NCBI GenBank assembly: GCA_030390025.1
Contig: CM059432.1
Location: 22,260,001 to 22,324,000, forward strand
DNA: 64,000 nt
Direction: 5' to 3'
Source of the DNA: Squalus acanthias
Taxonomy: Eukaryota
Under the pieces are notes generated by a model that was not told the origin of the DNA, made no database searches, and saw only the letters and a list, made by a program, of their open reading frames with translations. Each line of letters begins with the position of its first letter. Position 1 is the stretch's first letter. Positions 1 to 64,000 of the stretch are shown here, piece after piece. The position numbers and the translations under genes were made by a program.

Positions 1-2172
1 CTCGTTGCACTTCCCCTTTTCCCAATCTATTGCCGTTCAGATAATAATCTGTCTTCCTGTTTTTGCCACCGAAGTGGATAACCTCGCATTTATCCACATT
101 ATACAGCATTTGCCATGCATCTGCCCAATCACCCAACCTATCCAAATCATACTGGAGTTTCTTTTCATCCTCCTCACAGCACACACGCCCACCCAGCTTT
201 GTGTCGTCTGCAAACTTGGAGATATTACATCTAGTTCCCTCGTCTAGATCATTTATATATATTGTGAATAGCTGGGGTCCTAGCACCAATCCCTGCGGTA
301 CCCCACTAGTCACTGCCTGCCACTCGGAAAAAGATCCGTTTATTCCAAATCTTTGCTTCCTGTCTGCCAACCAGTTCTCTATCCAAGACAGTACCTTACC
401 CCCAATCCCATGTGCTTTAACTTTGCACACTAATCTCTTATGCAGGACATTATCGAAAGCCTTCTGAAAGTCCAAATACACCACATCCACTTGTTCTCCC
501 TTATCTATTCTACCAGTTACATCCTCAAAAAATTCCAGTAGATTAGTCAAGCATGATTTACCTTTTGTAATTCCATGTTGACTTTGTCCGATCCTGTCAC
601 TGTTTTCCATGTGCTCTGCTATTACAACTTTTATAATGGACTCTAGCATTTTGCCACTACCGATGTCAGGTTTACCATTCTATAATTCCCCATTTTCTCT
701 CTACCACCTTTTTTAAATAGTGGGGTTACATTAGCTATCCTCCAATCCATGGGAACTGTTCCAGACTCTATAGAATTTTGGAAGATGACCAGCAATGCAT
801 CTACTATTTCTAGGGCCACTTCCTTAAGTACCCTAGGATATAGATTATCAGGCCCTGGGGATTTATCGGCCTTCAATCCCGTCAATTTCCCTAACACCAT
901 TTCCCTACAAATACTAATTGCATTCAATTCCTCCCTCTCATTAGACCCTATGTTCCCCAACATCTCTGGGAGGTTATTTGTGTCCTCCTTTGTGAAGACA
1001 GAACCAAAGTATGTATTTAATTGGTCTGCCCTTTCTTTGTTCCCCATTATAAATTCCCCTGATTCTGACTGCAAGGGACCTACGCTTGACTTCACCAATC
1101 TTTTTCTCTTCACATATCTATAGAAGCTTTTACAGTCAGTTTTTATGTTCCCTGCAAGCTTACTCTCATAATCTATTTTCCTCCTCTTAATTAATCCCTT
1201 TGTCCTCCTTTGCTGAATCCTAAACTGTTCCCAATCCTCAGGTTTGCTGCTTTTTCTGGCCAAATTATATGTTCTCTCCTTGGATCTTATGCTATCCCTA
1301 ATTTCCTTGTTAGCCATGGTTGAGTCACCTTTTTTGTCTTATTTTTATGCCAAACAGTGATGAACAAATTCTGTAGTTCATCCATGCGATCTTTAAATGT
1401 TTGCCATTGCCTATCCACCGTCAACCCTTTAAGTAACGTTCCCCAATCCATCCTAGCCAACTCGTGCCTCATACCATCGTAGTTTCCTTTATTTAAATTC
1501 AGGACCCTAGTCTCTGAGTCAACTACTTCACTCTCCATCTTAATGAAGAATTCTATCATATTATGATCGCTCCTCCCCAAGGGGCCTCGCACAATAAAAT
1601 TGCTAATTAATCCTTTCTCATTACATAATACCCAGTCTAAGATGCCCTGACCTCTAGTTGGTTCCTCGACATATTGGTCCAGGAAACCATCCCGTATACA
1701 CTCTAGGAATTCCTCCTCCACAATATTGTTACTAATTTGGTTAGCCCAATCTATATGTAAAATAAAGTCACCCATGATAACTGCTGTGCCCTTATTGCTA
1801 GCGTCTCTAATTTCTCTTTTAATACCATCCCCAACCTCAGCGTTACTGTTTGGAGGACTGTATACAACTCCCACTGATGTTTTCTGCCCCTTGGTATTTC
1901 TCAACTCTGCTCATACAGATTCCACATCATCAGAGCTAATATCTTTCCTTACTATTGTGTTAATCTCCTCTTTAATCAGCAATGCTACCCCACCTCCTTT
2001 TCCTTTTTTCCTGTCCTTCCTGAATATTGAATAACCCTGGATGTTGAATTCCCAATCTTGGTCACCCTGGAGCCATGTCTCCGTAATCCCAATTATATCA
2101 TATCCGTTTACATCTATTTGCGCAGCTAATTCATCCACCTTATTACGAATGCTCCTCGCATTAAGACACAAA

Positions 2173-2932
2173 GGGGTAAAAATTGAGTCGCGCCCCATTT
2201 GGGGTGCTAACCTCGCCGGGGCGCGACTTTTAGCGCCCCGAAAAAATTAGCGGCCCCGCGCCGGAACTTCAGTGGTTGCGCCCCAAGAGGGAAGCGGGGC
2301 GCCACTGGAAGCACCCCGCATCCCTCTTGGGGCGCTGCGAGTGAATATCCTGGCGCTACGTGCCGCAGCGCCACCGCGCCGCGGTATTGCAGGCCTTCCT
2401 CCCCTTCTTAAAGGGGAGGGACCCTGCGCAGCGCGAACCGGGGCCCAGCTGGGCCCCCAGGGATCGGGAGTGCCGGCAAAAGAGCCCGGCACTCAAGAGA
2501 AGTGCCGGGCTCTTGGAGCGCAGCCGGCACTTCACAGTGGGGGGGCTTCACGGGGGCCGGGGACAGCAACGGGGGCAGGTGCTGGCAGGCGGCCAGCAAC
2601 AAAAATGGCCGCCTGCCACCTCCCCTTTAAATATCGCCGCCCCGGCCGCACGTACGCCTCCCTGAACCCGTCGGACATAGCGTCTGGCGGTAAATCAGGG
2701 GGCGCGACTGAAGATCACGGCCGGGGCGCGAGCGGGGTGCTGCGCACGGCGATGACGTCATCGCCGGCGGCGCAGCGCCACAGGGTGCTACCGGCTGCCG
2801 CCGCCTGCTAACCTCCCACTAAATTTTTCGGGAGGCGTGGGCGGCGCTGCGCCCAGGCGTTAGCTGCTTTACGCCCCATTAGCGCCCTCTTAAGGCGCTA
2901 ACGGGAGGCGCAAGCAGCTGAATTTTTCCCCC
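2173..2932. mobile_element. Harbinger-family MITE (760 bp, GC/CpG-rich)
   Basis: TIRs GGGGTAAAAATT / AATTTTTCCCCC; 3-bp TSD AAA (2170-2172, 2933-2935). Removing it restores the CR1 endonuclease (KALCLNARS). The right end is nearly identical to 19790-19846. Confidence 0.92.
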
Positions 2933-3155
2933 AAAGCCTTCAGGCTTGATTTTTTAACACTCTTAGTCCTTTTAGAATCATTATTTACTGTGGCCCTGTT
3001 TGATTTACACCCTTGATTTCTCTGCCTTCCACTTTTGCTTTTCTCCTTCCTGTCTTGTGTTTCTATCCTTGCTTCCCTTTCCTCTGTCTCCCTGCACAGG
3101 TTCCCAACCCCCTGCCATTTTAGTTTAAACCCTCCCCAACAGCACTAGCAAACAC

Positions 3156-4055
3156 TCAACCTCGGACATCAGTTCTGGTCCCGCCCAGGTGCAAACCATC
3201 CAGTTTGTACTGGTCCCACCTCCCCCAGAACCGGTTCCAATGTCCCAAGAATTTGAATCCCGCCCCCTTGCACCATTCCTCTAGCCACGTATTCATCTGA
3301 AATATCCTTCTATTTCTACTCTGACTAGAACGTTGCACTGGTAGCAATCCTGAGATTACTACCTTTGAGGTCCTATTTTTTAATTTACCTCCTAACTCCC
3401 TATATTCAGCTTTTAGGTCCTCATCCCATTTGTTACCTATATTGTTGGTACCTATATGCACCATGACAACTGGCTGTTCACCCTCCCCCTCCAGAATGCC
3501 CTGCAGCCACCCTGAGACATCCTTGACCCTTGCACCAGGGAGGCAACATATCATCCTGGAGTCTCGTTTCCGGCCACAGAAATGCTTATCTATTCCCCTT
3601 ACAATAGAATCCCCGATCACTAAAGCTCTCCCGCTCTTTTTCCTCCCATCCTGTGCAGCAGGACCACCCATGGTGCCAGGATGTTGGCTGCTGCTGCCTT
3701 CCCCCGATAAGCCATCTCCCTCAACAATATCCAAAGTGATATATCTGTTTGAAAGGGGGATGGCCACACGGGACCCCTGCACTACCTGCCTGCGCCTACT
3801 ACTCTGCCTGGTGGTCACCCATTCCCTTCCTGCCTGTGCAGCCTTTACCTGCGGTGTGACCAACTCCCTAAACGTGCTATCCACGATGTCCTCAGCATCG
3901 CCAATGCTCCAGTATGTATTCATTCACAGCTCCAGCACCGCAATGCGGTCTGTCAGTAGCTGCAGCTGAATACACTTCCCACACACATGGGAAGTGTCCC
4001 TGATTTCCCACATAGTGCAGGAGGAGCATGCCACAGGGCCGAGCTGTGCTGCCAT
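3156..4055 (-). pseudogene. CR1 ORF1 with N-terminal Cys-rich region and SGNH/GDSL esterase domain, interrupted
   Basis: ATG at 4055 (MAAQLGPVACSSCTMW..CGKC), stop at 3924-3926, then ORF 3156-3923 with VIGDSIVRG, CLPGARV, VHIGTNN, LDGLHL. Confidence 0.88.
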
Positions 4056-4298
4056 GACTTATCTTTTAATTAATTCAAATTAAATTAAATCAAATCAATA
4101 CCACAAATTACACTACAATTAAATGATATACTCAAGGGCCCTTGTTTACTAGCACTCTCCGCTACACAACAGAGACCCTAGAAACTATAAACCACAAAAA
4201 TTAAATTTGGAAAAAAGCGAGAAAGAGAGAAATACTCACCAACCAATCACTTATTGCTTTCTGGTGACGTCACACTTCGATTACTTTTTACTTCTCTC

Positions 4299-4440
4299 TG
4301 CTGCTGCCGGTGAGTCTGGGCCGCTCTCTCTCCCCACTCTTTAACTCCTCGGTCTCTGCGCTCAGTATCCACCCAGGGCCGCTCTTCTGCTGCCACTGGT
4401 GAGTCTCGGCCGCTCTCTCTCCCCGCACTTTAACTCCTCG
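4299..4440. repeat. Imperfect direct duplication (~55 bp, period ~88 bp) in the CR1 5' region
   Basis: ggtgagtct(g/c)ggccgctctctctcccc..ctttaactcctcg occurs at ~4309-4351 and ~4398-4440. Confidence 0.75.
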
Positions 4441-4443
4441 CTC

Positions 4444-6454
4444 TCAATTACAGCTGTGAGGAGGGAGGATATCGTAGAAGGATCATCAAATGAGGCCATA
4501 TGGGTTGAACTGAAAACCGAAAAAGGGGCTATCACACTGCTGGGAGTGTACTATAGACCTCCGAACAGTCAGAGGGAGATAGAAAAGCAAATATGTAGGC
4601 TAATTTCTGAGACGAGCAAAAATAGGGCAGTAATAGTAGGGGATTTGAACTTCACTAATATTAACTGGGATAAAATTAGTGTGAAAGGTTTAGAGGGAGC
4701 AGAATTCTTAAAATGCATTCGAGAACTTTTTTAGCCTGTACGTAGCAAGCCCAACAAGAGAGGGGGCGGTTCTGGACCTTGTTTTAGGGAATGAAGTTGG
4801 GCAGGTGGAAAGGGTATCAGTGGGAGAGCATATTGGTGGTAGTGATCATAATTCAGTTAGATTTAGGGTAGCTATGGAAAAAGACAAGGATAGACCAGGA
4901 ATAAAAGTTCTCAATTGGGGAAAAGCTAATTTTACTAAGCTGAGAGGTGATTTAGCCAAAGTGGACTGGAGACAGAAACTTGAAGGTAAATCAGTGTCAG
5001 GGCAGTGGGAGGCATTGAAGGAGGAGATAGTGAGGGTTCAGAGCAAGTGTGTTCCCTTAAAGAAAAAGGGTGGGAATAACAAATCTAGAGCTCCCTGGAT
5101 GTCAAGGGGCATACAGGGTAGGATAACGAAAAAAAGGGAAGCTTATGACAGATACCGAGGACTCAATACTGCAGAAAGCCGAGAGGAGTATAGAAAGTGC
5201 AGAGGTGAAATTAAAAAGGAAATTAGGAAAGCAAAGAGAGGACATGAAAAAATATTGGCAAGGAAATCAAGGAAAACCCAAATATGTTTTATAAATACAA
5301 AGAGCAAGAGAATAACTAAAGTAAGAGTAGTGCCTATTAGGGACCATAAAGGTAACCTGTGTGTGGAAGCGGAAGACATGGGTATGGTTCTTAATGAATA
5401 CTTTGCATCTGATTTCACAAAAGAGAGGGACGATGCAGACATTGCAATCAGGGAGGAGGAGTGTGAAATATTAGATTAAATAAACATAGTGAAAGAGGAA
5501 GTACTAAGGGGTTTAGCATCTTTGAAAGTGGATAAATCCCCAGGTCCGGATGAAATGTATCCCAGACTGTTAAGAGAAGTAAGAGAGGAAATAGCAGAGG
5601 CTCTGACCATCATTTTCCAATCCTCTCTGGCTACAGGTGTGGTGCCAGAGGACTGAAGGACTGCTAACGTAGTACTGTTGTTTAAAAAGGGAGGAAGGGA
5701 TAGACCGAGTAATTACAGGCCAGTCAGCCTAACCTCGGTGGTGGGATAATTATTGGAAAAAATTCTGAGGGACAGGATAAATCTTCATTTAGAAAGACAC
5801 GGATTAATCAGGGACAGTCAGCATGGATTTGTTAAGGGAAAGTTGAGTCTGACTAACTTGATAGAATTTTTTGAGGAGGTAACAAGGAGGGTCGATGAGG
5901 GTAGTGCATTTGATGTAGTCTATATGGATTTTAGCAAGGCTTTTGATAAGGTCCCGCATGGCAGAGGAGATTTACGAGGATGTTGCCTGGGCTGGGGAAT
6001 ATTAGCTATCAGGAAAGATTGGATAGGCTGGGGTTGTTTTCTTTGGAACAGAGGAGGCTGAGGGGAGATCTAATTTAGGTGTATAAAGTTATGAGGGGCC
6101 TAGAGAAAGTGGATAGGAAGGACCTATTTCCCTTAACAGAAGGGTCAATAACCAGGGGGCATAGATTTAAAGTAATTGGTCAGAGGTTTCGAGGGGATTT
6201 GAGGAGAAATGTTTTCACCCAGAGGGTGGTGGGGGTCTGGAACTCACTGCCTGAAAGGGTGGTAGAGGCAGAGACCCTCATCACATTTAAAAAGTACTTG
6301 GATATGCACTTGAAGTGCCATAACCTACAAGGCTACGGACAAAGTGCTGGAAAGTGGGATTAGGGTGGATAGCTCTTTGTCGGCCGGCACGGACAAGATG
6401 GGCCAAATGGCCTCCTTTTGTGCTGTAAATTTCTATGATTCTATGATTCTATGA
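4444..6454 (+). mobile_element. CR1 LINE, 5'-truncated, with an internal RT deletion at ~5963
   Basis: Endonuclease/RT fragments ([36 protein letters not shown]) joined directly to the C-terminal region; 3' tail (TTCTATGA)3 at 6431-6454. Confidence 0.93.
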
Positions 6455-7717
6455 ACAGTTTGGCACAGGAGAAAGAACACATATTACTGTTTAACTAAAA
6501 GTGGTCAATGAAAAACAGTTAATACCTCATATACTCGTACCGGATTTGAAGGTGGGGTATTTTGCTTTGCAGAGGTCACAATCTCTGAAGCACCTCCTTT
6601 GTGGTGCTTTACAAACTTATTGGGCCATTGCTAATGAATGAAAATAAAATATGATCTAGTGTGTGTATGTTGAAAATATACATTTGTGTCACTAAATTCA
6701 AAGTCAATGAGAAATGAATTACAACTAGATCCTTTCAGATTTAAGGCATTAAGCAGCTTCTGCTACTTTAGAAAATCCCTCTTGCAGACGACTTGACTTG
6801 TCCAGTAGGATCTAACTTGTTACCCAATGGCACTGCTGTTAAAACACTGATTATGCATCAAGGGATCATCTCTAAATGACATACTCAAACTGACATGTCA
6901 TTACAGCTTGTATTCTGAAATCCATCTCACAATGTAAACAGGACAGAGTCCAGAGCACAAGGAGCGCCAGCATATTGTAAAACTCAGAAATGGTTCTACA
7001 ATATATACTGGTTTTAATTCAAACCCATAACTGACCTAGGAATACTTGCTACTGATGTTGTGTGCAAACACTCGGAAAGTGATTCATTTTCAGCACATTA
7101 TCCTGCATCAGGACAAGCACTGAACATTACGTAAAGAAAAGCAGAAGGTAGTTGATGGGATATTACAAAATAGAAATTTTATACAGTTTTCTACTTAGTG
7201 AAGGAACCATTCAAATATGTATTATGTCAAAGATTCTGGAATATCAGACATCCTAATTAAGGGAGCTCTCTGCTATGCTTGGCAGTTGCAAGATCAAAAG
7301 GTAGTTGCAGATGAGGAATTCCATACACTATCCATACAGTCCACGCAGACAATTGCTATGTAAATTATTTCATGGTTTTTGCCTTAATTTCCATCTTTGG
7401 AAGTCATTCCATGTGCTGATCATTCTTTGTATGAAGAATTATTTCCTGTGCTCAAGATGTGGTCTGCTAGTGCACTGTACAGGTTTGCTGGTGTACTGAT
7501 TTGGCTGTATAAGTCAGCATTCTATTTTGCTTTGTTAATTCTGCTGCTTAGTGACTGGACATGTTAAACACAGGGGCGAATTTTTCAGGGGGTCAGCGGG
7601 CGCGTTCGGTGGCGGGTCGGCTGGTAAATTTTGTTTTGACAGCGGGTCGGGACCCCGCTGTCAACCTGTCGCCACGCGACTTTCACAGATGTCGGGTCTG
7701 TCAGGGCTGTACAGACC

Positions 7718-9423
7718 TGTAAGGTTTCCAAAATTTGCAGATCCCCCAAAACCTAAGGAAACGAAACTTTGGAACTACCTCAGAGTGATAATATTGTATT
7801 TGGGCCTAACCTAAGAGACTGTAAGACCAAAAACCAAGTTTTGGGATTTTAAAACTACGTCTGGGCCTGTAAAGGGAGAAAAGACTGTGAAGGAAGTTGG
7901 GTGCGACCTCTGTAAAAGCAGTTTGGGTATTGCAGTTAATTGCATTGTCTGGGGAACCGGGATGACCTCACTCAAAGCCCCAGCATGCATTAACATTTTG
8001 ACAATAGACCCCAGGAGAAGACAGTCCCACCCAAAATAACAGGCCCCATCAAACCGATTACAGGGCCCATCAAGAAACATGCATAATACAGAGCACCCAG
8101 GACTAGGCTATAGATCAGCCTAGTAACACAAAACACAAAACCAATCACCAGCAATCAGCCAAGGAGATCGACAGGATGCAAACCATCCCAAAACCCATTT
8201 GACACTTACAGAGCAGTTACTGGTAGCAGGCCTGCCAAATTCAGACAATGAACTGAACAGATTTGGCGGGTAGATAAGGCCATATTCAATGGGTAAGATT
8301 GAAGGCCTGTTAAAACCCAGTTAACGTGCTAGTAAATCGTTACCGATTTACGAGCCCGCCAAAACTAGACAATGAACTGAACAGATTTGGCGGGTAGATA
8401 AGGCCACTTCAATTCTGTATAATTGAAGGCCCTCCCAGCACACACCAGAGGAAGAAGAGAGAGAAACACCACAGTTCAAAGTCGTTGGGCCGAGCAGTCA
8501 GTCGCAACCGGTGGTCATCAGAAGGAAGAGAGACCAAGAAGAAGAAGGCCTGAGCTGAAAGCGAGTCAGCATCGCTCACCACTCAGACACACCTGAGTCC
8601 AGCTCGCAAAGACACCAACTCGACGGACCTCCAACAACGGCCCCAACACAGTCACCCAGAGCAACAAGCAGCAACAAGTCACCGACGGCTCCACGAGGTC
8701 AACCGACAGCCCAATCAAGGCCTAAAGCCATCACGGAAACTTAAGGCATCACAAAACCAACGACCGCGCATTACCCCCAACTGACTGGGTAATCGCAGGC
8801 CACTGCGACCAACAAAGACCAACTCCAGGGAAGAAAACCCGAAGAATCGCAAAGTTTCCACACTACAAACTACTCCTGACTTACCCCTGGGTAAGATTTT
8901 CCCCAAAGACTCTAAGCCCTACTGCTCAACTAAAGAAATTGGGTACTCACCAGATAAATCCATAACGACATCCTACCGCATCAGCGGACTCGCGAAGACT
9001 GACCAGAGACCCAGGTGAAGTCCTCTACCGCATATGGGGTACGGCAGACACTAACCGCCATAAACAGCGAACCCCAAAACCACGATTTAGCCCAACTGTC
9101 ACAGGATTGGTGAGCATTATCCCTGGTGCTTCAAAACCTAACTTAGCTAGTAAAGTGGGGTTGGGAGGGGTGAAGTATTGTTCTACTGTCATTTCCCTCG
9201 CTTGTACCGAAGTGTTCCCCACCTTTTAAAGTGATAAGAGTGTTATTATTTGTGTCTTACCTTTTAATAAAGATTGAAGTTCTTTCATCAAACTCAGTTG
9301 TCTGCTGCACCTTTTGTATCACAACCCCCAAATAAGTCCAAGGTCTAGAACCAAGGGAGTGGGAGCGATTCGAACCGCTCAGAAGTCAGAGGTAAAGCTG
9401 ACACAAAAACACCACCCCCTACA
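7718..9423 (+). mobile_element. Solo LTR, long family A (1706 bp)
   Basis: TGTA...TACA termini; 4-bp TSD GACC (7714-7717, 9424-9427); TATA-like TATAATT ~8418; AATAAA ~9266; block homology to 21798-23583. Confidence 0.88.
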
Positions 9424-10539
9424 GACCAGATACGCAGCGGCGGGGAAGGCAATTCAGGTCATTATGACCTTGTTAACAGCGTTTTTAAAAATTATTTTGA
9501 GCTCTACTTACCATTTTACGAGGTCGCCCATGAGGGCCACGCTGCTCAGGGATCACGTCAGGTAAGGAGGTCGGGAGTTGTATGACCATGGAATCATCTC
9601 ATTACCTGACAGCTGCAAATGTGCTATAAAAGCTCCCATCTCACAGCTGTTCACTTTCCAAGCTCAGAAGCTATTGCTTACTGAATTTGGAACACAGATT
9701 GAGCTTTATGCCTGTTGCAAGTGTTTGGAGTAAACTCTCTATCCAGTGTCACCTCATTGGGACAACCTCTCTCACCACTGACAGATCGCTTCTGTCATCT
9801 TAAGTTCACCTGCCATCTATTACATCAGCATCAGTGCCCTTGAAACTATCTCACTTTAGTCCTCAGAGTCCCACCACGATCAGCCCCAACACCAGCAGCA
9901 CCAGGCACACCAGCAGCACCAACAACAACACCAACCTTCTCCACAATCAACTGATGCTGCACAGGACAGAGGGCATCAGCACCCGACCACATTGCTGCTT
10001 GGGATGCCAAGGTTGGCCTCACCATGACCAGATTTACTTCACTTGACACTGTACACCCTGGCTGCCATATGATGTGCCAGGTTGGCACCACCCCACACCA
10101 ACACCATGAAGCATCCCTACAATGCACAAGCAATTCCTTTCACACTCATCACCATTGCTGGCGGTACCGTTATGTCTCATCATTCACTGCAACTCATTAA
10201 GACACTTTCAAAGGTGCACACAGATCTGTACAAGAATGCAAAATGTTGAAAATAAAGATTTCAATGTTTGACAGCACATTAACAGAAACTTTACATGAAT
10301 ATTGGCTAAAACACCCCAGTGCCTACCCTTGTGTGTTGTTAGTTGGTATGTTTGGACTAGGATGAGGGTGAGTGTGAGGGGTGACTTGTGAGATGGGGAT
10401 GTGATAATGTAGATAGAGAGGGATGAGTGGAGGTGCAAGGTAAGTTGGTGTGAGTAAGGATGTGCAGAAGTAGGGTAGGGAAGGCAGAGTGATGGGGATG
10501 TGATGAGAGGCACAGCAGGATAAGGTTGTGTGTGGCTTT

Positions 10540-10790
10540 GCAGTAACATTTTGTGATCTACTGAGATCATTGAAAGGTTTGTACTACTGCAACCTGGTCC
10601 TCCTGACGACATCCCTGCTTGTGTCCTCCTGTGCAATGTGCAACCAGGCTGCATTGATCTCCTGGGGAGGTCTCTTCCGCCCATTGGAAGGGAAGAGAAC
10701 CTCCCTGTGTGCTGTGACTTCCTCCATAAACATATGGAGGGTGTCATGGGGGAGCCTGGATGCAGCGGTGCACCTCTGTGCAGTCATTGT
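10540..10790 (-). pseudogene. Harbinger Myb/SANT-like DNA-binding protein, exon-1 remnant
   Basis: EEVTAHREVLFPSNGRKRPPQEINAAWLHIAQE..RRTRLQ* is homologous to EVLFPSSGRKKPPQQTKAV at 57162-57401. Confidence 0.8.
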
Positions 10791-11587
10791 CAGTGTTTGC
10801 AGCACCTCAATGCTGTAGAACCCTGACAGCACAACTGTCAAAATCAATTTTGCGCATAGTCCCTTTAAGGAAACTGGCTGATGAAGCGTCATGAAATGAT
10901 GTCATCAGACCCGCTTCCTTCAATTATCCGGCAAGCGCGCTGGGCAGGCTTACAAGCCCAATCAACGTAAAATTATTCTACACAGTGGGCTGGAGCCAGC
11001 AGCAGGATCAGGACCCGCCACCGACATCGCCCGCCATGGACCCGCCGAGGTAGGGGAAATCGCGGCCACTATTGAGACCTCTTGACCTCTTTCCACTTTA
11101 TATTAGCTACATCTATTTTTTCTTCCAATGTACAACACTTTCCACCTATCCACACTGAACATCATCTGACATATTTTACTTGATTCATTTTGCTTATCTT
11201 TGCTGTGTCACCTCTAGCTTTGTATCATCTGCAAATTCAAACCTGTTCAATAAAAAATGCCAAAAAAAATCATGCCAAGTATCAAATTGTAAAATCTGCT
11301 TTCATGTTCAAATTCTGGAGTGTATGCACATTTCACATCATCATAGAATGCACTCAAGCATGCAGGAGAACCATTAATCAAAACACAAAACATTGTCTCA
11401 CATTGTAATCACATTACTGAAGCACTAATTCTTTCTCTTTAATCCTATATTTCAGAACGTTGTTGTAATAGAGCCACCTGGTGGACTACTGATGTATATA
11501 ATAATAATGCCATATGCAGTACAGCTCTTACCGGAAGCCATGTTGTGCTGTTGTGTATATATGCTGTGTCTCAAGATATCACAGAAT

Positions 11588-11606
11588 TGGTGATGAGGAT
11601 GCGATT
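11588..11606 (+). promoter_or_regulatory. Primer-binding site, probably tRNA-Ser(GCT)
   Basis: TGGTGATGAGGATGCGATT lies 4 nt after the 5' LTR and resembles a CpG-decayed TGGCGACGAGGATGGGATT. Confidence 0.65.
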
Positions 11607-11746
11607 GTGGATTCACTAGCTGTAATTTTTGCTGGAGTATAATCCTGCCAACCGACGGAGGGTTCTTCCTTTTACAGAAAAACTTAAAAATCCAATGTAA
11701 ATTTTGAGCACACGTGGCTGAACTGTCGACGTTGCCAGTGTCCAGA

Positions 11747-12686
11747 TGGCCGCGCCTATGGGAATAATAGGGTGCTTAGGTGAGTTCCATCGCGAACGAG
11801 AGACTTTCGAGCGTATGTGGAGCAGCTAGAAATGTTTTTCACTGTGAACAGTATCGTCGAAGTCCCCGATGATGTAAACCGTAACCGGGCGGTTTTCTAA
11901 ATGAAACGAGCTATTTCTTTTGACTGAAACAGGCCCTGAGGTGTATGAAACCCTGAAACATTTGCTTGTTCCCACCAAGCCGAAGGACACACCACTAAAG
12001 GAGATCCTAACCAAGTTAGAACAGCACTACAGTCCTGAGCCCCTGGAAATTGCTGAAAGTTATCGTTTTGGAACACGTGATCAATTAAATGATGAGGGTA
12101 TCAGTGAGTACATTGTAGCTTTAAAACAGCTATCCATTTACTGTCATTTCAGAAACTTTTGCATGACCACTTTGTTTGTGGGTTGAAAAATGAATGTATC
12201 AGAAGTAAATTGTTGACAACCCCTAACCTGACTTTTGACTTAGTTTGTCAGACAGCTATGTCGATGGATATGGCCGACCGATACTCCCGAGAGTTCCACG
12301 CCATTTCCAGTCGCCAGACAACCGAGGTGAATCGGCTGCAGGCTAAAAGTAAAAGGCAGTTGGGCCCCAAGGCCTCAGCAACTGGCCAAGGTAACAGTGC
12401 ATTGAAGTCGTGCTATCGGTGCCTGGGACAACACATCGCTCAAAGCTGTCCATCCGTGAAGGCAGAGTGTTTCTACTGCAAGAAAACTGGGCATCTTGCG
12501 AAGGCGTGCCGACAGAAGAGTAAACCGACTGGCAATGCTAGAAGTAGAAATCGGCCAGACACTACATACCATTGAAGAGAAGCAGCAGGACGAGGAGTTT
12601 CTGGAGATTCACGTCATCAGCATCACGAAGGTATCTAACAGCGATTCGCGATGTATCGTCATCCAAGTAGATGTCGCAGGAACCAG
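11747..12686 (+). pseudogene. Gypsy gag and start of protease
   Basis: MAAPMGIIG.., GPEVYETLKHLLVP.KP, AESYRF, CYRCLGQHIAQSC, CFYCKKTGHLAKAC (CCHC), IQVDVAGT; frameshifted. Confidence 0.88.
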
Positions 12687-12695
12687 GAACCAAGA

Positions 12696-13320
12696 TGTTT
12701 AATTTCCCCCGGTCTTTTAATCCGTCCAACAGTTTCCAAAGTTCAGACCCGTGGAACAGACAACACAAAACACAAGTGTTCCCGGGAAAAACTATTCTTT
12801 TACTTAAAAATCAACAAGAGGTTACAAGCAAGTTTGCACTGTTCATTACAGGTAAGCATGCACGATTCTTCATCTACTTTAAATTCAAGCGATTATAAGT
12901 AAAACACATACGTACTAACACCCATGAGTGGTTGGTTCGGCAGTGACTAGTACCTCTGTAACTGGCAACTAACCAAGTTGCCCGACTTACTGCAGCAGCC
13001 CCGAGTGTCTTTTAGCAGCACTTTTTATACCCCAAAACTTGACAACCCACCCATAGCATTCATGTCCCAAACTGTGTGAATAATGGCCAACAGTTGTTTT
13101 CTCTCTCTCTCTCTTCCTTATCTGTTTTGTCAGTTAGTCAGTGGGCCTCAAGGTCGGTTACTTCATTGTCTAAGGATGTTCCTTTTTTGCAATGGCTCCG
13201 CAGTTCAATAGTTTGTTTCTGCAGAACTCTCAAGGTCTGTTACTTATTTGTGAAGGACAGTTGGCAGCCTTCACAGCTTACAACCGCAGCAGCTTAATTT
13301 TTGCAAAGGTTCTCTCAGCA
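12696..13320 (-). mobile_element. Nested LTR of a different element (625 bp) followed by a PBS-like stub
   Basis: Minus strand reads TGCTGAGAG...AATTAAACA then TCT-TGGTTCC; TATAAAAAG ~13021-13029; ACCAG is duplicated at 12682-12686 and 13321-13325. Confidence 0.6.
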
Positions 13321-13323
13321 ACC

Positions 13324-14220
13324 AGATTGCTTTCTTCAGACGGCATCCCAGAAGAAATTGTGTCTGATAATGGGCCGCAATTTTGTTCAGAAGAGTTCAC
13401 ACAGTTCATGAGCAGAAACGATGTGAAACATACCAAAGTTCCACCGTACCACCCTGCTTCAAATGGTGCAGCAGAGCGCACGGTACAAATTGTCAAACGT
13501 GCCCTCATCAAGCAAATGTTGGATCCAAATCCAGAGAAACGTCAGTTGTGGTTGGAGCACAAACTGGCAAATTTTCTGATTACCTATCAGAATACTCCTC
13601 ATACTACGACTGGTAGAAAACCAGCAGAGCTGTTTCTCAAACGACAGCCATGAACCAGGTTCTCATTGTTATAGCCAAACTTGGCACAGTCCGTAGAAGA
13701 GAAACTATCAAGGCAGAAAGAGAGTCATGATAAAGGTAGAGTTAGAGAGAGAAGTGTGAAGTTGAACCAGAAGGTGAAAGTGAAGAACCATCACCATAAA
13801 TGGTTAAAGTGGTTACCAGGAAGAGTAGTGAAGATATGTGGCCCTCGCACATATTTGGTCAAGATGTTTGATCATGGAAAGGTTAGGTTTGTTTGCATTG
13901 ATCATATCTTACTTACAGCTGTGGAAGGAGTTGAAAGCTGGGATGATTCAATTTATTCTGATGAGTCAGATAGTCTTGTTACATGTAGAGTACCAGTAGC
14001 AAATCCTACATCAGACGTACCAGAAACAAGTTCAAGACAAAGTCAGAATTTAAGTCTGAGCCCGAGTCAGGCAGACAAACAGTCTGAAAGTGTAGAGAGT
14101 CCAAATGGAGATCAAGGTCAGTCCTTGGAGAAAAATCCTCCACAGGCTCAGCCTAGAATGAGTCAAAGTCCTACAACAAGATCTGAAAGTTCTGTTCAAG
14201 AAAGAAGGCATCCTCTTTGA
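13324..14220 (+). pseudogene. Gypsy integrase core and C-terminus
   Basis: GIPEEIVSDNGPQF, PPYHPASNGAAERTVQIVK, PHTTTG..PAELF, KWLPGRVVKICGPRTY. Confidence 0.92.
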
Positions 14221-15351
14221 AACAGAAAATCAGTGGTTAAGTTTAATCTGTAAATGTGGAAAATAAGTTCAGATCTTTTGTTTGTGTTACAGAACTCTAG
14301 AGTAGAATTTGGAAACATAAAATGTGTTCCATTTGAGAAATGTACACCAAGAATTGTGTATACCATGCAAGTCATGTACAATGATTATTTGCTATGATTA
14401 ACTTCTTCAATACGGAGGGAGAAGTGTAATAGAGCCACCTGGTGGACTACTGATGTATTTAATAATAAAGCCATATGCAGTACAGTTCTTACCGGAAGCC
14501 ATGTTGTGCTGTTGTATATATATGTTGCGTCTCAAGATATCACAGTTGTACCAACAGTTTCAATCATTAATAAATTCTTCCAGCTCCTTCCCGACCCCCA
14601 CATTTACTGCTGCAACCACTGGTATAATGTGCATTGTGAATTTACGGCTGCCGCTTTTGGCTCAAACTATCTGGTTTATGACTAGGCTTTCTGGAAACTG
14701 CTAAATTAGAAACAATAGTCTTTTAAAAAATATATAAAATTAATGATGTGAAGATAATAATTACTGATATTATTTAAGGTTTTCTGCAGATCCTGATACC
14801 ATCTCCTGACCATCCCTATGACTAGCAATTCCTATCCCAACCAGGGACATCTAGAATATCTAGAACAAGGGATAATGGTTTGCCGACAAATGTACAAGGG
14901 TGTGTTTCAGAAGGCTGAAGGAGATTATGGAAAAGACATTCTGCTGGTGTAATAGTGAAGGTGCAGTGTACTTATACACAGTTATTCAATGTTTTTAAAG
15001 TCCACTCCAAGTTTAGCGATTAATCCTCTCCTTTTCTTGTGGTAGATATTCCCTCACTTTGATACATCCATTCCATTTTTTGTAATGGATGTTCTCTGTG
15101 TTGTGCGATAGATTCATTCCATGCTTGATCCTCTCCCTGTTTTATGATAGATCATCCATGATTTGTTGTATATTTCTCCACATTTTCTAACAGATTTCTT
15201 TTTTGGTCAGACAAGCACAGAAACGTAACACCATGTTTGAGAATCTCCAACCAGGTTACTGAGAAATCCACGATGTTATAGTTTTGATTTGCCTGATTTG
15301 GGCAGCAGACTTATCTTCTCATAGGGACACCTTTCACTATCCAGAGCTAGA

Positions 15352-15645
15352 TGTCAGTCTTAGCTCAGGGGTAGTACGTTTGTCTCTGAGTCAGAAGGTT
15401 GTGCATTATAGCTCCACCCCAGTGATTGAGCACATAATCTAGGTCGACACAACAGTGCAGTACTGAGGGAATGCTGCTGTTATAGGTACTGGCTTTCAGA
15501 TGAGCTATTAAACTCAAGCCCTATCAGCCTTCTCAAATGGCTGTAAAAGGTCCCAGGGCACTATTTGATGAAGAGAAGGAGAGTTCTTCTGTGTCCAACA
15601 CTTATCCCTCAACTAACATCAGTAAAAATGCACTTCATCTGATCA
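15352..15645 (+). mobile_element. Deu-domain tRNA-derived SINE (SacSINE1-like), 3'-truncated
   Basis: Diverged copy of 62766-63233 (tagctcag..ctgagtcagaaggttgtg..cagtgcagtactgaggga..ggcactattt). Confidence 0.75.
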
Positions 15646-16055
15646 TTGGCCCAGAATTTCCTGGATCGCATTTATGCCGGTTCTTAGAGTCATAGGGGGA
15701 GAAATTCAGTATCGCCCCATTTGGGGCGCAATTATTGGCCAGGCGCAAAGATTGGCACCTGGCGCTAATTATCGCCTCCGACTGCAAACTTGACTTTTAT
15801 CGCCCCTGGAGGTGATTGGAGCGCTAAATCAGGCGCTACACACCTGACTTAAGGCGCAAAGGCCGAGGAGCGAGGCGCTAACTCAGAGCGCGGGCGCAGC
15901 GCAGGTGCTGTCAGTTAGCGATGGAACACAGACACACTGGCGCCAGACAGTTCTTAAAGGGGAGGGTCGATCTTGCACTCCAGTCACACCCTGCTCATTG
16001 GAGCCTTGAATCTCGGCCTGGAGAGACCTGTGCCTAAATCTTCCAGCCAAGGACT

Positions 16056-17876
16056 ATGGAGAGGGTGAGAGAACGAGCTCAGCGCATTAGTGAGATGGCC
16101 TTGGATGCTCTGGTTGGCGCGGTGGAGCGCAGAAGATCTATATTCTTCCCTGAGAGTGGCAGGAGGCCTTTGCCGCGCGACTACAGAAGAGTGTGGAGGG
16201 AGGTGGCTCAGAGCGTCTCCTCCAGGAGCATGGTGCCCAGGACCCAAATACAATGTCGAAGAAAGTTCAACGACCTCACTCGGATCGTCAGGGTGAGTGG
16301 CTTTTTTTCAATACCTCTCCATCCCTCCATCTCAACCTCACTCTATGGCCAGAGGGTCTTCAAACCCCAATGCACAACACTCATCTAACACCTATGGCCC
16401 TCTCATGAAACACACACGCACATTCCACACTTTGCATACAGTAAGGGCTATTCACCTATGGGAGGCACATCAGGCAAGACCATGGCTGAATACAGTAAGG
16501 GCTATTCACCTATGGGAGGCACATCAGGCAAGACCATGGCTGTATATTTACTCAGACGCCGTCCTTTTTCTTGCAGGCCAAGCTATCTCATAATAGGAGA
16601 CAGCAGCAACGGACGGGTGGAAGGCGGCCTCAGCTGCAACCCCTCAGCGATCTTGAGGCGCGCGTCCACAGGATTGTGGCAAGCCGGGTGATCGGTCCCG
16701 TCGCCACTGGAGACGCCGACCCCGTTCTGGACAGCAATGGTAAGGTCATCACCTTTTTGTCCTCTGTCCTTCCACTTGTCCCTCACAACACCAGCCTTTG
16801 ACACTTTCAATCCAACTTACTAAATCACTGCACTCATTCCTCCCTTACTGCCCCCGCTGTCCTCACGCTAAAGCCACTCTTGTACCTCCCTGCTTTCAGA
16901 TGGTGATTCACCAGCTGAGGAGACGGGCCCTCAAGCTGCCAGTGGGAGTGAAGCTGCAGCCGAGGAGGAAGATGAAGGCGGAGCATCAGCGCCACCCTCT
17001 CCCGAGGAAGCCCATGCCCACACTGGGAACACACCTTCCCTGGAGGGGAGCAGTGGGGAAGGGTCTGATGAGGGTGAAGCTCCAGGACCTAGTGGGCTGC
17101 AGGAATGCCATGGGGGTAGGGAAGCTCGGGGGCCTTCTCCCCGGAGGGAGAGTATGCCAGCGAGTCCTACTGCACTGGACGCAGAGGAGGAGCTGCTCAT
17201 CGCTGAAATGAACACACAGGCGGTGGACATGCACACTGAGCTCATGGGTGCAGTGGGAAGGGTGCCCGAATGCATTGAATCACTGGCAAGGAGTGTGGAG
17301 CACTTCGCTGTAGCACAGGCGGATGCCACGCAAATGTTTAGTGCTGCAATTCAGTCAATGGCTGCCATGAACCCATCTCTGACTGCTCTCCTGCAGACTC
17401 ATATTGAGGCCACGCGAGCACTGACTGCTGCCATGCTCGATGGTTTGTACACATTTCCCCGGGGCTCTCACCGCGCCGCAGCAGGCCAGCAATCTGTGCT
17501 GCAGCAGATTGCTCCGGATGCTGAAGTGCTGCCCCGTGGGAGTGCCAGTGTGTCGGTCGAGCAGGGAGTTGCTGTCCACTCTCAAGATTACAGCATTCCT
17601 GCTGCCACCACTGTCACTTCTCCACTGCAATTGCCACTGCCTGTAGGACAGACTGCTGCCGCCCATGCAGAGTTGGTGCAGTCTGCAGCCGGGCCCTCCA
17701 GGCCCAGAGCTAGTCGAGGCTGTCCTTCAAGGGTATCTGCAGTCTCAGGTTCTGACAATCAGCAGCCTTCCACCAGCCTTACTGCAGCCACTAAGGTCCC
17801 ATTACAGAGGAGCAGTAGGGTGGGAAGGGGGGAAGTGCGCAAGGGAAGGAGATCACCCTCGAAGGGCAAAAAGTAG
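16056..17876 (+). CDS. Harbinger Myb/SANT-like DNA-binding protein, 3 exons (16056-16292, 16577-16739, 16900-17876), predicted 458 aa, open
   Basis: Myb/SANT domain (WREVAQSV..RTQIQCRRKFNDL), RTGG motif in exon 2, GT-AG introns with polypyrimidine tracts. 237+163+977=1377 nt, in frame with ORF 17154-17876. Confidence 0.85.
16436..16542. repeat. 54-bp tandem duplication in intron 1 of the Myb/SANT gene
   Basis: atacagtaagggctattcacctatgggaggcacatcaggcaagaccatggctg occurs twice in tandem. Confidence 0.92.
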
Positions 17877-18175
17877 GAGGTGTGACAAAATGTTGGTCAT
17901 TTTTTTATTAAAGGCCGAGGTTCATGGTCATACTTTTGAACATTATCTCCAGGTTATGAGAACCAGTTATGTTAATGACTGTGTTTTTGTGTTTCTTTCT
18001 ATTAGTTTGTCATGAGGAAATGACACACACAGAGTTTGTGAAATAAATAAGTTTTTGTATTCAAAATGTACAATTTTGGTCTTTGGAATCATTGCTGCCT
18101 TGGCCGGCTTAGGGGTTGCGGGTTGGTTTCATTCATGTTGTTCTCAATGGCAGAAGCCATTTCCTCAGCAGGGGC

Positions 18176-19405
18176 CTAGAAGCGGCTTGCTATCAGCCGT
18201 TGACGGACGGCCCTTCCAGTTTCTACATTGTGGGCCTCCCTCCCGCCTTGGTGCTGCTGATGATCATCCTCCTCCTCTTCCTCCTCCTCTTCCTCCTCCT
18301 CCTCTGGTGGTGCTCCAAGGCCTGGTGGCATTGGCTGGGTCCTGAGGATTGCCAGGTTATGCAGCATGCAGCACACAACTACGAAGTGGGAAACTCGCTC
18401 AGGCGAGTACTGCAGGGCTCCTCCAGAATGGTCCAGACAGCAGAACCGTTGCTTGAGCATGCCGATTGTGTGCTCAACGATGTTCCTGGTAGCTTGATGG
18501 CTCTCATTGTACCGCAGCTCAGCAGGGGTGTTGGGCGTACGGAGCGGTGTCATCAGCCAGGTGCTCAGTGGATATCCCTTGTCCCCGAGAAGCCAACCAA
18601 CTGGCTGATGCGGTGCCTCGAAAAGTTCTGCCACAGTAGTCTGGCGCAGGATGAATGCATCGTGGCAGCTGCCAGGATAGTGGGCATTGACAGCGAGTAT
18701 CAGCTGTCTGTGGTCACAGACCAACTGAACGTTTAAGGAATGGAACCCCTTTCTGTTGCGGAAATCCTCGGCATTCTCATGCGGAGCACGCAAAGCCACA
18801 TGCGTGCAGTGAATGGCGCCCTGCACCATGGGGAAGCCCGCTATCCTAGCAAAGCCCATTGCACGTTCTTGCTGCTTATCTGGTGTCATGGGGAAAGAGA
18901 TGTACTCTCGTCTCCTTTTAAAGAGGGCATTTGTGACCTGATGGATGCAGCAATGCACCGCGAACTGGGAGATATTGGCGATGTCCCCAGTAGCTGATTG
19001 AAATGAGCCAGTGGATTAAAAGTTCAGAGCCACTGTGACCTTCACTGCCACCGACAGAGACATCCTGGACCTCAGTTGAGGCTGCAGATCTGGCTGCAGC
19101 AGGTGGCAGAGCTCAGTGACTACCTCCTTGCTGAAGTGCAGCCTGCGCAAACACTGCTCCTCAGACATATTAATATATGTGAATTGTTGGCGATATACCC
19201 TGGGAGGGTAAGGTCTCCTGTACAGAGGCCTGTTGGCCCTCCTCCGTCTGGCCATGATTGCCACTCTCTCTCTGCGTCTCTGTGTCCTCCGATTCTGGTG
19301 GCGCAGGACGACGCCCCCAATCAGTGCAGCCCCCAAAGTCACTTGGTAATCAAAGTTATGAAGGTCAAAAACCAAAGTACCTGCAAAGTTATGATCGGTA
19401 GCCAA
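18176..19405 (-). pseudogene. Harbinger (HARBI1-like) DDE transposase, ~409 codons, one nonsense codon
   Basis: ORFs 19016-19405 and 18176-18958 are in one frame, separated by TAA (LNF*STGSFQ). Motifs: [66 protein letters not shown]. Confidence 0.95.
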
Positions 19406-19846
19406 AACTACCTCACACAGCGTTGACTCAATGCAGAAGTCTCTCTTTCTCTCTCTCCGAATCTCTCTATCTCTCTCAGAACGAGTGGTGCAAAAATGTC
19501 AACCACAGAGAAAGACAGGAAGAGGCCCCCTTTAAATAGCGCCCCCCCAACCCCACAGCGACTGGGGAGCGTTCCAGTCTTCCGGTCGTTGGTTGCGCCA
19601 GGCGGAAAGGATGGGGGCGCACTCAATTTCCGCTCCGGGGCGCCATAAGGGCGTTGCACCCTCGTATAACGTCAAGATCTGCGTGCGCAGGAGATCGTGG
19701 CGGTAAAGTTTATCGCCGCCGCAAAATGTCTAGTTAATTTCGCGAGCAGCGCATACATCGCTGCGCCTGGGCGCTAGTTGCTTTGCGCCCCATGAGCGCC
19801 CTCTTAAGGCGCTAACGGGAGGCGCAACCAACTGAATTTTTCCCCC

Positions 19847-21495
19847 ATAGAGTTATACAGCACAGAAAGAGGCCCTTTGGCCCATCGTGTCCGCGCCGGC
19901 CATCAAGCCCTATCTATTCTAATCCCATTTTCCAGCACTTGCTCCGTAGCCTTGTATGCTATGGCATTTCAAGTGCTCATCTAAATGCTTCTTGAATGTT
20001 GTGAGGGTTCCTGCCTCTACCACCCTTTCAGGCAGTGAGTTCCAGATTACAACCACCCTCTGGGTGAAAAAGTTTTTCCTCAAATCCCCTCTAAACCTCT
20101 GGCCCTTATCTTGAAACTATGCCCCTGGTTATTGACACCTCTACTAAGGAGAAAAGTTTCTTTCTATCTACCCTATCTATGCCCCTCATAATTTTGTACA
20201 CCTCAATCAGGTCCCCCCTCAGCCTTCTCTGCTCTAAGGAAAACAACCCCAGCCTGTCCAGTCTCTCTTCATAGCTGAAGTGCTCCAGCCCAGGTAACAT
20301 CCTGGTGAATTTCCTCTGCTCTCTCTCCAATGCAATCACATCCTTCCTATAGTGTGGCGACCAGAACTGCACACACTATTCCAGCTGTGGCCTAACTAGC
20401 GTTTTGTACAGCTCCATCATAACCTCCCTGCTCTTATATTCTATGCCTTGGTTAATGAAGGCAAGTATCCCATATGCCTTTTTAACCACCTTATCTACCT
20501 GTCCTGCTGCCTTCAGGGATCTATGTACATGCACACCAAGGTCCCTCTGATCCTCTGTCCTTCCTAGGGTCTTACCATTCATTGTGTATTCCCTTGCCTT
20601 GTTAGTCATCCCAAAATGCATCACCTCACACTTTTCAGGGTTAAATTCCATTTGCCACTGTTCTGCCCATCTGACCATCCCGTCTATATCGTCCTGTAGC
20701 CGGAGGCTTCCCTCCTCGCTATTTACCACTCCACCAATTTTCGTGTCATCTGCGAACTTACTGATCATACCTCCTACATTCATATCTAAATCATTAATGT
20801 ATACTACAAACAGAAAAGGACCCAGCACCGATCACTGCAGTACACCACTGGACACAGGTTTCCAGTCACAAAAACAACCTTCGACCATCACTGTCTGCTT
20901 CCTGCCACTAAGCCAATTTTGGATCCAATGTGCCAAATTGCCCTGGATCCCATGGGCTCTTACCTTCTTGACCAGTCTCCCATGCGGGACTTTGTCAAAA
21001 GCCTTACTGAAGTCCATGTAGACTACATCATCTGCACTATCCTCATCCACACACCTAGCCACCCCCTCGAAAAATTCAATCAAATTGTTTAGACATGATC
21101 TCCCACTGACAAAGCCAGGCTGACTATCCTTGATTATTCCTTGCCTCTCCAAGTGGAGACTAATTCTATCCCTCAGCATTTTTTCCAATAATTTCCCTAC
21201 CACTGATGTTACGTTCACTGGCCTGTAATTCCCTGGTTTATCCCTACTACCCTTCCTGAATAATGGTACTACGTTAGCTGTCCTCCAGTCCTCTGGCACC
21301 TCCCCTGTGGTCAGAGAGGTTCTGAAAATTTGTGTCAGAGCCCCTGCAATCTCCTCCCTTGCCTCACACAGCAGCCTGGGATACATCTCGTCTGGGCCTG
21401 GGGATTTATCCACTTTTAAGCCCGCTAAAATCGCTAGTACCTCCTCCCTCTCAATACTAATTTGTTCAAGTATTTCACAATCCCCCTGCCTGATC
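19847..21495 (-). mobile_element. CR1 LINE, 5'-truncated (RT and 3' UTR); its tail is split by the Harbinger
   Basis: [50 protein letters not shown]; tail remnant tagagtcata at 15685-15694. Confidence 0.94.
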
Positions 21496-21797
21496 GACTT
21501 AAGTTGATCTTGCCGATGGTAACTTACACACAAATTTCCTGAGAATCACAATAGCAAAGACTGCAACGTAAATAGATGGAACTCAATGTAAACAATGGGG
21601 TCCGAGGAAAGTGCGGAACATCATCTTCCATCTTCCTTCTCTAAATCTACCTTTATCTTATTGATGATATTAAAATTAGGTACAGCATTAAGTATAGCAT
21701 ATTTAAGAAAATTAATTGTAGAAGCTTTTTCTCTTTCTAATTTAACAGATTGTGAGGCCATAAAAATGCATTCAAAGTACAGTGCAGGTCTCAGTAT

Positions 21798-23583
21798 TGT
21801 AGGCTTCGTAAAAACCCCCAGAAACTCGAATAGAACCCTAAAAGGGGTGAATTTTGGATCTTAACACAAATTTGGAATTATGGGAGCTAAATGAAGGAAT
21901 TTGAGGTCAAAACCTCAGTTTTGGACATTTTTAAGGATCAGGGAAGAAAACCCTGAGGAAAATGACTTTGGATAATACTATACCTTTAAAAGGGCCATTG
22001 GGAAAACCTGCAGTCACAGAAACAAGACAGGCTGCGGGGAAAGGTGTGCTGAGGCAGTGGACAGCTTTTGGTTTTGGGACCAAGCCAAGCTGTCTGGGAG
22101 ATGTTTGCACTGCAATCCAACCAAGGAGGAAGTGCCTCACCCAAAACCTCACAAACACATCCAAAAAAATGAATAAACCAAGACCCTTTTGAAATCCCCA
22201 GGTCCAAACAGAATGCTGGAAGTCTGAAAACAATTCCTAACAATAAAACTTCCAGTACACAGCTTCCCAGCCCATCATCCCATCAAAAACCAATTAGCCA
22301 AGTATCTACAGGAAGAGACTTAACGAGCCCGCCAAAAAAACCTAAGACAAAAGGAGCAAGATTTGGCGCATAGATAAAGACCCTGTCTAAATGAGAGACA
22401 TCGGAAGCCATCAGGACAAGTTAACATAAAGTTAAAGTCATCAGACTTAACGAGCCTGCCAAAACCTAAGACAATAGAATAAACAGGCCTCAACTGAAAC
22501 CTAAATCACTTCAACACGAAACCATTTTAGTGAAGCGGTTTTGGCGCAAAAAACACAATAGACCTGAACAGTATAATTGAGGGCCTAATCCCCCAAGAAG
22601 CAGCGAGTTGCACAGACGGGTGAGCCACACGACACGAGCAGAAGGAGAGACCAGCAGCTAGGCCACGAGGCAGGCAGACCCGAAGCGAGATCGGAGGCAG
22701 GACAGACAAGGCCAGGCAAGGGCTAGAGCTGAGACCACGAGCTGGGAGCGAGTCGGCATCGCTCAGTATACGGTCCAGCCCTAACAGACACTAGCAAAGG
22801 CCACTGGAAGCTGGGAGCGAGTCGGCATCAGTCAACACATGGTCCAGCTCCAGGAGGTACCGCCCCGACAGGCCTCCAACGCAACGAACCAACAACAAGA
22901 GCCGCCAAGGGCTCCACGAGGTAAACCGACGCTCCAAAGTACCGTAGAAACCAAGGCCCCGCGCAGCAACCAACCACCAGGTGACACCGAAAGACCAACA
23001 CCAGGAAAATCCGAAGACATGCAAGTTTCCACGCTACAAACTATTCCTGACTTACCCCTGGGTAAGATTTTCCCTTAAAAAACTCTAAACCCTACCTCTA
23101 CGGAAGAAAAATCGGGTACTCACCTGATAGAATCCAATACGCACCTTACCGCATCTGCGGACAGACCCAAACTGACCTGGAGTGCAGCTGGAGTCTTCTA
23201 CCACGTCTGGGGTACGGCAGGTCCCAACAACCAAAAACCTCAGTGAACCCCGAAATCGCAAAATACCTCAACTGTCAAGAACTGTTAATTTGTGAGCATT
23301 ATCCCTGATCCTCTGGAATTAAACTTAGCTAGGCAGTGGGATTGGGAGGGATAAGGGTTTTTGTATATTGTTATTCTCCCTCGCCTGTACCGTGTGTTTC
23401 CCAACCTGTGTTTAAGCATTAAGTGTGTTTTAAGTCAAAACTCTTTCATCAAAACCTGTTGTTTACTTCATCTTTGTTCGCAACCCCCAAATAAGTCCAA
23501 GGTCTAGAACCAGGGACATGGGAGCGATTTGAACAGCTCACTGAGTCAGAGGTGAAGCTGACCCTACCACACCACCCCCTACA
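21798..23583 (+). mobile_element. Solo LTR, long family A relative (1786 bp)
   Basis: TGTA...TACA; 4-bp TSD GTAT (21794-21797, 23584-23587). Shares blocks with 7718-9423, e.g. cctgacttacccctgggtaagattttccc and caacccccaaataagtccaaggtctagaacca. Confidence 0.88.
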
Positions 23584-23631
23584 GTATGGACAAATTTAAA
23601 AAATGCTTAAAAAGTCACCATAAAACACAAG

Positions 23632-24526
23632 GGGGTAAAAATTCAGTTGGTTGCGCCTCCCGTTAGCGCCTTAAGAGGGCGCTAATGGGGCGCAAAGCCG
23701 CTAACGCCCGGGCGCAGCGATGTTTACGCCGCTCGGGAAGTTAACTTGACATTGTGCGGCGGCGCTAAAACTTACCGCTGCGACCACCTGCGCGCGCAGA
23801 TTGTGACGTCATTCCATGGTGCAACGCCCTTGTGGCGCCCCGGAGCGGAAATTGAGTGGCGCCCCCTGCCTTACCGCCTGGCGCATCCAACGACCAGAAG
23901 ACTGGAACGCTATCAATCGCTGTGGGGCTGGGGGGGGGGCGCTATTTAAAGGGGGCCTCTTCCTGTCTTTTATTGTTGGTGGCATTTTTGAACTACGCAT
24001 TCTGAGAGAGAGAGGGAGAGACTTCTGGAGAGATTCAACGTTGTGTGAAGGAGTTTTGGGTACTGAGCAGCACTTTGCAGGTTCATTTTGATTTGCCATT
24101 CCTTGTATCGATTTAGCAGAGACTGTGGGAGCTGCACTCTGAGCTCTTTGCCTGGTACTCTCCATTGTTCTTTCCAGCACATTTGATGTGCAAGTCTCTC
24201 CAGGCCGAGATTCAAGGCAGCAATGAACAGGATGTGGATGGAAAGCAAGATTAACCATCCCCTTTAAGAACTGGCCCCTGTCATTGTGTGTGTGTTCCAT
24301 TGCTGACTGACATTACATGAGCTTCGCCAGCGCTCTGAGTTAGCGCCTCACTCCTCGGCCTTTGCGCCTTAAGACAGGTGTGCAGCGCCTGCTTTAGCGC
24401 TCCACTCACCTCCCGGGGCGGTAAAAGTGAAGTTTCCAGTCAGTGCCGATAATTAGCGCCAGGTGCTAATATTTGCGTCCAGATGATATTTGCGCCCCAA
24501 ATGGGGCGCGACCTAATTTCTACCCC
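23632..24526. mobile_element. Harbinger deletion derivative (895 bp) of the 15695-19846 family, in inverted orientation
   Basis: TIRs GGGGTAAAAATT / AATTTCTACCCC; TSD AAG. Its two halves match the reverse complement of ~19400-19846 and ~15695-16085. Confidence 0.93.
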
Positions 24527-24791
24527 AAGAAATACTTTGGTTCCTGCTGGGACTAAAGTTCTGGAGCATAAATTTACATCCATTCAGAACTGATATAAAT
24601 GCAGGAAACTTGTGTTCTCTGGTGTTTTGCACAAGGGGCGGAGCTATATGAATGATCCAAGTAAGTTTTGGTGGAGTAACTCGGGAGCAGTGTAAATGAT
24701 CATGGAAATTCACATGTGGCAATATTTAAAAAGAAAGCATAAATCAGGTCCATGGGAATTTTCTCAGGAACAAAATGGCACAACTCCAATC

Positions 24792-25955
24792 TGTAGAGAT
24801 TAGGCCAATTAGTAGCTTATCTCTCGTCTTTCAAATAATCAGGACCGACTGCAAACCAATATGGTGGCTATATTGTGTTTAATCAGAGTTTAAGACGGAA
24901 TATAACATGCTAGTTATACAGCAACAACATACGACCGTGACAAGCAGCTGGTACCAATCCCGATCGGACAGACGGCTGGCATGCGTGAACAGTTCTCTGG
25001 CTTCCGGCCTCTCTCTCTCTCTCGTCTGGAACCTCGAGTTGGTGAGCATGGGATCACTCTCGAAAGAGCATTCAACCAGCCCAACTTCTGCTTGGCTCTC
25101 CCCTCCACCGTTTGTATGGGCAAGCCCTCAGGGTGTTACTTTTATTCTCTTTTTAAGGGTGGGCCTGAGGCCAAATTATTGACAAGACCATTTAACCTAT
25201 AGAGGTTTCCCTAAAGCCTCATTACCTAGTGGGGCATCAAGTTCTTTGTCTCGATTCTTGGATGAAAGCCCTCCCCTACCGGAGGTGTCTTCATAATCAT
25301 TACACAGGCTTTATTGTTTATACTTTTTGAAGGCTTACCCATCGGAATTTCTCTTATCTCCCTTGTCCCTATCCTCCCTAGTTTGGAGTCAGACATGCCA
25401 TTCCCAGCCATCAGGTGTTCGTAACTGCTTGTTATCAGTTGTTTATATTCATGCTGTTCATGCAGCTTTAGCTGTGCAAAACTAACTCTTTCATTATCAG
25501 ACTATTGTACCATGGAATGAATCATTAAATTCCCGAAGATATCTTCTATTTTATTCTCATAAACTGGTTAACTTATGCATTTTAAAGCAGTTTTGTTAAA
25601 CAAATCAAAATCCTAACTTAGCATTATAATATGGTTATTAGCAGTAATGGAAGAAATATAACATTGGGCCTTGGTTGGTCAAATTAAAGATACATAAAAC
25701 AACCTTCCTAGCACATAAACAGCAGACAGCTAACCTGGAAACAAGGTCAGATGTGACCGTCACAGTGAAAAATGTTAGAACATCCGCAGGGAACCAAAAC
25801 ATAAGCAGATTCTAAGCATCTATCCAGTTATTCTAATACTAGTCTGAAGAGACTTTTTGTTTCCAGTTCTAATACCAGCCTGTAAACACAGCATTACTCG
25901 CATCACAATTTCATCCGCATAACCATATACATTTTGGACCCCCCTGATTTCTACA
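24792..25955 (-). mobile_element. Solo LTR, family B (1164 bp)
   Basis: TGTAGA...TCTACA inverted termini; 4-bp TSD AATC (24788-24791, 25956-25959). Orientation is tentative, from minus-strand TATA/AATAAA. Confidence 0.8.
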
Positions 25956-27159
25956 AATCTTACACCATAGTTACACCAAAATGTCCCAGGAAATTCCTTT
26001 TTGCTATTTGTGGGCGAGTTGGCTGCTGTGTTTCCCCACATTGCAACAGTGACTACACTTCAAAAGTACTTTGTTGGCTGTGAAGCGCTTTAAGATGTCA
26101 TGAAAGGCATTATATAAATGCAAGTTCTTAGAGCTTAGACACAGAGACAAGGCTTAGTGTCTCCCATGTCCATACAGAGAATTTAATCAGCGAAAATAAT
26201 TCAGCCTACCAGCACAGAACATTGGTAAACGTCCTAGTGCTTTTCAACTAGGACCATCATAACCATTAAGGAATTGGCGTAAAGGGCTTTCTGGAGTTGA
26301 ATGAAAAAGATCCCAGCCCTCAATAATGAACGTACTCCTCCAGTTTTCATTAGTGAGCCAGGCTGGCTGGTCAATTATCAACATTGCCTTGGAGTACTAC
26401 AGAACTGCCTGTTTTAGTTATTAGCATCTGATAGATTAATGTTTTGGTTTCTAAATTCACTCTCATTCTTGTGATTGATGTATTTCTTTCCATGTCTAGT
26501 GACAGATGAAATAGGTTAATCTACCTGTTTTAAGTGAGTGACTGAACTGAATAGGACACTTCATCAAAACACAATTGGAAGCATTGCTATGTGACAAAAA
26601 TGAAACATTTTTGTCTATGACAAACTATTTATTGGATTATTTCTTTCTTGCTGATCACAACACACACAGGGTTAAAATTGATTACTGCTAACTATTTCTA
26701 CAATCGTCAAAGGAGGTACATTATAGCATTAATATACATGGCATGGTTAAATTTGCTAATGTCTGTTATGTACAGAGCCTTAGCTACATTCTTTCTATAG
26801 CACTGTCCTGATACCTATTTGGATAAATGTCAACATATGTTGTTCATACTCTTCAGTATAGAATTACATAGAAATTACAACACGGAAGCAAATCTTTTGG
26901 CCCAATCAATCTGTGCAGGTGTTTATCTTAGAATGAGCAGTAAACCTAATCCTATGTTACTGATGGTGGAAACCATCAGGTCCTGGAAATTTGTTTGTCT
27001 TAAGTCCCATTATTTTCTTCATTAACATTTTGTGCTGATATTAAATCCACTAAGTTCCCCTTATTTTTAAGTTCCCCTGCACCACTGGTATTTAACCTCT
27101 TTCTTCACTCTGAAAACAGATACAAAGAACTCATGTAACAAGATTTTAATCATTCCACC

Positions 27160-27387
27160 GTTGGTTGCTGTGTCTTCAGCTGCCGAGGCCTTAAGCTCTG
27201 GAATTCACTTCCTAAAACTCTCTGCCTCTCTACCTCTCTTCCTTCCTATAAGACGGTCTTTGACCAGCTTTTGGTCATCTGCCCTAATAGCTCCTTATGT
27301 GACTTGGTGTCAAATTTTGTTTGTAAACCACCATGGGACGTTTTATTACATTAAAACCACTCTATAAATGCAAGTCGTTGTTGTTGT
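27160..27387 (+). mobile_element. L2-type LINE 3' end fragment
   Basis: ctctggaattcacttcctaaa...tataaatgcaagt(gtt)n terminus, shared with the SINE tails. Confidence 0.55.
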
Positions 27388-28631
27388 CTGCCATTTCCTT
27401 ATTGTCCATTATAATCTATCTTGCATCGGTCTTTAATGGGCCCACATTCCTTTACCACTCTCGTTCTCTTAATATATTTACAAAAACATTTGCTTAGCTT
27501 TGCTATTCCTTGCATGTTTTTTTCAGATTCCTTTTTTTATGCTCTTATTTCTTTATTTGTAACTCTGTTCCTTTTTATAGCTCTACCAGTCCACTGGATT
27601 TCCAATTTTCCTTTCATTTGTGCAAGCCTCTTCTTTCAGCTTGATACTGACTCTTACCTCAGTGATTGGCCTTAATTTGATTCCATTGTAAACTGATGAG
27701 ATGAAAATTTCCTGATAGCTGTTATACTTTTGCTGTTTAAAATCAGCTTAATCAAATTCTGGAGTTATGAAAATAAGCCACAGAACTCGGTTTGACATTA
27801 TTGATCCTTAACGAATTATCTCACTGGAGGCCTGCTCCCATGGGAGTGACAGAAAGTAATAATATCTCACCTTGTCAATCAGATGTCCCTGTGTAGCAAC
27901 GTGTTTCAGCTGACAGGACAATATTAATCCGATTAACGCATTAATATGTTCAATTAACTCTATGATTAAGCAGGGCTGGCTTCATGAATAAACTGTTGCT
28001 TGGGTAGATTAACCCATTATAATGAACAAATGAATGCTGACATTCTGTTCAGGCTGAAAATGGGATTTAGCTCCAGCACATATTTGTTTGTACATTTCAA
28101 ATTTCTATGGCAAAAAAGAAATGATTGAGCATTCAGTACGTGGCTGCACAATTTTATTTTTAAGTCCTTTATCTGATTAGCGTTACTTGCTGTTTCCTAT
28201 AATGAACAGTTGCTTAAGGACCCTTATCTTGTTGTACCACAAGTTGGCTACAAGTGATAGGATTTTGTCACTTCCATGCCTGTGAGGATTGTTGAGTCCC
28301 AGTGCTCATTATTCTGAACTGCTCTTTTCACTTCTGTTTAAAGGAAAATGGCATTGTTCGTTGTTGACAGTTGCAGAGCTCAGCGTATCTGCTTTGATAA
28401 CAGGGAAGAGAAAGCCTACTTACATTTCCATGGACCAAAGTTTCCCTTTATGGGAATGCAAGTCTTCACTCATCTCCATCTATTGCCATTCGTGCCCTCA
28501 CTTTATCCGCTGATCTCAAGTGGAACTTCCTCACTGCATCCATTGTTGAAGCTTTCAAATCATCATCACCAGCTTGCATTTAGATAGTATCTTTAATATC
28601 GAAAAAAAAGCCAAATACATAGAAATACGTA

Positions 28632-30553
28632 GGGCTGGATTTTGTGAATGGAGATGAGTTGGAGGCGGGACTGCTGCTTGTCATGTCAATGTCCCGCCTC
28701 CATCCTCGCCTGACCAACCAGAGGGATTTTTCCCCTGATTGACCTTGTTCAGCCCACCCTGCGGGCTCAGCAGGCCAATTAGGGAGGAAGTCAGTGACAG
28801 AGCACGTCAATGTCAGACGTGCTATCTGTCAAGACTTCTTGAAAGAAGAAATGTTAGTGTTTGACAGCTCTGTGAAGCTGTCAAACGCTGACATTCTCTG
28901 TAGTTTGATGAGTCCTTGGGTTCAGAACTCATCAATCCTTTCAACTTTGTTGATTTCACATGGCTGTTGGTTTGGAGGTTCCAACAGCCAGTCTGTGAAA
29001 TCGACAAGGAGGATGTCGGCTCTCCTGATCCAGCGTGACTGAAGGCTGTACAAAGAAAACAAGGTAAGTGAACATTTTTTTAAACTTATCACTCACCTTG
29101 AAGGGATAATTACTAGTCCTAGCCCCTTTAGGGGTACCCCGTATCAGGCGTATTCCTCAGACGTTCACTTTCAACTAAAGTTTGAGGTAGACGAATCCTA
29201 AAGACGCTTAATTGGGTCCAAAGATCTGGACTATCTCTCCCTAAAGGAAAGGTACAACCTGAAAATGTTACCGTCCTCCAGATAGCACTTTTAATAAGTT
29301 TAGCTAGACTGTAACGTTCCGGATATTATGAGGGTCCGGAAAACTCCCCCAGAATTCTGCAACTCCTCACCAAAGAGTGTACAGAAATTGAGTTTGCGAG
29401 TTTTTGATACAGAAGTCTTATGTGAGACAATTCTAAAAATATATAGATTTATTAAAGAACCGACATGCAGTCTACAGTTGGTGAGTCAATCGTCACATTA
29501 ACAGTTCCAAAAAGAGAAAGCTTACAATCCGATTATCAGAGAACCTTACTCTCAAATCTTAACTTCACTACAGTTTTACAGTTCTTAAAGTTCTATTCAG
29601 GATATCCACCAAAATCAAATACCTTTGATCCCCGAGGTACAAAGAGTTCGAGACTTGCAGAGCTGCCTCTGAAGCCAAGAATCGCTTTGCCCCTTTAAAG
29701 CGAGTCTCCTATCCCATTTGAGAGTCAATATTTATACCCTTTTCCAGTGGTATTTCCTTTAAGGTTTTCTGCTGATGTAAGCTAATTATCTCTAGTCATT
29801 TTTCTGCTGACCCCTGCAATTCTTACAGTCACCTCAGCTGGTAGCATTACAGAATTATGTCTCTTCTCTAGGTGTTCTAAGTTTACCATAAAAACGGTGT
29901 TACAGCAGGTGTGTTTTTTACTTGATGTCATTTTTACGAAGGCAGATGTTTCTTACTTTTATGTGCTTCCTTACGAAGTGTAAATTAGAACACCTTGTCC
30001 AGGGTGAACCATTGTTTCATTCCAAAAGGTTCAGCCTGCCGGAGCCTTTAACCTTCTGTTTCAATAAGGTTATTGATTCAGTGTCAACAACTATCTTATC
30101 TCTATAGCCAGAATGCTTTCACAGCTTTTTCATAGTTAGGTTTCTAGATTTCCAAACCCAGTTTGTCATGTTTTAATAAGGCCAGAATTCTTTCATAGAA
30201 TGGTGTATTTTTCTGAATAGGTTATATGGCTCATTCCTTCACAAGCTTACATACTTACCACTCCACACTTGCACCCATCACTCACCTCTACATCTTACTT
30301 CCAGGTGCCTCCGACCACCTGCAGACCTCCTTCACGTCTCCTCCAACCCGACGGGGTTCTCCAAGGTCGGGAAGCCTTCACCTGTGAAGGTAAAATGGCA
30401 CTAAGGGACCCGAAGCAGCACATCTTCCCACCTCTTGGCAAAAGGGCATGGAGGCAGGATGGGGGCGGGTTTGCCATCTGCCCCCACTTTCTGCTAATAT
30501 ACCGGCTGTCTCGCCTCCATGCCCGCCTCCTCGGGACTTGGAAAATCCAGCCC
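28632..30553. mobile_element. Harbinger-type MITE inserted in a CR1 tail and hosting a solo LTR
   Basis: Perfect 12-bp TIR GGGCTGGATTTT / AAAATCCAGCCC; flanks GTA/ATA; inverted homology to 32135-32977. Confidence 0.82.
29099..30243 (-). mobile_element. Probable solo LTR, family C (1145 bp)
   Basis: Absent from the sister MITE 32135-32977; TG...CA ends; flanks ACCT/AGCT (1 mismatch); minus-strand TATAAAT ~29736 and AATAAA ~29453. Confidence 0.65.
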
Positions 30554-30689
30554 ATAGAGTTACATAGAAATTACAATACGGAAACAAGTCCTTCGGCCCA
30601 ATCAACCCATGCTAGTGTTTACCATCCCGCGATCAAATAGTTAACCACCCTGTTCCCATGTTCCTTCAACCCCGTCTCCTTCCTCAATC

Positions 30690-32040
30690 TTGAATCTTGA
30701 AAGAAGCAGAGATTAGAAGGGGTGACCCAAAGATTGGTCAAAGAGGGCAAATAGTTGGAGGAGAGGGAGATGGAGAGGCTGAGGGCTTTAGGGAGGGAAT
30801 TCCACAACATGAAGCCTTGGTGGCTGAAGGCATGGCCAGAAATGGTGGCAAGGAGCGCTGCAACAGGGGCCAGTTGCAGAAAATGGAGTATATGTGATGA
30901 GGAGAATAGTAGTACTGGAGGAGGTTGCAGAGATAGGGAGAGGGAGGCCATAGAGGGATTTAAACACAAGGATGAGAATTTTAAATTTGAGTCCTTAGGG
31001 GTCTGGAACCCAATGTAGGTCAGTCAATGTAGGGGTGATGGGAGATTGGGACTCGGTATAGGACATCGCAGATTCTTGGATGAACTGAAGGTTAGAGAGT
31101 ATAGAGGATCTGAGGCTGGTTATGGGAACATCGGAATAATCAAGTTTGGAGGTTTCAATGGTATGAATGAGGGATTCAGTAGCAGATGGGCTGTGGTAGG
31201 GGTAGAGGTTAACCATGTTACAGAGCTGGAAGTATGTGGTCTTTATAATGGAACACATATGGGGTTGCAAGCTAAGCTCAGGGTCCTTGGGGGACTCTGG
31301 AGGTGACGTGCTGGGTGGGAGGAGAAGATATTGCTTGAACTGCTCTACCTATGATTGGATAGTAATAATAGAACCAAGCAAGGGCTTTCCATGGAGCTAG
31401 ACACAGAGCAGAGATATTGGAGATGGTTGGTGTAATTGGCCAGTCACAGGCTGCAGAGAGGTCAAGCAGGGATAATCAATCACGGGCACAAAGAATGTCA
31501 TTAGTGACTGATAAGAGTTGTTTTGGTGCTGTGGGAGAGGCGGAAGTCAGATTGGAGGATCTCAAACAGGAAGTTTCAGGACTGTTGGCCATAAATCTAT
31601 GAGGTGAGAACAGGAGGATTGGATTTGGGGTGGTAGTTAACAAGGCAGACGGGTTCATGGTGTGTATTTTGAGGGTTGTTGATCACAGCAGTTTTGGAAG
31701 GGAGGGGAACAGTGCCTGAGGTGAGGGAACCATTTGCAATATCAGTTAACATGTGGGACCAGAAGTTAGGTGGTCAGGAGTTTAGTGGGAATGAGATCAA
31801 GAGTGCAGGAGGTGGGTCCATGGCTGAGCTTGGAGAGGGTGGGGAGTAGAAATGAGAGAGAAAGTTTGGCTTATTGTGCAAAGGGAAGGGGTGGTAGCAG
31901 CAAAAGCAGCTGAAAAGATAGTCTGTATCTTTGTGATGAATAAATCCATGAGCTGCTCACCCTTGTTAGAGGTGAGGGTAGAGGATGCAGGGAAGAAAGG
32001 TTTAAGGATGTGATCTGTAGTAAAGAAAAGGAACCTAAAT
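30690..32040 (-). mobile_element. Old L2 LINE fragments (RT and C-terminus)
   Basis: PHMCSIIKTTYFQLCN..ESLIHTIETSKLDYSD..ITPTLTDLHW and TASPTAPKQLLSVTNDIL are typical degraded L2 ORF2 motifs. Confidence 0.75.
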
Positions 32041-32134
32041 TTATTGTTGGCAAACACTTCTTTTCAATTTAGGGAGAAGGCGAAGGTGAAGAGGCAGAAG
32101 AATTTTGTGAGGAAATTCCAGATCATGGATCCTA

Positions 32135-32977
32135 GGGGGCGATTTTCCCAGCACTGGGGAGGTGGGTAAGGAGGCGGGACCGATGGGAAAATGTCAGAAT
32201 CTGGGAGCGGGTACCCATCCCGCCCCCAACCCACCTCTGTGCCATCTTCCCAGGAGGCGGGTACCCAACCCGCGCCAGGTCCCGTCTCCTCGAGGCGGGA
32301 AGGGGATTAGTGCCAATTAACTGCCTGTTAACAGGAAGTTAACAGGCAGTTTTTTTGATAATCCTTATTTTGAGCCCTAAAGTGTGGGCTTCCCGACGGC
32401 TCCGAAGCTGGCCAGGGTCAGCGAGGCGAGCCGTGGGTCTGCGGGGGTCAGAGGGGCCGAAATATCCGGTGTGCAGGTGAGTGATGAGTGCAAGTGTGGA
32501 GAGGTAAGTGTGTGAGGTGAGTCTAAAGTGTTTTAATGATTACTTACCTTTGCTTCTTCCTCCAGGCTTCATCCCTTTAGGCTGCGGAGCTGCCTCATCT
32601 CACTAACAGAGAAAGCAGAATGACCGCAACATTCTTAAATGCAGCAGCCTTCTGCTTTCTGCTGAGGAAAGCTTTCTAAGTGAGTCTTGAGTACAAGGAC
32701 TCACCAAAGAACAGAGATTGTCAGTGTTTGACAGCTTTTCAAAGCTGTCAAATGATGACAATTGATCTGTCAAAATTTTTGACAGATGAAACGTCATACG
32801 CTGATGTTCTCTATCACTGGCTTTCCCTTAATTGGCTGGCTAAGCCCGCTGGGCGGGCTTAACAAGCCCAATCAAGGGAAAATAGCGTGGGTTGGCCAGA
32901 CGTCGATGGAGGCGGGACTAAAACCCGACAAGCAGCTTTCCCACCTCCATCACGTCTCCATTGATAAAATCACCCCC
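32135..32977. mobile_element. Harbinger-type MITE, sister of 28632-30553 in opposite orientation
   Basis: TIRs GGGGGCGATTTT / AAAATCACCCCC; CTAG overlaps both ends, so the TSD register is ambiguous. Confidence 0.82.
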
Positions 32978-34290
32978 TAGATAGCTGAAGGCATGTTTCT
33001 AAGAGGTATAATAAGGTGCTATATAAATGCAAGTTGATCATCTGTCCTTCCTCCCTTCCACTTACATGAGGGGCTGAGGCCTATTGCGCAGGACACCACC
33101 AAGGTTGAGTAAGAGAGAGGATGAAGTAAGCCAAGAAGCAGTGCTTCGGTGACAAGTTTGAAAAGCCTGCAGAGTCTAGAAGGAAGGGAGGACTGAGTAG
33201 GTAAGAAGTTCCATAGTTTCCAAGAGATTATAGGAAAGGATGAGTTTGACTAGGCGACAGTACAATGAAGGAACTTTCTAAGTACACGCTGGCGGCGACC
33301 TTGGCTCTGACTTTCCAATATGTGCTGCTGGTGAGCAACGTTTCCCACCGTTGGGGAATACTTGGAAAATTAGCCCTAAAGGGTCTTGATTTCAATGCAG
33401 TGAGGATGAAGGGAGCTAAAAACGTATTTAAATTCTGTACATTAGCACACAAGCCCTGCATGCAGCAAATTAGCCTTGCTGTAACCATTCCATTCCTCTG
33501 GAAGAGTTGTTATTTATAGCACAGATCTATATTTTATGTTCACTAAGAGGAAGAAACAGAATGCCCAGTTTTTAAAGTAGCATACTCCAAATGTGTGGAA
33601 ATATTAAAAGGTCTGAGGCCAGTGTAATAGCCTAGAAGAAAACACCTATGAGGTTTAGTATTGAAGTAGTTGAAATTTATATTAAAAAGCCCATGAGTGC
33701 AAAGGGTTATTATACGCTTTGCAATTTTTATAAATGAGCTGATATTTATGGCACTTAGTTTCAAGTTACCATAGTAACTGATTAAAAACAATCTGTATAA
33801 AGGAAAGTACAAACCTCAGTCAGATTGAAATGAACTGAAAAATTAATCTGAACACCTTCAATTTCTGGAGTGACTATTGAAAACGCTTAAGGGGTGATTT
33901 TATCAGCCAGTAGTTTTTGGACGGGCAGTGGGCAGGGCAAGCATGCTGTCCGTCCAACGTCATCAGTGCCAGGCCCGGACCATTTTAATGGTCGGGCCTC
34001 ATTTGAATTTGATTGGCAGGCTGCCCACATGATCGTGGCATTGACAGGCATCTGGTCCACTTGAAGGGCAGGTTTTCCTGTGGGCCCAAATCCAAAATGC
34101 TGTTGGCCTTTCTATGACTTTATCTACCTGCATAGAGTATGGTAAGAAGGTACATGCCAAAGGCCAATGGTTGTGTACAATACTGTAAATTGTACCTCCC
34201 AAAGGATGCATGAGTTCCAAATTTGATTTGTGCCATGCCTGATGGGCCCTATAAGAAATGTGTACAAAAGTGAGGAGCACACCTACCTTC

Positions 34291-35335
34291 TCTTCTCTTC
34301 TTAGGCAGTCCCTCGGAACCGAGGATGACTTGCTTCCACATTAAAAATGAGTTCGCAGGTGACTGATGAGTCCAATGCGGGACCTACAGTCTCTGTCACA
34401 GGTGGGGCAGACGGTGGTTGAAGGGGCGGGTGAGTGGGTTGCTTGGGTTGATGTGCGCTCCTTGCGCTGCCTGCGCTTGGCTTCCGCTTGCTCCTGGCGA
34501 AGAGACTCAAGGTGTTTGGCGCCTTCCCGGATGCTTCTCCTCCACTTTGTGTGGTCTTGGGCCAGGGATTCCCAGGTGTCGGTGGGGATGTTACACTTTT
34601 TCAAAGAGGCTTTGTGGGTGTCCTTGAAGCGTTTCCTCTGCCCACCTGGGGCTCTCTTGCCGTGCCGGAGCTCCGATTAAAGCGCTTGTTTTGGGAGTCT
34701 CGTATTGGGCATGCGGGCAATGTGACCCGTCCATCGGAGCTGATCGAGCGTGGTCAAAGCTTCGATGCTGGGGATGTTGGCCTGAGCGAGAACACTGACG
34801 TTGGTGCGCCTATCCTGCCAATGGATTTGCAGGATCTTGCGGAGGCAGCGTTGGTGGTACCTCTCCAGTGCTTTGAGGTGACTGCTGTACATGGTCTATG
34901 TCTCTGAGGCATACAGCAGGGCGGGTATCACTGCTGCTCTGTAGACCATGAGCTTAGTGCCGGGTTTGAGGTCCTGGTCTTCAAAAACTCTCTTCCTCAG
35001 GCGACTGAAGGCTGCACTGGCACACTGAAGGCGGTGTTGGACTTCGTCATCGACGTCTGCCCTTGTTGACAGTAGGCTCCCGAGGTATGGAAAGTGGTCC
35101 ACGTTGTCCAAGGCCTTGTCGTGGATTTTGATAATCGGGGGCAGTACTGTGTGGCGGGGGCAGGTTGGTAGAGGACCTTTGTCTTACGGATGTTTAGTGT
35201 AAGGCCCATGCTCTCGTACGCTTCAGTGAAGGTGTTGACGATGGTTTGGAGTTCGACCTCCGAGTGAGCGCAGGCGCAAGCATCGTCTGCATATTGTAAT
35301 TCAATGACAGAGATGGGACGACCTTGGATCTGGAT
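34291..35335 (-). mobile_element. RTE-clade LINE, 5'-truncated
   Basis: ELQYADDAC, GLTLNIRKTKVL, FPYLGS, LLYASET, QLRWTGHIARM, terminal CPTCDRDCRSRIGLISHLRTH; GAA-rich tail; candidate TSD TACCTTC (34284-34290, 35336-35342). Confidence 0.92.
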
Positions 35336-35984
35336 TACCTTCACCTTCCTGCTGATATCAATAAACTTCTTCCTTATCTACAGCTAGAAATAAGAGACCT
35401 GGTGACTGCATTGACTTTGTCAGTGACCTCTCTTCACACAGTACATGTGTTTTTTCATAAGGACAGCCTTCAGTTCCATGTAGGGCCATCATTTTTTGGA
35501 ATAATTCTTGTTGACCTTTTCTGTCAACACCGCAACTTCCCCTCTAACGATGAGCTGCAGCCCTTTAATTGGAACAAATTGGCTGCCACATGTCCCTCCG
35601 TGACCACCGTGGCTATACCTCAAAAAGTATTTCATTGGCTATGAGCACTTTGTGACATCCTGAGGTTGTGAAAGGCGCTTTATAAATGCAAGTTCTTTCT
35701 TTGAACAACATTCTTGCTTTTTTGGAAAATTGGGGATAATATGCACAGGAGAGTTATATCCAATAGCACATGTATTATTATAGAATAGGTGGGTGTTCAA
35801 TGGCATTGCCGATGGTGAGGAGGAGAATATGCTGCTTTGCATCGATAGGAATGCCATGTGCAGTGAAGTTGATTGCAGTTTTATAGACTGGAATGTTAGA
35901 TGCATGGGGGAAAGAAATAGGTAATAGAGTGGAAATGAGTGGAGAGGGAAAGGAAGTGATTAACTAAGCGAAACAGGCGAGAAT

Positions 35985-36358
35985 TAAATAATTACTGGAG
36001 CAGAAAGAGGCGGGCATAAAATAAATAAATAATGATGCGTGAAAAAGTCAGCATAAAATTCATCAATAAATAATGAGCATGAAGAGAGCAACACTAAATA
36101 AATAATGGGGCAGGAAAACCCTAGTATGAAGCAAATAGATGAATAATGGAGTGGAGGGGGGGGGCATGAAATAAGTAAATGATGGAACAGGAAGAGGTTG
36201 GTATGAAATAAATCAATCAATATTAGCATAGGTGGAGGGATGCATTAAGTAAATAATGGAGCAGGAAGAGGGATGTATGAAAAAAAATAATCATGGACAG
36301 ACAGAGGCTTGTACCAAATGAATTAATAATGAAGAGTGAAGTGGTTGGTATAAAATAA
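35985..36358. repeat. Degenerate minisatellite, ~30-40-bp unit, about 10 copies
   Basis: Recurring variants of aaataaataatggagcaggaagagg..catgaa. Confidence 0.6.
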
Positions 36359-37949
36359 GTGATCACTGCACAGTGTATTCGCCAAATATACAACCCTGGG
36401 ATGTGCTGGGAAAGACGACAGCTGAAGCCGAAAGGATCAAGTCAGAGAGCGCAAAGTACAGCAACTGAGACGAAGGGAATGGGTAGAGATGACCAACTTG
36501 CAGCAGCTGAGACACAAAATAGCAGGCCAGGTGGGGTGAAAGTGCAGTAGCCAATGTGGTGGTGAAAACAGGCAGGGGAAGGTGAAGGTGGATGGCTGAG
36601 GCCATGGGTGGTGGTGAGGCCAATTGGAGGGAAGGCAAAAGCATGCAGATGGCTGCTTCAGGAGTGGAAGGGGATAGGTCCAGATTCATGAAGTAGGTGG
36701 TACTGTGGCACATACCTTACAGCACCACCTAGCGTTGGCAGGACTGGAAAGTAAGTATAATGATAAGTTGACTTATATATGTAAAACTTGTAATATATTG
36801 CAGATAGAGAGCTATAATTCACATAGTTTATATGAGGTTAGTCTATCGATATTCAGGTATAGTTCTGAGCAAAGTGTACAATTATAATGTATCATTTCCC
36901 TTTACTTACATTATAAAAAATTGCTGCTCAAAAATACTCTGTGCAAGTTAGACGTGCATTCATCAAGATTCAACTGCACTGACTAAGCTACATTATTAAA
37001 CTAATAAGAAATGTATCCATATGGATTATGATTCTTGAGCATTTTACTACAACAGTAATATTTTCCCAAGGGCTCGGCTTCTTTGTATTTCATTATACTT
37101 CTAGATTAGCAAAAACCCCTTTCTGTTCTGAAAATCTGTGGCTGCTTGTCACAATCAAAACCCTGCGGACAGCAGTTCCAATTTTGCACTGAATTCAATA
37201 TTCGACATCTGGACTCCCAGTGCTCCCCGCTGGACCCTGGGGCACCAGAAAGTTTAACGAGTGACAGTTTTGCTCCAGGGCTGAGACAGTAACATCTGGG
37301 TTGTGCATTTTTTTTTTATTATTCTGATTTTTGTTGCAGTCTTGGCAGTTAAGCATTTAAGAAATAATAAGGCCTCACAAGATTTCAATTATATCTGCTT
37401 CTCATTTAACTCTTTGAGTACAATGGCTCCAGGTCAATGTGCAATGCTGACCCAGGATGTCAAGTCTTTCATTTCAAAGTACCTTATTGGCATGATCAAG
37501 TCACAGACAGGGCCATGAACAGATTTTCTAACTACTTCCAATAGAAAATGCATTTACAGGAGCTGAACCTCCCATTCTCCCTGCGGACTAGTGTCATTGA
37601 ACACTGTCATTGTGGGAGAGGACTACAAGGACACAGGCTGACACCCCAAGCACCACTCATCCTGAGGGAAAGCAATCCCTGCAAATATATTATAAATCAT
37701 CATTTGGAAAGAAGGAAAGAACTCAAGCAGCATTTATACAGTTCGGGTTTTTGCTGTGATGTTAGGTTAAAGTTCAAAGCACAAGACAGGACATTTAACT
37801 TCATCTTTACGGATCAGCTTTTTGTACAGAATCACTGGAAATGATTACAAGGTGAGAAACCTTGAGTTAAATTCAACGTGAACAGTGACTGCTTCACATT
37901 TTGTATTGAATGAGCTACCGTTGAATGTAATGAATACTGACTCAGTAAA

Positions 37950-38385
37950 GAAAGAAAGACTTGACTTGAATTTATATGGCACCATATCACATCTTTCAGA
38001 AACATCTCAAACCCCTTTACATATAATGAATTACATTGAAATGAAGTCACTTATGTTTTATGGGCACTATTAACAGCATTTTGCACACAGAGATCCCCAA
38101 AACAGCAATGGGATGCTACTTAATTTATTTTTTTAGTAGTTTTGGTTGAGAGAGGAAAGTTGGACTGGAAATCAGAAGAACATCTTGCTCTTTGCAATAC
38201 ACAATGGGATCTTTAATGACACCGTGAGCTATTAGCACAACCAAAATAGACCAAGGTTTCATTTGAAGGTTGGCACCACAAACAATTCAGGACTCCCTCA
38301 GTACTGCACTGGAGTACCAGCCTAGACCATGTGCTCAAGTCCTGGTGTGGGGATTGAAAGCACAATCTTCTGCCTCAAAGGCAAA
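37950..38385 (-). mobile_element. Deu-domain SINE, diverged
   Basis: actccctcagtactgcactggag..cagcctaga..tgtgctcaagtc matches the reverse complement of 62766-63233. Confidence 0.7.
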
Positions 38386-39663
38386 AGAACCAAATGAAGA
38401 ATAAAAATAATGAGAATAAAAATAATAAAGAATTCAAATGTCCAGGTTTCTATTCAACAGGCACTAGAACAGTTTTGGGATTTTTATTGTGACAGCTCAT
38501 TCGTCCTCAAGACTTTAAAGCTGTAGAACTCATTACCCCTCACCTCTATCTTTACTTTCTACACTGATTTTCAGTTTCAAACTCAATCTTGGCAATTCCT
38601 AATCACTATTTTGTAATTTATTGTGCCTTCTGTTTTTACTTGTTCCAAACTTCACCTTAGTTTTTCAAAAAATCCTTCACCGGCTGAGCAGCATACTCTC
38701 CCTTCTGCTTGACGTTTACTTTTGGACACCTGAAAGTATTTTAGACTTAAGGTATGCTGAATTTTGCCAGTTTGGGTCTAATTTCTATTCTTAATGTGGA
38801 AGTTCAATTAAATTTCACATTCAAAAAATCAGAACACAGTACCTACATCACAGGGTTCCCCGACACAGCTGAAGATAATAAAATTGCTAATTTCTGCTGT
38901 TTTCTCTTCTGCCAAACCAGCACCTGCAAAATTAAAATGACATCAATGTTGTTTTTTGGATCTTGCTGTTCACAAAATGGCCACCGCATCTACCCACTTA
39001 GTAGTCGTCACTGCCCTTCAAATAATTCATTGGACTTGAAATGCTTTGTGGTATTTTTAAAAGATGTGATAAGGTGCTATGTAAATCTTTGTTCTCCTTT
39101 TGTCGTTTTTTTTGTTATTTTAACTTCAACTTTACTTTTTTTTCTAACAAATATAATCTGTTCTAACTTTTTTTCTGTTTTGTTAAGTTAAAAAACTCTT
39201 TTATCAAACTCTTATCTTCTGCTTTGTTGCTCACTGCATGCCCTTTCAAGTGGGGAACAATTTTGAAAAATTGCCTTTGGATTGGCTAAAAACGGACTAA
39301 AAGCCCATCGAATGGGAATGATCTCAAGGTTGACACGGTTACATCACAGACACAAGCAGATCAATCTGTAGTTTTCTGTACCTAAACCGGAAGGAAATCC
39401 CAGCTGAGTTAGCAGGCTCCACAAGTAATATGTGGCCAAACTAGTATATTCATCAATGTTGCACTAATGGTTAAAAAATGGAAGTAGAATTAAAATTGGT
39501 GCAATTAATCTTGATAGTCATAGTGATGTGTGGTATGATACAAAATTTTATTTGAAGGCACAATGCAGTATTATATACCTTCAAATTACTACGTAATTCT
39601 GCAATGATATATCCATCAGCCATAATCTCATACTGCAGATGATTTTGATATGCCACAATGTGA

Positions 39664-40160
39664 ATAAGAACATAAGACGTAGGAGCAGGAGTAGGTCATT
39701 TGGCCCCTCGAGCCTGCTCTGCCATTCAATAAGATCATGGCTGATCTGATCTTGGCCTCAACTCCACTTCCCTGCCCACTCCCCATAACCCTTGACTCCC
39801 TTATCGTTCAAAAATCTGTCTCTCTCCACCTTAAATATATTCAATGACCCAGCCTCCACAGTTCTCTGGGGAAGAGAATGCCAAAGATTCACGACCCTCT
39901 GAGAGAAGAAATTCCTCCTCATTTCCGATTTAAAACGGTGCCCCCTTATTCTGAAATTATTCCCCCTCGAGGGGAAACATCCTCTCTGCATCTACCCCGT
40001 CAAGCCCCTTCAGAATCTTATGTTTCAATAAGATCCCCTCTCATTCTTCTAAACTCCAATGAGTATAGGCCCAACCTGCTCAACCTTTCTTCATAAGATA
40101 ACCCCTTCATCTCCGGAAACAACCTCGAGAACCTTCTCTGAACTGCCTCCAATGCAAGTA
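39664..40160 (-). mobile_element. CR1 LINE 3' fragment
   Basis: RIRGHRFKSEMRRNFFSQRVVNLW; tail ataagaacataaga. Confidence 0.88.
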
Positions 40161-40449
40161 TATGAAGTGATAGTCACAGGTCAAGAAGTAATTAAAGGGA
40201 CATTGCTGTCAAAAAAAAAGTCACAACGATACAAATGCCATTTAGGAAATATAGACCATTGCAGACAAAGGGATAGATTTTTACTGAAGAGTGATTGAGC
40301 ATTAAGCATCAGATGGGAGGAGATGTAGGGGAAAATCAGGTGTGGAGGATTGCATGCCTAAAATGCAGACTGTTTAATTTTCAATCCATTTAAATTGATG
40401 GATACAAAAGCAGGTATGTTGCATTACAGGTGTGCAAACCGAGTTTGAT

Positions 40450-40748
40450 CCAGAATGCACTGCCTGAAGAGTTGGTCAAATGTGAGAAGTCGCACAACTG
40501 TTGGACTATAACCTGGTGTTGTGCGACTTCACACATTTGTCCACCCCAGTCCAACATCTCCACATCATGAAGAGTTGGTGGAAGCAGAGTCAACAGTAAC
40601 TTTCAATAGAGAATTGGATATATACTTGAAAAGGAAAAAAATTGCAGGGCTATGGGGAAAGAGCAGGGAAGTCAGACTCTCTTTCAAAGAGCCAGTACAG
40701 GTGCGATGGGCTGAATGGCCTCCTTCTGTGCTGTATCAGTCTATGATA
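40450..40748 (+). mobile_element. CR1 3' fragment interrupted by a 91-bp hairpin insert (40477-40567)
   Basis: gaatgcactgcctgaagagttggt|ggaagcagag..gggctgaatggcctccttctgtgctg; 12-bp duplication TGAAGAGTTGGT around the insert. Confidence 0.75.
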
Positions 40749-41996
40749 CCTGTCTGCTCAATTTTTCTATATATGGTCCACCCATGTGATGCTTATGACC
40801 ATGTACTAAAAATAAAATCTGCCCCAAGAGTGCGAATGACAGACAGGAAAGGCAGTCTTTATTGATTCCTGCAAAAAAAAATTATTGAGATGCCTAAAAG
40901 GTGGGCATAGGCACATCAATTAGGGCACTGCAAAGATTAGAAATTGTGAGAGATGATATAAGTTAAGAAGTCGTGGTTAGTTAAAGCTAACTTGGAATTA
41001 CAAGCATGTTGCTTGCAAGAGGAAGTGTAGACTGAGTCAGATAAGAAATTTGGAAATTATGGGATGGCATCCCTGCCAAGCCATCATCAAGAGGATCTTA
41101 ACGTCTTGTTTAATTGAAAGAAATATATATAATTAAGCCGATTTTAGTTCTCAACACATATTAAACATGATTTTCATATGAGATGTTGTACAGAAATCAA
41201 GCATCGTTGCTTGTGGAGGATGAATTTTTTTTGAAGCTACCACTAAATTTTTGCTGCACCACACAGCATGGCACGGCTGTCATTTAGTGTCACTGCAAAT
41301 ATCACACAGTTCTGTTCACAGACACAGCCACCATCTGCCAATCATCAGAGCCAGGAAAGGGCTGCCTTCTCTGCAAAACCCATGACCTTGGCTTTCAGTC
41401 AGAGGAGAACACAACTCCAGCTCATCAAACAGATGCTCAATAGGTAAATTAACTACTTAGGAGGAAGGCATCTGCAGAGAAGGTAGAGGCTTGCCGCTGA
41501 GTAATTGAATAACCTCCCACCACAGGCATACGGTACGACAAAAAGTTTCTTGTTGCTGTCATGCAGTGAAAGTAAGGAAATAACTTATTAACTCCCATGT
41601 ATCTGGCAATTGAAAGCAAATTACATTGTACCCCTCTGGTACAGTCTCCTGATACAGTCAGATAGAAGCCAATCGTGCTGCAAAAATAAAGACCGTGGCT
41701 TTTGTTGCTCCCGGCACATGCATTATACCTGAAAACATAATTCAAACAGCTAAACAGACCTGAAAAAGCAATTATTGTTTTTCCACAGGCTGTAAATAGA
41801 CCACATTGTGGAATTATTATACAATTTCAGCGGGCCTCGTTTCTGATTAGAGTTAAACAAGAGTCTATGGAGCCGGTCCGATGGCTCAGTTGTTAAAGGC
41901 AGTGCCCAATGTGGAAGTGAACCAGGATGAACCCTGGATCTACCTCTGGACTGTGATGAGTTTGCTGTTCTCAACCAGAGTGGTGGTAGGGAAAAT

Positions 41997-42430
41997 GGCT
42001 CAAATTTTCCTGACAAAATAGCAGTGAGGCTAATGGCGCTCGCCGTTATTTGTGCGCAAATGGTACAGCAATTTCAGGCGAGGGGCAGATGCACGGTTAA
42101 ACTCAAAAATCTAAAAGTTGCTAAATGAGTTGTGCCACTCCACCATTAGCTTCACGAAAACAGCATGTCACTGGTTGGCTCACCATTGAAATGCATTGAA
42201 TGGTGTGAAGTTGTTGCTTTTGTGCGGTAAATATGAACTAAACTCGTCACAGAAAGTCAATTCTTGTCCATTCCAGTCTAAGTACCCTTTAAACTATTTG
42301 GTTAGTCTTAATTACTGCCAAACAACTCCCTCCGTCCGCGCCCCCCCGACCCCCCCCCCCCACCCTCCGGCATGGGAAATTAACTATTACAGGTGTGGAG
42401 TCTCATTCCTTCAGGTTTTAATTGTGATGG
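41997..42430. mobile_element. Probable truncated Harbinger-type MITE
   Basis: Starts GGCTCAAATTTTCC with GC-rich subterminal motifs; no partner TIR found. Confidence 0.4.
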
Positions 42431-43928
42431 TAAATATGGGTATGGAGCTGGTAAGAGGAAGTGTATACTGAGTTAAATAAGAATATTGGAAGTTATGAGG
42501 TGGTGTCTCTGCCAAACCAGCAGGAAGATGGCACCCAGCACCAATGGAATTATAGCCCAACATGAATCAGTGCCTTCAAGGGAGGTAGAGAGAGAAATTG
42601 GAGGGGAATTTGCCTGATGACTCCCATTACATCCAACAGATGATGTATAATTTGCACTGCCTATCCTGTAAATCTATTAAATTCCCTCGGTAAGACTTCA
42701 AAGAAGAGAAATTTCTTACTGGCTCCAAAAGGCAATCAGGCAAAATGTCCCAGACAACAATTTAACATTAATTAACCCACCTCGGCTGTGTGAAACTAAT
42801 GCATTTGCTGAAGGCACAGAACCATACATTGGTAACACAGGAAGAGGTGCTAGCTGCTCCAGCTGGGTTTGCTGTAAAGCAATTTCAGTGCAAAAAACTT
42901 CCAAAGCTTACAACCTTAATGAAAAATTACCTGCCAAACCTTTCTTCCTTTGTTTAAAAATGTAACACAATGGTTTATTTCAGCATGGCTTTGTCACTTG
43001 TAAGAACTATTTGAAATACTTGCTTATATATTGTGTCTTTTCATATCATTGAAATGTTTGAAAGTGCTTCATATAATAAATCACTCTTTGGAGTACAGTG
43101 GCTGTTATGTAGGCACACTTGTGAGTGATGTAACAAAATGTTGCATCAAATCTTCCGTTATTCTTCTCCCAAAAAATCTTGCCAAACATTTTTAATGAAG
43201 ATATTACCCCTTTATAACAATGTATTGGAATAATCTGTCCAATATTTATGACTAATACTATAATGGTATCATTGTTTATTGTCTGTTCGTAAACATCATA
43301 ATCCATGCTGTGGACCAGTTTGCTTTGATGACCCTTTCCTTTCAAAAGGTAAGAAATTACAGGAATGCGAAAAGTTTAGAAAGCCTATCAAAGATCATCG
43401 CTTTTGTACATTAACTCTCCCATTACAATATCTATTTATAATTATTCTAGCATTTATTAACATTTTTACCAGGGCCACAATCCCGACCAATGCCTTGCTC
43501 AAAGGCTACTCTTAAAAATGTTGCGACATGCTACACCACAGAATGAAGGGACGTAACTCTGTGACTGCTTTCCCACAGAGTGACTCATAGGCAGTTAAAA
43601 GAAAAAAAAGAACTTGCATTTATATAGCATCTTTCATGACCTCAGGACATCCCAAAGCACTTTGCAGTTAATCCACTACTTTTGGACTGTAGTTACTATT
43701 GGAATGTAGGTAAATACAGCAGCCAATTTACACACAGAAATTTCCTGCAAACAGCATTGAGATAAATGACCATCTCATCTATTTTTTAGGTGTTGGTTGA
43801 GGGCTTAATATTGGCCAGGATACCAGGAAAGCTCCCCTGCTCTTCTTGGAATAGTACCATGGGACTCTTTACATCCACCGAAGAAAGCAGATAGGGCCTC
43901 AATTTAACATCTCATCTGAAAGATAATT

Positions 43929-46142
43929 GGCCTAGAAATTCGTGTTCGCCACGAAAGTTGCCGGTGTCACTGGCAACTGGAGTTAACGACTGCTGCAAAT
44001 GGCCACCACGCTAAGGAGAATAAATTCACCTGGGGGGCTGGGATTGGTGGTGCAGCACTAACCTTCCATGCAACGCCCTCCTGGTGGTGTTAATGGAGAG
44101 CTCGGAAGCGAAGTTCCCGTCCTGAAGTGGCGTTCGAGCTTCGCACAGCCTCTGGGAGCGAGGCCGTGGAGCTCGCAAGGAATTATGGGCAATTAAAAGG
44201 GCTGTCAATTAAAGGGGCAATGCACTCAGAACTAATACAAGTTCAAATGCAGTGAAAAAATCCAGTTTTCAGCCCTTACTGCCTTTCAAAAAAAAAAATT
44301 AACATTTAAAAGAAGTCACAAATGTGATTATTCAGCTCTTAAAGCTGGCTTCCCTTTCGAACCTCAAAAAATGGGAAAACTGCTTCAGCACTAACAAAAA
44401 TGGCTCAGCAAGCCATATTTCACACACAGCACTCCAGCTTAGTGCAGGGGGTCAACACTGCAAGACAGGTCCTCTACCCACAGGGGCCACAAGGCCCTCC
44501 AGAAAGAAGGATGTGGGACCACATCAACGAGGCCGTCACTGCCAGCAGTGTCGCCTCCACCAGTGCCCAAAGAAGCTTCATGACCTCAGACCACTGGTCA
44601 AGGTCAGTGAATGCATCTTCAAAAGACGTCTCCTACCAACTGCACCATCAGCCTCACACACTGCTCAATACAGGTCCCCCACCCCCAATCACTCACCTAC
44701 CAACAATCTGCACCAATCACGAGGCAAATTTCCCATTCCTAGCCTCAGCTCACCCTCTTGGAGGAGATGGTGCAGGCCATTCTTGGCAGGGGCATGACTG
44801 AGCCCTTGGCCAGCGGCGGGAAAGGATATAAAATGCTGGTGTCCTCATACGTTATCCTCCTCTGGCATGCACCTCTAAGCTTCCTGCCCCCCCTCACCAC
44901 AACTCCACACTTAAGTCTTCCTCATTTCACACACCCAAGAAATGCAGCCTGCCCTGTCAGTGGTTGACCCAGAAGAGGGAGAGGAGAGTGAAGCAGAAGA
45001 AGAAGAAGAAGAAGAAGAAGAAGAAGAAGAAGAAGAAGAAGAAACACCGTCACTCGATTTGACACTCCCAGCCACCAGCTCCTCAAGGTCGACCAGTAAA
45101 CCCATTTGCAGTGTCCCCCACTGAAAGTCAGCAGCCTTCCACCAGCCATGCTGCAGCCACTGGGGTAGCACTGCGTGACATCAGTTGGATAGGCAAAGGC
45201 ACACACAGGACACTCACTAAGAGAATGCATAAGGGTGATGAATTGATTTCTTGATGTCATATCGGATGGATAGATGCATAAAGTTGGATTGGAACGTTTG
45301 CTTTGTGGTGGCTTTTATTTCAGCATCGTGGCCAAGAGGACGATGTGATGGTCAGTAAGAGAGGGAAGGTAAGATGTGGGACAAATGTGGAAAGGGGAAT
45401 TGGGGTTGTGGTCACTGGTACAGCAGGTGGATGATTCCATCCCAGATATCCCGGTCAGAAAGGCGCTGTCTGGGTTGCATCCTTCCTTCTGCTTCCTCCT
45501 CTTCGGATTCTTTCTCTTCAGTGTCTTTCTCTTCCCTCTGTGAGTGAATGCTGTAAATCTGAAATGACAGCATAAAATGCTGGAAATACTCAGCTGGTCA
45601 GGCAGCATCTCGACCTGAGACGTGAACTCTGTTTCTCTCTCCACGGATGTTGCCTGACCTGCTGAGTATTTGCAGCATTTTCTGTCGTCTCAGAGGCCTT
45701 CCTTTACCATCCAAGGTCTTGCAAGCATCCAGCAGCACTCCCTATACACTTAAAAAACTTTTAACATCTATTGCAGCAAGCCACTACTTCAATAAAATTA
45801 AAAAAAAACCCAGTCCAAAAGCTTAAATCCAAACTTACCTGACAGATATGTGTGCCCCTTTAAGAGGTGCTGACATCGCCACTGTCAGCCAGCTTGCACA
45901 CCAGGATTACCTGGCGTGCTTAGGACCCAGCGGGTTGAAGTTTGGAGTGGTGACATTAAGTCAGCGTTGCACGCCGATTGACATCAACATGCCGCCATTT
46001 TGTTCCCCAGGCACAGCCAGTTACCGGCAGCACAAAGAGAAAGAGGAAATGACGGCCGCTGCGGGACCCGCCACCAGCTGACGAAAGAGTGGCGGTCTCC
46101 ATGGCGCTTCGGAGCGGCAGTAAGTACATGAATTTCTCGCCC
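43929..46142. mobile_element. Non-autonomous Harbinger derivative with a decayed Myb/SANT gene (+), a (GAA)n tract and a captured palindromic insert
   Basis: TIRs GGCCTAGAAATTC / GAATTTCTCGCCC; ARQVLYPQG..MWDHINEAVTASS..QCPKKLHDL; colinear with 59768-61994. Confidence 0.85.
44996..45043. repeat. (GAA)n microsatellite
   Basis: About 16 GAA units; the sister copy has about 6 at 60871-60888. Confidence 0.95.
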
Positions 46143-46514
46143 AACACCTCTAACAGTGCAGTACTCCTGAAGTACTGCACTGAAGTGCCAGCCGAGATTA
46201 TTTGTGTTCAAGACTATGGAATGAGACTTAAAGTTGGCAGCAATTGTCAAATCTGTCAGCTAATATCTGATATTATACAACATCAGCTTAACGCCTGCTC
46301 ACAAGTCATCTTTGGAGTGGAGCTTGAACTGATGACCTTCTGACTCAGAGGCAAGAGTCCTACCACTCAGCCAAGGCTGACAACAAAAGGATGTCAAGTA
46401 AAGGCCAGGCATTTCAACACATTAAGAGCTAAAAGCAAGTGATGTGCATTAAATACAAAATCCACCAACAAATTGTTCTATCCATGAAGAACATCAGTAT
46501 TGGTAAATAGAGCA

Positions 46515-46775
46515 CTTATTTTTTTTTTAATTCTTTGCCATCATCCCATAGAGAGTTTTAGTTTTCCACTACCCCTTGTGTGAAAAAATGCTTCCTGATT
46601 TCACTCCTAAGTGGTCTAGCTCTAATTTTAAGATTATGCCCCCTTGTTCTAGATTCCCCATCTTATGTAATAGTTTCTCTGTACTTACCCTATAGAATCC
46701 CTTTATCATTTTAAATGCCTCAATTAGATCACACCCTCAACCATCTAAACTCAAGGGAATACAAACCAAATTTGT
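46515..46775 (-). mobile_element. Old CR1 3' fragment
   Basis: tgtgaaaaaatgcttcctgatttcactcc..ttatgcccccttgttctag resembles the other CR1 3' ends. Confidence 0.6.
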
Positions 46776-48135
46776 GAAAACATTAGCAAATAGCGCATAA
46801 TACAATCCTGCCATGGCATGATGGGCCACGGGTTTGATGTTCCCAACCTTAGCCACCCTGCTGTATGGAGATGCCATGTAGGATAGGATCCTCCTCGTTT
46901 GGGGTAAAAAAAAATCAGATGAAGTATCTTCCCCAGGCTGGGTTTCTGTCTAAGCCCAGGGAAACTAGGTGGTTGGTGAGAAAACGTTATATCCTCAAAC
47001 AACCACAAGAATGTGTGGGTACAGCATGATACATTAATATTGCACATTGGACACCTGGGTTCAAATCCAGCCCAGATTGGTGGGATGAAAATTTCCTCTG
47101 TTTACTGGCTGTAGGGTTTTGTGTAAGAGTTTGGGTCATCTCCTGTCTTTAAATCTTCTAAAGGCTTGCGAGTGATGGATACGTGGTGGCGGTGCCCAAA
47201 ATTAAAAATTGTTTAATTTCCCATTTCCTGCCTCAATGCACATAAAATACACAAAGAAGTTAAGCAAACAGTGCATATGTGTTTCTCCGAGACTTGCTAT
47301 CTGTTCCTTCCTATCTTAAATTTTAAAATTTAAGTAATATACATAAAAAAAGGCACAGATAAATATTTTTTCTTGGCCTTTTACAAAGCAAAACTTAATC
47401 TGAAGTACAACTGTGTTGTTGATTTAACAAATTGCTTTAATGTGGAGTTTCTCTGAAGCTTTCAAAATGAACAACTTTTATGTCATATACAATCAGAAAA
47501 AAGAACTGAAGATCACCAATGCTAGGTGAATAAAATTACAGAAAGGAGAAGGACCACAGGAGAATTTCTACTTATGTTGCATTTAAACCCAATAAAGTGC
47601 GTGTGTATTTTTGTTATTTTCATCTCTGCCTCACTAATCTATATGACACAGACACGATATACACTGTGCATCACGTGGTACTGAGCCATACAAATCAGGA
47701 AGGTCCCAGGTGTAATGCTTTCATGTAAGATAAGATAATTTCAGCAAACAGACTGTAATTGGCCTCAACGTGTCCAGGCTAAAGAGGTGAAAAACAGAGG
47801 CAAGGTTCCAACTCCTGATTGCTATCTCCTGATAGAAAAAACAAGTAATATACATGATTAGTAAGGAAAGAACCACATTAGTTTTGAGGCCCCTGAATGG
47901 TCAAGGAGCTTGTCATCATTCACTGTATAGGCTCACACATGAAGACTAGTCTGAATAAGGTATTGTAGTGATAATGGCAAGTCTTAGAAAAATATATACA
48001 TCACTAATAGGTTAATATTAGTTTTCATGATAAAATTGACGTAAGTTATATAATAAATATTCGGTGATCTGGAATGCACTGCCTGAAAGGGTGGTGGAAA
48101 CAGATTCAATCGTAACTTTCAAAAAGCAATTGGAC

Positions 48136-48865
48136 ATTCGCGCCACACAAGTGCCAGGCAATGACTATCTCCAACAAATGAGAGTCTAACCACCTCCCCA
48201 TGGCATTCAATGGCATTACCATCGTCAAATCCCCAAACATCAACATCCTGGGAATCACCATTGACCAGAAACTTAACTAGACCAGCCACATAAATACTGT
48301 GTTACAAAAGTAGGTCATAGGCTGGGTATTCTGCGGCGAGTGACTCACCTCCTGACTCCCCAAATCCTTTCCACCATCTATAAGGCACAAGTCAGGAGTG
48401 CGATGGAGTACTCTCCACTTGCCTGGATGAGTGCAGCTCCAACAACACTCAAGAGGCTCAACACCATCCAAGACAAAGCAGCCCGCTTGATTGGTACCCC
48501 ATCCACCACCTTAAACATTCAGCTACAAGATGCACTGCCACAACTCGCCAAAACTTCTTCGACAGCACCTCCCAAATCTGCGACCTCTAACACCTAGAAG
48601 GACAAGGGCAGCAGGCACATGCAAACACCAACATCACCAAGTTCCCCTCCAAGTCACACACCATTCTGACTTGGAAATATATCGGCCGTTCCTTCATCGT
48701 CGCTGGGTCAAAATCCTGTAACTCGCTCCCTAACAGCACTGTGGGAGAACCTTCACCACAAGGACTGCAGCGGTTCAAGAAGGCAGCTCACCACCACCTT
48801 CTCAAGGGCAATTGGGGGTGGGCAATAACTGCTGGCCTTGCCAGTGATGCTCACATCTCTATAAT
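48136..48865 (+). mobile_element. LINE 3' fragment (CR1/L2 group, clade uncertain) lying within a CR1 3' end (48060-49195)
   Basis: LSTIYKAQVRSAMEYSPLAWMSAAPTTLKRLNTIQDKAARLI. Confidence 0.75.
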
Positions 48866-48899
48866 GGACAAAATTATATATATATATATATCTATATAT

Positions 48900-49055
48900 A
48901 AAACAACAGAAAATGCTGGAAACACTCAGCAGGTCAGGCAGCATCGAGGAGAGAGAAACAGAGTCAACGATTTAGGTCGAAGGGTTCTGACCTGCTGAGT
49001 GTTTCCAGCATTTTCTGCTGTTATTTCAGATTTCCAGCATCCGCAGTATTTTGCT
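48900..49055. repeat. Palindromic element (Penelope-associated type, tentative); related copies at 45551-45686 and 61411-61520
   Basis: cagaaaatgctggaaacactcagcaggtcag ... ctgacctgctgagtgtttccagcattttctg is a perfect 31-bp inverted repeat. Confidence 0.65.
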
Positions 49056-50099
49056 ATTATATAGTCTTGAAAAGGAAAGATTTAAAGGGCCACAGTGAAA
49101 AAGGTGAGGGGAGAGGTGGAAGTAATTGGATAATTCTTTCAAAGAGCGGTATGATGGTCCAAATGGCCTCCTTCTGTGCTGTATGATTCTATGATAATAG
49201 GTTAGTATTGGTTTTCATACTAAAGTTAACATAAGTTATCTAATAAATTGTCTGTTCGGTAAAAGCCAGATACAATAATGAATAGACGTATAAGTCACTA
49301 GGGATACCATCGATTTTATTCATCACTAGGCAATAATCTCTATTAATCTGAGTATTTTATAACTAATTGTAATACTCATGATCCAAAGACTGTAAGCAGA
49401 AACCAAACAGAAAAGATTTTTGAGGAAAATGTATGTTGTGATGGCATATTAACATCAGAGTTGATTGCCCAGTTATAGTGCTGCTTTACAAAAAGATATA
49501 TGGCTCAATATTGTGAAGCATGGAGGTCTATTGTTGTCTCATCCATCAGAAAGACAGGGTGAGACACACAAACTTACTGAGGCCAAAAAGATAATGGCAA
49601 CTGACAAAAGAAGCCCTCAGTAGACTTCACTATTCTCATTAATGCGTTCTTCCCATGACGTCCAACTATAGAAATTGATTTAAATGGATCCATATCTGAA
49701 TTATTCATTTTATAATGGAATTGATTAATCCGAGTAATTCCCTTGAATAAATCACTGACCACAGTCAATCCTTTGGGAAATAAAACAGTTATCAGAATAC
49801 ACACATCCTTTTCATTGAGGAAAATATTTGACATTGATATTCTGTAATTGTCAGTATGCAATTAGGGTTCATGTGCTGCAGAAGGCCCAATCTATTGATA
49901 ACTGTGTTAGCTCAGCCTCGTAGAAGACACTTTCCAAAGTCAGCACACCAGCTCATCAACTGAGCTGGACCAAAAACTGAATGAATTTCAGAGTAGGGAT
50001 TTAAAAATTGTACTCGTCAGCTGCTTTTTATGAGCAGGCATTAAGGTGACATTGTACAACACCAGAAATTAGCTGACAGATCTGGCAGTTGCTGTCAAC

Positions 50100-50491
50100 T
50101 TCAAGCCCCACTCCAGACACTTGAACATTTAATCTAGGCTGACACTTCAGTGCAGTACTGAGGGAGTGCTGTGCTATCAGAGGTGCCGTCTTTTGGATTA
50201 GACATTAAACCGAAGATCCTGTCTGTTGAAGATGGATGTAAAAAAGATCCCACGACACTATTTGAAGAAAGGCTGGGGAGCTCTCCTGATGTCCTGGCCA
50301 ATATTTCTCCTTCAAGCAACATCACTAAAACAGATTATCTGTTTGTGGTATCTTGCTGTCTTCAAATTGGCTGCTGTGTTTGTCTACATTCCAATAGTGA
50401 CGACAGTTCCAAAATCATTCAATAGTTATGAAGCTCTTTGAGATGTCTTGAGGTCGTGAAAAGCGCTATATGAATGCAAGTTCTTTCTTTT
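50100..50491 (+). mobile_element. Deu-domain SINE, 5'-truncated
   Basis: cagtgcagtactgagggagtgctg..gaggtgccgtcttttggat..tgtcctggccaatattt..gcaagttctttcttt. Confidence 0.82.
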
Positions 50492-50761
50492 CATTGACTT
50501 GTGTTTTTTCCCCCATAGGAGGTGCAAATACCATCACGTAACTTAAGTAACTTGCTACTGAAGAATGCAAAACAAACATACGTGATAGTGTAATAAGTAG
50601 TTTCCTGACCTAGAAAGAAAAGAAAGAGAAGAAAGAAAAATAAAAATAAAAATAAAAAATAAAAAATAAAAGAAAATAAAAGACTTGCACTCATATTACA
50701 TAGAAGGTACAGCACAAAAACAGGCCTTTCAGCCCAACTGGTCCATGCCGGTGTTTATGCA

Positions 50762-51192
50762 TAGAACACCTTTCTCGACCTCAGGACATCCCAAAGGACA
50801 GCCAATGAAGTACTTCTTTTTTGGAAGTGTAGTCACTGTTGTAATATAGGAAATGCAGCAGCCTATTTGCACACAGCAAGTAACAATGTGATAATGACCA
50901 GATAATGTTTTTTTAGTGATGTTGGTTGAGGGACAAATATTGCCCAGGACACCAGGGACAACTTCCCTGCTTTTCTTTGAAATAGTGCCATAGTGTCTTT
51001 TACATCTACCTGAGAGGGCATACGGGGCCTCAGTTTAACATCTCATTCAAAACACCTCTGACTTGGGAGCGCTGTCTCTGTACTGCACTGAATGTGTCAG
51101 CCTAGATTTTGTCAACAAATCTCTGGAGTGGGACTTCAAAGCATAAACTTCTGACTCAGAAGCAAGAGTGCTACCACTCAGCCACGGCTGAC
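50762..51192 (-). mobile_element. Deu-domain SINE
   Basis: Reverse-complement match to 62766-63233, ending in ..ctgactcagaagcaagagtgctaccactcagccacggctgac. Confidence 0.82.
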
Positions 51193-51936
51193 ACATAGAA
51201 TCATAGAATCATAGAATGATTACAGCACAGAAGGAGGCCATTCGACCCGTTGAGCCCGTGCCGGCTCTCTGCAAGAGTACTTCAGCTAGTCCCACACCCC
51301 TGCCCTTTCCCCGTAGCCCTGCAATTTTTTTTCCTTCAGGTACTTATCCAATTCCGTTTTGAAAGCCATGATTGAGTCTGCCTCCATCACCCTTTCAGGC
51401 AGTGCATTCCAGATCCTAACCACTTGCTGCATAAAAATGTTTTTCCTCATGTCGCCTTTGCTTCTTTTGCCAATCATCTTAAATCTGTGTCCTCTGGTTC
51501 TCGACCCTTCCGCCAATGGGAACAGTTTCTCTCTATCTACTCTGCCTAGAACCCTCATGATTTTGAACACCTCTATTAAATCTCCTCTCAATCTTCTCTG
51601 CTCTAAGGAGAACAACCCCAGCTTCTCTAGTCTATCCACGTAACTGAAGTCCCTCATCACTGGAATCATTCTCGTAAATCTTTTCTACACCCTCTCTAAG
51701 GCCTTCACATCCTTCCTAAAGTGCGGTGCTCAGAATTGGACACAGTACTCCAGTTGAAGCCGAACCAATGTTTTATAAAGGTTCATCATAACTTCCTTGC
51801 TTTTGTACTCTATGGGCTTGAATTTCATCGGGCCGTTGAGGTGGATTTGGAGGCGTGTGGGTGGTTAAAATTGCAAAAACTGGCGGGCGGGCCCAACCCC
51901 GCCTCCATCCCGCCTCCAAGCAATTTTCATTAAATC

Positions 51937-52680
51937 GGCCCAAAAATTCGTGAGTGAGCCTTCGTGCGAGGGTAAGGCCTTCCCGCGATCTCTCATTGCG
52001 CGCTGGCTTTTTCAGTCCAAGCTCGCACGAACTTGATGTTCTGGACAGCAGCTGTGCAGGGCTTTCGTATCCCACAGGCGTAGTTAATTCGTGCGCGCTG
52101 TGGGATCACGTGACTCAGTTAGAGCCAATGGCAGCACACCATCTTTCATTCATAGCTTTCACAGCACGGCTGTGAAAGCTATGAATACTATACCCCCCCA
52201 AAAGAACAGCTAAACCTCAATTAATTTTTTTTTAAAAACCATCACATTAATAAAATAAGTATAGTTAAATAAATTAACCATTTTAAACAAAAAATTTAAT
52301 TTTTGAAAAAATTTAAAATCTTTTAAAAAGTTATAAAAATAAACTTACCTGTCTTTAAAGTCTCTAAAAAAGATATACCTGTTAAAAAAAATTCAAAATA
52401 ATACTTAATTAAGTACTTACCTTGTTAAAAGAGGGTCCTACGCCTCCTTTCTTTATGTCTAAAATCTTCCATGCTTACCTGCGCGTCCAAAGCACTAAGT
52501 GCACTGCGTGCGCGCAGCCTGTAGCGCGCACGCGGTTCACCTAGGAACCGCCCCCTTTTCAATTCACCAAGTGCCGGTTTTCAGCGCATGCGCAGCGCAT
52601 GCAGAAAACCGGCAATTGGAGACAGAATACGCGAGAGTACACAGTGCGTACTCTCGCGTAGCGGCACTAATTTTTGGGCC
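51937..52680. mobile_element. Harbinger-type MITE rich in internal palindromes
   Basis: Perfect 12-bp TIR GGCCCAAAAATT / AATTTTTGGGCC; TSD ATC (51934-51936, 52681-52683). Confidence 0.92.
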
Positions 52681-53157
52681 ATCGTGTCTACTGGTCCCAT
52701 CTCCGCCCCGCCTCCAAGAGGCGGGATAGGCCGTTAAGGCCCTTAACAAGCACTAAATTGCCTCTATAATGCCATTTTGATAGGCCTTTGTGATTTTAAC
52801 CCTTTTTCCCACGTGAAGCACGCCTGTTCTGAAACATGACGGTGAAACCTGGCGGTAGCACAATTGGATTGCTGACTATCAGCTGCCGCTCAACCATTAA
52901 ATAGGAGTTGTGCGACTTCTCATTTTTGTCTACCCCAGTCCAACACCGGCATCTCCACATCATTAAATAGGAGATTTGATCAGCCATCATTTGCAGGTGG
53001 CAGGACTTTGCTGTCTCAGGTCTGGGGGATCTTTTAGAAAGCATAACCACAGCTGTGGAAGTTTGGAGCCTGACACCCATCTCCAGTGTGACCTCCTGGG
53101 AAACCTCTCTCGCCACCTTGACTGAGCGCTTCCTCAACTGAGGCATATACCAAAAGC

Positions 53158-53478
53158 ATGGGAGCCATTTATTTCCTTCCCTTCTAGACATCAGGGGCTG
53201 GATTTTGTCTTGGGGTCGGGTTGGGGTCGTGTAATCCGCATTTCGTGTTTCCCCCCCGACTCCAGATTAATGTGGATGCCTGATGCAATTTTCACTTAAT
53301 TGGGCAATTGAGTTGCAGCATGTGGGAACCCATGAACTAATTAGTGGTTTCAGTCTGAAACCCGCCTCTGATGATGTCATCATTGCTGACTGCCTGCTCT
53401 CAGAGATTGTCTGGCTACTGGTGAGAGAGGACCTGTCTGCATTGCTTCTGATGTGAGTAGACCTGGATGCACATATAT

Positions 53479-53511
<33 letters not shown>

Positions 53512-55167
53512 TTTTGCATCCAAGTCCTCTTACATCAAATGCCATGACATTGATTGTAGCAGTATCAGAGGCGACTTTCACACCTGAAACTACTACTACC
53601 TTCATCAAGTCTCCATTGCAATAGTGGACTTGCAGCTGATAGTCAGCTATCCATTTGTGCTCCCGCCAGGTTTCACTGGAGTGTTTCACACCAGGCGTGC
53701 TTCACGTCAGAAAAGGGTTAAACTAGCTACAACGTTTCAAAATAGCATTACAGACCCAATTTAGGGCTTGTTAAGGGCTTTAATGGCCACTCCCGCCTCT
53801 TGGAGGTGGGAGTGAGTTGGGAACCCCGCGACTGATTTTGTCAAAATTGCGTGGAGGTGGGATGGAGTCGGGATGGGGTCGGAAACCCCGACCCCGCAAT
53901 TTTAACCCCCCACACGCCTCCAAACCCGACTCCATGGGTCATTCAAAATCCAGCCCCAGATGAGGATGAAGACCAGCCGCAGCACCAGCAGAACCATGAA
54001 CAACAGCAGCACCAACAGCAGCAGCACCAACAGCAGCAGCAACAACAGGAGCGCCAAGCTGCTGCTCACCCACCTGAAGCTGCACAGGCCAGAAGGTGCC
54101 AGCGCATGGAAGCCCGTTGGCACAGGAGATAGCCCCCAAACAGGGTCTACAGACACAGCTATGTCTGAGCAGCAGTGCCAAAGGCGGCTCCGACTTTCGC
54201 GAGAGGTAGTGGGTGACATCTGCGCAATGCTGCAACAAGACCTGGAGCCCAGAGGACCAGGTGGACAACCCTTACCAGTGGCCGTCAAAGTCACCACCGC
54301 ATTCAACTTTTATGCCTTAGGCTCATTCCAGGGATCAGCAGCAGACATCAGCGGCATCTCCCAGGCGGCCGCACACACTTGCATCACGCAGGTAACCGAT
54401 GCCCTCTTTGCCATCGCACACAATCACATCCATTTCACCAAGGATCAAGCAAGTGTCACGGCGCGTGCGGTTGGATTAGCTAATCTGGCAGGCTTTCCAA
54501 GGGTGCAGGGCATCGTTGACTGCACACATGTGGCCCTTAAGGCACCCCATCGCAATCCAGGTATTTTTGTCAACCGCAAGGGCTTCCACTCCCTTAACGT
54601 TCAGCTGGTGTGTGACCACAAGAAGGAAATTTTGCATGTTTGTGCCAAGTACCCTGGCAGTTGCCATGACTCCTTCATACTGCACCAGTCTAGTGTGCCT
54701 CTGCTATTCAGTCCGCCAGACCAACTTAATGGATGGCTACTTGGAGACAAGGGCTATCCCCTGAAGACGTGGCTAATGACGCCGTTGAGGAGCCCATCCA
54801 ACGAAACTGAGGAGAGCTACAACTCCAGCCACATGTCCACCAGAGCCATAATCGAGCAAACCATCGGTTTGCTGAAGATGCGCTTCCGATGCCTGGATAG
54901 ATCAGGTGGAGAGCCCTGCAGTACTCAGCAGCCAGGGTCTCCAGAATCATTGTGGTTTGCTGTGCACTTCACAACATGGCACAGCGTCGGGGCTTGCAGA
55001 TTCCTGAGGACCAAATGGCTCGTCACATATCCTCCTCAGATGAGGAGGAGGAGGAGGAGGAGGAGAGTGAAAATGAATATCTTGCAGAGGCCCATCAACC
55101 AGCGGCAGCAGTACGCGAGAACATTGCTGCCCGGGATGCAAGGAACGCACTCATCAGATTTGCTTAG
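53158..55167 (+). pseudogene. Harbinger (HARBI1-like) DDE transposase, disrupted
   Basis: [26 protein letters not shown]..; [60 protein letters not shown]; frameshift at ~54910 before VCCALHN. Confidence 0.93.
53195..53956. mobile_element. Harbinger MITE related to its host, inverted, inserted in the transposase 5' end
   Basis: TIRs GGGCTGGATTTTG / CAAAATCCAGCCC; TSD CAG; ends match the reverse complement of the host ends. Confidence 0.88.
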
Positions 55168-55436
55168 CCTAGACAATCAAGCACTTTTGCCTCGCAGCTT
55201 CTTACCTGAGCATCGACAATGGCCAAGAACCAACGGATTCCTAGCAATTTGAACACCATACTGACAATTGCAAGTAATCCTAAGCCCTCAATGTGGAAGT
55301 CCCATTCGCGAAATGACACATGCCACAACTACAGAAGTAGCCATCAGATTTTTTATTTACATTAATCATCTGATGGCTTTTTAACATAAAACATCAAAAT
55401 TCACCCAAGTGACTACCCTTGTGACTATTTGTGCAC

Positions 55437-57401
55437 TATCTTTCTCTTACGCCTGCTCCTACGTGGTGCTTCCCCTGTGGCTTCAGCAGATGTGGAGGCC
55501 CCTTGCTCACTTTCTTGCTGCTCCTGTCTTGACACCTTTGGCGGGCGTCCTCTGGGGTTGCGAACCTGTGAGGGCTCACCAACAGTCTGCTGCTCCTGCA
55601 GCTGTGCAGGGGTTTAGACGCCGATCTCAGTTGGGTGCGGACTCTGGTGGGGCTTTGACCGAGGACTTGTCAGTGGCATGGAAGTGTGAGCGCTTAGAGA
55701 GGAGCCCCCACTTCTTTGTTCTCTGTAAACAACATCCCTCTCATGGGTCAGGTCCTCCTCAGCGCTTGCAAGTGGATTGAGAGCACCTTCCTTGCTGCAC
55801 ATCAGGGGGGCCATGGGGACCCGTATCTGCACTGGAAGTCCTGCTCAGAAGGACTTCCATGAAGGTCTGGTTTCTGTGTTCAATAGATGACCATCGCTCC
55901 TCCAGAGATGTCATTCTATTCTGAACACTTACCATGTTTTCTGCACTCTGGAGACTTATCTCCTCCATAGTCGCAGCCATCCTCTCGTCTACTGTAGCCA
56001 TCCTTTCGACGGAGGTTGCCATCATTTGCATGGAGGTTGCCATCCTTTCCGTAGTGATGCGTTCATGTGCCAATGACTCCACAAAGGCTCTGCTCATGTT
56101 CACAATGGACTCCTCCATTCGCTCCATACTCGCAGCGACCCTGGAGACAAAACCTGCCAGAGACTCCTGCATCTGTTCCTGGAGTTCCAGCACCGCTGAT
56201 CTTATGGATGGACCCAGAGGCAGAGGGTCGACATGCAGCTGAGCCGAGCTGGGAGAGTCCTGCGCCCTCCGACTAGGACTCTCCACTGCTGTCCCTGTCT
56301 CCACTATCTGCTGATGCTCACTTGTGAGCTGTGATACACCAGGTGACAACACTACTCTATCTTGCGATGTTCCCTCCGAGGTGCGCTGGTGCTGGGTGCG
56401 CTGAATTCTGCTGACGCTGCGTCCTCAGAGGTTGCAGCTTCCTCTGAGGAGTCTTGAGGCTCATGCTCTTCCTCCTGGATAGTGGAGATGGGTGTTTGCG
56501 ATGGTCCGGGGGGGAGTAAAGGAAAGAGTCAGAGAAGTGAGGCCAAGGTTACATGCACATTGCATATTGCAGATGATCATAAGTCCATCTGTTAGAGCTT
56601 CAGAATCATTATCAGCAACTCATACAATATCATTGAGAGAGATGGAAATCTATTCTGTCACCAGCTTCCTGTGATGCACCTGTCTGTCCGTCCCCCACTT
56701 GGGAATCTTCCTCAACTCCCACCATCTCCAGGACCGCCTCCTCCCAGGTGGTGAGCTGGGCTACTGAGGGTGGCCCTCCTCCTGTCCTCGCTCTTTCCCT
56801 CTTATTGTGAGCTCTCTTTTCCTGCAATGAGGGAGACAAGTGGAGTTTGAGTGAGAATGAAGGAGTGAGTGTAGAGAATCCATAGCATAGATGCTTAGAA
56901 GGAGACAAAGATGGAGTGAGGTGGCAAGACCAAGGGCCCTCCCTGTGTGTTGTAAGTTCTAATTGCATCACAGTGATAGGGAGTGTGAGGGCTGCATAGT
57001 CGAATAGTTAGGTGAATGTGACCATAGAGAGAGAGGGAACGGGTAAGGGTGCACGGATGTCAGTGTCAAGTGGGATGTGGAGGAAGAGATTGCTAAAGCT
57101 GAGTGCTGGTGAGGAGAGGCAATGGGGATCAGATTGAGGGTGATGGGAAATTCATACTCACTTTTCCAGTGCGCAGAAGTTCTTGAAGTCTCTTCCTGCA
57201 CTGAGGCCAGGTTCTGCGGGTTATTGACAAAGAGTTGACCTCCTCTGCCACCTGGATACACACAGCCTTGGTTTGCTGGGGAGGCTTCTTCCTCCCTGAA
57301 GAAGGGAAGAGCACCTCTTTGTTTGCTCTTGCTCCCTCTACTAAAGCCTGCAGGGCAACGTCATCAAAGCAGGGTGCAGACCTAGGTCTCTGGCTGGCCA
57401 T
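55437..57401 (-). pseudogene. Harbinger Myb/SANT-like gene, 3 exons (57401-57162, 56821-56662, ~56505-55437), exon 3 degraded
   Basis: MASQRPRSAPCFDDVALQALVE..RRTWPQCRKRLQEL|gt; ag|EKRAHNKRERARTGGGPP; heptad-like MATS(M/V)ER repeats in exon 3. Same intron positions as 16056-17876. Confidence 0.82.
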
Positions 57402-59767
57402 TCTTCCTGCAGGTGCCTCTAACATGCAAGGGCAAAAGCTTGGCAGTCTGCAGAAGAAGCAAGGCTTGTTGCAGACCTTAAATGCAGCAACAATGATGAC
57501 GTCATCGGAGGCGACTTTCAGACTGGAAAAACTCACTGGCCATGGGTTCCCACACGTTGGAACTCAATTGGCCAATTAGGTTAAAATGGCATCATTCTCC
57601 CACATCGATTCAGAATCGGGTGGCTAACACGAAATGCAGATTACACGACCCGAGCCCGCCCCAGTATCAAAATCCAGCCCTATGCCTCTATTTATGAAGC
57701 CCAGGATCCCGTATGGTTTTTTAACTGCTTTCTCAACCTGCTCTGCCACCTTCAACGATTTGTGCACATATACCCCCAGGTTGCTCTGTTTATGCACCCC
57801 CTTTAGAATTGTACCCTTGAGTTTATATTGCCTCTCCTCATTCTTCCTACCAAAATGTATCACTTCGCAATTTTCTGCATAAAATTTCATCAGCCATGTG
57901 TCTGCCCATTTCACCAGCCTTTCTATACCTTCTTGAAGTCTATCACTATCTTCCTATAGTTCAAAGTTTTGTGTCATCTGCAAATTTTTAAATTGTGCCC
58001 TGTACATTCAAGTCCAAGTCATTAATATATATCAAGAAAAGCAGTGGTCCTAGTACCGACCCCTGGGGAACACCACTGTGTACCTTCCTCCAGTCTGAAA
58101 AACAACCGTTCACCACTACTCTCTATTTCCTGTCACTTACCAATTTTTTATCCATGCTGCCATTGTCTCTTTTATTCCATGAGCTTCAACTTTGCTGGCA
58201 AGCCTATTATGTGGCACTTTATCAAAAGCCTTTTGGAAATCCATGTACACCACGTCAACCGCATTGCCCTCATCAACCCTCTCTGTTACCTCATCAAAAA
58301 CTTGATCAAGTTAGATAAACATGATTTGCCTTTAACAAATCCGTGCTGGCTTTCCTTAATTAATCCACACTTGTCCAAGTAACTGTTAACTTTATCCCTG
58401 ATTATCGTTTCCAAAAGCTTCCCCACTACCGAGGTTAAACTGACTGGCCTGTAGTTGCTGGGTTTATCCTTACACACTTTTTTGAACAAGGGTGTAACAT
58501 TTGCAATTCTCCGGTCCTCTGGCACCACCCCCGTATCTAAGGAGGGTTGGAAGATTATGACCAGTACCTCCGCGATTTCCTCTTTAACTTCCCTCAGCAT
58601 CCTAGGATGCATCCCATCTGGTCCTGTGACTTGTCTACTTTAAGTACAGACAGCCTTTCTGGTACCTCCTCTTTATGAATTTTTATCTCATCCAGTACCT
58701 CCACTACCTCCTCTTTCACTATGACTTTGGCAGCATCTTCTTCATTGGTGAAGACAGATGCAAAGTACTCATTTAGTACCTCAGCCATGCCCTCTACCTC
58801 CATGCGTAGGTCTCCATTTTGGTCCCTAATCAGCCCCACCCCTCCTCTTACTACCCGTTTATTATTTATATGCCTATAGAAGACTTTTGAATTACCTTTT
58901 ATGTTAGCTGCAACTCTATTCTCATACTCTCTCTTTGCCCCTCTTATTTTCTTTTTCACTTCCCCTCTGAACTTTCTATATTCAGCCTGATTCTCACTTG
59001 TATTCTCAACCTGACATCTGTCATACGCACTCTTTTTCTGCTTCATCTTACTCTATCTCTTTCATCATCCAGTAAGCTCTGGCTTTAGTTGCCCTACCTT
59101 TACCCCTCATGGGAATGTACCTCAACTGTACCCGAACCATCTCCTCTTTAAAGGCAGCCCATTGTTCGATTACAGTTTTGCCTGCCAATCTTTGATTCCA
59201 ATTTATCTGGGCCAGATCCGTTCTCAACCCACTGAAATTTGCCTTCCTCCGATTAAATATTTTCACTCCAGATTGCTCCCTGTCCTTTTCCATAGCTATT
59301 CTAAACCTTATGATACTATGATCACTGTAAAGCTTATGATATAGTGACACCTGTACAGCATGTGAAATACAGGTACTTATTTGATTCAAATTGCCTTGCT
59401 TACCTGCATGCAGAGAGAAGCCTGCTGAAAAATGCTTTAAATAATTGTATCAGAAGCAGATGGTTCACAGTAAATTATCCCGCATGAAAAATATAGAAAT
59501 TCTGGTCGAGACTTGGCGGAGGCATAAACTACTGCGCATGAACTGTTAGATTAAATTGAGCATATGTGGTATAATTGTAATGGCTCGATAACAAAAGGCA
59601 TCTTTCAAGATTTTGAGAAATGGGACATTTCCAAATGCTAAAGTTCTAAACTGGGTAAACCTACTGATCGCTTCCATAAAGTGACGATTAAATAACCCAT
59701 TATGCAGGATATCAAACCAAAGTTTTGTAGCCAGCACTATGGTGCTCAGGAGTCAATTAGAGATCCA

Positions 59768-61994
59768 GGCTTAAAAATTCAAGTGTGCCACGAAAGCTGC
59801 CGGTGCCACCGCGGCTGCGGGTTAACGGCCTTCGAAAATGGTGGGACCGGTAGGACTGAAAAATTCGTGCTGGGGACTACTGATTAGTAGCCCAGCGCTA
59901 AACTCACAGTGTGACGCCCTCCTGGTGGCTTTAGTCCCGGCATCAGTCCCGAATGCGCCGTCCAGAAGCGGTGTTGCATCTTCCGACAGCCTCTGTAAGC
60001 GAGGCTACGATTTCACTTGGCATTGTTGGATATTAAAAGGGCAATGCATTGTCGTTTGCTTAAAAGGACTTCTGAACTGATGAAAATAAAAACGAAGTAA
60101 AAAAATGCAATTTTCAGCCCTTACAGCTCTACTTCCTTTTAATAAAAAATTAACATTTGAAAAAAATTCCCAAATGGGAGTCTTCAGCTCTAAAAGCTGA
60201 ATTCCCTTTCGCATATAAAAAAACAGGCAAAGTGCTTCAGCACTAACACAAAAGCTTAGCAAGCCAAGGAAGGGGCAGCCAGGGTCTCACATGCAGCAGT
60301 CCAGCTTTGTGCAAAGGATCAACACTGGAAGAGAGGTCCTCTACCCACAGGGACCAGGAGGCTCTCCATAAAGAACGATGTGGGACCAGATCACTGAGGC
60401 CGTCACTGCCAGCAGTGTCGACCCACCACCTGGCTCCAGTGCCCAAAGAAGCTTCTTGACCTCAGACCACTGGTCAAGGTCAGTGAATGCATCTTCAAAA
60501 TCATCTCCTACCAACTACATCACTAGCCTCACACACTTCTCAATACATGACTCCCCTGCCCCCCAATCACTCACCTACCAACAATCTTTACCAATTGCGA
60601 GGCACACCTCCCATTCCTAGCTTCATCTCACCCACTTGGAGGAGACAGTGCTGGCCATTCTTGGCAGGGGCATGGCTGAGCCCTTCGCCAGTGGTGGGGC
60701 TGAAAGGATACAAGATGCTGGTATCCTCATACGTTATCCTCCTTCTCTCATGCACCTCTTGCTTTCCTGCCCATCCCTCACCACAACTCCACCCTTGTGC
60801 CTTCCTCATTTCACACACCCAAGAAATACAGCCTGCCCAGCCAGTTGACCAAGAGGAGGGAGAGGAGAGTGAAGAAGAAGAAGAAGAAACACTGTCACTC
60901 GATTTCACACTCCCAGCCACCAGCTCCTCTAGGTCGACCAGCAAGGTCATTTGCAGTCCCCCCCCCACTGAAAGTCAGCAGCCTTCCACCAGCCATGCTG
61001 CAGCCACTGTGGTAGCATTGCATGACATCAGTAGGATAGGCAAAGACACACACAAGACAGTCACTAAGGGAACGCATAAGGCTGATGAATTGATTTCTTG
61101 ATGTCATATTGGATGGATAGATGTATAAAGTTGGATTGGCAAGTTTGCTTTGCAATTACTTTTATTTCAGCATTGTGGCCAAGAGGACGCTGTGATGGTC
61201 GGTAACAGAGGGAAGGTAAGGCGTGGGATAAATGTTGAAAGGGGAATTGAGGTTGTGGTTACTGGTACCGCAGGCAGTTGATTCCATCCCAGATATCCTG
61301 GCCACAAAGGGGCTGTCTGGGTCGCATCCTTCCTTCTGCTTCCTCCTCTTTTGCTTCCTCCTCTTCTGTGTCTTCCTCTTCTGAGTCTTTCCCTTCCCTC
61401 TGTGAGCAGATGCTGTAAATCTGAAATAAAAGCAGAAAATGCGGAAACACTCAACCGGTCAGACGGCATCTCGACCTAAGAAGTGAACTCTGTTGCCTGA
61501 CCTGCTGAGCATTTTCTGTCTTCTCAGAGGCCTTCCTTTACCGTCCAAAGCCTTGCAAGCATCCAGCAGTACTTCCTGCACACTTAAAACAACTTTTATC
61601 ATGTATTGCAGCAAGCCACTACTTCAATAAGATCAAAAATATCCAGTCTAAAAGCTTAAATACAAACTTAGCTGAAAGATGTGTGTGACCCTTTAAGAGG
61701 TGCTGACAGAGCCTCTGTGAGTCTGCTGAATGCTGGGTTTCCATGGCGAGCTTAGGACCCAGCACTAAAATCAACGCTAAGGTCCAAGGTCGCCAAGGTG
61801 ACGTTAAGTCAGCATTGCACACCGACAGACATCACACTCTCCCTAATTTATATTTTCACGGCCATTGCTGCCGGCACTCAGAAAATGGTGGATGCTGCGG
61901 GACCCACCACGAGCTGGCGAAAGAGTGGTGGACGCCATTTTTTCACAACATTTTGCCGGTAATGGGTGGCGTCAAACATCCGAATTTTTAGCCC
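59768..61994. mobile_element. Non-autonomous Harbinger derivative, sister of 43929-46142
   Basis: TIRs GGCTTAAAAATTC / GAATTTTTAGCCC; TSD CCA; Myb remnant MWDQITEAVTASS; same internal palindromic insert. Confidence 0.87.
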
Positions 61995-62414
61995 CCATTC
62001 TTCTGAGCAGCGGTATTAGTGGAAAACATTTTGCTGTCGCCCCTCTCTATTGCCATGGTGGATTGAGTTTGTAGGAAGCGCTCTGGGAGAAACCATTTTG
62101 GGATTTTGAGGAGTTTGATTGGTAAGTTTCCATCATAGTCTGGTCGGGAACTACTGGTGAAACAAGGATGAGTTTTGCAAAAATCTTTTTTTTAAATTTC
62201 TGCCTTTCCATGTGCTGAATGGAGTGGCTCTGCCCCATGTTTGTATGTAACCAAGTAGGTAGGAACATATGAATGCACTTGACCAGAGAAGACTATTATG
62301 GTTCATCAGACTGGTGCTAAAGTCATGTAATTATCATGCACCACTCTTTCACACCCCTTAATCACCTGCTTTCGACAAATTTGCATCGAGCTCCCCTTTG
62401 AGTTTAGACATAAT

Positions 62415-63649
62415 GGGCTAAATGTTAACTCCCAAAAACGGGTTGATTGGTGTCAGGTCAGAGGTTAAAATTTAAAAAATCTGAAACAGGATCGCAACCC
62501 GCCTCAAACCTGCCCACTTCCGATTTTAACAGAGGCAAGACAAGGGTCGGGCGACCAATCCGCTCACGGGTGGCGGGTTGGTCATTTAAATATTATAATG
62601 AGGCTACCTGCCTTCATTTTAACAGTCATTCTATTATTAACTCATGTTGGCCAGGTTTCCGGAAACCCGGCAGCTGAAAGGAGGTGAGAAGGGCTGAATC
62701 CATAAGGTAAGTGCCTTTACAGCACTGCTTGTGGGCCAGGAGGAGCAGGGGTGCTTCCTCCAGGCTGTGTCAGCTGTGGCTCAGTTGGTAGCACACTCGC
62801 CTCTGAGTCAGAAGGTTGTGGGTTCATAGTCCCACTCCAGGGACTTGAGTACATCAAGCTAGGCTGACACTACAGTGCAGTGCTGAGGGAGTGCTGCACT
62901 GTCGGAGGTGCCGTCTTTTGGATGAGACGATAAACCGAGGCCCCGTCTGCTCTCTCAGGTGGAGGTGAAAGATCCCATGGCACTATTTCGAAGAAGAGCA
63001 GGAGAGTTATCCCTGGTGTCCTGGCCAATATTTATCCCTCAAACAACAAAACAGATTATCTGGTTATTAGCACATTGCTGTTTGTGGAACCTTGCTGTGC
63101 GCAATTTGGCTGCCATGTTTCCCACATTACAACAGTGACTCCACTTCAAAATGTACTTCATTGGCTGTAAAGCGATTTGAGACGTCCAGTGGTCGTGAAA
63201 GGCGCTATATAAATGCAAGTCTTTCTTTTCTTTCAGGCCCAACAAGCTACCCAGTAACCACCCCTCCACCCCGTGCCCACACCCCCCCCCACGATCTGTC
63301 TGCTCCCCCTCGACTACCATTGGACCCCCCCCCCGATCACCATATACTCCCCTGACCACCATTGCAACCCCCCCAACGATCGGGACCCTCCCACCCCCAC
63401 CCCGCGATCGGGATCCCACCACGAGACCTACCTGATCTCCTCATCTTTGGCCTTGTGAAGCAGGCTTCCCGCCTGAAAGGCCTCTAGCCTGTCAATCAGG
63501 CTGCCTGTGGGCGAGAATCTGACAGAAAATATTTAAAGGAGCCCTGCAGTTAAAAACTGCAGGACATTCGGGAACCCCATTCTTCCGGGTTTACTGACCT
63601 CACAACAGCCCCCTCATACGGAACACACCTCTGGGCTAAAATCCAGGCC
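62415..63649. mobile_element. Older Harbinger-type MITE hosting a SINE
   Basis: Degenerate TIRs GGGCTAAATGTTA / TAAAATCCAGGCC; flanks AAT/AGT. Confidence 0.55.
62766..63233 (+). mobile_element. Full-length Deu-domain tRNA-derived SINE (SacSINE1-like)
   Basis: A box TGGCTCAGTTGG; degenerate B box GGTTCATAGTCC; Deu-like core ggaggtgccgtcttttggatgagacg..aagatcccatggcactatt; L2-like tail tataaatgcaagtcttt; CAGGC on both flanks. Confidence 0.88.
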
Positions 63650-63674
63650 AGTCTCTCTCCAGCTGCTCTATTCC

Positions 63675-63803
63675 AACAACAACAACAACTTGTATTTATA
63701 TAGTGCCTTTAATGTAGTAAAATGCCCCAAGGCGCTTCACAGGAATGCTATAAGATAAAAAAAAATTGAAACCGAGCCACATAAGGAGAAATTAGGGCAC
63801 TTA
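63675..63803 (-). mobile_element. L2-type LINE 3' end
   Basis: (caa)n cttgtatttatatagtgccttt..aaggcgcttcacagg. Confidence 0.6.
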
Positions 63804-64000
63804 GGGGTAAAAATTGAGTCGCGCCCCATTTGGGGCGCTAACCTCGCCGGGGCACGACTTTTAGCGCCCCGAAAAAATTAGCGGCCCCGCGCCGGAACTT
63901 CAGTGGTTGCGCCCCAAGAGGGAAGCGGGGCGCCACTGGAAGCACCCCGCATCCCTCTTGGGGCGCTGCGAGTGAATATCCTGGCACTACGTGCCGCAGC
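63804..64000. mobile_element. Second copy of the 2173-2932 MITE, cut by the window end
   Basis: Matches 2173-2369 with 3 substitutions; preceded by TTA. Confidence 0.93.

Follow-up and report, generated by a model that had tools for sequence, protein, structure and literature searches.

A tRNA-like fold at the U5 tip of an endogenous retrovirus clade of Squalus acanthias as a probable part of the primer domain of the sense RNA

Why should the very end of a long retroviral LTR look like a tRNA, and on which strand does that likeness matter? The question is raised by a stretch of 64,000 nt of Squalus acanthias DNA (contig CM059432.1, positions 22,260,001 to 22,324,000, hereafter the window), in which the last nucleotides of an LTR, read on the minus strand, resemble an acceptor stem, an anticodon arm and a T arm containing a Pol III B box. 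A preliminary description, made from the letters alone, proposed a conserved antisense tRNA mimic or Pol III/TFIIIC element. The structure at the U5 tip is indeed conserved and selected, the stem changes of its T-like hairpin being compensatory across families, and the fold very probably forms part of a primer domain in the sense RNA, which means that the minus-strand reading probably addressed the wrong strand.

The tip lies in the first of two solo LTRs of the window (Table 1). LTR A is about 91-92% identical to both LTRs of one full element, while LTR B shares 74% identity with LTR A across the last 600 bp. The tip is assigned to U5 because a PBS lies 3' of the plus-strand tip and a purine tract 5' of the LTR start. 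A first look gave, for each tip, about 2,000 candidates in the 3.7-Gb genome. The full element encodes a zinc-knuckle gag, a protease, an RT, tether and RNase H and an integrase, and has env-like frames; Pfam recognises RT_RNaseH, RNase_H (after the RT) and integrase, in a gag-pol-env order between the LTR pair. One of the two env frames scanned has a weak, sub-threshold match to PF00523 (F0 fusion glycoprotein, E 0.037), and RT similarity among solved structures ranks foamy virus (155 bits) before MLV (118) and Ty3 (92). These properties fit a lokiretrovirus-like ERV clade, the RT being placed by similarity ranking and the RT tree containing no named lokiretrovirus sequence. Lokiretroviruses, as described in the main text of PMC7947760 and, for the BHIKHARI family, in PMC12067270, likewise have gag, a pol with tether and RNase H and an RT closest to that of foamy viruses; their env is related to the F0 fusion glycoprotein, to which the env-like frames here have the weak match just given.

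Table 1. Positions of the LTRs and of the predicted elements around the U5 tip (window coordinates).
Feature	Position	Strand	Remarks
Solo LTR A, 1706 bp, TG..CA	7718..9423	+	4-bp duplication GACC at both flanks
Likely poly(A) signal AATAAA	9266..9271	+	From sequence; the U5 tip lies 3' of AATAAA
U5 strand of lower U5-leader stem	9318..9327	+	Partner 3' of the PBS, in 5' LTRs only
U5 strand of upper U5-leader stem	9338..9345	+	Pairs with the PBS end and the first leader bases
Putative linker anti-T-loop site, PAS-like position	9346..9352	+	6/7 complementary to primer positions 52-58
5' strand of outer stem P1 (acceptor-like stem of the preliminary description)	9355..9362	+	
Hairpin P3, 5-bp stem, 8-nt loop	9363..9380	+	Both-sided stem changes between families
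Block complementary to primer anticodon stem-loop	9379..9390	+	11/12 in subfamily A
Hairpin P2 (anticodon-like arm of the preliminary description), purine-rich loop	9385..9402	+	A clade only
3' strand of P1 and LTR end (integrase attachment end, by position)	9412..9423	+	
Solo LTR B, 1786 bp, sister subfamily	21798..23583	+	4-bp duplication GTAT

A genome survey with two PBS patterns returned 368 and 196 matches. Classification of 110 5' LTR loci left 73 in the A clade, once one copy had been moved to G, and assigned the rest to families C, D, E, F, G, H, I, J, K and L. RT identity to A, compared for C, D, G, H, I, J, K and L, is 74-90% for all of these except D (52-60%); despite the related RT, most of their LTRs are unalignable with that of A. 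In the RT tree, A, N, O, I, H and K form a group (98/100), with G beside J outside it. Counts of CpGs, B boxes and A boxes were made on an alignment of 66 of 75 loci (alignment A2), from which three segmental duplicates, four copies with deletions in the arms, one with a deletion in the leader and one misfiled G copy had been dropped.

On the minus strand, positions 9419-9355 read as initially quoted and fold into the three stems then named, at -27.9 kcal/mol (z -3.19; a single one of 200 shuffles does as well). At 23513-23579, the sister tip has the claimed layout, including a mismatch in the T-like stem; this mismatch occurs in 1 of 29 family-B copies and is thus private to that copy, and the B-box change of the same tip is found in 4 of 29. 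The plus strand forms the same three stems at -25.3 kcal/mol with a z of -3.99, so that the fold is equal or better as a U5 stem of the sense strand, an outcome that the preliminary description had itself set against its reading. G-U wobbles, which had been said to favour the minus strand, do so in the outer stem of subfamily A and not in general: across the 66 copies, the plus strand has them at least as often, with 10 cells versus 7 at the top of P1 and 19 versus 9 in P3 (29 versus 16 together), these being cells rather than events and leaving out the gappy outer half of P1, where the minus-strand wobble of subfamily A lies. Raw folding energy is lower for the minus strand in 16 of 20 tips, which counts for the initial reading.

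Conservation across families holds for one of the two arms that had been described. P3, the T-like hairpin, is present in the A clade, H, K and G, which fall in two branches of the RT tree, and between A, H/K and G both strands of its stem have changed. In all four it stacks directly on P1, the terminal stem, whose letters likewise vary from family to family. The distance from the P3 motif to the LTR end varies from about 20 to 135 nt, and the loop motif is missing from J, L, C, D, E, F and from Lys-primed loci (see below), and is therefore dispensable within the clade. The anticodon-like arm P2 fares differently: its stem is unchanged in 57 of 66 copies and shows no compensatory change, its loop ranges from 4 to 10 nt, and nothing corresponds to it in G, while H and K have unrelated hairpins at this place. 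Among four tip-deletion copies (L143, L183, L146 and L083), two share the loss of P2, one is without both arms and one without the P3 side; the deletion common to two copies suggests that P2 is dispensable.

The P3 loop is where the likeness to a tRNA is most precise, its minus strand being equal to the T-loop sequence of tRNAs (positions 53-61), as had been noticed. Variation in the loop is confined to two letters at the equivalents of tRNA positions 59-60, the remainder being constant. Genome-wide, a search pattern with the 8-nt loop is matched 17,970 times (control 3), one with the canonical 7-nt T loop 13 times (control 5). The extra G of the loop, kept throughout this amplification, breaks a canonical T arm, and its position would pair with primer G52. 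A canonical tRNA-type Pol III gene is not supported, given that the 7-nt form was never amplified.

These data bear directly on the proposal of a minus-strand tRNA mimic, whether as a Pol III product, as a substrate cut by RNase P/Z from an antisense transcript, or as a signal in strong-stop DNA. Such a mimic could draw on the continuous 12-14 bp stack of P1 and P3, capped on the minus strand by the T-loop sequence in A, H, K and G, on the folding of P3 in both minus RNA and minus DNA, and on the G-U wobble of subfamily A. The fixed 8-nt loop and the excess of G-U cells on the plus strand nevertheless speak against it, as does the want of a conserved anticodon arm. The preliminary description had conceded that this is not a canonical tRNA, and rightly: ARAGORN finds no tRNA anywhere in the 64-kb window, Rfam gives no match at the tip up to an E of 10, and a D arm and a 3' CCA are both absent from the tip. 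The A-box and B-box consensus sequences provide a further measure. No copy of 66 has a perfect A box 20-60 nt upstream, and 18 have one with a single mismatch, as against 20.5% of shuffles, which puts the A box at the level of chance. Moreover, 27 of 30 young copies like that of the window carry a T5 run inside the would-be transcript (T4 is found in only 6 of 66 overall). Taken together, the tRNA mimic appears very improbable.

The B box itself is a true family feature, as had been proposed, the pattern being intact in 51 of the 66 copies and met in families A, G, H and K. It could in principle act at the DNA level, by recruiting TFIIIC without an A box at about 18,000 LTR copies, in an insulator-like or integration-related role, for which its occurrence in four families and its 17,970 genomic matches would speak. 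A double-stranded site would not need a covarying hairpin around it, however, and the distance to the LTR end is variable. In addition, the CpG of the loop has decayed like its neighbours, being lost in 12 of 66 copies compared with 7 and 13 for the two flanking stem CpGs, which argues against protection in the host. Recruitment of TFIIIC is thus quite improbable. A literature search yielded no report of a tRNA-like structure in LTR strong-stop DNA, and, among the papers listed, no title or abstract start on an LTR element with a B box or TFIIIC.

A different partner for the conserved loop is indicated by the PBS. Directly after the LTR end lie 18 nt complementary to the 3' end of a host tRNA-Arg(TCG) (433 matches), and this complementarity identifies tRNA-Arg(TCG) as the predicted primer. 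In the conventional numbering of tRNAs, the PBS takes primer positions 59-76. The plus strand of the P3 loop (9370-9376), i.e., the strand opposite the B box, is complementary at 7 of 7 positions to primer positions 52-58, which adjoin the 18 nt taken by the PBS. Positions 59-60 of the primer, which face the two variable letters of the loop, are already occupied by the PBS. From this we infer that the P3 loop itself may pair with the primer. Two observations temper this idea: the loop cannot name its partner, because GGUUC is common to most tRNAs, and the loop position opposite tRNA A58 is conserved, which counts against pairing with the primer. A58 is normally methylated in tRNAs (m1A58), making a standard pair impossible.

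The sense strand offers another use for the loop, namely as a kissing-loop dimerisation signal, in which the self-complementary UUCGAA would pair two genomic RNAs in the manner of the HIV DIS. In families A, G and K, a hairpin loop presents a 6-nt palindrome, on the sense strand and in the correct leader region. The large H family, however, has a 4-nt palindrome with no compensating change and yet keeps the complement to the primer, so that the 6-nt palindrome is not kept by covariation. The palindrome is also A/U-rich, and dimerisation would leave unexplained a second, matching site in the linker. We consider this role unlikely.

This second complement to the T arm directly follows the U5-leader stem and reads GAAC(C/U) in 64 of 66 A-clade copies. 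An automatic linker test gave p<=0.05 in 7 of 16 representatives and a Fisher p of 2e-7 over 10 related families (shuffled U5 served as the null for five short loci), values that are optimistic because the families are related to one another; the site went undetected in M, I and C, and the signal in N, O, H, J and L was weak. Lineages with other primers allow a comparison. A related ERV lineage primed by tRNA-Lys(TTT) (104 PBS matches; 11 of the 30 loci L303-L332 show gag similarity) has the linker site in exact form in 13 of these 30 loci and with one change in 6, with 11 being without it; the site fits tRNA-Lys better than tRNA-Arg, and none of the 30 has the Arg-type loop motif within 130 nt. 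Another related lineage is primed by tRNA-Arg(CCG) (L338, L343 and L352; one matching host gene found). Of 20 stretches with a PBS for Arg(CCG), 3 contain the linker site, which fits tRNA-Lys as well or better, hence the tracking of the primer by the linker is partial.

The tip is also framed by two stems that join U5, the PBS end and the leader, and that place it inside the primer-site domain. In the lower stem, 95% of cells are paired, with U-A, A-U and G-U exchanging at one pair (40/13/6); in the upper stem, one pair is G-C in 45 and A-U in 16 of the 66 copies. Both stems together have 94.2% of cells paired versus 91.3 in shuffles (slid controls, 28-47%), and 51 double-change cells versus 18.9, some of the upper-stem changes corresponding to a one-base shift in subfamily M. 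Counted by pairs, double changes affect 7 versus 4.7 in shuffles, and 29 of 500 shuffles reach as high. Equivalent stems with other letters are found in G, H, J, K, L, E and F. As leader and U5 are needed in one molecule, these stems speak for the sense RNA. On the plus strand, the lower stem has 19 G-U versus 5 A-C cells, in line with this, while the upper stem has 1 versus 4, which counts against a sense reading. The partner leader sequence exists for 5' LTRs only; in the solo LTRs A and B the structure would be a leftover.

The sense RNA may thus use the linker, the P3 loop or both to hold the opened T arm of the primer during initiation, a function that we hold to be reasonably likely. Occupation of primer positions 59-76 by the PBS would free the T-arm strand, which could then pair with the linker site, in the way suggested for avian retroviruses and the HIV PAS, and/or with the P3 loop site; the latter could be brought by the 12-14 bp P1/P3 stack to the distal end of the duplex formed at the PBS. 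The minus-strand "tRNA" would then be the mirror image of the primer complement. The best reading of the available sequences is accordingly a docking domain like that of avian retroviruses or the HIV PAS with an extra anti-T-loop site displayed in a loop, and most likely a variant of a known retroviral priming design, whose unusual part would be this second site.

Several known systems invite comparison. In avian sarcoma/leukosis virus, U5 interacts with the T-psi-C loop of tRNA-Trp (Aiyar et al., 1992, as cited in PMC3185550). Both that virus and the shark LTR have a U5 complement of the primer T loop, 5' of the PBS and in a frame of U5-leader and terminal stems; the shark LTR, known from sequence, differs in its primer and in having two complements, one in the linker and one in the loop of a covarying hairpin on the terminal stem. 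The PBS segment of HIV-1 contains the PAS, the TLE and an A-rich loop, according to the accounts in PMC11181671, PMC3185550 and PMC1865047, and is similar in that several helices of the sense RNA surround the PBS and the primer is additionally paired through its T arm and possibly its anticodon loop. In contrast, the HIV PAS lies in a stem and the TLE mimics an anticodon arm on the sense strand for LysRS, whereas the tRNA likeness of the shark LTR is on the antisense strand only. For Ty1 and Ty3, as summarised in PMC5371799, element RNA also pairs with parts of the primer beyond its 3' end, but these sites are located 3' of the PBS or at the 3' end, unlike the shark sites, which are in U5 next to a PBS of full 18-nt length.

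A complement to the anticodon arm of the primer may add to this picture. The 11/12 match in subfamily A explains the tRNA-like look of P2 in the LTR A copy; it shrinks to 6-7 nt in sister subfamilies, with weak statistics, and across families the case for anticodon-arm pairing is weak, p being 0.02-0.13 in 7 of the 8 families and 0.5 in G. The resemblance could alternatively be one of descent, the A-clade tip having arisen by antisense capture of a tRNA-Arg or of a tRNA-derived SINE head and now serving as a mere scaffold for protein binding or attachment-end spacing. The tips of 7 A-clade representatives do show an alignment to tRNA-Arg, at p 0.003-0.06, and one copy of the SINE head is matched at p 0.003-0.15. 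However, tRNA-Ser(GCT) scores about as well (the control set comprised three other tRNAs, a pattern search for more host tRNAs having given SINE heads only), a second SINE copy is not significant, G, H and K share P3 with no such similarity, and a scaffold does not need an invariant loop. Capture with a scaffold role is in our view unlikely; an origin by capture and a function in primer docking are not exclusive and can both hold. The abundant host SINE head (L269-L298) can be aligned to tRNA-Arg(TCG); its alignment to the U5 tip of the A clade is weak. Intron-bearing tRNA-Arg(TCG) genes are found with tRNA-Ser(GCT) in tandem arrays with a period of about 1.6 kb (L114-L124).

It may also be asked whether the tip is double-faced, docking the primer on the sense strand and acting on the minus strand as a mimic of the top half of a tRNA or as a TFIIIC site. 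Were this combination true, to which we give little credence, one ERV clade would have seeded about 18,000 tRNA-like signals, in the form of small antisense RNAs or insulators, in the genome of its host. As it stands, the finding gives no reason to recognise a new class of Pol III element. If primer docking is correct, the extra pairing between U5 and the T arm known from avian retroviruses and HIV would also be used by the sister lineage of all sampled retroviruses, and would be an old feature of retroviral priming. The clade provides a natural comparative set in this respect, its members using three different primers and carrying two anti-T sites, one or none.

Relatives of the clade were also sought outside this genome. 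A metagenome scan with a single RT query returned none, and a scan with an RT alignment brought up a single distant ERV in four copies, at 39% identity and with no LTR that could be used; a search of viral contigs found no relative either. The main text of PMC7947760 names five vertebrate classes as hosts of lokiretroviruses, cartilaginous fish not being among them, and makes no mention of tRNA, PBS, sharks or cartilaginous fish; the large clade described here may extend this known host range.

Other features of these elements were noticed along the way. The U3 of LTR A contains an internal duplication of about 79 nt (8230-8307 and 8354-8431, 86% alike). A 28-nt block identical between LTRs A and B, in the region 8877-8951, contains a short hairpin (8880-8895); it and a second conserved motif (8945-8951) match the 5' splice-site consensus on the minus strand, i.e., complements of donors on the sense RNA, and no GT..AG joint at these motifs was seen among the matches listed for assembled contigs covering the LTR. 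Several families include elements without pol in which gag and env-like frames are retained between LTRs that are nearly identical (L134, L138, L189, L194, L196, L207 and L208), the fusion-protein part being preceded by an Ig-like domain. Elsewhere in the window, a 448-codon open frame (53906-55252) lies beside a CAG-rich repeat.
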